Shown one piece after another: positions 1 to 64,000 of a stretch of 64,000 nt of DNA (positions are counted from its first letter, which is position 1; every line of letters starts with the position of its first letter). Origin of the DNA: an uncultured Chlamydiae bacterium (lineage in GTDB: Bacteria > Chlamydiota > Chlamydiia > Chlamydiales > JAJFMB01). Location of the stretch: NCBI GenBank assembly GCA_963696295.1, contig CAVOJR010000001.1, positions 2,304,001-2,368,000 of the forward strand, given 5' to 3'. Made by a program: the position numbers and the translations under genes. The notes under the pieces are model-generated. The model did not search any database. It was not told the origin of the DNA and was given only the letters and a program-made list of their open reading frames with translations.

Positions 1-251
1 CGATGAAAAAAGCGATGCAGTCCTCAATGGATGCAGGCGCAGTGGGTATTAAAGTTAAAGTTTCGGGTCGTCTTGGCGGCGCGGAAATTGCAAGAAGCGA
101 ATGGTATAAAGAAGGCAGTGTTCCTCTACATACTTTGCGCGCAGACATAGATTATGCTCATGGTAGAGCAGAGACCACTTACGGAAGTCTCGGTGTTAAA
201 GTGTGGATCAACCGCGGTGAAGACATACATATGAAAGAGGAGGTCGCTTAA
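1..251 (+). CDS. rpsC: 30S ribosomal protein S3 (C-terminal part, truncated at window edge)
   Basis: [31 protein letters not shown] motif; precedes rplP. Confidence 0.98.
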
Positions 252-253
252 CC

Positions 254-673
254 ATGACATTATTGCCAAAGCGAACGAAATACCGTAAGGCACAAAAAGG
301 ACAGTTTGCCGGCCTTAGCAAAGGCTCGAACTTTGTGCAATTCGGTGAATTTGGAATTCAAGTTTTAGACAGGGGTTGGATAACGTCTCAACAAATCGAG
401 GCGTGCAGGGTTGCTATTAACCGTTATTTCCAACGTCGCGGTAAAGTTTGGATCAGAATTTTCCCTGATAAACCAATTACCAAAAAACCTGCAGAGGTTC
501 GTATGGGTAAGGGAAAAGGCGGATTGGATCATTGGGTAGCTGTTGTGAGACCGGGCCGCGTTTTATTTGAAGTCGCTAACGTTTCCAAAGATGATGCACA
601 AAATGCGTTACGAAGGGCAGCGGCAAAACTAGGACTAAAAACGCGTTTTGTAGAACGTTTAGAAGAAGTGTGA
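254..673 (+). CDS. rplP: 50S ribosomal protein L16
   Basis: PKRTKYRK...RMGKGKG motifs; operon position. Confidence 0.98.
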
Positions 674-683
674 GGTTGAAATA

Positions 684-884
684 ATGAAAGCTCAAGATTT
701 AAGAGATCAATCCATTGACGAGTTAATGCTCAAGGAAATCGAAGTAAAAGGGGAACTATTTGAACTTGTTAATGAGTTGAAATTAAACAAAAAATTAGAA
801 AAACCCCACTTGATTCCTAAGCTGCGTAGAGATATTGCGCGCATTAAGACAATCATCAATGAAAAGAAAGTGGTTAAAGCGTAA
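684..884 (+). CDS. rpmC: 50S ribosomal protein L29
   Basis: MKAQDLR...RRDIARIKT; size 66 aa; position. Confidence 0.96.
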
Positions 885-894
885 AAGGTTTAAT

Positions 895-1161
895 ATGCAA
901 GAAAAAAAAGAAGCAAAACGTAAAGTTAAACAAGGAACAGTCGTCAGTAATAAGATGAATAAGACTGTTGTTGTTAGAGTTGACCAAAGCTTGCGCCATC
1001 CTCGATATGGAAAAGTTATTAGCGTTAGCAAAAAATACTATGCGCATCATGAAGGTTCGCCACTGGAAGTGGGTGATAAAGTGCAAATTATTGAAACCAG
1101 ACCTCTTTCAAAATTGAAACGGTGGCGTGTGGCTACAACAGAAACGACTTCTGTAGCTTAA
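895..1161 (+). CDS. rpsQ: 30S ribosomal protein S17
   Basis: [14 protein letters not shown]...[14 protein letters not shown] 895 chosen within ORF 835-1161. Confidence 0.97.
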
Positions 1162-1189
1162 ACGGCAAGGGTATTATCGGAGAAAAATT

Positions 1190-1558
1190 ATGATTAAACA
1201 AGAAACACAGCTAAAAGTTGCAGATAATTCAGGGGCAAAGCGAGTAAAGTGCTTTAAGGTATTAGGTGGTTCAAGACGCCGTTATGCCTATGTCGGCGAT
1301 ATTATCGTCTGCTCCGTACAACAAGCTGAACCCAATGGCAGTGTTAAAAAAGGCGATGTGGTTAAAGCCGTTATTGTCAGGACAAAATCCTACATTAAGC
1401 GCAAAGATGGTACAAAATTGCGTTTTGATAGCAATAGCTGCGTTTTAATCGATGATAAAAGAAATCCGCGCGGAACCCGTATATTCGGTTCGGTGGCTCG
1501 CGAATTGCGCGATAGAGACTTTTTAAAAATTGCCTCTTTGGCGCCAGAAGTGATTTAG
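1190..1558 (+). CDS. rplN: 50S ribosomal protein L14
   Basis: VADNSGAK...SLAPEVI. Confidence 0.99.
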
Positions 1559-1567
1559 GGGAAAAAA

Positions 1568-1927
1568 ATGAAAGTTAAGACTGAAGAAAAGAAAAGAATA
1601 AAGAACATCCGCAAAGGCGATACAGTTATGGCCATACGCGGCAATAATAAAGGGCAGACGGGTGTTGTCTTATCTTGTGGAAATGATCGTGTGTTGGTTC
1701 AAGGTTTGAATATACGAAAAAAATGCGTAAAAAAATCTGAAATTCATCCTAATGGCGGCATCATTGATATTGAAGCGCCGATCCATGTTTCTAATATTCG
1801 AATCTGTATTGGAGATGAACCTGTAAAACTGAAAACACGCTGCAATAAACAGGGTGAGAAAGAATTATATTATGTAAAAGATGGTAAAGAAACGCTTTAC
1901 CGTCCAATAAAAAAACCTGCAAAATAG
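1568..1927 (+). CDS. rplX: 50S ribosomal protein L24
   Basis: KOW motif IRKGDTV...KGQTG and EAPIHVSN. Confidence 0.97.
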   Translation: MKVKTEEKKRIKNIRKGDTVMAIRGNNKGQTGVVLSCGNDRVLVQGLNIRKKCVKKSEIHPNGGIIDIEAPIHVSNIRICIGDEPVKLKTRCNKQGEKELYYVKDGKETLYRPIKKPAK

Positions 1928-1940
1928 GTGGCTAAGGTAA

Positions 1941-2498
1941 ATGTCTAAGTTAAAGAAAAGATATTTAAACGATATTAAGAAAGATCTGCAAAAAAAGTTT
2001 AATTTTACAAATCCGATGTTAATGCCAAAAGTATTGAAAGTGGTACTTAACATGGGAGTTGCCGAAGCTTTAAAAGATAAAAATATCATTCAAGATTGTG
2101 CGAAAGAGTTAACGATGATCTCTGGACAAAAACCAATCTTGACTAAAGCTAAAAAATCGATATCCAATTTTAAACTTCGTGAAGGTCAACCTATTGGTGT
2201 TAAAGTGACATTGAGAGGGGAAAGAATGTACGACTTTATGGATAGATTTTTTAATATTGTTTGCCCTCGCATTAGCGACTTTCGCGGTTTTAATGTAAAA
2301 GGGGACGGCCGAGGCAATTACACCTTGGGTATTGAAGACCATCAAATTTTTCCTGAGTTGAACTTGGATGAAGTCAAACGTTCGCAAGGGATGCACATCA
2401 CCTTTGTGACTACGGCTAAAAATGATGAAGAATGCATCGAGCTATTGAGATTGCTCGGGCTTCCATTTAAAAACTTACCTGTTGCGGTAGCAGCTTAA
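1941..2498 (+). CDS. rplE: 50S ribosomal protein L5
   Basis: ISGQKP...FKLREG...DGRGNY. Confidence 0.99.
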
Positions 2499-2515
2499 TT
2501 TAAGGAGTAGAGAAG

Positions 2516-2914
2516 ATGATAACGGATCAAATCGCTGATTTTCTCTCGAGAATACGCAATGCTGTGAAAGCTCAACACCGCTTTGTTGATGCTGACTGGA
2601 GTAAAATGCGAGAAAATATTGCAAGGATCTTAAAGGAATATGGCTTTATTGAAAGCTATCTCATAAAAAAAGATAGTGAAAGCCGCGGTAAAATTCGCAT
2701 TTTCCTAAAATACGGTTCCGCGAGATATTCTGTAATACAAGGAATTAAACGGATGTCAACACCTGGCTGCCGTCAATACATATGTCATAGTGACATTCCT
2801 CACTTTTATGGTGGTCAAGGATTATCGATTTTGTCGACATCGCAAGGAGTGATCGCCGGTAAAGAAGCAGAAAAACGTAAACTTGGTGGAGAAATACTTT
2901 GCTTGGTTTGGTAA
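2516..2914 (+). CDS. rpsH: 30S ribosomal protein S8
   Basis: DQIADFLSRIRNA...GGEILCLVW; no rpsN upstream (chlamydial arrangement). Confidence 0.98.
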   Translation: MITDQIADFLSRIRNAVKAQHRFVDADWSKMRENIARILKEYGFIESYLIKKDSESRGKIRIFLKYGSARYSVIQGIKRMSTPGCRQYICHSDIPHFYGGQGLSILSTSQGVIAGKEAEKRKLGGEILCLVW

Positions 2915-2937
2915 GCGAAGTTAGCAGGAGATAAGAT

Positions 2938-3480
2938 ATGTCAAGAAAAGGAAAAGCACCTATTCAACTACCTAAAGGGGTTGAGACGAAGATAACTAAT
3001 GATAGTGTCTCGATCAAAGGTCCGAAAGGGTCAATAACTCAAAAGATCGGCCCTGAAGTTAGCGTTGAAGTGAAAGATGATGTTATATTAGTATCTCTAA
3101 ATGAAAAATTTGAAGATAAATCTAATTTTCATGGCCTTTACCGCAGTTTGATTGCAAATATGGTGGTTGGAACGACTGCCGGGTTTGAAAAGAAATTGCA
3201 GATGATTGGAGTGGGATATCGCGCAGCTGTTCAAGGTAACATGTTAGATCTGCAACTCGGTTTTTCTCATCCAACTAAGCTTGAAATTCCTCAAGGTATG
3301 CAAGTGAAAGTGGATAAAAACACGCTAATCATTATTAACGGTATTGATAAACAGGAAGTCGGCCAATTTGCTGCAACCGTAAGAAGTATGCGACCACCCG
3401 AACCCTATCAGGGAAAAGGTATTCGATATGAGAATGAATATGTTCGCAAAAAAGCAGGTAAAGCTGCAGCCAAAAAGTAA
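2938..3480 (+). CDS. rplF: 50S ribosomal protein L6
   Basis: GVGYRA...PEPYQGKGIRY. Confidence 0.99.
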   Translation: MSRKGKAPIQLPKGVETKITNDSVSIKGPKGSITQKIGPEVSVEVKDDVILVSLNEKFEDKSNFHGLYRSLIANMVVGTTAGFEKKLQMIGVGYRAAVQGNMLDLQLGFSHPTKLEIPQGMQVKVDKNTLIIINGIDKQEVGQFAATVRSMRPPEPYQGKGIRYENEYVRKKAGKAAAKK

Positions 3481-3495
3481 AAGTGGTGGGAAACT

Positions 3496-3867
3496 ATGAA
3501 TAATACGCAGAAAGAAAAACATGAAACGCGTCATAAGCGCGCTTTACGAGTAAGAAAAAAACTCCGTGGCAATCACGAAAAACCAAGATTGTGCGTTTTC
3601 AAAAGCAATAGGCATATTGGAGTTCAGCTGATTGATGATGAAAATGGAGTAACCATTGGATCTGCTGCTACTATCGATAAAGACTTTCAAGGCACTGATT
3701 TTGCCAAAAAGACTAAAGATGCTGCCAAAAAAGTGGGCCAAAAAATAGCTGAAATTGCGAAGAAAAACAACATCAGTGAAGTTATTTTCGACCGCGGAAG
3801 TAACAAATATCATGGAATTTTGGCTGAACTCGCTGAAAGTGCAAGAGCATCAGGTTTAAAGTTTTAA
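3496..3867 (+). CDS. rplR: 50S ribosomal protein L18
   Basis: PRLCVFKSNRHI...FDRG..YHG. Confidence 0.98.
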   Translation: MNNTQKEKHETRHKRALRVRKKLRGNHEKPRLCVFKSNRHIGVQLIDDENGVTIGSAATIDKDFQGTDFAKKTKDAAKKVGQKIAEIAKKNNISEVIFDRGSNKYHGILAELAESARASGLKF

Positions 3868-3886
3868 TACATCAGGATGAAATAAA

Positions 3887-4393
3887 ATGTCAAATTTTAG
3901 TGACTCTAAAAAGAAAGATAAAGACAAAGAACAAAGCGATTTACACGAAAAAGTTCTCTATATCAATCGTTGCTCTAAGGTTGTAAGCGGCGGACGCAAA
4001 TTCAGTTTCTCTGCGCTAATTCTTGTGGGAGACGGAAAGGGACGGATCGGTTATGGCTTTGCCAAAGCAAACGAGTTGACTGACGCAATCCGCAAGGGTG
4101 GTGAATCGGCTCGTAAAAACATGGTAAAGATCCCCATGGAGGGAACCACGATCCCGCATGAAGTGATTGTTCACTGGGATGGTGCTTGCGTATTATTGAA
4201 ACCTGCGCCAGTAGGTACGGGAGTTATCGCCGGTTCCAAAACTCGAGCCATCTTAGAAATGGCTGGGATAAAAGATGTGATGGCAAAAAATCTGGGTTCG
4301 AACAACCCGCTTAACCAGGCAAAAGCGACATTTAAAGCGCTTAATCAGTTAAAGACGAGAAAAGAAATTAAAGAGTTGAGAGGTATCGCATGA
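3887..4393 (+). CDS. rpsE: 30S ribosomal protein S5
   Basis: INRCSKVVSGGRKFSFSALILVGD. Confidence 0.98.
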   Translation: MSNFSDSKKKDKDKEQSDLHEKVLYINRCSKVVSGGRKFSFSALILVGDGKGRIGYGFAKANELTDAIRKGGESARKNMVKIPMEGTTIPHEVIVHWDGACVLLKPAPVGTGVIAGSKTRAILEMAGIKDVMAKNLGSNNPLNQAKATFKALNQLKTRKEIKELRGIA

Positions 4394-4848
4394 CAACATT
4401 GCATGAACTACAAGACACATGCCGATCAAGAAGAGTAAGTAAGCGCGTTGGAAGAGGACCGGGTTCCGGACTTGGAAAAACATGCGGACGCGGTCAAAAA
4501 GGTGCGGGTGCTAGAGCCGGTTATACTAGAAGATTGGGTTATGAAGGCGGACAGTTCAGACTTTACATGAAGCTTCCTATCCGTGGATTTAACAATGCCC
4601 GTTTTAGAAAAGAATTCGCTACGATTAACTTGTTTCAGATTAATGAAATTTATAAAGATGGTGATGAAGTATCCATTGAGAGTCTGAAAGAGAAAGGTTA
4701 TCTTAACGGTCCCGTTCATGGTTTGAAAATTTTAGGTGATGGCAAACTGGACAAGAAAGTCAAAATTGTTGCCGATGCCGTTTCGAACGGAGCCAAAGAG
4801 AAATTAGAGAAAGCAAAAATTGCATTTACAATAAATTCCAAAGCATAA
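4390..4848 (+). CDS. rplO: 50S ribosomal protein L15
   Basis: [20 protein letters not shown]; overlaps rpsE directly (no rpmD). Confidence 0.98.
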
Positions 4849-4882
4849 GATACTTGATTTTTCAATTTATCTAGAGGAAACA

Positions 4883-6256
4883 GTGATGTTACAAAGTTTG
4901 CAAAGAATAGCCCAAATGCCGGAATTAAAGTCGAAAATACTGTTTACATTACTGATGCTGGTTGTTTGTCGAATCGGTGTCTTTATCCCTGTTCCTGGTA
5001 TCAATGGCGAAGTCGCCTTGAGTTACTTTCGCCATGCTGCCGGGGGAACGCAAAATATATTCCAGATGGTAAACCTGTTTTCTGGCGGTGCGTTCTCGCA
5101 GATGACTGTTATTGCCCTGGGTGTTGTGCCTTATATTTCAGCATCGATTATTTTGCAGTTGTTTGTAGCGCTGTGGCCTTCCTTTCAAAGGGAAATGCGA
5201 GAAAATAGCGATGCGGCGCGGCGCAAACTCACTAAGTTGACCCGTATATTGACAATGGGCTTAGCCTTCATACAATCAGCTATGTATGCCAAATTTGCGA
5301 TTCAGATGAATATATCGAGTCGGGGTATTATCGCAGGCGAACTTCTCGATGTGCAGCTTTTTGGAATTCCTATTGTCTTTTATCTCCTCGTGGTATTTAC
5401 GATGACTACCGGTACGCTATTTTTGATGTGGATCGGTGAGCAAATCACGGAACATGGTATTGGAAACGGAATGAGCCTTATTATCTCACTAGGCATTCTG
5501 TCCCAGTTTCCAACGGCCTTGGGCATGATTTTTCAGCAGCTCAACCTCTCTTCCCAAGAGGCGGGTTCCATGAATTTTACCTCGGTGCTCCTCCTGATTA
5601 CTGTATTTGTTCTGGTAACGATTGGAACTATCCTGGTCATACAAGGGCATCGTAGAATTCCATTGCAATATGCCAGAAGAGTAGTGGGTAGAAAAGAAGT
5701 GCAGGGCGGCACATCATACATCCCATTGAAGATTAATTACGCTGGGGTAATACCGGTAATTTTTGCCTCCTCGTTATTGATGTTCCCGGCAACCATAGCC
5801 GCCTTTGTCGGACAAGGTAATTGGCTCGGTGAATTCGCTTCCTGGCTGTCCGCCGGAGGATCAGCTTATATGGTCGCTTTTGTGACGCTGATAATATTTT
5901 TTACCTACTTTTGGACAGCGACACAGTTTCACCCCGACCAAATTGCTTCTGATATGAAGAAAAACGGGGCATTCATCCCCGGTATCCGCCAAGGTAAACC
6001 TACCCAGGATTATCTTGATGCGACGATGAACAAAATTACGTTATTAGGCGCCATATTGCTGGCCCTGATAGCCATTTTACCTGCAATTGTTAGCCGATTT
6101 TTGGGAATACCGCAAACCATCAGCTATTTCTTTGGTGGAACAGCCTTGTTGATTCTTGTCGGAGTTGTTTTAGATACGATGAAACAAATTGAATCGCACC
6201 TGTTGATGAAACGCTATGATGGTTTTATGAAAAAAGGGCGTGTCCGAGGTCGTTAA
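4883..6256 (+). CDS. secY: Preprotein translocase subunit SecY
   Basis: [42 protein letters not shown] motifs; multiple TM segments. Confidence 0.99.
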
Positions 6257-6259
6257 GTT

Positions 6260-6288
6260 TTGCAAAATATAAGTGAATATGTTATGAT
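6260..6288 (+). promoter_or_regulatory. Putative sigma66/sigma70 promoter of the alpha operon
   Basis: TTGCAA-17 nt-TATGAT with extended TG, just upstream of rpsM. Confidence 0.55.
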
Positions 6289-6320
6289 TTTAAATCTTTT
6301 TCAAATTTTAGGAGACATTG

Positions 6321-6689
6321 ATGCCTAGAGTGATTGGTACAGACATTCCAGAAAATAAGCGATTAGTTATAAGTCTGACCTATATATATGGAATTGGAAA
6401 GAGTTTATCTTGTGAAATTTTGGCCAAATTAAATTTGGATCCGAATATGCGAGCAATGAAATTAACTCAAGAAGACATTGCAAGATTGAATGCTTTATTG
6501 CAGACAGAATATATTGTAGAAGGTGATTTACGCCGCCAAGTGCAAAATAACATCAAACGTCTTATTAGCATTAACTCTTATCGTGGAACCAGGCACCGTT
6601 TAGGATTGCCGGTCAGGGGTCAGAGAACAAGAACAAATTCTAGAACACGAAAAGGGCGACGTAAAACTGTTGCTGCAAAGAAAAAATAA
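6321..6689 (+). CDS. rpsM: 30S ribosomal protein S13
   Basis: LTYIYGIG...[12 protein letters not shown]. Confidence 0.99.
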
Positions 6690-6708
6690 AATAGAGGAGT
6701 AAATTACT

Positions 6709-7113
6709 TTGTCGAAACAAGCTGTTACAAAAAAAGGGGCTAAACCTAAAAAGAAAGTTATTCGTCAGATATCCTCTGGTGTAGCTCATGTTAAAGCAAC
6801 TTTTAACAACACAATTATCGTTATTACGGATCCCGTTGGACGTGTAGTCACTTGGTCTTCAGCCGGTAAAGTAAACTTTTCTGGATCGAGAAAGTCTTCG
6901 GCTTTTGCTGCTTCCGTAGCGGCTCAAGAGGCAGGTAAAGTTGCTATGGGAATCGGCTTGAAAGAAGTTGAAATTTATTTAAAAGGTCCTGGCGCTGGTA
7001 GAGAATCTGCTGTTAGAGGATTGCAAAGTGTTGGTTTACAGATCACATCTATAAAAGATGTTACTCCTGTACAGCATAATGGGTGCAGACCGAGAAAGCG
7101 AAGACGCGTATAA
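6709..7113 (+). CDS. rpsK: 30S ribosomal protein S11 (TTG start)
   Basis: ATFNNTI...GPGAGRE...HNGCRP; RBS GAGGAG upstream. Confidence 0.98.
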
Positions 7114-7157
7114 AAACCACCCAAGTTAAAAATTAAAAATTATTAGGAGTCATAGAA

Positions 7158-8273
7158 ATGGCAGTTAAGTATGGTAAATATGAACTACCAAAGGAAATTG
7201 TCTCGGATGAGGAAAGTGCAACACCTACATTTGCTCGTTATATAGCAGAGCCATTGGAAAAAGGTTTTGGTTACACTATCGGAAATGCTATGCGTCGAAT
7301 GATGCTATCCTCCCTTGAGGCTCCAGCCATTATTTCCGTTCGAATCGAAGGCGTGCCCCATGAATACATGGCTGTTGATGGCATTGTTGAGGACATGACC
7401 AATATCGTACTAAACTTGAAAGGTGCGCTGTTAAGAAAGCTTCCAACTCACGAAGAGCCAAATTCCCGTGATCAACGTATGATCACAACCGTTCTAGAAA
7501 TCACGCAAGAAGATTTAGATCAGTGCAAAGGTCAATACCATGTCAAATTAGGCGATGTCGTAAAAGGCGGAATCTTTGATGTTGTTAATCCTGATTTGCA
7601 TCTCTTTACAGTGACAAAACCGATGAAGCGTCAAGTAGATCTTCGCGTTTCCTTCGGCAGGGGTTATGTTCCATCCGAAAGACACGTGGTTCGTGGAAAA
7701 ACGGCTGACGAAATCTTAATTGATGCTATTTACTCGCCTGTAAGGCTGGTGAACTACTACGTTGAAAACACGCGTGTAGGACAAGACACCGACTTTGACC
7801 GTTTGGTACTAGAAGTAACGACGGACGGACGTATCACTCCTTCAGAAGCATTAAGCTTCGCGACACAAATCGCACTGAAGCACTTCAACGTTTTCAATAG
7901 AGTGAAGGCGATGATGCTAGTTTTCGATGAAGGTTTGAAAGATTTCGACGCTGATCAAGACGAGATGCTGGATAAATTGGCCTTACGCATTGATGAAATC
8001 GAGCTTTCCGTGAGATCGACAAACTGCCTCAGCGGCGCCAACATTGAGACAATTGCCGAACTGGTTTCTATACCTGAAAGAAAAATGCTGGAATTTAGAA
8101 ATTTTGGTAAGAAATCGCTCAATGAGATTAAGGCAAAACTTCATGACATGGGATTATCTTTGGGAATGGATGTGACAAAATACGGCATCGATCCCGATAA
8201 TGTTAAGGATGAAGTGAAAAAGCTGCATGAGCGCAGAAGAAAAAAAGCAGAAGTCCAAAAAAATGAAGAATAA
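7158..8273 (+). CDS. rpoA: DNA-directed RNA polymerase subunit alpha
   Basis: [37 protein letters not shown]; long chlamydial-type form. Confidence 0.99.
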
Positions 8274-8287
8274 TCAGGGTTAGTTTA

Positions 8288-8716
8288 ATGAGACACTTAA
8301 ATCACAGAGGGAAATTAAGCCGAACCTCCTCTCACAGGAGATGCTTGATTGCTAATATGTTAAAAGCGCTTATTGCGAATGAGCGCGTGCAAACAACAGT
8401 TGCCAAAGCTAAAGTATTGAAGCAGTTTGCGGATAAGATGATCACGCTGGCTAAAAAGAATACTCTAGCCAGCCGCCGCAGCGCTATTGCTGAGATGATG
8501 ATTAATTTCAACACATTGACGCCTAAGGAAAAGCGCGCCGCTAAAGATGGCGACAAGAGCGCCTATAACACAGATCGTCAAGTGATTGAGAAATTATTTG
8601 ATGAGCTTGGCGTCCGTTTTGCCAACCGTCAAGGCGGTTATACGCGAGTCATAAAGACATCAAATCGCGTTGGCGACAATGCGCCTCAATGTTTCATTGA
8701 GTATTTGAGCGAATAG
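8288..8716 (+). CDS. rplQ: 50S ribosomal protein L17
   Basis: MRH...LSRTSSHR...RQGGYTR..RVGDNA. Confidence 0.99.
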
Positions 8717-8740
8717 GCAATATACAAGTCATTGCGAAAG

Positions 8741-8772
8741 AACCCAAGTTTCATAAACTTGGGTTTTTTTTT
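8741..8772 (+). terminator. Intrinsic terminator of ribosomal operon
   Basis: AACCCAAGTTT-cat-AAACTTGGGTT hairpin followed by T run. Confidence 0.85.
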
Positions 8773-8801
8773 CTAATAATGGGTAGTAAGTGTTCACGAC
8801 C

Positions 8802-9345
8802 CTTTTGCTGTCCCAAATAGCCGGTGAGTTTCTTTTGTCAGCCACAAATTAAATTAGCTTTTGCTGCTCTTTAAATCGCCGGGGAGTTTCTTTTAGATGG
8901 TGTCAGCCACAGAATTTAATTAGCTTTTGCTGCCCTTTAAATGTCGGGGAGTTTCTTTTAGATGTTGTCAGCCACAAATTAAATTAGCTTTTGCTGCTCT
9001 TTAAATCGCCGGGGAGTTTCTTTTAGATGTTGTCAGCCACAAATTAAATTAGCTTTTGCTGCTTTTTCCTAGATAGGCCACAGAATTTAATTAGCTTTTG
9101 CTGCTCTTTAAATCGCCGGGGAGTTTCTTTTAGATGGTGTCAGCCACAAATTAAATTAGTTTTTGCTGCTTTTTCCTAGATAGGCCACAGAATTTAATTA
9201 GCTTTTGCTGCTCTTTAAATCGCAGGGGAGTTTCTTTTAGATGGTGTCAGCCACAAATTAAATTAGTTTTTGCTGCTTTTTCCTAGATAGGCCACAGAAT
9301 TTAATTAGCTTTTGCTGCTCTTTCCCAAATAGCCAGGGAGTTTTT
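8802..9345. repeat. Tandem array of 65-66 bp and 41 bp units homologous to the 3' end of the neighbouring minus-strand gene
   Basis: Units start with GCCAC at 8841, 8906, 8971, 9036, 9077, 9143, 9184, 9250 and 9291; shared core AATTAG(C/T)TTTTGCTGC; last unit overlaps the gene's stop codon. Confidence 0.95.
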
Positions 9346-10899
9346 GCAAACGTCGTTGTGCTGAGCATTGATGGTAATCAGAATTTTATAAAAGGCTTCC
9401 GCCTCCTTTAGATACCCGAAATTCACGAGGCAATTCAGGATGCGCGTGATACGCAAGAAGTTGTGATTAGATGGGGTCAGCCATACGGCGCTTCTTTCTT
9501 TGAAATTCGCTGCGAGGATAACGGTTTGCGACTGTTCATCAAAATGTAACCCGTAGAAGCTCAACATCTTGTAAAATGATGTTTTGATGTTGGCTCTTAT
9601 TTCGGGGTCTTGATTCATTTCTTTAAGACTTTCTTGAGAGAGAATGGGGGCTTTTGAGTTGTATTTAGAGGGAATTTTATTGGGAAAAAGCCACTGGATA
9701 TAGTTGTGGCACGATTCTTTTGCATTATCATCTAAATCCCACAAATCTTTCAAGTACCGCCCTTCGGCGTCTGGGCCGGTTCCGCGGTAAAAGGGGACCA
9801 GAAGGTTGTTTTTCCCCGTTTTTGCCTCTAGAGCCTGAAAAATTTCATAATTTTTTTTGCCATTAGAGTCATTGAGAACGGAAAGGACCACTTTAATATT
9901 TTGACGGAATTCGGCGTGAATTTCAGCCATGCACTCGATCATGAGGTCTTGGGGATTTCTAAAAGCGCCGCACCCGAAGGGAACTAAGACCAGCGTATCA
10001 AGCCCATTTGCGATAGCGGCAGAAAAGATGGATCGAAGTTTAGCCTTGGTTATTTCTTTATAGGCGCCGACCGTATCTGAAGACCAGTTTTGTGGTACAT
10101 ATTTCCCAGTCGATCTATCCAAGGCAACTGGGTACTTATCTTGTAGGGAATTTAGATCCAACGCCGCTGAAGCGATAATCGGGAGGGGGAACGGGGTGTC
10201 GAGAAAGGGATAGCCCTCATTTGCGGAGCCTCTGAAGATGACGATATCTTTGATAAATAGCGCTTCATTGGTTTGAATGAAAGATCCTTGCTGATCAAGG
10301 AGATTTTTTGCCCTTACCAGGGCGGGATAGAGGTTGCTTCTGCGGCAAATTTGCTCTTCCTGGGCCCGTGCGCCGAAAGGGGAGCCGCCAGGGTGATGTT
10401 CATTTGCGGCATCCAAAAGAGCGACTTTACGCCCCTCGTCAATGAGGCTTTTGCTGATGTCAATACAGTCCCCATTCCTCACTTCAATTGAATGGTTTGT
10501 GGCTGGATTTAATGGAGTTGAGACCGCGGGTTCAGCGGTTCCTGATGTTAAGTTAATTTTTCGGCTGGTTACAGTGTTATTTTTAGAGGCATAAATAGAA
10601 ATTTCTTCAGCTTTTTTTATGGGAACTTGTACCTGATTCTTTACATAATACCCAGTGTTGACGATCTTTTCTGTTTGCGTCATTACCTCAGCGAGATTTA
10701 GCTGGGGTGGATTAATTTGGGGGCTTTTCATCATCCGGTCAAAAATAGCGACGATCGCGCCAATGACAGGGAGGCATTCGATCGCAGCCAAAGCGAGATG
10801 CGCGACTGCCCGGCCATTCCATTCGGTTGATTTTTTGAATTGTTCGTAATTATGATAGGCGCAATCCCAGCCTGTAATAAGGGAAATTATATTTTTCAT
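9301..10899 (-). CDS. Microbial PARG-type macrodomain (TIGR02452/DUF2263-like) fused to an OGFr conserved domain; candidate effector
   Basis: DAANEHHPGG..GARAQEEQICRRSNLY and GCGAFRNP (PARG); HNYIQWLFP...MLSFYGL...HNFLRITRILNCL (OGFr); N-terminal hydrophobic segment. Confidence 0.85.
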   Translation of the reverse strand: MKNIISLITGWDCAYHNYEQFKKSTEWNGRAVAHLALAAIECLPVIGAIVAIFDRMMKSPQINPPQLNLAEVMTQTEKIVNTGYYVKNQVQVPIKKAEEISIYASKNNTVTSRKINLTSGTAEPAVSTPLNPATNHSIEVRNGDCIDISKSLIDEGRKVALLDAANEHHPGGSPFGARAQEEQICRRSNLYPALVRAKNLLDQQGSFIQTNEALFIKDIVIFRGSANEGYPFLDTPFPLPIIASAALDLNSLQDKYPVALDRSTGKYVPQNWSSDTVGAYKEITKAKLRSIFSAAIANGLDTLVLVPFGCGAFRNPQDLMIECMAEIHAEFRQNIKVVLSVLNDSNGKKNYEIFQALEAKTGKNNLLVPFYRGTGPDAEGRYLKDLWDLDDNAKESCHNYIQWLFPNKIPSKYNSKAPILSQESLKEMNQDPEIRANIKTSFYKMLSFYGLHFDEQSQTVILAANFKERSAVWLTPSNHNFLRITRILNCLVNFGYLKEAEAFYKILITINAQHNDVCKNSLAIWERAAKAN

Positions 10900-11059
10900 A
10901 ATAAAAACAGTATATCTAAATTAAGGCATAATATTCAAGAGAAAAGCATTAGGCGGGATTGGCTGGTCGATTGACCATTACGACTATTAATCTTAACACT
11001 TTGTTAATTTATACTTTAAATTACACTGCTATAATTTGATAAAAAGTATAGGAGCATAT

Positions 11060-12022
11060 GTGAGCAGTGTGCATGAGAGCGAGTACAAACTCCCCCACGA
11101 CGGAAAGTTAAAATGGGGTATCGATGTCGCAGCTACTTTGGGTTTATGTACTTACGACGTAAAAATCGCTCGCGACCAAATAAAGAACTACGGGGGGATG
11201 TTAGCTGAGAAGTCTTTGGATTCTAAAGCCCTCTCTTCAGTAGTCGGCGCCAAACTCTCCAGCAACTTTTTGTGGGGAGGCATCGCGGGGAACCTGTTGG
11301 AACCAGCTCAAGCGCTCACCAGAAAAGTCCTTGGCAAAGACGCCTCTAATGCCGCAGTGGCTACCGGGGGAGGAATGCTCTCCTCGGCGGCGGCAACCGC
11401 ATTGCTAAGGCCCCTCTCCGTCATTACGCTAAACAGCCAAACCCAATCAACTTCTATCCTTCAATCGGCAAAAGAACTCGCCGGGGGAAATCCGCTGCAC
11501 TTGATCAAAGAGTCTTTCGGTTCTTTAGCCGTGGCATCTCAAGTTACGGGAAGCACTATTTTTGGAGCCACATTTTGGGGCGCGTCAAGCTACTTATATG
11601 ATCAGTCTATGAAAATCATGAAATCATCAAATACGGGACTTTCAGAAGAAAATCAAAAAATCATATGCGGAACAGGCTCTGTAGTTGGAGGCGGCACGGG
11701 AGCAATGATTCTCTCCACCCCATTCTCTCTCTATGCCAGAGAAAAGGCTTACGACACAGCCCGCATAGCAGCAGAAAAAGAGCCAAAAGAACTTGCAGCC
11801 AAAATCATGAAACCCTTGGAAATTAGAATAGCAGAGGCATTCAAAGGAAATTTTAAGCGCTTCATCATCCCGATGACAGCTTATGGATTGGCAGCCTCCT
11901 ATTTTGGGGCAGTTCAAAACGATGAAAAACCTCCTGCCAAGAAAACTGAATTAGCAGAGTACGTTGATTATGAAAACACAGTATTAGAGCAAAATGGGGA
12001 AATTATCTTTGATGCCAGTTGA
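11060..12022 (+). CDS. Membrane protein with three degenerate mitochondrial-carrier (SLC25)-like repeats
   Basis: GTG start after AGGAG; three Gly/Ala-rich hairpins about 90-100 aa apart with TYDVKIARDQ, RPLSVITLNSQ and TPFSLYAREK motifs. Confidence 0.5.
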   Translation: MSSVHESEYKLPHDGKLKWGIDVAATLGLCTYDVKIARDQIKNYGGMLAEKSLDSKALSSVVGAKLSSNFLWGGIAGNLLEPAQALTRKVLGKDASNAAVATGGGMLSSAAATALLRPLSVITLNSQTQSTSILQSAKELAGGNPLHLIKESFGSLAVASQVTGSTIFGATFWGASSYLYDQSMKIMKSSNTGLSEENQKIICGTGSVVGGGTGAMILSTPFSLYAREKAYDTARIAAEKEPKELAAKIMKPLEIRIAEAFKGNFKRFIIPMTAYGLAASYFGAVQNDEKPPAKKTELAEYVDYENTVLEQNGEIIFDAS

Positions 12023-12024
12023 CC

Positions 12025-12456
12025 TTACTGATTGACCTCAAAAATTCGATAAACCACCCAATAGGGGGGATTCAGGGGATCGGGGGTCCAAGCGGTCACG
12101 AGCTTCCCATCATAATAAAGAAAATCATTTCTGTGATAATATTTGCAGTTAAATTGAAATGTGCAGCAACCCTGATCAAAGTAACTTTTGCAAGGGTTTT
12201 TCTTGTAATTTTGAGGAAGCGGTTCGGGCACCAAGCCGTTGAAACTATGAGCAAATCCACACGAATCCCTTTCACACATATTTCTCAACCACAAAGCACA
12301 AATGACTTTATTTTGTGCTACTGACTGAGAGGAGGATCCGCCTTGAGGTTTTAACCTTTCAACCAAAGGTTGATCCCCCATTAAACGCAAAGGAGAGGTG
12401 TAATAATTAGAACAATCTGGATGTGGAATAACATAAAATATGTTTTGAATAGACAT
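12025..12456 (-). CDS. Tandem CCCH zinc-finger protein (tristetraprolin/TIS11-like)
   Basis: C-x7-C-x4-C-x3-H, 18-aa linker ending YKKNP, then C-x8-C-x5-C-x3-H. Confidence 0.85.
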   Translation of the reverse strand: MSIQNIFYVIPHPDCSNYYTSPLRLMGDQPLVERLKPQGGSSSQSVAQNKVICALWLRNMCERDSCGFAHSFNGLVPEPLPQNYKKNPCKSYFDQGCCTFQFNCKYYHRNDFLYYDGKLVTAWTPDPLNPPYWVVYRIFEVNQ

Positions 12457-12539
12457 TTTGCCTCAAAATTTATGTACCAACTTAAACAAACGGCAAAAAA
12501 TTGTCAACTGCTCCGCGGGAACTTAATAAAATCACTTTC

Positions 12540-12603
12540 TATACCCAAACAACCTCCAAATTTGGTTTTTGGCAAAGCCAAATTTTGAGGTTGTTTGGGT
12601 ATA
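12540..12603. repeat. Palindromic MITE/REP-like element (short form)
   Basis: TATACCCAAACAACCTC...GAGGTTGTTTGGGTATA inverted repeat; same termini as the element at 52602. Confidence 0.8.
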
Positions 12604-12890
12604 TATGGACTGTACTAACCCGTTAATTTGGATTATACCGGCCTTGTCACAAACCCTCTGGATATATTAAGCAGAACTGGCCGATTGAAATTCCCGATTT
12701 TGATCCGCCCTATAATTTTTCTGATAAAGAGATCTGCCAATTGAGATGGATTAAGAGATACATACGATCCTCCCCACTGGTGTGACTCACCATTTAAGAG
12801 AAAATGACCACTGCCAGCAGTGGAATAGATGGCTATTTTAATGGTTGTATGATATAATTAGTCGAAATTTTTAATTTGCTTAGTAAGATT

Positions 12891-13959
12891 ATGGATGTTA
12901 GATCTTTTATTGACCAATATACACTCCCTTTACAATATTTTATTCTAGATAAGCCGAATCTTCCAACGATAAATCGGGTGAATGAGTTTAGTCAGGAATG
13001 GTTGACTCAACAAATGAGAGCGTTAAATTCCGATAAGCAACTGGCTTTAGAAAAAGAATTCTTTGAAATGTTCGGTAAACAGCCCGAACAAACCAGGAGC
13101 CCTGGCTGGAGCATATGCGCCGAGGGATGGCGCAATCTCAAAAAAAAATCGGCATGGCTATTTCCCCTACGATGAGAATATCTATGCTCCCCGCCTTTCC
13201 CCCGATATGGCGCCCTACTATCATAATGCGAGTAAAATTTCACTAAGCGATTATCAATGGGTAGCAGCACAGGGCCCCATGGCAAACACCATCGACGATT
13301 TCTGGCATGCCGTGATAGCTGGAGGATCTAATAAAATTGTCACTCTTGCCATGCCTACGGAGAATCAATACGAAAAATGTTTGAATTATTGGCAAACGGG
13401 AAGCCGCACTATTTGGCACAATGAGGAGCGTTTAGGGGAAATTCATCTCATTTTTGAAGAGCAGCTTGACAAAGTAGATCATGATAACGAGTATACGATC
13501 AGAATGGATGGGGATGACCAGGATACAATCAGGCGGCAATTCAAATGGGTGCCGGTGAAGGGGAAGGGAGAAATCAAAGACATTGAACAATTCCACTTCC
13601 GAAATTGGGTCGATATGAAAGTTCCTAAGACTGAGCTCATCAATAAGTTCCAAGACCGGATCGATGCGACACCCACAACCGGACCTAAAATAGTTCATTG
13701 CAGCGCAGGCGCTGGCCGGACAGGGGCTTTTATCGTTTTAGACTTCTATAAACATGTCATCGATGATGAGTTGCAAAAGTTGAAGAGCGGGCAAAATATC
13801 CGCAACATCCAGATGAACATAAGTATCGTCGATACCGTATTAAAAATTCGCAAGCAGCGCCAAGCTATGGTCAAAACAGATTATCAGTTGCGTATCATCC
13901 AGGATGCTTTGATCGCGAGGTATCATCCTCTTTATGAGAAAGCGGATGATGATGAATAA
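12891..13959 (+). CDS. Classical protein tyrosine phosphatase; frameshifted at an A9 run (13140-13148)
   Basis: KNRH.FPYD, AAQGP, FWHAV, WVD loop, VHCSAGAGRTG, QAMVKTDYQ; removing one A joins ORFs 12876-13175 and 13063-13959. Confidence 0.88.
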
Positions 13960-14009
13960 AAATCGTGATTGATTTTATAATAAATCAGTTTTTATAAAAG
14001 AAGGTTACT

Positions 14010-15872
14010 ATGGCATCACTAGAGCCGCTCCGAATTTTTTCTAAGGAGGAGTGGAAAACTCTCTACCCTGACACCGATTCCCAAGCCCAAAGGGGCAAAA
14101 CGTACCCCTTCCACTTTATGACCGCCCGCAATCCCAAGGAAGAGATTCTCATCGAAAGGATCAGGAAAGCAACAGACGCATTGATCGCAGCCGATGACGA
14201 AGATCACCACAAATTGACCCCGCTCATCATCGCCGTGATGAAAGGAAATACGAGGATTGTCGAAGAGCTGCTCTTAAAAGAGATTGTGCGCGCACATATT
14301 AATGATACGGACGCCTATGGATGGACACCCCTGCATCACGCAGCCCTCACCTCAGATGAAATCTTCCAAAAACTCAGGGCTTGCGGGGCAAATCCAAACT
14401 GCCGCACGATTTTGAATGCCTCTACAGACGACCTCAAAGCCCTCGTTGCCTGGGGTATCAAAGCGCGTTCACTAGAACATGTCTCCTTTGAGGAAAAGCC
14501 ATTGGAGGAGGAAACGGCAAAAACTCAATTCAAAATGACGTCATACCGGGATCTCCCCTACTTTCCCCCCGAACAACTGCAACATCTTTGGCAACAAAAG
14601 AAGTTCCAAGAAGAACCTTTAGCAAACTACGTTATCATCCGTTTTAAGCACCATGCCCCTAAGCTCGTCATCTCCGCCATCGATAAGGAAAGAGGGTTTT
14701 ATGGACTCTCAGCCGGTGAAGAGCTACCCATCGGAACCGTCATCGGCGAGTATGGGGGAGCTTTCAGGGAACAGACAACAGGTTTCGGAACCTTTTCTTC
14801 CGAAGAGGCCAAAAAACACGCATATCTCTTCAAAGGCTTTGATGCGAAAGAGGTGGGAAATGCCACCCGCTTTATGAATTGCGGCTTTTCCAATGTGGCC
14901 CCCCTTCCAAAGGTAGAAAATGGTGTGGTAAAGGTTTTCTTTGTCGCCCATCAACCCATCCAAAAAGGGGAGCCGATCCTCTATAACTATGGGGGCAAAG
15001 CCTATGATGTCACTTTCGGCCCCCAAACCCTCTTCAATCGGGATAAAATGCACGCTTTTTTTAAAAAAGGATTGGAAGCCATCAGAAAAGAGAACGAGCT
15101 AGTCGACGAACAAATACTCAGCAGCAAAACGATGGATCAGGCTGTCGATCTCTATCTAAAGAGGGCTAATTTGCGCGACCATGCGGTATTTCCTCTAGAT
15201 AACCCCCTCGCTTTAATCGACCTTCACATCTCAGGTACCGTTCCTGCGAAAGCGTGGTTAAAGGCTCTCGTCAATTTAGATCATCTTTCTATTCAAGAAT
15301 GGGTAAAACAGCAAGGGTTAATGGCCTATGCGCGCGCGTGGCAATTCACCCTGTACTTGTCCAAAATCGATCGCAATATCCAGACAAATGCCAAGGAGCA
15401 CTATCCCCTCTTCCAAAAGTGGGTTCAAGACCGTTGCCAAACAGCCAAAATCATGGACCTGTTAAAGGGGATGGAATTGATTGAGGAAGCGCTGGTAGTA
15501 CAAAAAAATCCAAAGATGCTCGAAGAAGTCGATGAGCGACTTAAACATTACGATTGGAAGCAGGACCCCTCCAGCCTCTTTAGCTATGAAAGCCGGCGAA
15601 GGGCTTTGGAACAATACCTTGATTTTACCCTATTTAGAGGCCTGGATACCCAGACTTTGCTGCACTTCCCGACCAAAAGAAATGCCTTCATCGAAATCCT
15701 GGAAACAGAAGCGATAAAGGAGACAAGGGGGCTAAAATCGGGTTTCAAGGGATCGGAAATGGAACAAATCTTCAAAGAGATCAAAGAAAGCACTCCAAAA
15801 GCCTCAAATTTAATATCGTATTTAACCAAAATAGGTGAAGAGTTCAAAGAAATGGGAAATTTCATAAAATAG
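14010..15872 (+). CDS. Ankyrin repeat plus SET domain protein (putative lysine methyltransferase effector)
   Basis: TPLIIAV and GWTPLHHAA ankyrin motifs; GEYGG...GNATRFMNC...IQKGEPILYNYG SET motifs. Confidence 0.88.
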   Translation: MASLEPLRIFSKEEWKTLYPDTDSQAQRGKTYPFHFMTARNPKEEILIERIRKATDALIAADDEDHHKLTPLIIAVMKGNTRIVEELLLKEIVRAHINDTDAYGWTPLHHAALTSDEIFQKLRACGANPNCRTILNASTDDLKALVAWGIKARSLEHVSFEEKPLEEETAKTQFKMTSYRDLPYFPPEQLQHLWQQKKFQEEPLANYVIIRFKHHAPKLVISAIDKERGFYGLSAGEELPIGTVIGEYGGAFREQTTGFGTFSSEEAKKHAYLFKGFDAKEVGNATRFMNCGFSNVAPLPKVENGVVKVFFVAHQPIQKGEPILYNYGGKAYDVTFGPQTLFNRDKMHAFFKKGLEAIRKENELVDEQILSSKTMDQAVDLYLKRANLRDHAVFPLDNPLALIDLHISGTVPAKAWLKALVNLDHLSIQEWVKQQGLMAYARAWQFTLYLSKIDRNIQTNAKEHYPLFQKWVQDRCQTAKIMDLLKGMELIEEALVVQKNPKMLEEVDERLKHYDWKQDPSSLFSYESRRRALEQYLDFTLFRGLDTQTLLHFPTKRNAFIEILETEAIKETRGLKSGFKGSEMEQIFKEIKESTPKASNLISYLTKIGEEFKEMGNFIK

Positions 15873-15874
15873 AC

Positions 15875-16264
15875 TTATCTTTTACTGGAGAGGTCGGAAA
15901 AATTGAGGGGATGGAGGGTGGTCTGGTAATTTCCCGCGATGATCTGAACTGTGCTGTTACTATCCAAGGCGTTGATCGTCAATTGGGTCGCCTCGGAAGG
16001 GAGCAAAAGCCTCTGAAATCCTTCTAATACCCTTCCAATGAAAATATATCTTTGACCTTCAATGATGAGGGTAATTTCTATTTCGCCCGGCGGAAAACCA
16101 AAAGTATAATTATTGAGATATCCCCAGTCGGTTCCACAGGAGCGAATGATTTCAAAATAACACTCTCTGGTTGGGAAGGATAGGCGCGAACAGCTGCCCT
16201 GTGGGGTTTCTAAACGCCATTTAGGGGGGGATGCGCAGGCGGAAAGTAGAAAAAGGAGCAGCAC
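15875..16264 (-). CDS. Putative lipoprotein
   Basis: GTG start after AAGGGG; lipobox LSAC. Confidence 0.65.
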   Translation of the reverse strand: MLLLFLLSACASPPKWRLETPQGSCSRLSFPTRECYFEIIRSCGTDWGYLNNYTFGFPPGEIEITLIIEGQRYIFIGRVLEGFQRLLLPSEATQLTINALDSNSTVQIIAGNYQTTLHPLNFSDLSSKR

Positions 16265-16289
16265 GACCCCTTTTTCTAGCCAGTAAGCT

Positions 16290-16541
16290 TTATCCGCAGC
16301 TGCAGTGGGAGTGCGCATGTGCTGTGCTGGGGCGGGAGTTTTGAACCGCGACGGCAATGATGGCAACCAAAGCGATTGTGCCTAAGGCCACAGCCGGTGT
16401 GATGCAAGGAGCTCTACGGCAATCGACATAGCCGCAGCCGCCGGTACTGGTGGAATAACAACAATCTTGAGCATGCAATACGGGGCCTCCGAGCATGACA
16501 AACATAATCGCTGCTACAAGCGCTTTTTTAAATATATTCAT
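16290..16541 (-). CDS. Small cysteine-rich exported/membrane protein
   Basis: Signal peptide MNIFKKALVAAIMF...LHA, Cys cluster, TM helix, HAHSHCSC tail. Confidence 0.7.
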   Translation of the reverse strand: MNIFKKALVAAIMFVMLGGPVLHAQDCCYSTSTGGCGYVDCRRAPCITPAVALGTIALVAIIAVAVQNSRPSTAHAHSHCSCG

Positions 16542-16688
16542 GAGTTTAAAACTCCTTCCCACTCTAGGTGATGTTTTTAAGTTTTAACATTTGTATTGCA
16601 CAAGAGATATTTTAGCGCAAATATTTTCAAATGAGACAGTGATGTTTTGACAAGAAAAAAATAATGAAAAAGATGTATTTATTTCAAC

Positions 16689-17174
16689 CTATTTTTGCTC
16701 GATCGAGTAGCTTAAGGAGCGGAAGGAGCGGAAAAAGTCGGGATAAAAGGCGGCAAATTCCTCTTTTGCGGCTGAAGCATTCAAGATATAGACGATTTTA
16801 TCTTTAATCAAAATCACATGCATCATACGGACAACGCCCCATTCTGTCATGACATCCACTTGCGACAGGCTGGCCTCGCCGCACTCGGTGCGGATGGTCC
16901 CTAAATCCTTCCATTCGGTTTTTTGGGATTGATTGTATTTTTTCACAATCTCGAGGTATTCAGGAAGCGTCCCTTCGTAGGGCTCAGTGTTGAGGTTAAG
17001 CTGGGGAGGAAAGGAGGATTTTCCCTTGCCGACGACGACGACTTTCACGCTATTGGGGTATTCCTTCAGATCGGCATACCGCCAACCCTTAGGAGAGTCG
17101 AATTTCATGATCCCAAAATCTCCGAAGAGGGGATGGATTGAAAGCAGTAGCAGGAGTGTGGCAAAGCAGCGCAT
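16689..17174 (-). CDS. Exported DcrB/PsbP-like (DUF1795-like) protein
   Basis: Signal peptide; F.SP.GW and C-terminal YILNASA...F..F.RSF pattern. Confidence 0.6.
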   Translation of the reverse strand: MRCFATLLLLLSIHPLFGDFGIMKFDSPKGWRYADLKEYPNSVKVVVVGKGKSSFPPQLNLNTEPYEGTLPEYLEIVKKYNQSQKTEWKDLGTIRTECGEASLSQVDVMTEWGVVRMMHVILIKDKIVYILNASAAKEEFAAFYPDFFRSFRSLSYSIEQK

Positions 17175-17279
17175 AATTTTTCCTTTTCCAAGAGCATACA
17201 ATTTTGCGAATTTAACAGCAAATTCTTGCGCTTTATGGCAAAATGGTGGAAAATTGTTTCCTTTGCGAATCGGAGAAAT

Positions 17280-17912
17280 ATGAAGTCATTAAAAGAAGGT
17301 CAGGAAAAAATCCAGGAGATTTGCCATTTATTGCGCAAGGAGACTTTGGAGCCAGCCCAACTCGAAGCAAGCGAGATCATCCAGGCCGCTAAAGAACGCG
17401 CAAAAGAGATTGTCGAAGAGGCTGAAATGCACGCGCAAAAGCATTTGGAAAGCGTCAGACGCGTCATCGATCAGGAGCGCAATGTCTTTCATGCCTCTTT
17501 AGAACAAGCGGCCTCCCAAAGCCTGGAAGCTTTGCGGCAGGAAGTGGAAAAATCTCTTTTCAATAAAGAGATTTCCAAACTCGTGGCTATGGAAGCCGTC
17601 AAGCCGGATGTGATTGCAAAACTCATCAGCGCTATTGTCAAAGCCATCGAAAAAGAGGGTATTAGTTCCGATATTTCGGCGATTATTCCGCAAACCGTTT
17701 CTGCTGAAGAGGTAAACCGTTTATTGATGGATGGCATTCTTAAAAAGCTAAAGGATGAAAGCGTCAAGGTGGGCGGCTTTGCCGGCGGGGCCAAAGTCCA
17801 AATGCACGATAAAAAATTGACTGTCGATATCACTGATGAAGCTTTAAAGGAATTATTGACTTCATACGTCCGCAAGGATTTTCGTAAAATCATCTTCGCA
17901 GCAAACGCATAA
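17280..17912 (+). CDS. atpE: V-type ATP synthase subunit E
   Basis: ETLEPAQLEA coiled coil; first gene of chlamydial V-ATPase operon. Confidence 0.92.
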   Translation: MKSLKEGQEKIQEICHLLRKETLEPAQLEASEIIQAAKERAKEIVEEAEMHAQKHLESVRRVIDQERNVFHASLEQAASQSLEALRQEVEKSLFNKEISKLVAMEAVKPDVIAKLISAIVKAIEKEGISSDISAIIPQTVSAEEVNRLLMDGILKKLKDESVKVGGFAGGAKVQMHDKKLTVDITDEALKELLTSYVRKDFRKIIFAANA

Positions 17913-17913
17913 A

Positions 17914-18690
17914 ATGAGCTATTACTTTCTCGGCAGCGCGCTGCCGGATCTGCAGGTTGGAGCACCGCCGGACTTGGGTTTTCATGAGCTTTTGGACTTG
18001 CTCAAAGATAACTTAAGCGAAGTGGATTATGAAAAGGTTAAAGTTATCAGACGTTTTTATGACATCCAAAATATGCGCGCCTTGTGGAAAGGGGAGGAGC
18101 TGGATAAATGGGGGAATCTGGACCAGAATGAGCTCGAGGAAGCGCTGTTAACCCGCAGCGGCCTGGCCAGCTATGTTTACGATTTTTTGGAGCAGTATGA
18201 CAAAACGGCAGACCGCATAAGCCATTTTCCTCAGCTCCTCGCGGGATATTACAATGAGGAATTGCCTAAAGCGAAAGGTTTTCTCTTTGATTATCTTAAT
18301 TTTGAAAGGGGCTGGAGGCTGGTTTCAACCGCCTTTCGCGCTAAAAAATTAAATCGCGATATTATCAAAGAGCTGCAATATGAAAATCCGGATTGTAACC
18401 TCGTCGCCCAAATAGTGGCGCAAAAGGACGCTCCTCATTATGAGCCTCCTGATGAATATTATGATTTAAAACCAATATTTGAAAAGCATTACCAGGACCC
18501 GTCTGAATTGTATCAGGCTCTATGTCATTACCGGTTCGAAAAAATTAACGGGTTTTCAAACATAGACAGATTTTCCATTAATGGAATTCTCTCTTTTGTA
18601 GCCCGGTTTATCATTGTGGATAAATGGCTTGAGCTGGACAAAAAAAAGGGAATGCAAATCGTAGATAGTATAGTAAAGGAAAATTCATGA
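17914..18690 (+). CDS. DUF2764 family protein (V-ATPase subunit C-like)
   Basis: YYFL.SALP start; lies between subunits E and A as in Chlamydiae. Confidence 0.85.
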   Translation: MSYYFLGSALPDLQVGAPPDLGFHELLDLLKDNLSEVDYEKVKVIRRFYDIQNMRALWKGEELDKWGNLDQNELEEALLTRSGLASYVYDFLEQYDKTADRISHFPQLLAGYYNEELPKAKGFLFDYLNFERGWRLVSTAFRAKKLNRDIIKELQYENPDCNLVAQIVAQKDAPHYEPPDEYYDLKPIFEKHYQDPSELYQALCHYRFEKINGFSNIDRFSINGILSFVARFIIVDKWLELDKKKGMQIVDSIVKENS

Positions 18691-20456
18691 CCTCAAATGT
18701 TATTCCGGTCACAGGACAAGTGACAAAAGCTTTCGGCAACCTTTTGCAGGTGCGCTTTGAGGGAAGCATCCGGCAGGGGGAAGTGGCCATGGTGAATGTC
18801 GGAGGTAAAAATCTGAAATCTGAAGTGATTGAGATTATTGGCGATGAAGCGAAGATTCAAGTTTTTGAAGACACACGGGAGATCAAACTCAATACTCCGG
18901 TGACTTTTACAGGGGAGCTTTTAGAGGCGGAGCTTGGACCCGGATTGCTGACGCAGATCTACGATGGACTGCAAAATCCTCTCGACAGCCTGGCTGTAGA
19001 GGAAGGGTTGTTTTTACCAAGGGGCGTCTATTTGAATGCCATTCCCCGTCACCATAAATGGGATTATGAGCCGAGGGTGAAGATAGGGGATGTGGTTGAG
19101 CGGGGAGATACCTTGGGCGTGACGATGGAAGGGCGCTTCCGCCACCATGTGATGGTTCCTTTTTCTCTTTATGGCAAATACAAAATCACCTGGGTGATCC
19201 ATGCCGGTTCCCATACCGCCGATAAGGTGGTTGCCAAAGCCGAGGATGAGAAGGGGAAGACGCATGAGTTTACCATGATCCAAAAGTGGCCTATCAAAGC
19301 CTCCTTATTTCACGGCGAAAAAGTGAAGCCGGTAAAGATGATGGAGACCGGCCTCAGGACCATTGACACCCAGTTTCCCATTATGAAAGGGGGCACTTTC
19401 TGCAGCCCGGGCCCCTTTGGCGCGGGTAAAACGGTGATGCAGCACCATTTGGCCAAGTATTCTTCTGTGGATCTGGTTGTGATTGTCGCCTGCGGCGAGC
19501 GCGCTGGCGAGGTGGTAGAGGTTTTGCGCGAGTTTCCCCACCTGATCGATCCTCATACGGGTGAAACCTTGATGTCCCGCACGGTCATTATCTGCAATAC
19601 CTCCTCAATGCCCGTTGCTGCGCGGGAATCGTCGATTTACATGGGGATGACCATTGCGGAATATTACCGGCAAATGGGTCTGGATGTGCTCCTGCTGGCA
19701 GATTCCACTTCCCGCTGGGCGCAAGCTTTGCGCGAAATGTCGGGACGCCTTGAGGAGATCCCGGGCGATGAGGCTTTTCCGGCCTACCTCGCTTCCCGTA
19801 TCGCCTCTTTTTATGAGCGGTCGGGGGTCGTCTATTTGAAAGGGGAGAAGCTCGGGTCAGTGACTGTTGGCGGCGCCGTATCGCCTGCCGGGGGCAATTT
19901 CGAGGAACCGGTGACTCAGGCGACGCTCTCAGTCGTCGGGGCGTTTCTCGGGCTTTCCAGGGAGCGGTCCGATGCCAGGCGCTATCCGGCGATCGATCCG
20001 TTGATTTCCTGGTCAAAGTATGTGAACGCCGTCAGCAAAGAGCTGGAAGAGAAAGCTCCCGGATGGGGAGAAAATGTGAAAAAGGCGTTTCGCATCTTGA
20101 AGAAAGGGGATGAGATCGGAAAGAGGATGGAGGTCGTCGGCGAAGAGGGGACAGCGCTTGAGGATATGATCCTTTATCTCAAAGCGGAACTCTACGATTT
20201 TGCCTATCTGCAGCAAAACGCCTTTGATAAGGAAGATGCTTATTGCCCCTTGATAAGGCAAATAGAGCTGTTTCAATTAATTAATGCAATTTTTGATGCT
20301 AAATTCGCTTTTACCTCCCACGATCAGGCCAGGAAATTCTTTTTGAAGATCCAAAATGAGATTAAAAACATGAACTTTTTAGCCTACGACTCTGATCAAT
20401 ACCGGAGCGCATATAATAAAATAATGGAAGGGCTCTCTCATGAAAATGGTCTATGA
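18687..20456 (+). CDS. atpA: V-type ATP synthase subunit A
   Basis: Walker [25 protein letters not shown]. Confidence 0.98.
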
Positions 20457-21744
20457 CAGAATAAAAGACATGCGCGGAAACTTAATCACCCTTGTGGCGC
20501 GCGGGGTGGGTTTGGGCGAGCTTGCCCGGATAGATTTGAGCGACGGGCGGCATGTGTATGCCACTGTCTTGCGGATTGACGGGGATCTCGTCACTTTGCA
20601 GGTTTTCCAAAATACGCGGGGCATATCCACCCATGATAAGGTGACCTTTTTGAACAGGCAGATGCAGGCGGTTTTCGGCCCTTCGCTGCTTGGGCGCAGA
20701 ATCAGCGGCGCTTGCGTGCCGATCGACGGGGGCCCCGATCTGATAGGAGAGGATATTGAAATAGCCGGCACCTCTTTCAATCCGACGAGGCGCGTGGTGC
20801 CAAGAGAGATGGTGCGCACCAATATTCCGATGATCGACATGTTCAATTGTTTGGTCAAATCGCAAAAAATCCCGATTTTTTCCGTGCCCGGCGAGCCTTA
20901 TAATGAACTTTTGATGCGGATCGCCAATCAAACCGACGCGGATGTGGTGATCATTGGCGGGATGGGACTGACTTTTAAAGAGTACCAGGCCTTCATCGAT
21001 AATGCCGAAGAGTCGGGTTCGATGAGTAAAACGGTGATGTTCGTCCATAAGGCCACCGATCCGGCCGTCGAGTGTCTGCTCGTCCCTGATATGGCGCTGG
21101 CCTGCGCGGAGAAATTTGCCGTGAACAACCAGCATGTGCTTGTGTTGCTGACCGATATGACCGCCTTTGCCGATGCGTTAAAAGAGATCGCCGTGACGAT
21201 GGATCAGGTGCCCTCAAACCGGGGCTACCCGGGGTCCCTTTATTCCGATCTCGCTTCCCGCTATGAGAAGGCTGTTTATATCGACGGCAGCGGCTCGATC
21301 ACGATTGTGACGGTGACGACGATGCCGGGAGATGACGTGACCCACCCGATCCCCGATAACACAGGCTACATCACGGAAGGGCAATTTTATTTGCACAATG
21401 GGCAGATCGATCCATTCGGTTCCCTCTCCCGTCTGAAGCAGCTTGTGATCGGCAAAGTGACAAGGGAGGATCATGGCGATCTGGCTAATGCGATGATCCG
21501 CCTCTATTCCGATTCCAAGAAGGCGCGCGAGCGGCAGAGCATGGGTTTCCGTTTGTCCCAGTGGGATGAAAAGCTGCTGAATTATTCCCATTTATTTGAA
21601 GCGCGCATGATGGATTTAGAGGTGAATTGCTCGATTGAAGAAGCCCTCAGCATCGGCTGGAAAACGTTGCAGGAATGTTTTGAGCCGCAAGAGGTGGGCA
21701 TTAAGGAAAAAATGATTGCGAGATATTGGCATGGCGGAGATTAA
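20440..21744 (+). CDS. atpB: V-type ATP synthase subunit B
   Basis: [26 protein letters not shown]. Confidence 0.98.
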
Positions 21745-22348
21745 GCTGACCAAAAACGAGCTGCGCTTTCAGCAGAATCGTTTGAAACAGCTCGAAAAAT
21801 ACCTGCCTACGCTGCAGTTGAAAAAGGCGATGCTTCAAGCTGAGGTCGGGGAAGCCAGCCTTGAAATTTCCCATTTGGAAGAGGAACTGAAAAAGCAGGT
21901 TCATCAGGTGGAGAAGTATAGCCAGCTTCTTTCGGATCAAAGCATGCTGGAACCGGACCAGGCGGCCAGGGTGGAAGCGGTGAATAAGCGCTACGAAAAT
22001 ATCGCTGGAGTGGAAGTTCCTTATTTTGAAGGGATTATATTTTCTGATTTTGCCTATAGCCTCTTTGAAACCCCTCCTTGGGTCGATGGGGCGATAGAGG
22101 GCCTTAGAAAACTGGTTACCGCCAAGGCAAAGAAGGGCATAGCCGAAGAGAAAAAGAGAGCGCTGGAAAAAGAATTTCGCGAGGTTTCCATCAGGGTGAA
22201 TCTGTTCGAAAAGATTTTAATACCGAGGGCTTTGCGCAATATAAAAAAAATTAAGGTTTTTTTAGGCGACCAGCAGCTGGCGGCTGTTTCCCGGGCCAAA
22301 GTCGCTAAGAGAATCATTGAAGAGCAGAAGAAAAATTATGCGTATTGA
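21731..22348 (+). CDS. atpD: V-type ATP synthase subunit D
   Basis: LTKNEL...[19 protein letters not shown]. Confidence 0.96.
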
Positions 22349-24227
22349 TGTGAAAAAATTTCTCTTTATCGGAATGGAAGAGGAGCGGAGCGCCTTTTTT
22401 AAAAAAGCGCAAGACTTAGGCCTCATTCAATTTATCGATATCCGCTCGGCCCGCACTCCTGAAATCCCCGAAGAGCTGAAACAGATCAATTATGCCTTAA
22501 AGGTTATAAGAGAGCTTGCGCCTGCAGCCCAGGAGGAGCCTGCGGACGGAGAGTTTGAAGGAATAGTCAGGCGCATAGCGGAACTGAAGCATAGAAAAGA
22601 AGCGCTTTATGAAGAGCAGCGGATGACCAGACTCGAGATAGCCCGTGTGCATGTGTTTGGGGATTTTTCACTGGAAGATATTCGCCTGATCGAAAAGCAG
22701 CGCAAGATCCAGTTTTTCTGCGCCAAGGAGGGAGCTATCACTGCCCTTTCCCCGGAAATCTTTTATGTCGGCACCGATCAGGGGCTCGATTATTTTGTCT
22801 CCATTTCTAAAGAGGGCCTCTCTCCTGATCAAATGATCGAAATGCAGATCGATCACCCTTTGGGCGTATTGAAAACTCGTTTAAAAGAGAAGGAAAGCGA
22901 GGCTCACGCAGTAGAGCAAGAGTTAAAAAAATATGCGAAATACAATACTTTTTTGCATCAAGCGCTGAACCACCAATTAAACCGCTTCAACCTGCGGTCT
23001 GCCGAGCAGCTCCCCAGAGAGGAGATGGAAGGAGCCCTATTTGCCGTCGAGGGGTGGATTCCGGCGGATAAAATTTCTTCACTTCACACTTTGACTGAGG
23101 ATTTGTTGGTTCACTTTGAAGAGATCGCCATCGAGAAAAATGAGGTCATACCCACTTATCTCGAAAATACAGGCGTTTCCCGCATAGGGGAGGATCTCGT
23201 CCATTTTTTTGATACCCCGTCAGCTACCGACAAGGACCCCTCTCTTTGGGTGCTCTGTTTTTTCGCCTTTTTTTTCGCCATGATTATCGCCGACGCCGGA
23301 TATGGACTCCTCTATCTTGCCGGGGCCCTCTATATGTCGAACAAAGCCGGGAAATCGAGGTTTACGACACTCGCCCTGATTCTCTGCAGCGCCTGCGTGG
23401 TGTGGGGCGTGCTGATCAACTCTTTCTTCGGAATCAATATCGCCCCTTCCAGCCCCCTTAGAAAAATTTCTCTGCTGCAGTGGCTGGTCGACAAGAAGGC
23501 CGACTTCCATTTGAGCCAGGAAGATGAAATCTATAACGAGTGGCTGGTCAAATATCCCCATTTGGGAGAGGTCAAAAATTACACCGAATTTTTGCAAAAA
23601 GGGGTCTCAGTGGAAAATGGGAAAGAGCGGTTTGATATTCTCAATACCTTCTCTGACAACATTATGCTGGAGCTGTCTTTGCTGATTGGGGTGATCCATA
23701 TCTGCCTCTCCTTTGCGCGCTATTTGGACCGCAATTGGGCCGGCGCGGGATGGATTTTGGCCATTATCGGGGGCTATTTGTATGTGCCCTTTTATCTTCA
23801 TGCCACTTCTCTCGTCCAGTTTGTCTTCGGGTGGAACCGGGAGGCGGCGGCAGAAAACGGCTTTTACCTTTTAATCGGCGGCATTATTCTGGCTGTGGTA
23901 TTGAGTCTGATTCAAAATCGCTTATTTGGATTATTGGAAATTACGCAAACCATACAAATATTTAGCGACGTTTTATCTTATTTGCGCCTCTACGCTTTGG
24001 GTTTGGCGGGCGCCATCATCAGTGTAACGGTCAATGAAATTGCCGGATCGGTGCACATCGTGCTGGGGATTGTTCTGCTGATTATCGGACATGGGATTAA
24101 TATGGTGTTATCCATCATGGGGGGGGTCATTAACGGACTCCGTCTCAATTATTTAGAATGGTATCACTATAGCTTTCAAGGGGGCGGCAAGCAATTTTCC
24201 CCTCTTAGTAAAATAGGAATGGAATAA
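22338..24227 (+). CDS. atpI: V-type ATP synthase subunit I
   Basis: FFAMIIADAGYG; SDVLSYLRLYALGL; LRLNYLEW. Confidence 0.97.
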   Translation: MRIDVKKFLFIGMEEERSAFFKKAQDLGLIQFIDIRSARTPEIPEELKQINYALKVIRELAPAAQEEPADGEFEGIVRRIAELKHRKEALYEEQRMTRLEIARVHVFGDFSLEDIRLIEKQRKIQFFCAKEGAITALSPEIFYVGTDQGLDYFVSISKEGLSPDQMIEMQIDHPLGVLKTRLKEKESEAHAVEQELKKYAKYNTFLHQALNHQLNRFNLRSAEQLPREEMEGALFAVEGWIPADKISSLHTLTEDLLVHFEEIAIEKNEVIPTYLENTGVSRIGEDLVHFFDTPSATDKDPSLWVLCFFAFFFAMIIADAGYGLLYLAGALYMSNKAGKSRFTTLALILCSACVVWGVLINSFFGINIAPSSPLRKISLLQWLVDKKADFHLSQEDEIYNEWLVKYPHLGEVKNYTEFLQKGVSVENGKERFDILNTFSDNIMLELSLLIGVIHICLSFARYLDRNWAGAGWILAIIGGYLYVPFYLHATSLVQFVFGWNREAAAENGFYLLIGGIILAVVLSLIQNRLFGLLEITQTIQIFSDVLSYLRLYALGLAGAIISVTVNEIAGSVHIVLGIVLLIIGHGINMVLSIMGGVINGLRLNYLEWYHYSFQGGGKQFSPLSKIGME

Positions 24228-24232
24228 ATAAA

Positions 24233-24390
24233 CTCGACTTTGTACAATTTTTGAACGAAGATTCAGATTTGAGGCAAACTCCAGCGTAATGAATTTCGAA
24301 GGATTGGGTGTTTATACCCATCCTGAGAAATTCATTTAGCTGGAGGAAGCCTCAAACGGAAGATGAGTTCAAAAATTGTACAAAGTCGAG
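24233..24390. repeat. 158-bp imperfect palindrome between atpI and atpK
   Basis: Perfect 24-bp outer arms CTCGACTTTGTACAATTTTTGAAC; paired inner segments around centre GGGTGTTTATACCC. Confidence 0.9.
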
Positions 24391-24407
24391 AGAAAGGAGT
24401 TACTCAA

Positions 24408-24830
24408 ATGAATTACGATTTAGTCGGCCCGGCGCTGGCCTTGGGATTGAGTGCCATCGGCAGCTCAATTGGGTGCGGGATTGCCGGTATGGCTTCCCAT
24501 GCTGTGATGAGCCGCCTGGATGAGATGCATGGGAAATTTATCGCTATGGCCGCGATGCCCTCTTCGCAAATTATTTACGGGTTTGTCTTGATGCTGGTCA
24601 TGAGTCAAAAGATAGCCGCCGGTTCCCTCTCTCCCATTTCCGCTATCGGCATTGGCGCAAGTTCAGGAGCCGCCATCATGATATCCGCGATTTGGCAAGG
24701 AATGGCCGCGGCGTCGGGCATGCAGGCTACGGCCAAACAGCCGGGGATATTTGGAAAATGTCTGGTCACATTGGGAATCATTGAATCTTTTGCTTTATTT
24801 TCATTAGTGTTTGCGTTACTTATTATTTAA
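24408..24830 (+). CDS. atpK: V-type ATP synthase subunit K (proteolipid)
   Basis: Four TM helices; [26 protein letters not shown]. Confidence 0.96.
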
Positions 24831-24831
24831 T

Positions 24832-26208
24832 ATGGCACGCATCGAAAAAGACAGTCTAGGCGAGGTGGAAGTTCCGGAAGACCGCTATTATGGCGCCCAA
24901 ACGAAGCGCTCCCTGGACAATTTTCCGATCGGGGAGGAGCGGATGCCGATCGAAGTGGTTTACGCCCTGGCTCTTATCAAAAAAGCGGCGGCGATGGTGA
25001 ATGCCGAATTATCGCTGCTGCCTGAAAAAAAGGGCAAAGCGATCATTGAGGTTTGCGATGAGATATTGGGAGGCAAATGGGACGATCATTTCCCCCTGGT
25101 GGTTTGGCAAACGGGTTCCGGCACCCAGACCAATATGAACGTCAATGAAGTCATTGCGAACCGCGCCAGCGAAATGCTCGGAGGAAAGCGGGGATCGAAG
25201 CTCGTCCACCCCAACGACGATGTCAATTGCTCCCAGTCCTCCAATGACACCTTCCCGACCGCCATGCATATCGCCGCCTCCCTGATGATTCAAAACTTCC
25301 TCATTCCCAGCCTCATCAAGCTGCGAGACACCCTGAACGCCAAGGCCAAGGCCTTTGACCAGATCATCAAGATAGGGAGAACCCATCTGATGGACGCGAC
25401 TCCGCTGACCCTCGGGCAGGAATTTTCCGGCTACGTGAGCCAGCTCGACCACGGTTTGAATGCGCTGGAGAATGCCTTGCCCCATTTGAGCGAGCTCGCC
25501 ATCGGCGGCACAGCGGTCGGCACCGGGATAAACACCCACCCCGAATACGCCGGGCGCATGGCGGAAAAAATTGCGGAGCTGACAAACTATCCCTTCATCA
25601 GCGCGCCCAACAAATTCGAGGCGCTGGCCGCAAACGATGCGGTTGTTGAGACGAGCGGCGTGCTGAAAAGGATCGCCTGTTCGCTCATGAAGATCGCAAA
25701 CGACATCCGCTGGCTGGCCTCAGGGCCCCGCTGCGGCCTCGGGGAGATCCTGCTGCCGGCCAATGAAGCGGGCTCATCGATTATGCCCGGCAAGGTGAAT
25801 CCGACCCAATGCGAGGCGATGACAATGGTGTCCGTGCAGGTGATGGGCAACGATGCGACGATCGGCTTTGCCGGGGCTCTTGGCAATTTCGAGCTCAATG
25901 TCTACAAGCCTGTGATGATTTACAATCTTTTGCAGTCGATCCGGCTGCTTTCCGATGCCTGTACGAGTTTTAATGACAAATGCGCAACAGGGATCGAGCC
26001 CAACCTGGTCCGCATCAAGCAGCATCTCGATTCTTCCCTCATGCTGGCGACCGCGCTCAACCGGGAGCTTGGCTATGATACCGCGGCCAGGATAGTCAAG
26101 AAGGCGCACGCGGAAAATCTCACGCTGAAAGAGGCGGCCCTCGCCTTAAATCTCCTAACCGCCGAGCGCTTCGACGAGATCGTCGACCCCAAAAAGATGA
26201 TTAAGTAA
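24832..26208 (+). CDS. fumC: Fumarate hydratase class II
   Basis: [26 protein letters not shown]. Confidence 0.98.
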
Positions 26209-26502
26209 TCAAAATTTGGGTATATGTTCAAGAGGGCGTCCCAATTATCCAATCGGAAATGGATCTGGATTTAGAGTCAAAATTGGCGCCGATAAGGGTA
26301 ATTTTTTTGCACTTACGTTGTTTTATTTGCTCAATCGCACTCGCCGATGTCAAAATCCTGAATTCCTATAGGAAGTTTTTCAAAAAAAGCGTTTATTAGG
26401 ATAGGTTCATCGATTTTTGTAAAGAAAATGTAAATTTTTTTGTATTATATGCTTAATTAAATTATGCTTTAATCTTGATTATAATTAAAATTAGGTGAAA
26501 AA

Positions 26503-26928
26503 ATGAGCTTTTTGATAGATAAATATGAGAGTCCCGGCTTTCATTGGATGGTAGAAACGTCCGAATTTGCCCTTTCTGCGAGCTGTTTATCTGCGGGGCT
26601 TGGCTATCTGCTTCATGCGACCAAAGTGATCCAACTGACCCATCCTCTCCAGGGGGGGATTTATGGCGCCGTGGCGGCAGTAGTCCTATCCATTGCGGCA
26701 AAGTTACTGGCGGATGATAAGGATCGTTTGCCGCCGAACGAAGATCCGCTCACCTATTTTGCCGTGGCAGCCTCCGTTGTGGTGGCGACGGGAGTGACCT
26801 ATGCGGCCGGGTTTCCTATGACTTACATGGCAGGAGCCTGCTTATTTCCCGCTGTCTTCGTGGCAAAAAGGGTGGCGGATGTTTTCCGTGAAGCGTTGAA
26901 AGACAGATACGAGAGCAACTGCTGTTAA
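26503..26928 (+). CDS. Hypothetical membrane protein (about 4 hydrophobic segments)
   Basis: Clean ORF with upstream AGGTG; paired hydrophobic stretches. Confidence 0.7.
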   Translation: MSFLIDKYESPGFHWMVETSEFALSASCLSAGLGYLLHATKVIQLTHPLQGGIYGAVAAVVLSIAAKLLADDKDRLPPNEDPLTYFAVAASVVVATGVTYAAGFPMTYMAGACLFPAVFVAKRVADVFREALKDRYESNCC

Positions 26929-29363
26929 TTTAAGCCTGGGCCCTTGCATGAATGAAAGCCGCTATCCGCTTTTTTCCTTCGGCGCGGAGGTCGAGGTATT
27001 TTTCGATAGCCGCGGCGGTCTTAAGGATAGGAAATTCGAGATCAAAGGGTGAAAGGGGCATTCATTGTCTAAGTCATTCACAATCTATTTACCAGCTAAA
27101 CGTTCATAAATTAATCATCAATTAATAAAAAATAATACTATTTCAAGAGTATTATTTTAAATTATTGTATAATAGTAATAAAAGGTTGATGTTGTATATG
27201 GATGTTAATAATAAAGTCGATATAATTCAAAGTCGGTTTTATGTTAAATTATCTCAGAGCAGGCTATCCGAATTTGGGGACAAATTTCTGAAAAGGGAGC
27301 AATAACAGCTGAAAAGGCAGATAAAATTTGTCTGGAGATACTGTCAGAGGAGGCGTTAACAGAAAATCAATTATCAGATTATTATAAATTAAATAATGTA
27401 GGAAAAGAGTTTGTAATCAAACAAGTGGGAGAAATTTATCTGGATGATAAACAACAGGACAAGGCAAAAGCAATCTCTACAGTTTTTCAGCAAATTGTTA
27501 ATGCAGGTTCCTTACAGGGTAATTTTGGAGAATTCGCTTCGCCGGAATCGCCATTTGTATCTCTCAGCAACATTGATAACGAAGGTGAAGAAATAGAAAA
27601 AGAAGAGCTAATTAAAATGATGGATAAGCATGTTGTTGAGTTTACTAAATGTTATGAAGAACTAACAATGACACAAGATATAGATGAAGATAAAGCAAGG
27701 GAACTTTTGAATGATATTGGCCGTGCTTGCTTAACGCTTGAGAAAATCCCCGAAGGAACTCTTACCGGGGAAGAGAAAAAAGAATATCTGGATAAAGCTA
27801 AAACAGTACAAAATGGCCTGAGAGTTATGCTGGATGAACATGAACGAAAAATGATCGAAAATATTAGCCGGCAAAAGAAACTTTTGTTTGACAACGTAGA
27901 GGCTCAAAAGACCACAGCAGTTCCATCTTCAACCCAAACGGTCATTGATCGAAGGGCAATATTGGACCAATGTCAACTCGACAAAGAAAATAATGACAAA
28001 TCGATCAATGCGGCCGTTTTTAATTTTGAAAATCGATTCATGTCCTTAGCGGGAATGAATGGGGTATGGAAAACAGAATCTCCCGAACAACAACCTTTTA
28101 CTTTAGATGACATCGAACAGCTGAAGCAATGTATTGAGAAATTAGAGCAATACGAGCCTTCAGAAGAAGAAAAACCCGTTATAGATGCATATCTCGGTAA
28201 TTTGAAAACGGGTCTAAAACAAGTAGAGGAAGCACTTGAGAATTGCCGAAATAAATTGTCCAATTTAACTCCGGAAGAACTCGCCCTCGTATCCGATGAA
28301 TTGTTGCAAAATAAGAATTCTCCTGATTACGCATCGAAATTCAATGGCATCGCGGATATTTATTGGACTTGTTATCCGCCTTTTGGGATTAAAATCAGCT
28401 TTTCTAGTCTTTTTCCGAACAATGAATCTGCCCGGAGGTGCGATGCTAATTTTAAGGAAATATTTACTTTAAAGACGTTCAAAGACATATCAGCACAGTC
28501 GCTCAAAGAAATACACGAACACAATATAAATCGCCTTAAACAATTGCGCGGACAAAATCAGGAAAAGTGGAAGGGGAACGCTCCGAATATTACAGTTATA
28601 GGAGGGGGGCCCGGAGGACTTACCAGAGGAATTGTTGCCGGAGTGCTTGGTACAAACTGGCAAGTGGTGGAGAAGCGTGACCGTACGAAGGAAGGTTGGT
28701 CTGCAAAGGCCAGGAAAAACGTTGTTAAAATTTCGGGAGATGAATCCATACAGTTGTTGATGTTTACAGGGGCGGTAGACTCTATGATCATCAATCAAAA
28801 AGCACATTTGGAAAGTAGATTCATTGGAATGACAATTGGCAGTTTAGAAGAAGCTCTGGATGAATCTATTAAGGCTGTATCAGATAATCATGGTAAATTT
28901 GTAAATGCCAAAGCAACAGGTATTGTTACCGGTTATGTTGAAGATGAGACTCATAAGAAAACAATAGTTACAACGGTTAATGTCGAAGGCCGTGAACAGC
29001 TGCCTACCCGAACTGCAGACATCATTGCAATTGCTGCCGGTGGAATAGGAGAGAAAAGTGCCGGTGGAATAGGAATTGGAGAGAAAGTTTTTGGGGATAA
29101 AAGAGAGGATTTTTCAACAGAGACAATGATGTTTGCTGTGAATCTTTCAAATTGTGAAGAGTTGGAAAATGAAAACAAATATTCAAATGATTATAAACCT
29201 GAAAATCCGGATGATATCGAATTTACACACAGACTTTATGGGGGAACAATAGGAACAACGGGGTATGCCACAATTGCTGTTTCGGGGGATTTGACCTTGC
29301 CCCCAAAAACAGGTCCACTCTGAAGTAGAAAATATGCTATCCTTTAACAAAAAGGAAAACAGC

Positions 29364-29627
29364 ATGAAGAAAAGATTTACAGAAGAACAAATAATAAACA
29401 TCCTCAAAGAAGTTGATTCGGGAATTCCCCTTAAAGAGGTATGCCGCAAACATGGAATTAGCTCAGCTTCTTACTACAACTGGAAAGCTAAATTTGGAGG
29501 GATGGAGGTCTCTGAGGCACAAAGACTAAGAAGCCTTGAAGCTGAAAACAGTAAGCTTAAACGCCTTGTAGCTGACCAAGCACTAGACATTGTGGCCCTA
29601 AAGGATGTCCTCGCAAAAAAGTGGTAA
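29364..29627 (+). CDS. IS3 transposase OrfA (HTH)
   Basis: [11 protein letters not shown]...[15 protein letters not shown]6G slippery site at 29615-29621. Confidence 0.95.
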
Positions 29628-30469
29628 GCCCTAAGATAAAGCGCGCTTTGGTTGAGGTCTTAATAAAGGAACACGGCTTAAGCCAAAGGCGCGCTTTCAA
29701 GTTGATGGATTTGCATAGGTCTGTAGGGCGATACATCACCAGAAAAGCAGAAGACAATGAAGAGCGAGAAAGGATTAAATCTATCGCGTTAGAAAGACCT
29801 AGATTTGGGTACAGACGCATACATGTTGTCCTAAAGAAATCTGGTCTGAAAATTAACCATAAGAAGCTTTTCAGGCTCTATAGAGAGATGGGGCTCAAAG
29901 TAAGAAAAAGAGGCTCAAGAAAGAGAGCTGTAGGGCCGAGATTAGCGAAAATACAAGCTACAGAGGTCAATCAGATTTGGAGTCTTGATTTTATGTCGGA
30001 TAGGCTTGCAGATGGAAGAAAAATCAGGTTGCTGAACATAATTGATGTATTTTCAAGGGAGAGCCTAAAGATGATTGTAGACACATCTCTTACAGGGATA
30101 AGGGTAGTTAGAGAATTGGACGATCTGATTAGGAAAAGAGGCAAACCAAAGCAAATAATCAGTGATAATGGAACGGAATTTACAAGTTTAGCAGTTCTTA
30201 AATGGACAGAGAATGCATCGATTGGATGGCATTATATTGATCCAGGAAAACCTATGCAGAATGGGGCTGTTGAGAGCTTTAATGGGAAGGTGAGAGATGA
30301 ATTTCTAAATCAACATTGGTTTATGAGCTTAAGAGAAGTTAAAAAATTAGCTGAAAGTTGGAGAGAAGATTATAATGAACAGCGACCTCATAGTGCTTTA
30401 GACGGCCTTTCGCCAAACGAATATAAAAGGGCTTATGAAAAGAAAATTATAAAGACACGGGTGGCATGA
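29621..30469 (+). CDS. IS3 transposase OrfB (DDE integrase core), expressed by -1 frameshift
   Basis: [24 protein letters not shown]. Confidence 0.96.
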
Positions 30470-31580
30470 GTTTCTAATTTAAGATGGACCTAAGAATGGG
30501 GCAAGGTCAGATTCTGCAAAACGCGTCCGGGAAAAAATGGATAGTATTGGCCGAATGCCTGCCGGTCAAGAGAAACAAGAGGCAGAAGAAAAGCTCAACG
30601 ATTGGTTCATTAAAAATGCTACCCAATACATGAAATGGGCCGGTTATGAGTTACAATCAGGCGGTAACGTTGAATTAGCAAGACCTTTTAATGTAAAAGT
30701 GACAAAAGCCCACGAAGCTGCAAAACAGGAAGGCGATGCTCTTATTATCCCCGCCGGCGATGCGTACACTACCCCGGATCCGGCAGCAGGACTGGGCTGT
30801 GATTTGGCTATATCAAGCGCATTATTTTTCTCTGATGCCATCAATGATAAGAGAGTCGACAAAAATATCAGTCAAATATGCAGGGAGCAAAATCATGCAC
30901 ATAATGTTGCCTATTCCGGTTTAGCAACGGCTTCAATGATGAGGAGAGGGGATTATACTTCTGATTCAGATAAAGTCAATAGTCCATTAATGATCCTTAG
31001 GGAAGCTGAGGCAACGGGTAAGCTGCCGCAGGATATGATTGCCGGTTTGGCTCTGGCATTCCAAAAACATCAGGCAGGAGCACCCAAAACAGTTAAATAC
31101 ACCCGGGAAGACTTGGATTGGTTGAAAAAAGCCAAAGAAATTTTGGAGAATAAAACCGAATTTGAGGGTAAATTGTTGGATAATTGGGAAGAATCAAGAA
31201 AAAATCGCTGGAAAGAATCTCTCCTTAAAGCCATAGAAAATGCCCAAAGAACGGAATAGGAGACTGAACACTTCACAACATAAACCTCATAAACCCGTCG
31301 CTTCAGGACGTGGCCGTATAGGCAAAAAAGGCGTTCCAAAAAATAGGCGGCTGCCGGACATCACGGCTCCTTTGTTAATAACTTCTTAACACTTCGAATG
31401 CATGAATCCGAAAATTTCTATTTTTGCCTAACACAGCTAAAAAATTAATTGTATATTAATCAATAATCTGTTATTATTAATTTACCTCTTAATTATGTTA
31501 ATACTTTTATGTTCGCTTTTTTTATAACTAACTGTTATATTAATTATTAGAACAAGTGAGGTAGTTAAAGGGGGTATAAG

Positions 31581-32774
31581 GTGGGCAATATCCAGGGAGG
31601 TAATCCTCTTATTAGTACAGCTTTAGATATCAATACAATGGCCGATGTCCAAGTGGTGATAAAGAACTATGAACAATTGGTAGGTATATCGGAAATTAGA
31701 GAAAAGATATTAACCATTGTAAAGAAATCATTAATAATGAAGGATCCCAATGTTGATTCACAAATAAAAGAGATTATGAAAACATTGGACGAGAAGTCGT
31801 ACCAAATAGGTGGGAGTGACTTGGCAAAAGAAACGACTAAAAAGGGAATACAAATTCTTAAAGGGGAAATTCTGAACTGTTCCTCTGAAGTTAAGACAAA
31901 GGAGGCACAGGCTCAACCCGTTGTCCCAGCACAAATCGGGAAAGTTAGCCAAGTCACAAGCCCTACCCCTTTCATCACAGATAAAAGACTTGCAAATTTC
32001 AATAACGAAATTACAGCTGTCAGAAAAGATGTGATGGTTACAACCAAAGAAATTGATTTCATCTTCACCGAAATGTCCGAATTGAAATCCCAAGGCAAAC
32101 AATCGTCAAAAGAAATGAGCGAACTAGAAGAACGCAAAAGTCGGCTTAATGCAAGTAGGCAAAAATTAATTGAGCGACATGATGCACTTGTTGGGAATAA
32201 AATAGAGTATGTGAAAAAAAAGTATCCCCATGACCCAGTCTATGCACTGGCAATCCCTCAGACCCTGTCTAAACACAACAACTACTATTCTGTTGGAACT
32301 CAAAAGAAAATGGATGGTGTATGTCAAAATGGAATTTTGTTCGACGAAAATCGGAGTGCCACCGGAATAGGCCCTAAAGCTCATCCATCTCAATCTCAAT
32401 GGGGTATTAATGAAATGGGGGACAGGGGGCTATATTTCAGTGAAGAAACCCCGGCATATCTGTCTGATGATTTGCCTTGGGGCATTCATTGTCAAACGAC
32501 CTCTGACATCAATGGAGTTTCACTAGACTCAATCGCAGCTCTGCAGAGGGAGGGATTCACTAACGAACAGATTGATAGTGCATACGACCGCTTGCAGAGG
32601 GAGCATGATTTTATTCAACATGACGGATTATATCCTAAGTCCACAGAAGTGGTATTTATGCGAAGCAATCAAACACTCCATCTAGTCTCCTTACTAAAGA
32701 CAAGTCCTTCAGGCGTTCAGGCTTTATCCATTACGTCAACAACTCATGATAGCTGGCACAAAGGAAAAACATAA
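31581..32774 (+). CDS. Coiled-coil protein with C-terminal ADP-ribosyltransferase-like domain (putative)
   Basis: YYSVGT...NGI, GDRGLYFS...AYL and terminal TEVVF echo the H-Y-E ART pattern; canonical His absent. Confidence 0.5.
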   Translation: MGNIQGGNPLISTALDINTMADVQVVIKNYEQLVGISEIREKILTIVKKSLIMKDPNVDSQIKEIMKTLDEKSYQIGGSDLAKETTKKGIQILKGEILNCSSEVKTKEAQAQPVVPAQIGKVSQVTSPTPFITDKRLANFNNEITAVRKDVMVTTKEIDFIFTEMSELKSQGKQSSKEMSELEERKSRLNASRQKLIERHDALVGNKIEYVKKKYPHDPVYALAIPQTLSKHNNYYSVGTQKKMDGVCQNGILFDENRSATGIGPKAHPSQSQWGINEMGDRGLYFSEETPAYLSDDLPWGIHCQTTSDINGVSLDSIAALQREGFTNEQIDSAYDRLQREHDFIQHDGLYPKSTEVVFMRSNQTLHLVSLLKTSPSGVQALSITSTTHDSWHKGKT

Positions 32775-32776
32775 AC

Positions 32777-43042: not shown

Positions 43043-43378
43043 TCACCTTTTGCCCAGCGTTTTATGCGGTCTTTTCCTTTTTGTCAGCTTGTAGCAGCTC
43101 TCTTGAATATCTGCGGGAAGAAATTGAAACTTTTTTTCAGCCAGGGCCTGAATTTCTGCAAGAAAAGGATAGCGCGGATTCCATTGAAACACCCTTGTCC
43201 GACCCTCTAAAAAACTCACCAGCAACCCTCCTTCTTCCAATTTTCTGAGCGTTTTTTGTATAGGATCAAGGGAGGATTTGAAAGAACGGCTTAACTCAGT
43301 AGCATTGGCCTTTCCATGCAAAAAAAGGTAGATGAGGATTTTTTCCACATTTTTGTTGGCAAAAAGATATTCTAGCAT
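43043..43378 (-). CDS. Winged helix-turn-helix protein
   Basis: ATELSRSF...IQKTLRKLEEGGLLVS..EGRTRVF. Confidence 0.85.
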   Translation of the reverse strand: MLEYLFANKNVEKILIYLFLHGKANATELSRSFKSSLDPIQKTLRKLEEGGLLVSFLEGRTRVFQWNPRYPFLAEIQALAEKKFQFLPADIQESCYKLTKRKRPHKTLGKR

Positions 43379-43394
43379 TTTATAAACCTATATA

Positions 43395-43412
43395 ATCGGT
43401 TATATAACCGAT
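43395..43412. promoter_or_regulatory. Perfect 18-bp palindrome, candidate autoregulatory operator
   Basis: ATCGGTTAT|ATAACCGAT, 16 nt upstream of the wHTH start. Confidence 0.6.
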
Positions 43413-43753
43413 AAAATAGGTGGTTGTTAAGTTTGAAAATCCTTGGGAAATAGGCCAAGTCAATGCCCGACAGAGCGGTGGAAAGTTACGCCATGTTAAT
43501 TACAGATTTGGGTTCCACCGGATCAATAAATCCTTGCCGCTAAAAAAATCATTTGCTCAGGAAGAATTTCGCCAGGGTGTGCTTCACGATTTGCGCTCCG
43601 AAGAGGGGCGCTTTCAAGTTGGCGCCTTGAATAATAAAAGTAAAGGTTTTGAGATGTTTTCATGAAACAATAAGTTTGAATAGTGCGATATATTTATTTA
43701 CATTAATTGTGATTTGGTTTAAAATAATACCATTAATATCAAATGGTGTTATT

Positions 43754-45304
43754 ATGATTAATAAAGTGATTTTTTTTCTTCTGATTACCCTTTCTTTTCA
43801 CTCGGTCCACGCTTTAGACCTCTCCAGAGAAGATAAGGCGTTTCAAAACGAATACCAAATGCTCTACGAATCTTTTTCTACCTCTTTTGACAATAAAATA
43901 GATGATCAAACCACCTATGTTCATGTCATCGAATCTGTAAATAACAACGAACTCACTCTAACTGATGGCATGAAATTTTCCATGACTTGGTGGTACCAAG
44001 GAAGCGGCAAGAATTGGAAAAAAGGGGACCATGTTTATATTACTTTCGATTTTAGTTATAAACAATGCAAGATAGATCATGTTGTTTTAAAGGAAACCAT
44101 TTGGACTGATTTCATAGCTTTTCCCAAGTCCATACCCATAATCAAGTCAATGCCAAATGGTCAGAATGATCCAAACGCTTATTCCAAAATCACCTTAAGC
44201 AACGGTCACAGCTTTAAAGGAGAGGACAAAATTTTTGGGCGCAATGGATGGAATGTAAAAGATGAAGTAATTGTTTTTGCCAATCCATCAGGCCAATATC
44301 AGGTTTGGAATCTCAATATAAAACAAATAATCACCTGCAAATATGCTGGATCTATAAACGGCAAACCAGTGAAACCTTCCAATATTGATGGTATCCTTGG
44401 TCTCGAAGAGCGCCTCAACCAAAAAGTATTGCAACAACCCTTAGCGACAAAAACTGTGGCGGGATCCATGCTTATCTACTCAGCGGGTCTAAAAGAAAAA
44501 AATCGTCCCGTGGGCGTTTTCCTGTTTTTAGGGCCGACTGGAGTTGGAAAAACGGAACTGGCAAAGGCCCTGAACATCGAAATCTATAAAGACCCCTCTT
44601 GCCTGCTCCGCTTTGATATGAGCCATTTTGTGGAACCGCATAGCGTCGCGCGTTTGATCGGTTCCCCTCCAGGCTATGTCAACCATGAGGAAGGGGGGCA
44701 GCTGACAGAACCTTTGCTTGAGAACTCGCAAAGAATTGTCCTTCTCGACGAAATAGAAAAAGCGCACCCTCAAGTACACAAATTATTTCTGCCTGTATTC
44801 GATGAAGGCTTTTGCCTCGATAGCAAGAACAATAAAATCGATTGCTCCAACACGATATTTATCATGACATCGAATCTCTGCGGACAAGAAATCGCCCAAC
44901 TGTTTCAACAAGGATACAGCTCTGAAGAAATTTTAGAAATCATCGAACCTAAGCTGATGAAGGCTCTTTCACCCGAGCTCTATAATCGCGTGGAACCCGT
45001 TCTTTTCAGACCTCTTGAAAAAGAAACTATGGGAGCGCTGGTCGATTTGTTTATCAAACAATTGACGTCCCGTATTTGGGAAGAAAAGCAAATTAAGATC
45101 ATTATAGATTCTTCATTAAGAAATTTTTTGATGGAAAATGGCTACCATCCCCTTCTCGGCGCCCGTCCGCTACGAAGTCTCATCGAAAGAAGAGTTGTGG
45201 CCACCATTGCCTATAGCATCATTAAAGATAATATTGAAAATGACAGCGAAATCACGATTATGTACGATCAGGAAAGTGATTCGGTCTTTGTCGTGAAATC
45301 CTAA
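43754..45304 (+). CDS. Signal peptide, beta-rich domain and single ClpB-type D2 AAA+ ATPase domain
   Basis: MINKVIFFLLITLSFHSVHA; GPTGVGKT, LIGSPPGYV, LLDEIEKAHP, MTSN, GARPLR. Confidence 0.88.
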   Translation: MINKVIFFLLITLSFHSVHALDLSREDKAFQNEYQMLYESFSTSFDNKIDDQTTYVHVIESVNNNELTLTDGMKFSMTWWYQGSGKNWKKGDHVYITFDFSYKQCKIDHVVLKETIWTDFIAFPKSIPIIKSMPNGQNDPNAYSKITLSNGHSFKGEDKIFGRNGWNVKDEVIVFANPSGQYQVWNLNIKQIITCKYAGSINGKPVKPSNIDGILGLEERLNQKVLQQPLATKTVAGSMLIYSAGLKEKNRPVGVFLFLGPTGVGKTELAKALNIEIYKDPSCLLRFDMSHFVEPHSVARLIGSPPGYVNHEEGGQLTEPLLENSQRIVLLDEIEKAHPQVHKLFLPVFDEGFCLDSKNNKIDCSNTIFIMTSNLCGQEIAQLFQQGYSSEEILEIIEPKLMKALSPELYNRVEPVLFRPLEKETMGALVDLFIKQLTSRIWEEKQIKIIIDSSLRNFLMENGYHPLLGARPLRSLIERRVVATIAYSIIKDNIENDSEITIMYDQESDSVFVVKS

Positions 45305-45318
45305 ATTGGTTGATCATC

Positions 45319-48300
45319 TCACAGAATGATAGGCGTTCTATTTCTTGCTTGTTGCAAGGCTTTCACCATTTCTTTGGGTTCTTGGGCTAAGAGATAAAAA
45401 TGATCCGCATAGCTGTTCCTCACCCCTATCTCCCTGTCTCCGGTAGCTCTGAGGTACTCTTCTGAGCGTCTCCAAAGCGTTAGTATAAACTGCTCCTCGG
45501 CTGCAAAGCCGGGGTTAACCGACCAATTCGACTTGTCAATCGTGGCAGTTCCAAAAAGTTCTTCCACGGTAGAAGCCTTAATTCTGTTGCTGTCAAAGCT
45601 GATGACACGCTTGAGATCGAGGTCATGAGCGGCATGAAAGACTTTCCTTAAAAAATAGAGATCCCGGTTGATCAGAGGATCAATTGTTCCTTCGCTTGCG
45701 GTTGACCATAAGATGGCTTCTCCATACACCTTGGCTTCCGCAGCATCCTTGAAAAGCCTGCCAGGACCTGTGTGGATTCGCACATCTTGCGCAAAGTTCA
45801 CGGCATCAATCCTTTCGTAAGAATTATATTTGGCTTCGTCGATGCTCCTGTCAACTTCTGATTCCCGGCCTGTCCGTTGATAAGCCGAGGCCATCTCCAC
45901 TTTTAGCAGAAAGTTTGGGTCGGTTGCCATTTTTGCCTTTACCCATGGCACGATCTCCAGACCGTCGTCACTTTTAAAAGGGATAGTGCTCTTTTTGGCT
46001 AACTGGTTCAATGCGTCGATGATATCGACTGCCAAAAAACCCTGTCTTAAGCCATGCGCCAGAGGGTGATTGGGGCGTTGGACTGTATACAATTTGCCTG
46101 CAATCGATGTCTGAACATAGTTCGAGGGAGTGTCTTTGTAGGGTCGGCAGAAATATTTGTTCACCATTTCTGCAATGTGTGCGCTGCTGACGGGTGCGGC
46201 TATTGATGAGCTTCCTGAAGAACGCGCTTTGGCAAAAGCTTTGGAACCATCTTCGGTGAAATACAGGAACATCCCATTAACCGATGGGAAGGCCGGATCG
46301 CCGGGCGGAACTTCCATGAAGTAACGCACGCCGCGCGCTCTTAGTGATTTTAAAGTGACTAATGGCATTTTATTCTCTTTGATATTATCCAGGACTTTTT
46401 CTTTTAAAGCCTCTGGCATAATCACTTCTTGCAAGGAATCAAATTTCATCTCCTTGCTGCCGGACTCTTTTGTGAGCTTTAGCTCATGAATGCCGATGAG
46501 ATTGCCGCCTTTATCGTAATAGGCGTAACCCCCAACCTGATATAAGTTTTTAAGCTGTGGATCATCGGTACCTAGCGCAAGGTTTTCAGCCGGATATAAG
46601 AACTGCGCGGTTTCAGCGTTTTCCGGGGCGCCAGTAATAACGGATGCGGAATACTTCTTGGTGGAGGACATTTCCGCAAGCTTCGCATTTTTATAATCAG
46701 CCACCAAATTCAAGTAGAGGCATTCGTAAAACTGATCTTTAATCGATTCGATGTGAACCGCGGTATCAAATTGCTCATCCACAGGCTGGCGGTAGAAACG
46801 CTCCCGCTGGGCCGCGGTCATGCCTCGATTACATTCACTGCAGCACACTTGGCGATACTTCTGATCTCTGGTCTTCCAAACGACGTTTGAGGGAGCGGGT
46901 TTGGCCCCTGCGGTCTTTTCCCGGCAGCCTCCAACAATGCAGTTCGCCTGGACTAAAGCCTGCACTTTTTCTGGTTTGCCGCCCCTAAGTATCGTCACAT
47001 TACCGATTGATCCTTCCGATGTGTCAACTTCATCCATACCGATAGCCAGGAAGCAGTCTTGATCAGAGTCCTTAAGCCGGTCATTCGCAGTATCCTTAAA
47101 TTTATACATAAAGAAACCGTGCGGCGCCCTTGTCGCATAAAAATCTGCAAACTGTTTGGCTAAAGCTTTATCACCCTTGCTAATTTTATCCTGCGCAGCT
47201 GCAGGGATATACCCGGGAGGCACCCAGTCAAAGTGGGTGGAATCATAGCTGAGCAACTCAGGTGATGTGACTTGTGTGCTATTTCCATCCTTCGGACAGT
47301 TGGGCTGCGTAGTGATGCATTTGACGCTTTCATTAAATTCTCTTCTTATTGGCTCCGGGATAAAGTCCTTGCTTCTCTGCGCTCTTTTTACGGGTAAAAC
47401 GTCTTGTGTCAATTGCCCAACAAGGGCTTTGGTTTGGATTAATTCATTTTTTCCATTGAAGTAAGCATACCCGCCAATATACATCAACGCGGCAAAATCG
47501 GCGCCATACTGCTCTGTCAATGTGGCAATGATATCCCCAATGTACTGCTTTTTCTTAGCTTCTATTTGTTCTTGCGTTGCTTTTAAACCCGCACTTTCCA
47601 GCTCTCTTTTTGCCTCATATGCCAGGTATTCCCCAAGAGCGTCGATCGGTTTGACAAAGTAAAAGTACTTGGCATCTTTATGGATTTTGAATAGGTTTCG
47701 ATCGCTCTCGCTAAGATTTACCTCACCTCTTTTGGACAGGAGCGCGCTAAAAGTAAGCTCGAGCCCTATTTCTTCTCTTACAGTCCCCGACTTTGTCCAT
47801 CGGTTTATCCATCTCCCTTTCATCGTTTTCTTTCTATGAATTTCTCTCACAGCTCCACTAGGATCGTAATCAAATTGTTTAATAGTGCCCTCTAAGGGGA
47901 CTGGCATGTCACCCGATAAACCAAAGGGAGTTTCTTCATCAACCTTGATCCGTTTTAAATCCGATGGCTGTAAAGTGACAGCGCAAAAAGGCATTGGGAC
48001 CTTATCAAAGAAGCCAGGAGTTGGAGGTCCGAGCAAGATGTTGGCGCGCAGGTCTGTAACCTTGGCTTGCCTATTCATCTTATCGATATTCTCAAAGTAA
48101 GCATTCGGGTTAAACTCATCTACGTTATTCGCTTCTAATGATTTAGCCTTTTCCCGTTTTGAGGGGGGAGTGATGTCCTTGAAAGATTTTCGGATCCTCA
48201 CAGGGCTTGACGAGGGCCCTTTTGCCTTGTATCCTGCAGCATCAAGATGTTTCCTAAAAGTCGCTTTGATTTCATGCCGTTTTTCTTTCCCGATTGTCGT

Positions 48301-49986
48301 GATAGTGATGATCCTTTCCTTTTTAGGCTCAAAATTGTCTAAAAGGGCCCGGTACTGTGTATTTCCTTCTTTGCATTTCGCAGTGAGGGTATCCTTTTGC
48401 AACCCCTCTAAAACGCCTCTTTCCCCAATACTCGTCATGGAAGGACAGTCGCACATCCTCCCATAAGGGTGCGCTCGGTATAAAGAAGCGTTGGATCCCT
48501 CTGTGGCTCTATCTTTGGGAATCATCATCACATGAAGCGTGCCCACAAAGGCCGCGCTTTGAATTTCCGTGGTATATTTATTGACGGCATCCATGAGTTG
48601 CGTTTCCAGTGTGTAATTACCTGGAAAAGCTTCTCGAATATTGTTTCTGGCGGCGTCAACATAGGCAGCATAGACACTGCGGGAATTTGAAAGAAAGTGC
48701 AGAGTTGACTCCCAAGGATTGATATTCTTGATAAATTCAATATCGCAGGAGGCTAGGGCTCTGCGCGTTTCTGGGTCATGATCATGGGTTGTTGTCCGCT
48801 TATATCTGTCATTTGGCACCTTATCTTTCCTGGGGATCCTCAGGAATTTGTAGTTATGTGTCTCTTTAGCGGGATATTTATGCCTGACTATCTCCTTGTT
48901 GAGATAGTTAACTACTGCCCAAGGGGTATCTTGAGCCGATACCAGAACAAAAAATTTATCTCCAAAGAACTTCCTGATTTCTAAAGCTCGCCCAATGGCA
49001 GCTTTCACATACTCTTGATTGCGGCTGTTGACAGCATATTCCGCTTTGTGCTTTTCAAGCGCGTACACACTTTGAGAAAAGACGTCGTTAATTTCCGTAG
49101 TGAGAATGCCAAACTCTTGCAATCGTTGAATTTCTTCACCGGGATCATCATCTATGTAGTTCTCTTTTAGTCTATCGAGCAGCTCATCCCACTTTTCTTC
49201 TTTTTTTAGCTTTTCCAATTCCCGAATTTCCTTTTCTATGCTGGAGAGCGGCGGTGCTGCCGTGCTGGAAGAGGAGCTCGAGCTGGAAGAAGAGCTTGAG
49301 CTGGAAGGCGCTTTTGTCGCGGTGGTGATTGTCGTGGTGATCACCGGCGGCGGTGGGGCTTTGATTATCCCTGGTGTGGTCGCGGTCGCGGTTGTGGTTG
49401 TGGTCGTCACTGGTGTGGTTGTCACCGCAGGTCGGGTCGCGGTTGTGGTTGTCACCGCAGGTGGGAACGGGGCTTTGATTATCCCTGGTGTGGTCGCGGT
49501 TGTGGTCGTCACCGCAGCTCCTCGGAGCGGGTGTGTGGTTGTCACCAATGGGGATTTTCCCTTAAGGTCTTTGACGAATTTGACTATGCGATCACTAATT
49601 TCTGAGATTTTTTTCGGCTCGTATTTATAGATTTCGATTTTTTTGTATCCAAAGCAGGTAAAAAACAGATTGTGAATTGCGATAAACAATGCCGCAAGTC
49701 CGGATGGGGGCTTGCTTCTCCCTGTTTTTGTATGGAATTCGTCAACAAAATGAATCACATTGTCCAATTGATCTTTCGTTAATTTTTTGCAGTTTTCTAC
49801 AATTTCTGCTTCAGATAGCGCTATTAACTTGGCATAAGTTTTATAAAGGTCTGAGTTCTGCCCCAGTTTAAAACCGGGCTTTACTTTCTCCTTAAGGGCA
49901 ATGCTCGACCCGCTTAGATAGACCTCGCTTTTAGAAAGGTCGCACTTTTTAGACCAAATAGAGGCATCAAAAATATTTGTAATCAT
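45319..49986 (-). CDS. 1555-aa multidomain candidate effector with C-terminal SidE/Dup-type phosphodiesterase domain
   Basis: RPNHPLAH, TGRESE, AAHDLDLKR; Thr/Pro/Ser linker; internal duplicated module; Cys cluster. Confidence 0.8.
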   Translation of the reverse strand: MITNIFDASIWSKKCDLSKSEVYLSGSSIALKEKVKPGFKLGQNSDLYKTYAKLIALSEAEIVENCKKLTKDQLDNVIHFVDEFHTKTGRSKPPSGLAALFIAIHNLFFTCFGYKKIEIYKYEPKKISEISDRIVKFVKDLKGKSPLVTTTHPLRGAAVTTTTATTPGIIKAPFPPAVTTTTATRPAVTTTPVTTTTTTATATTPGIIKAPPPPVITTTITTATKAPSSSSSSSSSSSSSSTAAPPLSSIEKEIRELEKLKKEEKWDELLDRLKENYIDDDPGEEIQRLQEFGILTTEINDVFSQSVYALEKHKAEYAVNSRNQEYVKAAIGRALEIRKFFGDKFFVLVSAQDTPWAVVNYLNKEIVRHKYPAKETHNYKFLRIPRKDKVPNDRYKRTTTHDHDPETRRALASCDIEFIKNINPWESTLHFLSNSRSVYAAYVDAARNNIREAFPGNYTLETQLMDAVNKYTTEIQSAAFVGTLHVMMIPKDRATEGSNASLYRAHPYGRMCDCPSMTSIGERGVLEGLQKDTLTAKCKEGNTQYRALLDNFEPKKERIITITTIGKEKRHEIKATFRKHLDAAGYKAKGPSSSPVRIRKSFKDITPPSKREKAKSLEANNVDEFNPNAYFENIDKMNRQAKVTDLRANILLGPPTPGFFDKVPMPFCAVTLQPSDLKRIKVDEETPFGLSGDMPVPLEGTIKQFDYDPSGAVREIHRKKTMKGRWINRWTKSGTVREEIGLELTFSALLSKRGEVNLSESDRNLFKIHKDAKYFYFVKPIDALGEYLAYEAKRELESAGLKATQEQIEAKKKQYIGDIIATLTEQYGADFAALMYIGGYAYFNGKNELIQTKALVGQLTQDVLPVKRAQRSKDFIPEPIRREFNESVKCITTQPNCPKDGNSTQVTSPELLSYDSTHFDWVPPGYIPAAAQDKISKGDKALAKQFADFYATRAPHGFFMYKFKDTANDRLKDSDQDCFLAIGMDEVDTSEGSIGNVTILRGGKPEKVQALVQANCIVGGCREKTAGAKPAPSNVVWKTRDQKYRQVCCSECNRGMTAAQRERFYRQPVDEQFDTAVHIESIKDQFYECLYLNLVADYKNAKLAEMSSTKKYSASVITGAPENAETAQFLYPAENLALGTDDPQLKNLYQVGGYAYYDKGGNLIGIHELKLTKESGSKEMKFDSLQEVIMPEALKEKVLDNIKENKMPLVTLKSLRARGVRYFMEVPPGDPAFPSVNGMFLYFTEDGSKAFAKARSSGSSSIAAPVSSAHIAEMVNKYFCRPYKDTPSNYVQTSIAGKLYTVQRPNHPLAHGLRQGFLAVDIIDALNQLAKKSTIPFKSDDGLEIVPWVKAKMATDPNFLLKVEMASAYQRTGRESEVDRSIDEAKYNSYERIDAVNFAQDVRIHTGPGRLFKDAAEAKVYGEAILWSTASEGTIDPLINRDLYFLRKVFHAAHDLDLKRVISFDSNRIKASTVEELFGTATIDKSNWSVNPGFAAEEQFILTLWRRSEEYLRATGDREIGVRNSYADHFYLLAQEPKEMVKALQQARNRTPIIL
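49245..49550 (-). repeat. Intragenic low-complexity Thr/Pro/Ser repeats
   Basis: GGGGCTTTGATTATCCCTGGTGTGGTCGCGGT twice, repeated GTGGTTGTCACC, poly-Ser. Confidence 0.85.
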
Positions 49987-50999
49987 AATTCTTTAACATT
50001 TAAAATTTTTGCACTTACCATGACACTTATTATCTCAGAAGGTGAAATATAGGGGGAAAAGAGGTCTTTCTGATCCTCTGTTGGTGCGGGTATGCCTTCG
50101 TACGATTTCTCTTTTTTATAATACCCAAAACCGACAGCGTTAATGGAGTTTCCCCACTGTAAAACTTTATCTTTTGGGATCAGCTTACTACCAGAGTCAT
50201 TGATAATGTTGCACAGGTCGATAACAAAATCCTTAATGTCTAGCCTTCTTTTAAATGCTGCCCTTAAAGCATCATCACTTTCCCCCATCGTAATCATAGG
50301 CAGTTTTGGTCGATCGGGATCCAAAACGGCCACCTCTCTCCCTGGAAAGCCTAGAGAGTCAGCCAGGAGTTCTTTATACGCGCTTTTGATATGATCCAGC
50401 TGATCAACCGGGTTATGGCTTTCTCTTTTAACAACAGGATGCCTGTCTATAATCCATCCATCCAAGATATCCATTTTATATCTTTCCCACCGAATTTTGA
50501 TACGGCTTGCCAGAGTACCGATATTGCACACTTCCTCGAAAAGTTTGTTGTGTAACTCAATTTGAACGGGCTGACAATTTAAAAAGCACTCGATTAACCT
50601 AACTTGAATTTCATCTTTCCTCTTCCGCTCTAAAGGGGATGCGTCCGAAATTAGAAATAACGTATAGCGGAGCATGTTTCGATTTCGTTCCTTTTCTAAA
50701 GGTTCCGTATGTTTCGTCCACCCTATTTTCGCTGTTTGCCGAATCATATCTCTCACCATTGGTGGTTTGTTCCCATACGGATACCTCACCGCAAACTCTG
50801 CTCTATTTGTTATCTTTTCAATTTCCTCTTCTGAAATCTCAAATCTTGGCAGCTCATTTGGTCTATAAACCATGAAAGCCTCTGCACCAAAAGAAATGTT
50901 AGCAAAGATTTTATCAATAGTGCTCTCAATCTTACCACCTCCATCATTGCCCAAAGCAGGTGTGTATTCTACAGTTTTTTGTGAAATAATTGGATTCAT
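49983..50999 (-). CDS. Hypothetical helical protein with central Cys (NCQP), translationally coupled to the 1555-aa gene
   Basis: ATGA stop/start overlap at 49983-49986; AAGGG upstream of ATG 50999. Confidence 0.8.
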   Translation of the reverse strand: MNPIISQKTVEYTPALGNDGGGKIESTIDKIFANISFGAEAFMVYRPNELPRFEISEEEIEKITNRAEFAVRYPYGNKPPMVRDMIRQTAKIGWTKHTEPLEKERNRNMLRYTLFLISDASPLERKRKDEIQVRLIECFLNCQPVQIELHNKLFEEVCNIGTLASRIKIRWERYKMDILDGWIIDRHPVVKRESHNPVDQLDHIKSAYKELLADSLGFPGREVAVLDPDRPKLPMITMGESDDALRAAFKRRLDIKDFVIDLCNIINDSGSKLIPKDKVLQWGNSINAVGFGYYKKEKSYEGIPAPTEDQKDLFSPYISPSEIISVMVSAKILNVKEL

Positions 51000-51522
51000 T
51001 ATGCCCTTCCTTTTTCGCTTTTTAAACAATAGTATCTGTGTCATGTGAATATTATTTAATGTTTGTATAAAGATTTTGTAAAGGACAGAGAAAGTTTGGG
51101 TGCGTCCTAAGAAAAGAGATGTGGCAAGCTACAAGCGTAAGTATTTCGACTAATATTGATAGTATAATTAAAATAAGAGTATAATTATTTGTGGGTTATA
51201 TATGCATAATGCATATTAGTCTTCGTGAAATGGAGTTGACTTTAATTAAATATTATTAAATGTGAGGGCATTATGAGTAAAAAATTGCAAAAAGCAAAAA
51301 AGAAGATCTCCAAAGGAGGCCTGAATAAGACTAAAGGGGGGAGGCGTTTCTGATAAAGGGAACGCACGTGAAGCCAAGCTGATTTAGGTTATATTGTCAT
51401 GGGTAAACAGGAAGATCTCAAAAGAAGGCCTGAATAAGGCAAGAGGAACAATGGGTCGTGGAATCAAATTTGAAGGGTTTCCTATCTTCATAAGCAAAAG
51501 GCTTCATTAACAAGGAGGTATT

Positions 51523-52599
51523 ATGGAGATTCCTCTTAATACTGTGTCCGATGTACAGCCCACAAGTGAAGTTGGGAAAAGTGAGCTGTTCATTGCAGAA
51601 CCACGTAAATCTCAGATTGAATACATCCCCCCGCGAACCGGAACGGTTGTGGATAAGGAGGGAGTCGTGCATTCCTTATTATCTATCCCCAGGGAGTTTT
51701 TGGCCAGTTTGCTTGAGAAATTGCGCCAATTTGTCCTTGAAGTGGGTTTAGGTACCAAAGCGGAGAGAGCGGAAGTCACGGAGTCAAAGAGGTTGATGTT
51801 GAAGTATTACCAGGGAGGTGAAGAAGTGCATTTTCGCTCTTCTGATGGAGTTAAGCTTGAGGGAATGTTTTGCTCTGCAAAGAATGATAAGGGAATCCCC
51901 CCTTCTGGCAAAACAATACTGGTTTGTACGGGGAGCCATCAATCTTATGAAAGGCAGTCTTATCCCATAGTAGAGGCTCTTCGCAAGGAAGGACATAATG
52001 TATTCGTGTTTAATTACCGTGGATTTGGAAACAGTGAAGGAGAACCTACCGAAGAGGGGATTTGCGACGATGCTGACGCTGCCTATCAGTATTTAAAAAG
52101 CCGGGGAGCAACGGACGAATCTCTCATTGTTTATGGATATTCTTTGGGCTCTGCGCCAGCAACGGATTTGGCTGTCAATCATCCCGTTAACCTCGTACTC
52201 GACCGTCCTTTTGCTTCCATGGACCAGGTTGCTTCTGATCAGATATGGTATGTGCCTGTTCTTCCTAGGGTCCTGTGCAGGCAGTTCGCTCATTTTGACA
52301 ATGTGGCAAAAATTGGAAAAGTGCAAAAGGAGGTATTTATCATTCAGGGGACAAAAGATGCTACGATGACAACTGTTCATGGTGATAAATTATTAAAGGC
52401 CGCACGAGCTGGGGAAAATAAGCGGCCGATTCGTGTGGAAATTCCAATTAAGCACGAACATTACGACAGAGATGATTATTGGTTTTCAGCTGTCAATATG
52501 ACGGAGCCGACAATTTTGAATGCCCGGTCAGATTTTAGCGAATTTCTAAAAGGGGCCGAAACAGTTTCTATCAAGACTACCGAAACATCTACATTATAG
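51523..52599 (+). CDS. Alpha/beta hydrolase (ABHD13/17-like)
   Basis: FNYRGFGNSEG, GYSLG nucleophile elbow; RBS AAGGAGG. Confidence 0.92.
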   Translation: MEIPLNTVSDVQPTSEVGKSELFIAEPRKSQIEYIPPRTGTVVDKEGVVHSLLSIPREFLASLLEKLRQFVLEVGLGTKAERAEVTESKRLMLKYYQGGEEVHFRSSDGVKLEGMFCSAKNDKGIPPSGKTILVCTGSHQSYERQSYPIVEALRKEGHNVFVFNYRGFGNSEGEPTEEGICDDADAAYQYLKSRGATDESLIVYGYSLGSAPATDLAVNHPVNLVLDRPFASMDQVASDQIWYVPVLPRVLCRQFAHFDNVAKIGKVQKEVFIIQGTKDATMTTVHGDKLLKAARAGENKRPIRVEIPIKHEHYDRDDYWFSAVNMTEPTILNARSDFSEFLKGAETVSIKTTETSTL

Positions 52600-52601
52600 G
52601 T

Positions 52602-52740
52602 TATACCCAAACAACTTGAAGAGTTGATTTTGGGTGGCATCGGCTTTACCTCCAAATTTTTGTCATGGTCACTCGCTCCGGACAAGAATTTTGAGGTGCC
52701 TCCTTACCCAATTCCCAACTCTTCAAGTTGTTTGGGTATG
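52602..52740. repeat. Palindromic MITE/REP-like element (long form)
   Basis: TATACCCAAACAACTTGAAGAGTTG...CAACTCTTCAAGTTGTTTGGGTAT with inner ACCTCCAAATTT...AATTTTGAGGT hairpin. Confidence 0.85.
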
Positions 52741-52787
52741 ATAAAATAGGTGGTAATTTCAAAACCCAATGTTGGCAAAAAATCAGG

Positions 52788-53285
52788 CTAAAATTGGAAT
52801 TCCCTTAATGGCCCTTTGAAATTAATGTTTGATAATGTGCTAAGTAACGCCACTGTCCCAAATACGCGCTCGCCTGAAAACAAGGCCACTGCGCCAAGAA
52901 CGGTGTTTGCTGTCAGTTGAGCCATGTATACCTTAAACAGGATTTGGTCCTGTTCCGCTGTGATTTTTTTTCCTTCCCTGACTCCAATCCGGCTTTTTGT
53001 ATAAAAAGCCCCTCCGGCTGCCACACCTAAACTAATTAAAATAATTCTTTGATTGCTTAAGGGGGTAAGCATTGAGAGCGCTTTGTAGGCCATGACGCCA
53101 AAGGTTGCGCCAAAATAATTCATTGAGAAAAGTTCGATTTTATCCGAGGTTTTTTTAGCAAAATAATATTTTGCGTTCCATGTAAGGGTTGAGGGCAAAA
53201 TTTGAGCAGAACCGGCTAATACATTGCCGCAAAATGAAATCATAAACATCCTGTTAGTTAGAATTTGAAAAGTATTATATTCCAT
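52788..53285 (-). CDS. Hypothetical membrane protein
   Basis: 165-aa ORF with several hydrophobic segments. Confidence 0.65.
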   Translation of the reverse strand: MEYNTFQILTNRMFMISFCGNVLAGSAQILPSTLTWNAKYYFAKKTSDKIELFSMNYFGATFGVMAYKALSMLTPLSNQRIILISLGVAAGGAFYTKSRIGVREGKKITAEQDQILFKVYMAQLTANTVLGAVALFSGERVFGTVALLSTLSNINFKGPLREFQF

Positions 53286-53364
53286 TTATTGCATTTATGC
53301 AATAATTACTTTTATTTTATTGTAGAACTTGCTATGCTTATCCTTCTTTACCAAGGAGTTAAAA

Positions 53365-54504
53365 ATGGTTAGCATTAATTCTATGGCTTGGAATCTTGTT
53401 CCCGCCACAACAAAAAAAGAAGAAATTTTGGCTTCTAGAGCCCCATTAAAATTTTCTGCGGAAACGACCCTGAAGGAAAAAGTCAAGCGCGTCTTCAATA
53501 TCTGCCTGTTTGCGGGTGTCGCCGCTGTCAAGCTGTCCCGTATTTCAGGATACCTGCCCGTTGTGGCTAAAATGGCTGCCGCCCAGCCCCTGATCTATAA
53601 TATCGCTCTTGCGCTGGTTATTAGAAAAGTATTGGCTGTAGTTGTCTCGCACATTGTTTATATTGCCACCATTCCGTCTTATGTGGAAAAGTTCGACCGT
53701 AACCGTTTGGGGGCCTTTATTTTCCTTCAGGGAAATAAATTTACATGTCGCCGGATTGCTTTGAATAAATCAGGATTTAATTATGACTCCTTTGCTGTGG
53801 AACATAACCCAAAGGCTCCCTGGGCGCTTTTAGCGGGAGGTAATGGCTGGATTGGAGAAGGATGTATTTATCCGATGGCCAACGAATTTAAGAAAATGGG
53901 ATTTAATATTCTTTTTGTCAACGGTCCCGGCGTGGCGCGCAGCAGCGGCTTTCCCTCAAGCTATAGCATGGGGGCCGCTCAAGAAGCCGGATTGGAAATG
54001 CTGGAAACGGTCGTTAAGGCCAAAAAAATTCTCCTTTATGGAACTTCTCTTGGAGGGGGAGCGCAAGCTGAGGCGATTTGCCGCCACGATTTCAAAAAAG
54101 ATGTGAAATACATGGTGTGGAGCGACCGCTCTTTTGATAAGCTTTCAAATGCCGCGAGTAAGATGGTCTTAAGCATTGCAAAGCCCCTGTTTTACATTTT
54201 AGGGGTCGAATTGGATGGAGTCGCAGGAGCTAAGCGCCTCAAAGAATTAAAGATCACCCATCTTGTAACTCAGAATTATAAAGGAAAGATTGAAGGGGAT
54301 ACTTTGCCTTATGAGGGAGACCTTGTTGATTCAGGCTCTGACGGAGTGATTCCAAACGCAGCTTCGTTGTACACCGGACTTAGACGGGCCGGCATTGTCG
54401 ACAAAGAGCGGATTAAATTTTTCGGGAGTCCAGAGTTATGTCACAACGGATGGGAAACGGAAGGCTTTGTCAGCAAGGAAATTAGCCAGTTTGTCAGCGC
54501 TTAA
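53365..54504 (+). CDS. Chlamydial alpha/beta hydrolase-fold protein (CPn0927/CPn0928-like)
   Basis: NGPGVARSSG, YGTSLGGG, DRSF..LS, DGVIP; RBS AAGGAG. Confidence 0.8.
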   Translation: MVSINSMAWNLVPATTKKEEILASRAPLKFSAETTLKEKVKRVFNICLFAGVAAVKLSRISGYLPVVAKMAAAQPLIYNIALALVIRKVLAVVVSHIVYIATIPSYVEKFDRNRLGAFIFLQGNKFTCRRIALNKSGFNYDSFAVEHNPKAPWALLAGGNGWIGEGCIYPMANEFKKMGFNILFVNGPGVARSSGFPSSYSMGAAQEAGLEMLETVVKAKKILLYGTSLGGGAQAEAICRHDFKKDVKYMVWSDRSFDKLSNAASKMVLSIAKPLFYILGVELDGVAGAKRLKELKITHLVTQNYKGKIEGDTLPYEGDLVDSGSDGVIPNAASLYTGLRRAGIVDKERIKFFGSPELCHNGWETEGFVSKEISQFVSA

Positions 54505-57500
54505 TCATCTGTGCTGCCATCATCATCGGGAACGACAACTGTGACCCTGCGGAAGCGGAAACAATCAAAGCAGGAGGACCAGCGGGATCGTTGGGGAGGG
54601 GGCACCGAGATGACGCCGCCGTTTTGTCTTGGAGCGACTTTACGATGACGGTGGCTATGATGGGTGTGCAATGAGTTTCGCGAAATGAATTCATGAATGC
54701 CCCTTGGCCGGTGGGAGAGGATCTCCTCCGGCTTAATACTCAGCCAGATATCTTTGAAGTTTTGCTTGCCGGGCTGTAAAATTTTTCGCTTGCTCCCCTC
54801 AAACTCCTGCTTAGGGTCCCGGTCGTGATTGTTCTTTTTCCCCATGATCACCAGAATATCCCGATAGGGGTATTGGCTAAGGACAACTTCCAGAACATCC
54901 GCATTCCCATTCCTGCCGGCCAGGTGCAAGGGGGTATTTCCCTCCAGGAGATCTCTTTTGCGGATCAGCTTGGGATTTCTGCGAATCGCGTCTTCGAGCA
55001 AGCTCTTTTCACTCTCATTCAACTCGGACTTCTCTTGTAAAAAGTAATGCAGAAAATTTCGCTCCTGCCGGTCGAAGACCGTTAAATCGATGGGAAGAGT
55101 TAAGAAATACCTGGCAAGTTCTATATGGCCATTTTTTACGCTCTGCATGAGCGGGGTAGCCTTGAAGCCGTTTTGCGGGCCGGCTTCTGCCCCGCTTCCG
55201 ATAAGGAGGCGGGCGGTGGCGAGGTGTCCCATGGCGGCGGCTTCATGCAAGGGGGTGTCGCCGTTATTGTTCTCTTTCCTCAGGTGCCTCCCGCTTTGAG
55301 CGATCAGATGGCGGGCTAAACTGCCTACCCCATTTCGGCACACCCAATGCAGCAGGGTAGATCCATTTTCATCCTCCTCCATCAGATCGGCGCCATACTT
55401 GATATAGAGATTTAAAATTTCGTCCAGGGCGGCATCCTCATCGTCTTGCAGCGTCAATTTCTTGGCCAGGGATAAAAGGGGCGTTTCATTATTGATGTCA
55501 GCGGAAGTATAAAGAGGGGGTGCGCGCCCGCGGTTCGAGATTTGGTCATGCTGAAGGAGAAGTTCAATCACTTTGACATGCTTTTTGATCGTGGCCATGT
55601 GGAGAGCCGTTCTTTGATTGATGTCTTGGGCGAGGATGTCGGACGATCGCCAGTTTTTTATATCGTTGCCAAGCAACATTGAGACCGATTCCTCAAAGCC
55701 GTTGTCGGCGGCGATCATCAGTGGAGTCACGTCTTCGGCGTCGCTGATATCGAGGTCGGCTTGCTTTTCTCTTAATATTTTAATCACGGCGAGCGAATCT
55801 CTTGCCGTATCTTCACAATCTGCTTTGGAAAGCCCCATCATGGGTTTTGCCTGCCCTCCATTGAAAAAAATCATGGCGGCATGGTGCAGAGGGGCTCTTC
55901 CCTCTTCATCGAGAGCATCGATCGATTCGGGTTTTTTTTCGAGGAGGAGGGCGACCACCTGGGGGTGGGCGTGCATGCAGGCGAGGTGCAGGGGGATATC
56001 TCCGTGGGCATCGGATTCCAAGGGATCTGCTTTAAGGCCGATGAGGGTTTCGACCGTCTCTTTGTGGCCCCTGATCGCCGCAAGGTGCAGCATGGTCCTG
56101 CCATCATCATTTTTGGCCTGGACCTCTTCGACGCCGAACGCAGCAAATTTTTTGGCGAATGAGTGCTTTGATTTGATGATCGCAATATGCCCGGCGGTAT
56201 TATTAAAGTGATCGCGCTGCTTGAGAAAGGAAATTTTTTTCTCCTTTTCCATATTTATGCAGATCTGCAGGATTTGCTCGTGGCCGTGTCTTGCGGCCAC
56301 ATGCAGCGAAGTTTGTTTGAAAAAGGAGTGATCCTGTTTCGTTGCCCTCTCAGGGTCAAGCCGCACAAGCCTTTCAAACAGGTCGAAGAGATTGTATTTG
56401 GCGAAGATATGCCTTAAGGGCAGGTGTAAGGTTGTTTTGGCGTCAAAGGCATCAGCCAGCATTTTGAGATAATTATTTTTTACCTCATCCCCGTTTTGCC
56501 CCTTCCAATCAAGAGAGCGGTAATTGATGTTCATGGCGTTGAATATCGCAAACACCCTTTCAGGATCGCAAGGGCACTCGATCGGCAGGAGCTGATCGTA
56601 ATTATCTTTCCAATAGAGCTCCGGCTGGTAGTAGCAGATGATTTTGGGGATGGTGGGGCAGCAGTGCAAGGCGGCGAGGTGGAGGATGTTGTTGCCGAAA
56701 AAATCTTTCTTAGAGATATCGATGGAGGGGAATTTGAAGAGCATGATGAGAATATGGATTATTTTGAGCCTCTTTTCGAACGATTCCAGCGCGGGAACAG
56801 TATAGAGGAAATCTTCCTGCATCGTATCGAAGATCTGATTTAAGTCCTTTTTTGCTTTTTCATCCGCTTCTAATCCGATGATCGCTTTTTTCAATGAGAG
56901 GATATTTAAAATGAGCGGGTAGATTTTTTCTAATTCTTTTTCATTCAATGAAGATTCATCAATACGCACGCTTTGATAGGCTGCGGCCCTTCTTAGATCG
57001 CGCAGGCTTTTCGGTTTTACCACAGGGCTGGTGTTGGGGGAGGCGTCATAGTTTTTCACTAGGGAAATGTCAGGCACCCGCAAATTTTTTTCGAGGTTGA
57101 AGAGGCAGGCCATATGCAGGGCCCCATCGCCATAATGGGTTTGTTTGTTCGGGTCGGCCCCTTTGGAGAGAAGCAGCTGAGCGATTTCCCCGTTTAGCGT
57201 ATAGGCTGCCATATGCAAGGGGGTAAACTTGCCCGATTCCAGGTCGATTTCCGCGCCGTTTAAGAGAAGCTGTCTGACCGCTTCGCTATTTTCCCGAATG
57301 ACGGCGATATGCAAAGGGGCTAACCCCAAGTGATTCACATGGTTGATCTTGCCCCCGCATTGGACGATCTTGGGGATAAACTGGGCCATCTCCTGGTAGT
57401 AAGCCGCGTAAATTAAAGCGGTATTGCCAAATTCATCGCCGATATTGAGAATCTTTTCAATATCGGGAACGTCAAAATTTATTTGGCTCAGCTCCAGATT

Positions 57501-60011
57501 TTTCATGTGCTTGATGATCTGAGGCGGATCGAGTTTCGGCCATTCCCCCTCTATTTTTCCATGGCACGGCTGAGGGTAATTGGCAAAGAGTTCAAAGCTC
57601 TCGCGATAATCTGCGTTATTTTGGATATTGTCGGAGTGAAAACGGGCAAAATCTGCACTGCACTTTAACTGCCTGTGCTCATCGGCCATCATCAGGATAA
57701 TTTTGAGCGCGACTTTGTAATCCAGTTTCTTCATCAGAAGAATCAGTCTCTTTAAGGTTTCATACTTTTTATGCTCTATCGCCTGGTAAAGAGCGGAGTT
57801 GGCCTCGAATTTCATATCCAGCCTCAATAATTCCTTCATGAGCAGGGCGGCGTTTTCGGAAAGGTCTTTTTCAATGGCGATCAGAATAGGAGTTTGCCCG
57901 CATTTATTGACCGGACTTGGATGAGGCTCGCTTTGCAAAAGAAGCGCCAAGATAGCCGGGGTGCCCGCTGCCGCTAAGTGCAGAGGGGTGTCTCCCTCTC
58001 TATTTTTGATCTTGAGCAAACTTTTGGGCGCCTCGTTCAACAAAGCCTCCACTGTCTCCTGGAGCTGCAGTTTGACAGCCAGATGCAAGGCGGTGTTTCC
58101 CTCTTCATATTCTTGCGCGCTAAGGTCGACATTCAATCCGCTTTTTTTTATCACGTTGATCATCGCGTAGTTTTTTTTCCATACAGCGGCATGATAGAGC
58201 GTGTGGCCATAGACGTCCACTTCGGTAATCTTCACGATCTGATCAATCCGCTTTAAAAGAGCGGCGTGGTTCGTCTGAAATTTCAAATTAGTGGAATGGA
58301 GCGAGGAGACAGCCATAAACGAGGCGGGGCGCCCTCCGAAATCATCGATAAACCCATGCTCTTTCAGGAAGTATTTGATGAGATAGGTGTGGAGGGGAAG
58401 ATGAGAGCGTTTGTCGATGGCGGGGTGCTCTTCTTTAAATTTGACGAGTTTCCGGTGGAGTTTTTCGAGGTTGGCGGCTCCGTGAATGGCTTTAGTCTCC
58501 TCAAGGAGAGTCATCAATAAATAAGTTGTGTTGGAAAGTTCAGTTTTTTTGGAGTTCTTTAACAGGCGTCCCAAGGCCTTTACGAGGCGGAAGGCGATGT
58601 CTTCATCGTGAATATTGACGTACTGCAATAAAAGTTTCATCGCCTCGATTTCGATCGAAATAACGCGCGTCTTTAAGGCGACCCGCTCCAGCGTGACAAT
58701 AATGCCGTATCTCACTTCTTGAATGGCGATATGTTTGAATTTCCTTAAGGTGTGGATGATTTTTTTAAAGTCGGCATGATTATTCATGGTTTTTTGGCAA
58801 TAGCGGTTGATCATCACTACCGGCGGGAGCCAAGGGGGCATAGTGGAAGTATTGTCCTGCAGGGCTTTTTTGATGGCTTTATAGCTTTGCTGGATGGCGT
58901 CGATGAGATTATTTGGTGAGAAATAGGCGGTTGCTGTAACGGTAACCGCCGACATGGCAAAGGCGCCGGCAATTTTCAGCCACTTTTCCTCATTCTTTAC
59001 GGTGGTGTTTAGAAGATCGAGGCAATTGACCGCGTAGGAGCGCCAATATTCCGCTTCCTTGTCATCTGAGATGTTGAGTTTGCTGAGATCTTCGAGACGG
59101 GATTTCGTCGCCAGTTTGGTATTTTCGTCTAAAATTATCTTTTTTGGGGAATAGAGCAGAATAAGAGAGAGGATTTTAGCATAAGTTTCGATCACTATAT
59201 GGATCAGCCTGCCCTGAATTTTTTCGATATTATCCTTGAGATAATCTTCCATATCCTGGTGAAGAATGACGATACCGCCCAGATTTTCAGAGGTTAGGGA
59301 GTCAGTTTCGATCAGATCGGTGAGTTCAATCAGGCTGGCTTTTTTTACATCGTAGTCCTCACAGTATTTGAACATCTCAAAGAGCCTTTGCCTCGCCCTT
59401 GGGACCTCCTGCGGATCGATTTCCGGCAACGTCTGATCGAAATTTTCCTTGTAGGCCATCGCCTTAAAATCAGCGATTTTCTGCAGGGCCACCTTGCGCA
59501 TCGTTTTGATGTCCCGAAACGATTTGTTGAAGATAGCGGCAAACTCCTGGACATCCCCCATATCGAGATAGGATTGGTACTTTGGCTCCAGCAGCAAAAC
59601 GCCTTGCTGAGGGTAGTAAAGTTTGATATATTCCTGATACTTGTCGGCGTATTTAACGCTGAAATCGGCCAGTTCATTTTGCAGCGATCTCGGTATGCAG
59701 TAGGTATTTTCGCTCTCCGGCGGCAAAGGAAACTGGCTGTTTATATATTGCCTGGCGCGGTACTCTTTCTTGACGAGTGTGTGGATCGCATTGAAAATCT
59801 GGACGCTTTTTTTAGGGAGGTTGGAAAGGTCGTCAAAAGAGATCAGGGCGGCGACTCTATCTTCTTTGGGAGATTTTAAAGCATAAGAGTCGCAAAAAGC
59901 TAAAAAGGCCTTCTGGGCAACTTCCTGCAAGCGCAATTCCGCTTCTTTCAACGGGTCGACCGGCTGAATGAGGGGAAGGTTTTTGCTTGTAGCGGTTATA
60001 GGTGTATTCAT
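54501..60011 (-). CDS. 1836-aa ankyrin repeat protein with helical N-terminal domain
   Basis: Many G.TPLH.A repeats (GNTALHLAV, GDTPLHLAA, GRTMLHLAA, GDTPLHEAA and others). Confidence 0.93.
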   Translation of the reverse strand: MNTPITATSKNLPLIQPVDPLKEAELRLQEVAQKAFLAFCDSYALKSPKEDRVAALISFDDLSNLPKKSVQIFNAIHTLVKKEYRARQYINSQFPLPPESENTYCIPRSLQNELADFSVKYADKYQEYIKLYYPQQGVLLLEPKYQSYLDMGDVQEFAAIFNKSFRDIKTMRKVALQKIADFKAMAYKENFDQTLPEIDPQEVPRARQRLFEMFKYCEDYDVKKASLIELTDLIETDSLTSENLGGIVILHQDMEDYLKDNIEKIQGRLIHIVIETYAKILSLILLYSPKKIILDENTKLATKSRLEDLSKLNISDDKEAEYWRSYAVNCLDLLNTTVKNEEKWLKIAGAFAMSAVTVTATAYFSPNNLIDAIQQSYKAIKKALQDNTSTMPPWLPPVVMINRYCQKTMNNHADFKKIIHTLRKFKHIAIQEVRYGIIVTLERVALKTRVISIEIEAMKLLLQYVNIHDEDIAFRLVKALGRLLKNSKKTELSNTTYLLMTLLEETKAIHGAANLEKLHRKLVKFKEEHPAIDKRSHLPLHTYLIKYFLKEHGFIDDFGGRPASFMAVSSLHSTNLKFQTNHAALLKRIDQIVKITEVDVYGHTLYHAAVWKKNYAMINVIKKSGLNVDLSAQEYEEGNTALHLAVKLQLQETVEALLNEAPKSLLKIKNREGDTPLHLAAAGTPAILALLLQSEPHPSPVNKCGQTPILIAIEKDLSENAALLMKELLRLDMKFEANSALYQAIEHKKYETLKRLILLMKKLDYKVALKIILMMADEHRQLKCSADFARFHSDNIQNNADYRESFELFANYPQPCHGKIEGEWPKLDPPQIIKHMKNLELSQINFDVPDIEKILNIGDEFGNTALIYAAYYQEMAQFIPKIVQCGGKINHVNHLGLAPLHIAVIRENSEAVRQLLLNGAEIDLESGKFTPLHMAAYTLNGEIAQLLLSKGADPNKQTHYGDGALHMACLFNLEKNLRVPDISLVKNYDASPNTSPVVKPKSLRDLRRAAAYQSVRIDESSLNEKELEKIYPLILNILSLKKAIIGLEADEKAKKDLNQIFDTMQEDFLYTVPALESFEKRLKIIHILIMLFKFPSIDISKKDFFGNNILHLAALHCCPTIPKIICYYQPELYWKDNYDQLLPIECPCDPERVFAIFNAMNINYRSLDWKGQNGDEVKNNYLKMLADAFDAKTTLHLPLRHIFAKYNLFDLFERLVRLDPERATKQDHSFFKQTSLHVAARHGHEQILQICINMEKEKKISFLKQRDHFNNTAGHIAIIKSKHSFAKKFAAFGVEEVQAKNDDGRTMLHLAAIRGHKETVETLIGLKADPLESDAHGDIPLHLACMHAHPQVVALLLEKKPESIDALDEEGRAPLHHAAMIFFNGGQAKPMMGLSKADCEDTARDSLAVIKILREKQADLDISDAEDVTPLMIAADNGFEESVSMLLGNDIKNWRSSDILAQDINQRTALHMATIKKHVKVIELLLQHDQISNRGRAPPLYTSADINNETPLLSLAKKLTLQDDEDAALDEILNLYIKYGADLMEEDENGSTLLHWVCRNGVGSLARHLIAQSGRHLRKENNNGDTPLHEAAAMGHLATARLLIGSGAEAGPQNGFKATPLMQSVKNGHIELARYFLTLPIDLTVFDRQERNFLHYFLQEKSELNESEKSLLEDAIRRNPKLIRKRDLLEGNTPLHLAGRNGNADVLEVVLSQYPYRDILVIMGKKNNHDRDPKQEFEGSKRKILQPGKQNFKDIWLSIKPEEILSHRPRGIHEFISRNSLHTHHSHRHRKVAPRQNGGVISVPPPQRSRWSSCFDCFRFRRVTVVVPDDDGSTDD

Positions 60012-60061
60012 GATAATACATCAGCGTTAACTGAAAATTATCAATCAAAGTTTAATTTAAA

Positions 60062-61180
60062 TCAAGCGTGGTATTTGGCCAGCAGTTCGTTGGTGAAGAA
60101 GTAGTTGGCAATATCTTCGGTCAAATTTCTTATCACCCTGGGAGCGTCAGGCCAAAAAGCGTAGAGAAGAAAAGCCTGCTCTTTCAGCTCAGTGATTTTT
60201 TTAGGATCGGCTGATTTCTTCCACCCGTCGGTTTTTGAGAAGTTTTCTTGCACTTCTTTGAACCACACGTTGGGGTCAAACTTATCCCACAGCTCTTGCA
60301 TCCCGGGAGTGGAGCAGCAATCATTGACGGGATATTGCAGGGTTTTATCCTTTTTCAACAGGTCCTTGCAAAAGTCTTCCAGGGATGTGCCGATCCGGTC
60401 TAAAGCGCCAAGGACTTCACGCGAGGGGATCTCCTCTTTAGCTTCTTTTTTCAACCAGGCGTCAAGCAAAGGGATTTCGATCGTGTCTCCCGGTTTTATC
60501 TCAGGTTTATAGCGAAGGATCAGATGATTTAGCCATGCTGAGCCCTCTTTTACTTTGGCATTTATTATGAGCATTTTATAGTCGCTATGGACCCCGCCGA
60601 ATTTCCCCGCTTCATCGGTCAGCTCCACGGCGCTTTGCTCTGCATGGGTGGTAACGATCTGACTGGCTTCCTTGAGGGTGGCCACATCGCGCCCTTCCAG
60701 CGTTGATGCGAAACCGGTGATAAACTGCTGAAATAAATATTGGCTTTGCTCTTTTTCCGCTTTCAATTGGGAAACTAGGCCGGTGTCGGCAATCTCCTTA
60801 TCTGTTAGGGAATCTATGGATGTTGCGATTTGAATAATCTTTAGATAACTGCCTTTCCAAGCCTCAAAGCTATCGTTGAATTTTGCAAAGCAGGCAGAAT
60901 CTTTAAAGCGCGCGCCGGGCAGGTAGGAAGATGCCCATTTCCCAAAGAACAGATCGTTTTCCACAAATTCAGGAGAACTATTGGAAAGTTTAAAGGGAGC
61001 CACAACCCCATCTACGTCGCGGATGATTTTGCGCAATTTTTCCTTCTCAGTCACTTTTATTGCCTTACAAGTGAGGGGCACTGCGGTCTGAATGAGCATC
61101 GGCGGCGGCGGCGGGATCTTAACCTCCTCATCGATCGGGGGCAGATTCACCAGTTCCGAATTGGTGTTCAGGTTTATCAT
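60062..61180 (-). CDS. Hypothetical protein with proline-rich N-terminus
   Basis: 372-aa ORF; RBS GAGGAG. Confidence 0.8.
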   Translation of the reverse strand: MINLNTNSELVNLPPIDEEVKIPPPPPMLIQTAVPLTCKAIKVTEKEKLRKIIRDVDGVVAPFKLSNSSPEFVENDLFFGKWASSYLPGARFKDSACFAKFNDSFEAWKGSYLKIIQIATSIDSLTDKEIADTGLVSQLKAEKEQSQYLFQQFITGFASTLEGRDVATLKEASQIVTTHAEQSAVELTDEAGKFGGVHSDYKMLIINAKVKEGSAWLNHLILRYKPEIKPGDTIEIPLLDAWLKKEAKEEIPSREVLGALDRIGTSLEDFCKDLLKKDKTLQYPVNDCCSTPGMQELWDKFDPNVWFKEVQENFSKTDGWKKSADPKKITELKEQAFLLYAFWPDAPRVIRNLTEDIANYFFTNELLAKYHA

Positions 61181-61227
61181 AAAGGACTCCTCTTTTTATA
61201 AATAATTATAAACGAAGAGTGTAAAAA

Positions 61228-61863
61228 TCATGTTAAATTTGAATTAATTCTCCACTCCTGCTGGAAACTCTTGATATTCTCAAGCGTAAGGGGATGATCG
61301 GCGGTGAAGGCTTCAAAAAGGGGGTCTTTAAGGGTTATCGCATCGATATTGATCTCGGACAGCTGCTCTATTTGTTCCACTGTTCTTAAAGAAGCTGCCA
61401 GTATTTTAGAGGGGAGGTTCAACATCTGTCGCGCGGTGTTTAAGGCATCCTGGCCCGCGTCCTGAATGCGGGAGAAGTAGAGGGCGATGTACTCGGCTCC
61501 GGCGAGAGACGCTAAAAGAGCCTGCCTTGGATGATAGACAACGGTCGCCATGGTTTTTATCTGATAGCTGTGGAGATAGCGGATCGCTTCCAATCCGCTT
61601 TTAGTCACAGGGATTTTCACGATGATCCTTTCTGAGATAGAGTAGAGCATCTCCCCCTGCTCTATCATCTTTTTTGCCTCATCCGCCACCACCTGGCAAG
61701 TGACCGGTCCCTTTTGCACCTCCAGCAGCATTTGGAGGGCATCCAGAGGATGGGGCGCGGCTTTTGCCAAGATCGAAGGATTGGTCGTCACACCGTGTAA
61801 TACACCCATTTTGGCGGCTTTTTCCACTAACTCGAGATTGATGGTGTCCAGCCAAATTTCCAT
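61228..61863 (-). CDS. tal: Transaldolase / fructose-6-phosphate aldolase family protein
   Basis: IWLDT, GVTTNPSIL, VKIPVT, KILAASLR. Confidence 0.93.
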   Translation of the reverse strand: MEIWLDTINLELVEKAAKMGVLHGVTTNPSILAKAAPHPLDALQMLLEVQKGPVTCQVVADEAKKMIEQGEMLYSISERIIVKIPVTKSGLEAIRYLHSYQIKTMATVVYHPRQALLASLAGAEYIALYFSRIQDAGQDALNTARQMLNLPSKILAASLRTVEQIEQLSEINIDAITLKDPLFEAFTADHPLTLENIKSFQQEWRINSNLT

Positions 61864-61864
61864 G

Positions 61865-64000: not shown

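Follow-up and report, generated by a model that had tools for sequence, protein, structure and literature searches.

A chlamydial family of proteins with a TTP-like tandem CCCH zinc finger and an added C-terminal sheet

The genome of an uncultured chlamydial bacterium encodes a family of small proteins built on a tandem CCCH zinc finger. The family is related to the TTP/TIS11 module, the RNA-binding module with which eukaryotes control the lifetime of mRNAs, and is extended by a tail of its own. Our best reading, to which we give a probability of about 45%, is that these proteins are exported effectors that would bind RNA with an altered specificity, either occupying host RNA or recruiting a partner through the tail. 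The window, that is, the whole stretch of 64,000 nucleotides that was analysed, covers positions 2304001-2368000 of contig C1 (3,298,190 nt) of genome G000, which is 97.4% complete and 1.5% contaminated.

The gene and its signals

The gene under study, whose product we call P0001, comes with three sequence signals:

12025..12456, minus strand: tandem CCCH zinc-finger gene (P0001), open from ATG to TAA, 143 aa
12461..12464, minus strand: GAGG, Shine-Dalgarno-like by its letters only, 4 nt 5' of the ATG
12540..12603, no strand: 30-bp inverted repeat 5' of the gene
12412..12426, minus strand: N-terminal PHPDC motif, residues 11-15, invariant across the three closest sequences

The start codon agrees with that of two relatives that are 54-57% identical to P0001: the protein search matches them over 97% of its length, and they begin and end at the same points. 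The inverted repeat was considered as a gene-specific element and ruled out, being dispersed through the genome. In the structural model, the PHPDC region has a pLDDT below 55. A 101-aa open reading frame on the plus strand overlaps the gene and has no Pfam match.

Read in six frames, the contig contains the tandem CCCH pattern six times, and these are the six paralogs described below; each of five codon-shuffled copies of the contig contains it 0 times. These controls, and the count of spacer residues 71-88, uphold the original prediction of a pair of CCCH fingers with 18 residues between them; its canonical second finger with a YKKNPC lead-in is also found, as C89-x8-C98-x5-C104-x3-H108 after NYKKNP. 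The prediction passed over the departures of finger 1 from the canonical form, the expansion of the family and the C-terminal sheet. Compared with the Pfam zf-CCCH profile (PF00642), P0001 gives no match at E 0.1 and stays below the curated cut-off, and 3 of the 23 family rows match at E 0.05. Lying below this cut-off, the family is missed by routine annotation, and further members may hide in annotated genomes.

Relationship to TTP and TIS11

The definition passages of two papers characterize TTP/TIS11 by two CCCH fingers 18 residues apart (PMC13406598, PMC9698766), and a passage of a third by an (R/K)YKTEL lead-in before each finger (PMC12710939). When profile A2 of the family is compared with PDB chains, both fingers align with 9y10 (E 2.3e-14), TTP 1m9o (1.2e-12), TIS11d 1rgo (1.4e-11) and POS-1 6nzl (3.9e-9); the best CPSF30 chain is at 6.8e-4. 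P0001 alone gives weak and about equal matches to Yth1/CPSF30 and TTP chains, the best being Yth1, with E 0.0016. Aligned by hhalign with canonical sequences selected among the 143 matches of the protein search described below, the family scores 99.3%.

The AlphaFold model of P0001 has a pLDDT of 90-95 over residues 51-140. Two fold searches place TIS11d at the top: Foldseek, with E 6.6e-3, and VIA, with Z 4.6 and rmsd 3.8 over 68 aligned residues, the next match being at Z 2.5. These are weak matches on the scales of the tools: Foldseek gives no E as low as 0.001, and Z stays below 5. Profile and, with these weak scores, fold are nearest to TTP-family structures, as in a TTP-like tandem zinc finger fold. 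The family fails four defining features of TTP, namely the spacing of finger 1, the lead-ins, one aromatic and the NOT1 motif; we therefore do not place it in TTP/TIS11, although it is like a TTP-type tandem finger. Of the TTP/TIS11 identity first proposed for this gene, descent is thus retained and canonical membership is given up.

Phylogeny had been suggested as a check. The profiles support TTP-type descent; the donor cannot be named from a tree that has no root and is built on 69 columns and 64 rows, in which the label “eukaryote-like” is inferred from architecture. Because one long row intrudes, 2 changes are needed for the 20 tailed rows in this tree. When four long chlamydial rows are removed, a single branch (SH-aLRT 84, unstarred) separates the 23 family rows from all others, whereas the remaining 5 chlamydial domains are scattered among the eukaryote-like rows and require 4 changes. 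The support that the tree lends is weak.

The fingers and their RNA-contacting residues

12247..12318, minus strand: finger 1 with its lead-in AQNKVI, C53-x7-C61-x4-C66-x3-H70
12193..12246, minus strand: spacer, residues 71-88, 18 aa, ending in the NYKKNP lead-in
12133..12192, minus strand: finger 2, with aromatics F100 and Y106 kept

The spacer is 18 residues long and free of gaps in all 23 family rows, and K85 is invariant in the same rows. P0001 has an extra cysteine, C97, next to C98, which is the invariant one in 10 of 10 close relatives. Finger 1 departs from C-x8-C-x5-C-x3-H: its spacing is x7-x4 in P0001 and in 17 of the 20 tailed rows; the other 3 have x5-x4. The form x8-x5 is kept, among the 23 family rows, only in the three copies of a second genome, G001. 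Spacing and lead-in of this finger are non-canonical in every one of the 20 tailed rows. Neither lead-in of P0001 reads (R/K)YKTEL, finger 1 having AQNKVI and finger 2 retaining YK alone.

Positions of TIS11d were mapped through the family-profile alignment and counted over 20 family rows; we take its stacking aromatics to be Y170, F176, Y208 and F214. In finger 2, the equivalent of Y192 is Y or F and that of K193 is K in 20/20 rows, that of Y208 is Y or F in 20/20, and that of F214 is F or Y in 18/20. In finger 1, the equivalent of F176 is F or Y in 19/20 rows (F68 in P0001), and at Y170 we find R in 15/20 (R63 in P0001). P0001 keeps three of the four stacking aromatics, F68, F100 and Y106, where TIS11d has two per finger, according to passages of PMC1635273. 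The equivalents of Y154, E157 and R160 are gone from finger 1, that of R184 from the spacer, and that of G209 as well. The domain of P0001 carries a net charge of +4, and the family, with a median of +3, is less basic than the eukaryote-like set, with +6.

Passages of the same paper state that TIS11d recognizes RNA through its protein backbone (PMC1635273). Specificity is consequently not predictable from the changes in sequence, and the shortened finger 1 probably shifts the binding site. For ZFP36L2, passages of PMC12710939 report that Y154H, R160W, R184C and G204D cut binding to less than 10%, with less than 1% left for Y154H, 3.1% for R184C and 7.6% for R160W; at three of these four non-cysteine positions P0001 also departs from the TTP residue, though not to the residue of the variant.

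The C-terminal sheet and tail

12034..12132, minus strand: family-specific C-terminal sheet, three modelled strands at residues 112-116, 119-125 and 133-140

The sheet, at residues 112-140, recurs in a separate model. In fold searches, a model of the tail with finger 2 gives only generic matches to small sheets, with a best Z of 3.2 and Foldseek E above 1; from these the fold can be called neither known nor new. A tail-only profile of 20 rows matches those rows and three held-out copies of G001, with E 0.004-0.005; it gives no match in the other CCCH proteins found with profile A2, in eukaryote-like proteins or in P0107. The last had appeared, by eye, to be a eukaryotic protein with the same tail, and was rejected on this result. 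An atlas search returned eukaryotic CCCH clusters at 0.90 or less, and nothing for the tail.

Among the three closest sequences, the tail, rather than the fingers, is the most conserved stretch, and its WxPDPLNPPYWVVYR segment is invariant. This conservation favours another account, in which the fingers would now be chiefly a scaffold and an exported effector would bind a host protein by a loop of its tail, or DNA or poly-ADP-ribose by its module, RNA binding being lost or secondary. The positions vacated in finger 1 and in the spacer point the same way, since ZFP36L2 variants at lost positions keep less than 1% to 7.6% of binding (passages of PMC12710939), as does the rebuilding of finger 2, instead of finger 1, in the copies of G001. 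However, the finger 2 aromatics, the lead-in lysine and the 18-residue spacer are kept in 20 of 20 rows at an identity of about 25-35%, and R63 could stand in for the missing tyrosine in stacking. We consider this account unlikely, and continue to prefer an effector that binds RNA.

The definition passages of PMC9698766 and PMC13406598 include a C-terminal CNOT1-binding motif of the TTP family. P0001 ends in YWVVYRIFEVNQ, a modelled strand in which the R-L-P-I-F context of that motif is absent, as judged by eye and without a motif model. Its I-F pair (YRIFE) lies within strand 133-140, and most family members have G for F. The R-L-P context is present in eukaryote-like matches such as P0077 (KRLPIFEEIT).

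The original prediction held that the protein could compete for host mRNAs with AU-rich elements (ARE) or destabilise them. A full mimic of TTP would bind UUAUUUAUU, recruit the host CCR4-NOT complex and destroy ARE mRNAs; the spacer and finger 2 are canonical, the I-F pair is there, and Legionella PieF shows that bacteria do target CCR4-NOT (abstract of bioRxiv 10.1101/2022.06.06.494580). But the aberrant finger 1 of all 20 tailed rows, the changes at three of four ZFP36L2 positions and an I-F pair that sits in a strand outside any R-L-P context argue against destabilisation, and we regard such a mimic as quite improbable.

Paralogs and distribution

In G000 the family has six copies, all intact and free of introns, which lie among bacterial genes at four loci on the one 3.3-Mb contig. 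Besides the gene of the window, these are:

L009:6807-8441: three overlapping tandem genes
L010:6975-7901: one paralog
L011:6331-6756: one paralog

The GC3 of the paralogs is 0.35-0.48, versus a long-ORF median of 0.58. G001, of the same taxonomic family, has three tandem copies (L012:121-1810, plus strand), with a canonical finger 1 that includes ELR and a short finger 2, C-x3/5-H-x4-C-x3-H, in which a histidine appears to take the place of the second cysteine. It is natural to conjecture that the forms of G000 and G001 diverged in two ways from a TTP-like tailed ancestor. A profile search found no copy in G002, a 94% complete genome of the same family, and the tailed family is present in two of the GTDB genomes searched, G000 and G001.

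Wider searches add relatives from elsewhere. The search of 1.84 billion protein representatives gives 143 matches; their motif table, taken with the search that found the 54-57% identical relatives, yields 14 proteins of the same layout from other, taxon-unlabelled assemblies, with longest contigs of 687 to 61,253 nt. P0011, P0029 and P0038 are each on a contig of 23,774 nt and pair in the tree with the three array genes; from the shared size and the pairing, the three-gene array is probably present elsewhere. Profile A2, of 23 rows, matches 9 of 400 genomes of the phylum, G000 included (one further genome is unscored), and family by family 2/73, 0/29, 9/103 and 1/129 genomes. Outside G000 and G001, the matched genomes have, by the tail profile, different CCCH proteins; a match in G019 was dropped as a family member, as it contains stops. 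Pattern scans, which require near-exact words, found no relatives in JGI metagenomes (0/106 and 0/204), in GTDB contigs scanned with the three closest sequences (0/113), in viral contigs (0/11, 0/23 and 0/8) or in plasmids, and word-index protein searches found few additional ones.

These observations bear on whether the gene belongs to the bacterium at all, since eukaryotic DNA may have been joined into the assembly, or a transferred gene may be decaying. No independent contig bridging the P0001 gene was found. Five DNA runs contain small shares of the region; among four of them none covers the gene, exact pieces of 151-180 nt lying at 11081-11424 and 12781-12936, and no RNA data are listed for the region. 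The assembly has indel errors, and CCCH genes in other metagenome-assembled genomes (MAGs) can be contaminants: two such matches, L030 and L055, look like eukaryotic contamination or chimeras, so that CCCH counts in MAGs need checks of the flanks. Yet an artefact or a relic would hardly yield six intact copies at four loci between bacterial genes, full-length relatives in independent assemblies and three proteins that match the array, in a genome with the completeness and contamination given above. This alternative is already largely refuted and, in our estimation, very improbable; the bacterial location first claimed stands, and the doubt then raised about a chimeric contig has largely lost its ground.

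Secretion genes and lifestyle

G000 has four TLC nucleotide translocases, a SctN above the cut-off, one SctR/FliP match and a cluster read as sctU-sctV-copN-chaperone-malQ, where the names beyond sctV are presumed from chlamydial gene order. These genes point to a host-dependent lifestyle. Chlamydia proteins of type DUF818 are present, and a search of G000 for a VirB4-type ATPase of type IV secretion found none. We assign the genome to Chlamydiota; other genomes of its order match records that bear this label.

The sctV gene lies in three frames (C1:256120-258152), and rpoB (C1:2144979-2148732) and secA (C1:1260443-1263109) are likewise each in several frames, which suggests assembly indels. 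Comparison of 29 test proteins of other genomes with G000 shows 0 frame changes in 20,274 nt: the indel errors are thus patchy, and the broken frames of sctV likely stem from them. An N-terminal composition score puts five of the six paralogs no lower than the 95th percentile; CopN, its positive control, comes out at the 52nd, so the score is unvalidated and carries little weight.

The neighbourhood and the proposed role

The gene for P0001 sits in an accessory stretch after rplQ, with these neighbours:

9301..10899, minus strand: microbial PARG catalytic domain and OGFr_N, by Pfam domain search
11036-12022, plus strand: 328-aa hydrophobic open reading frame, convergent with the P0001 gene, the stops 2 nt apart
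12876..13959, plus strand: protein-tyrosine phosphatase (PTP) gene in two frames, with a break near an A run at about 13140
14010..15872, plus strand: ankyrin and SET domain protein, by Pfam domain search

The hydrophobic frame has no significant Pfam or NCBIfam match. Between rplQ and the PARG gene, a tandem repeat with periods of 65 and 107 bp occupies 8847-9323 of the window and is unique in the genome. Elsewhere in the window are a gene for 1,555 aa that include a SidE-type phosphodiesterase domain (45319-49986, minus strand, E 2.7e-21) and one for a macrodomain protein (32777-33592, plus strand), which with the PARG-OGFr_N gene makes two ADP-ribose-related genes. Near the other copies, an OTU protease gene adjoins the three-gene array, and a further gene follows a paralog:

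L011:5632-6318, minus strand: Bles03-like gene, PF08939 E 3.9e-5, just above the cut-off

This gene starts 12 nt after the zinc-finger paralog and is present in single copy in the genome. The Bles03 fold is eIF4E-like.

A small, basic and compact protein with no proven signal could also be a domesticated regulator that binds the AU-rich mRNAs of the bacterium itself, and the paralog at L009:8091-8441, which is almost devoid of the N-terminal extension, would suit such a role. However, the patchy spread, with two GTDB genomes and an absence in G002, does not favour it, and the gain of paralogs, the tandem arrays, the low GC3 and the effector-like neighbours fit accessory genes for host interaction. 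An internal regulator is rather unlikely.

In passages of PMC4209131, expanded eukaryote-like families of Parachlamydiaceae bore functional type III signals. From this precedent, the lifestyle, the neighbours and the conservation of the RNA face of finger 2, we infer export, binding and target for the effector that we prefer. A chlamydial ancestor would have taken a TTP/TIS11-type gene from a eukaryote or its virus; a small C-terminal sheet would have been gained, and the gene then duplicated. The products would reach the host cell by type III export and bind zinc and, putatively, single-stranded RNA, finger 2 reading a U-rich half-site much as TIS11d does; the sheet and the rebuilt finger 1 might alter the remainder of that site or contact a host protein. 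With no NOT1 motif, the protein may occupy its target RNA and so compete with the ARE-binding proteins of the host, or act through a partner recruited by the tail, and the paralogs may cover different targets. The effector role of the original prediction is thus plausible, given the type III genes and the eukaryote-like neighbours (PARG, PTP, SET, ankyrin).

Other bacterial CCCH proteins

Four other chlamydial genomes have a near-canonical TTP-type domain without the tail:

L016:1402-2001, minus strand: genome G275
L015:1486-1992, minus strand: genome G249
L044:979-1791, plus strand: genome G462
L014:1441-1899, minus strand: genome G176

The domains of G275, G249 and G462 have YKTELC or YKTEPC lead-ins, x8-x5 spacing in both fingers and 18 residues between them. 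All four genes lie between bacterial ones. The L016 protein, whose gene adjoins two SET genes, has a C-terminal PLPIFKELI, which we take to resemble the NOT1-binding motif. These four proteins are better candidates for true TTP mimicry.

When GTDB was scanned with a canonical alignment, 52 pattern matches led to 6 loci. Three are labelled chlamydial and one, which has bacterial flanks, Endozoicomonadaceae; of the other two, one is a likely chimera and one has a single finger. The Endozoicomonadaceae record is the following:

L053:2791-4242, plus strand: fully canonical tandem zinc finger (YKTELC, 18, YKTKLC) on a 36.8-kb contig

Its fingers come after a hydrophobic N-terminal segment, and the gene adjoins a type I methylase gene. 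PF00642 itself matches 9/400 genomes of the order, G000 not among them, and 0/14 controls.

Taken with the near-canonical chlamydial domains, this record suggests that bacteria captured the TTP module repeatedly. A broader conjecture, that host-associated bacteria did so and use the module in injected, sequence-reading mRNA-binding effectors whose paralogs acquire new specificities, is doubtful though not far-fetched; if true, this class would be the RNA counterpart of the DNA-binding TAL effectors.

Two further groups of chlamydial proteins were seen. Divergent tandem CCCH proteins with longer spacers occur at L017, L019, L020, L021, L046, L047 and L057; a short hairpin is predicted after their finger 2, and the tail profile does not match those at the first six of these loci. 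Proteins of more than 1,000 aa at L029, L034 and L038 combine what looks by eye like a superfamily 1 helicase with a C-terminal CCCH finger of YKT type.

Comparison with known systems

Among the top-ranked papers of our literature searches, none is on bacterial TTP-like proteins, though specialist reviews of TTP phylogeny could hold a prior mention. A search for CCCH and Chlamydiae led to PMC4029402, unrelated in the part available; one small supplement of PMC9816063 has no match, and its gene-gain tables and other supplements may list such domains. According to passages of a 2017 survey of 1,022 effectors, no host-RNA-binding effectors were known, and CCCH is absent from its main text (PMC5570926). 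A small bacterial protein with a version of the best-studied mRNA-decay module of eukaryotes brings the question of host RNA within reach of standard gel-shift and reporter assays. Its natural variants, in which one genus has a rebuilt finger 1, another a rebuilt finger 2, and a sheet is added, also probe the specificity of TTP-type fingers.

With TTP/TIS11/ZFP36 the family shares two CCCH fingers, the 18-residue spacer, a canonical finger 2, the YK of its lead-in and aromatics; it differs by the x7-x4 finger 1, the loss of YKTEL, Y170, R184, G209 and the NOT1 motif, the added sheet and its bacterial host. CPSF30/Yth1 proteins are arrays of short-spaced CCCH fingers with zinc knuckles. Finger 1 alone is similar to theirs (C-x-x-W-L-R-x-x-C), but P0001 has two fingers, neither its finger 2 nor its 18-residue spacer agrees with such proteins, and the profile score is about ten orders worse than for TTP-type chains.

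Other parasites also encode CCCH or TTP-like proteins, such as scale drop disease virus (ORF_096L), lymphocystis disease virus 4, marseilleviruses and Tetraselmis virus 1, and viral CCCH matches top the viral fold library, with E 5.7e-4 to 0.26. However, no viral contig that encodes the tailed family was found (0/11 pattern matches), and in the 7 of 11 viral loci inspected the tailed layout is absent.

The F-box and BTB families of Parachlamydiaceae, as passages of PMC4209131 describe them, are alike in combining a eukaryotic domain, lineage-specific duplication and tandem arrays in a host-dependent bacterium with type III secretion genes; they differ in having ubiquitination targets and dozens of copies, where we find six copies and a putative target in RNA biology. 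Legionella PieF, in the abstract of the preprint cited above, is alike in being a bacterial effector that affects the stability of host mRNAs, but it binds the CNOT7/8 enzyme, whereas P0001 has an RNA-reading module and no known contact with CCR4-NOT.
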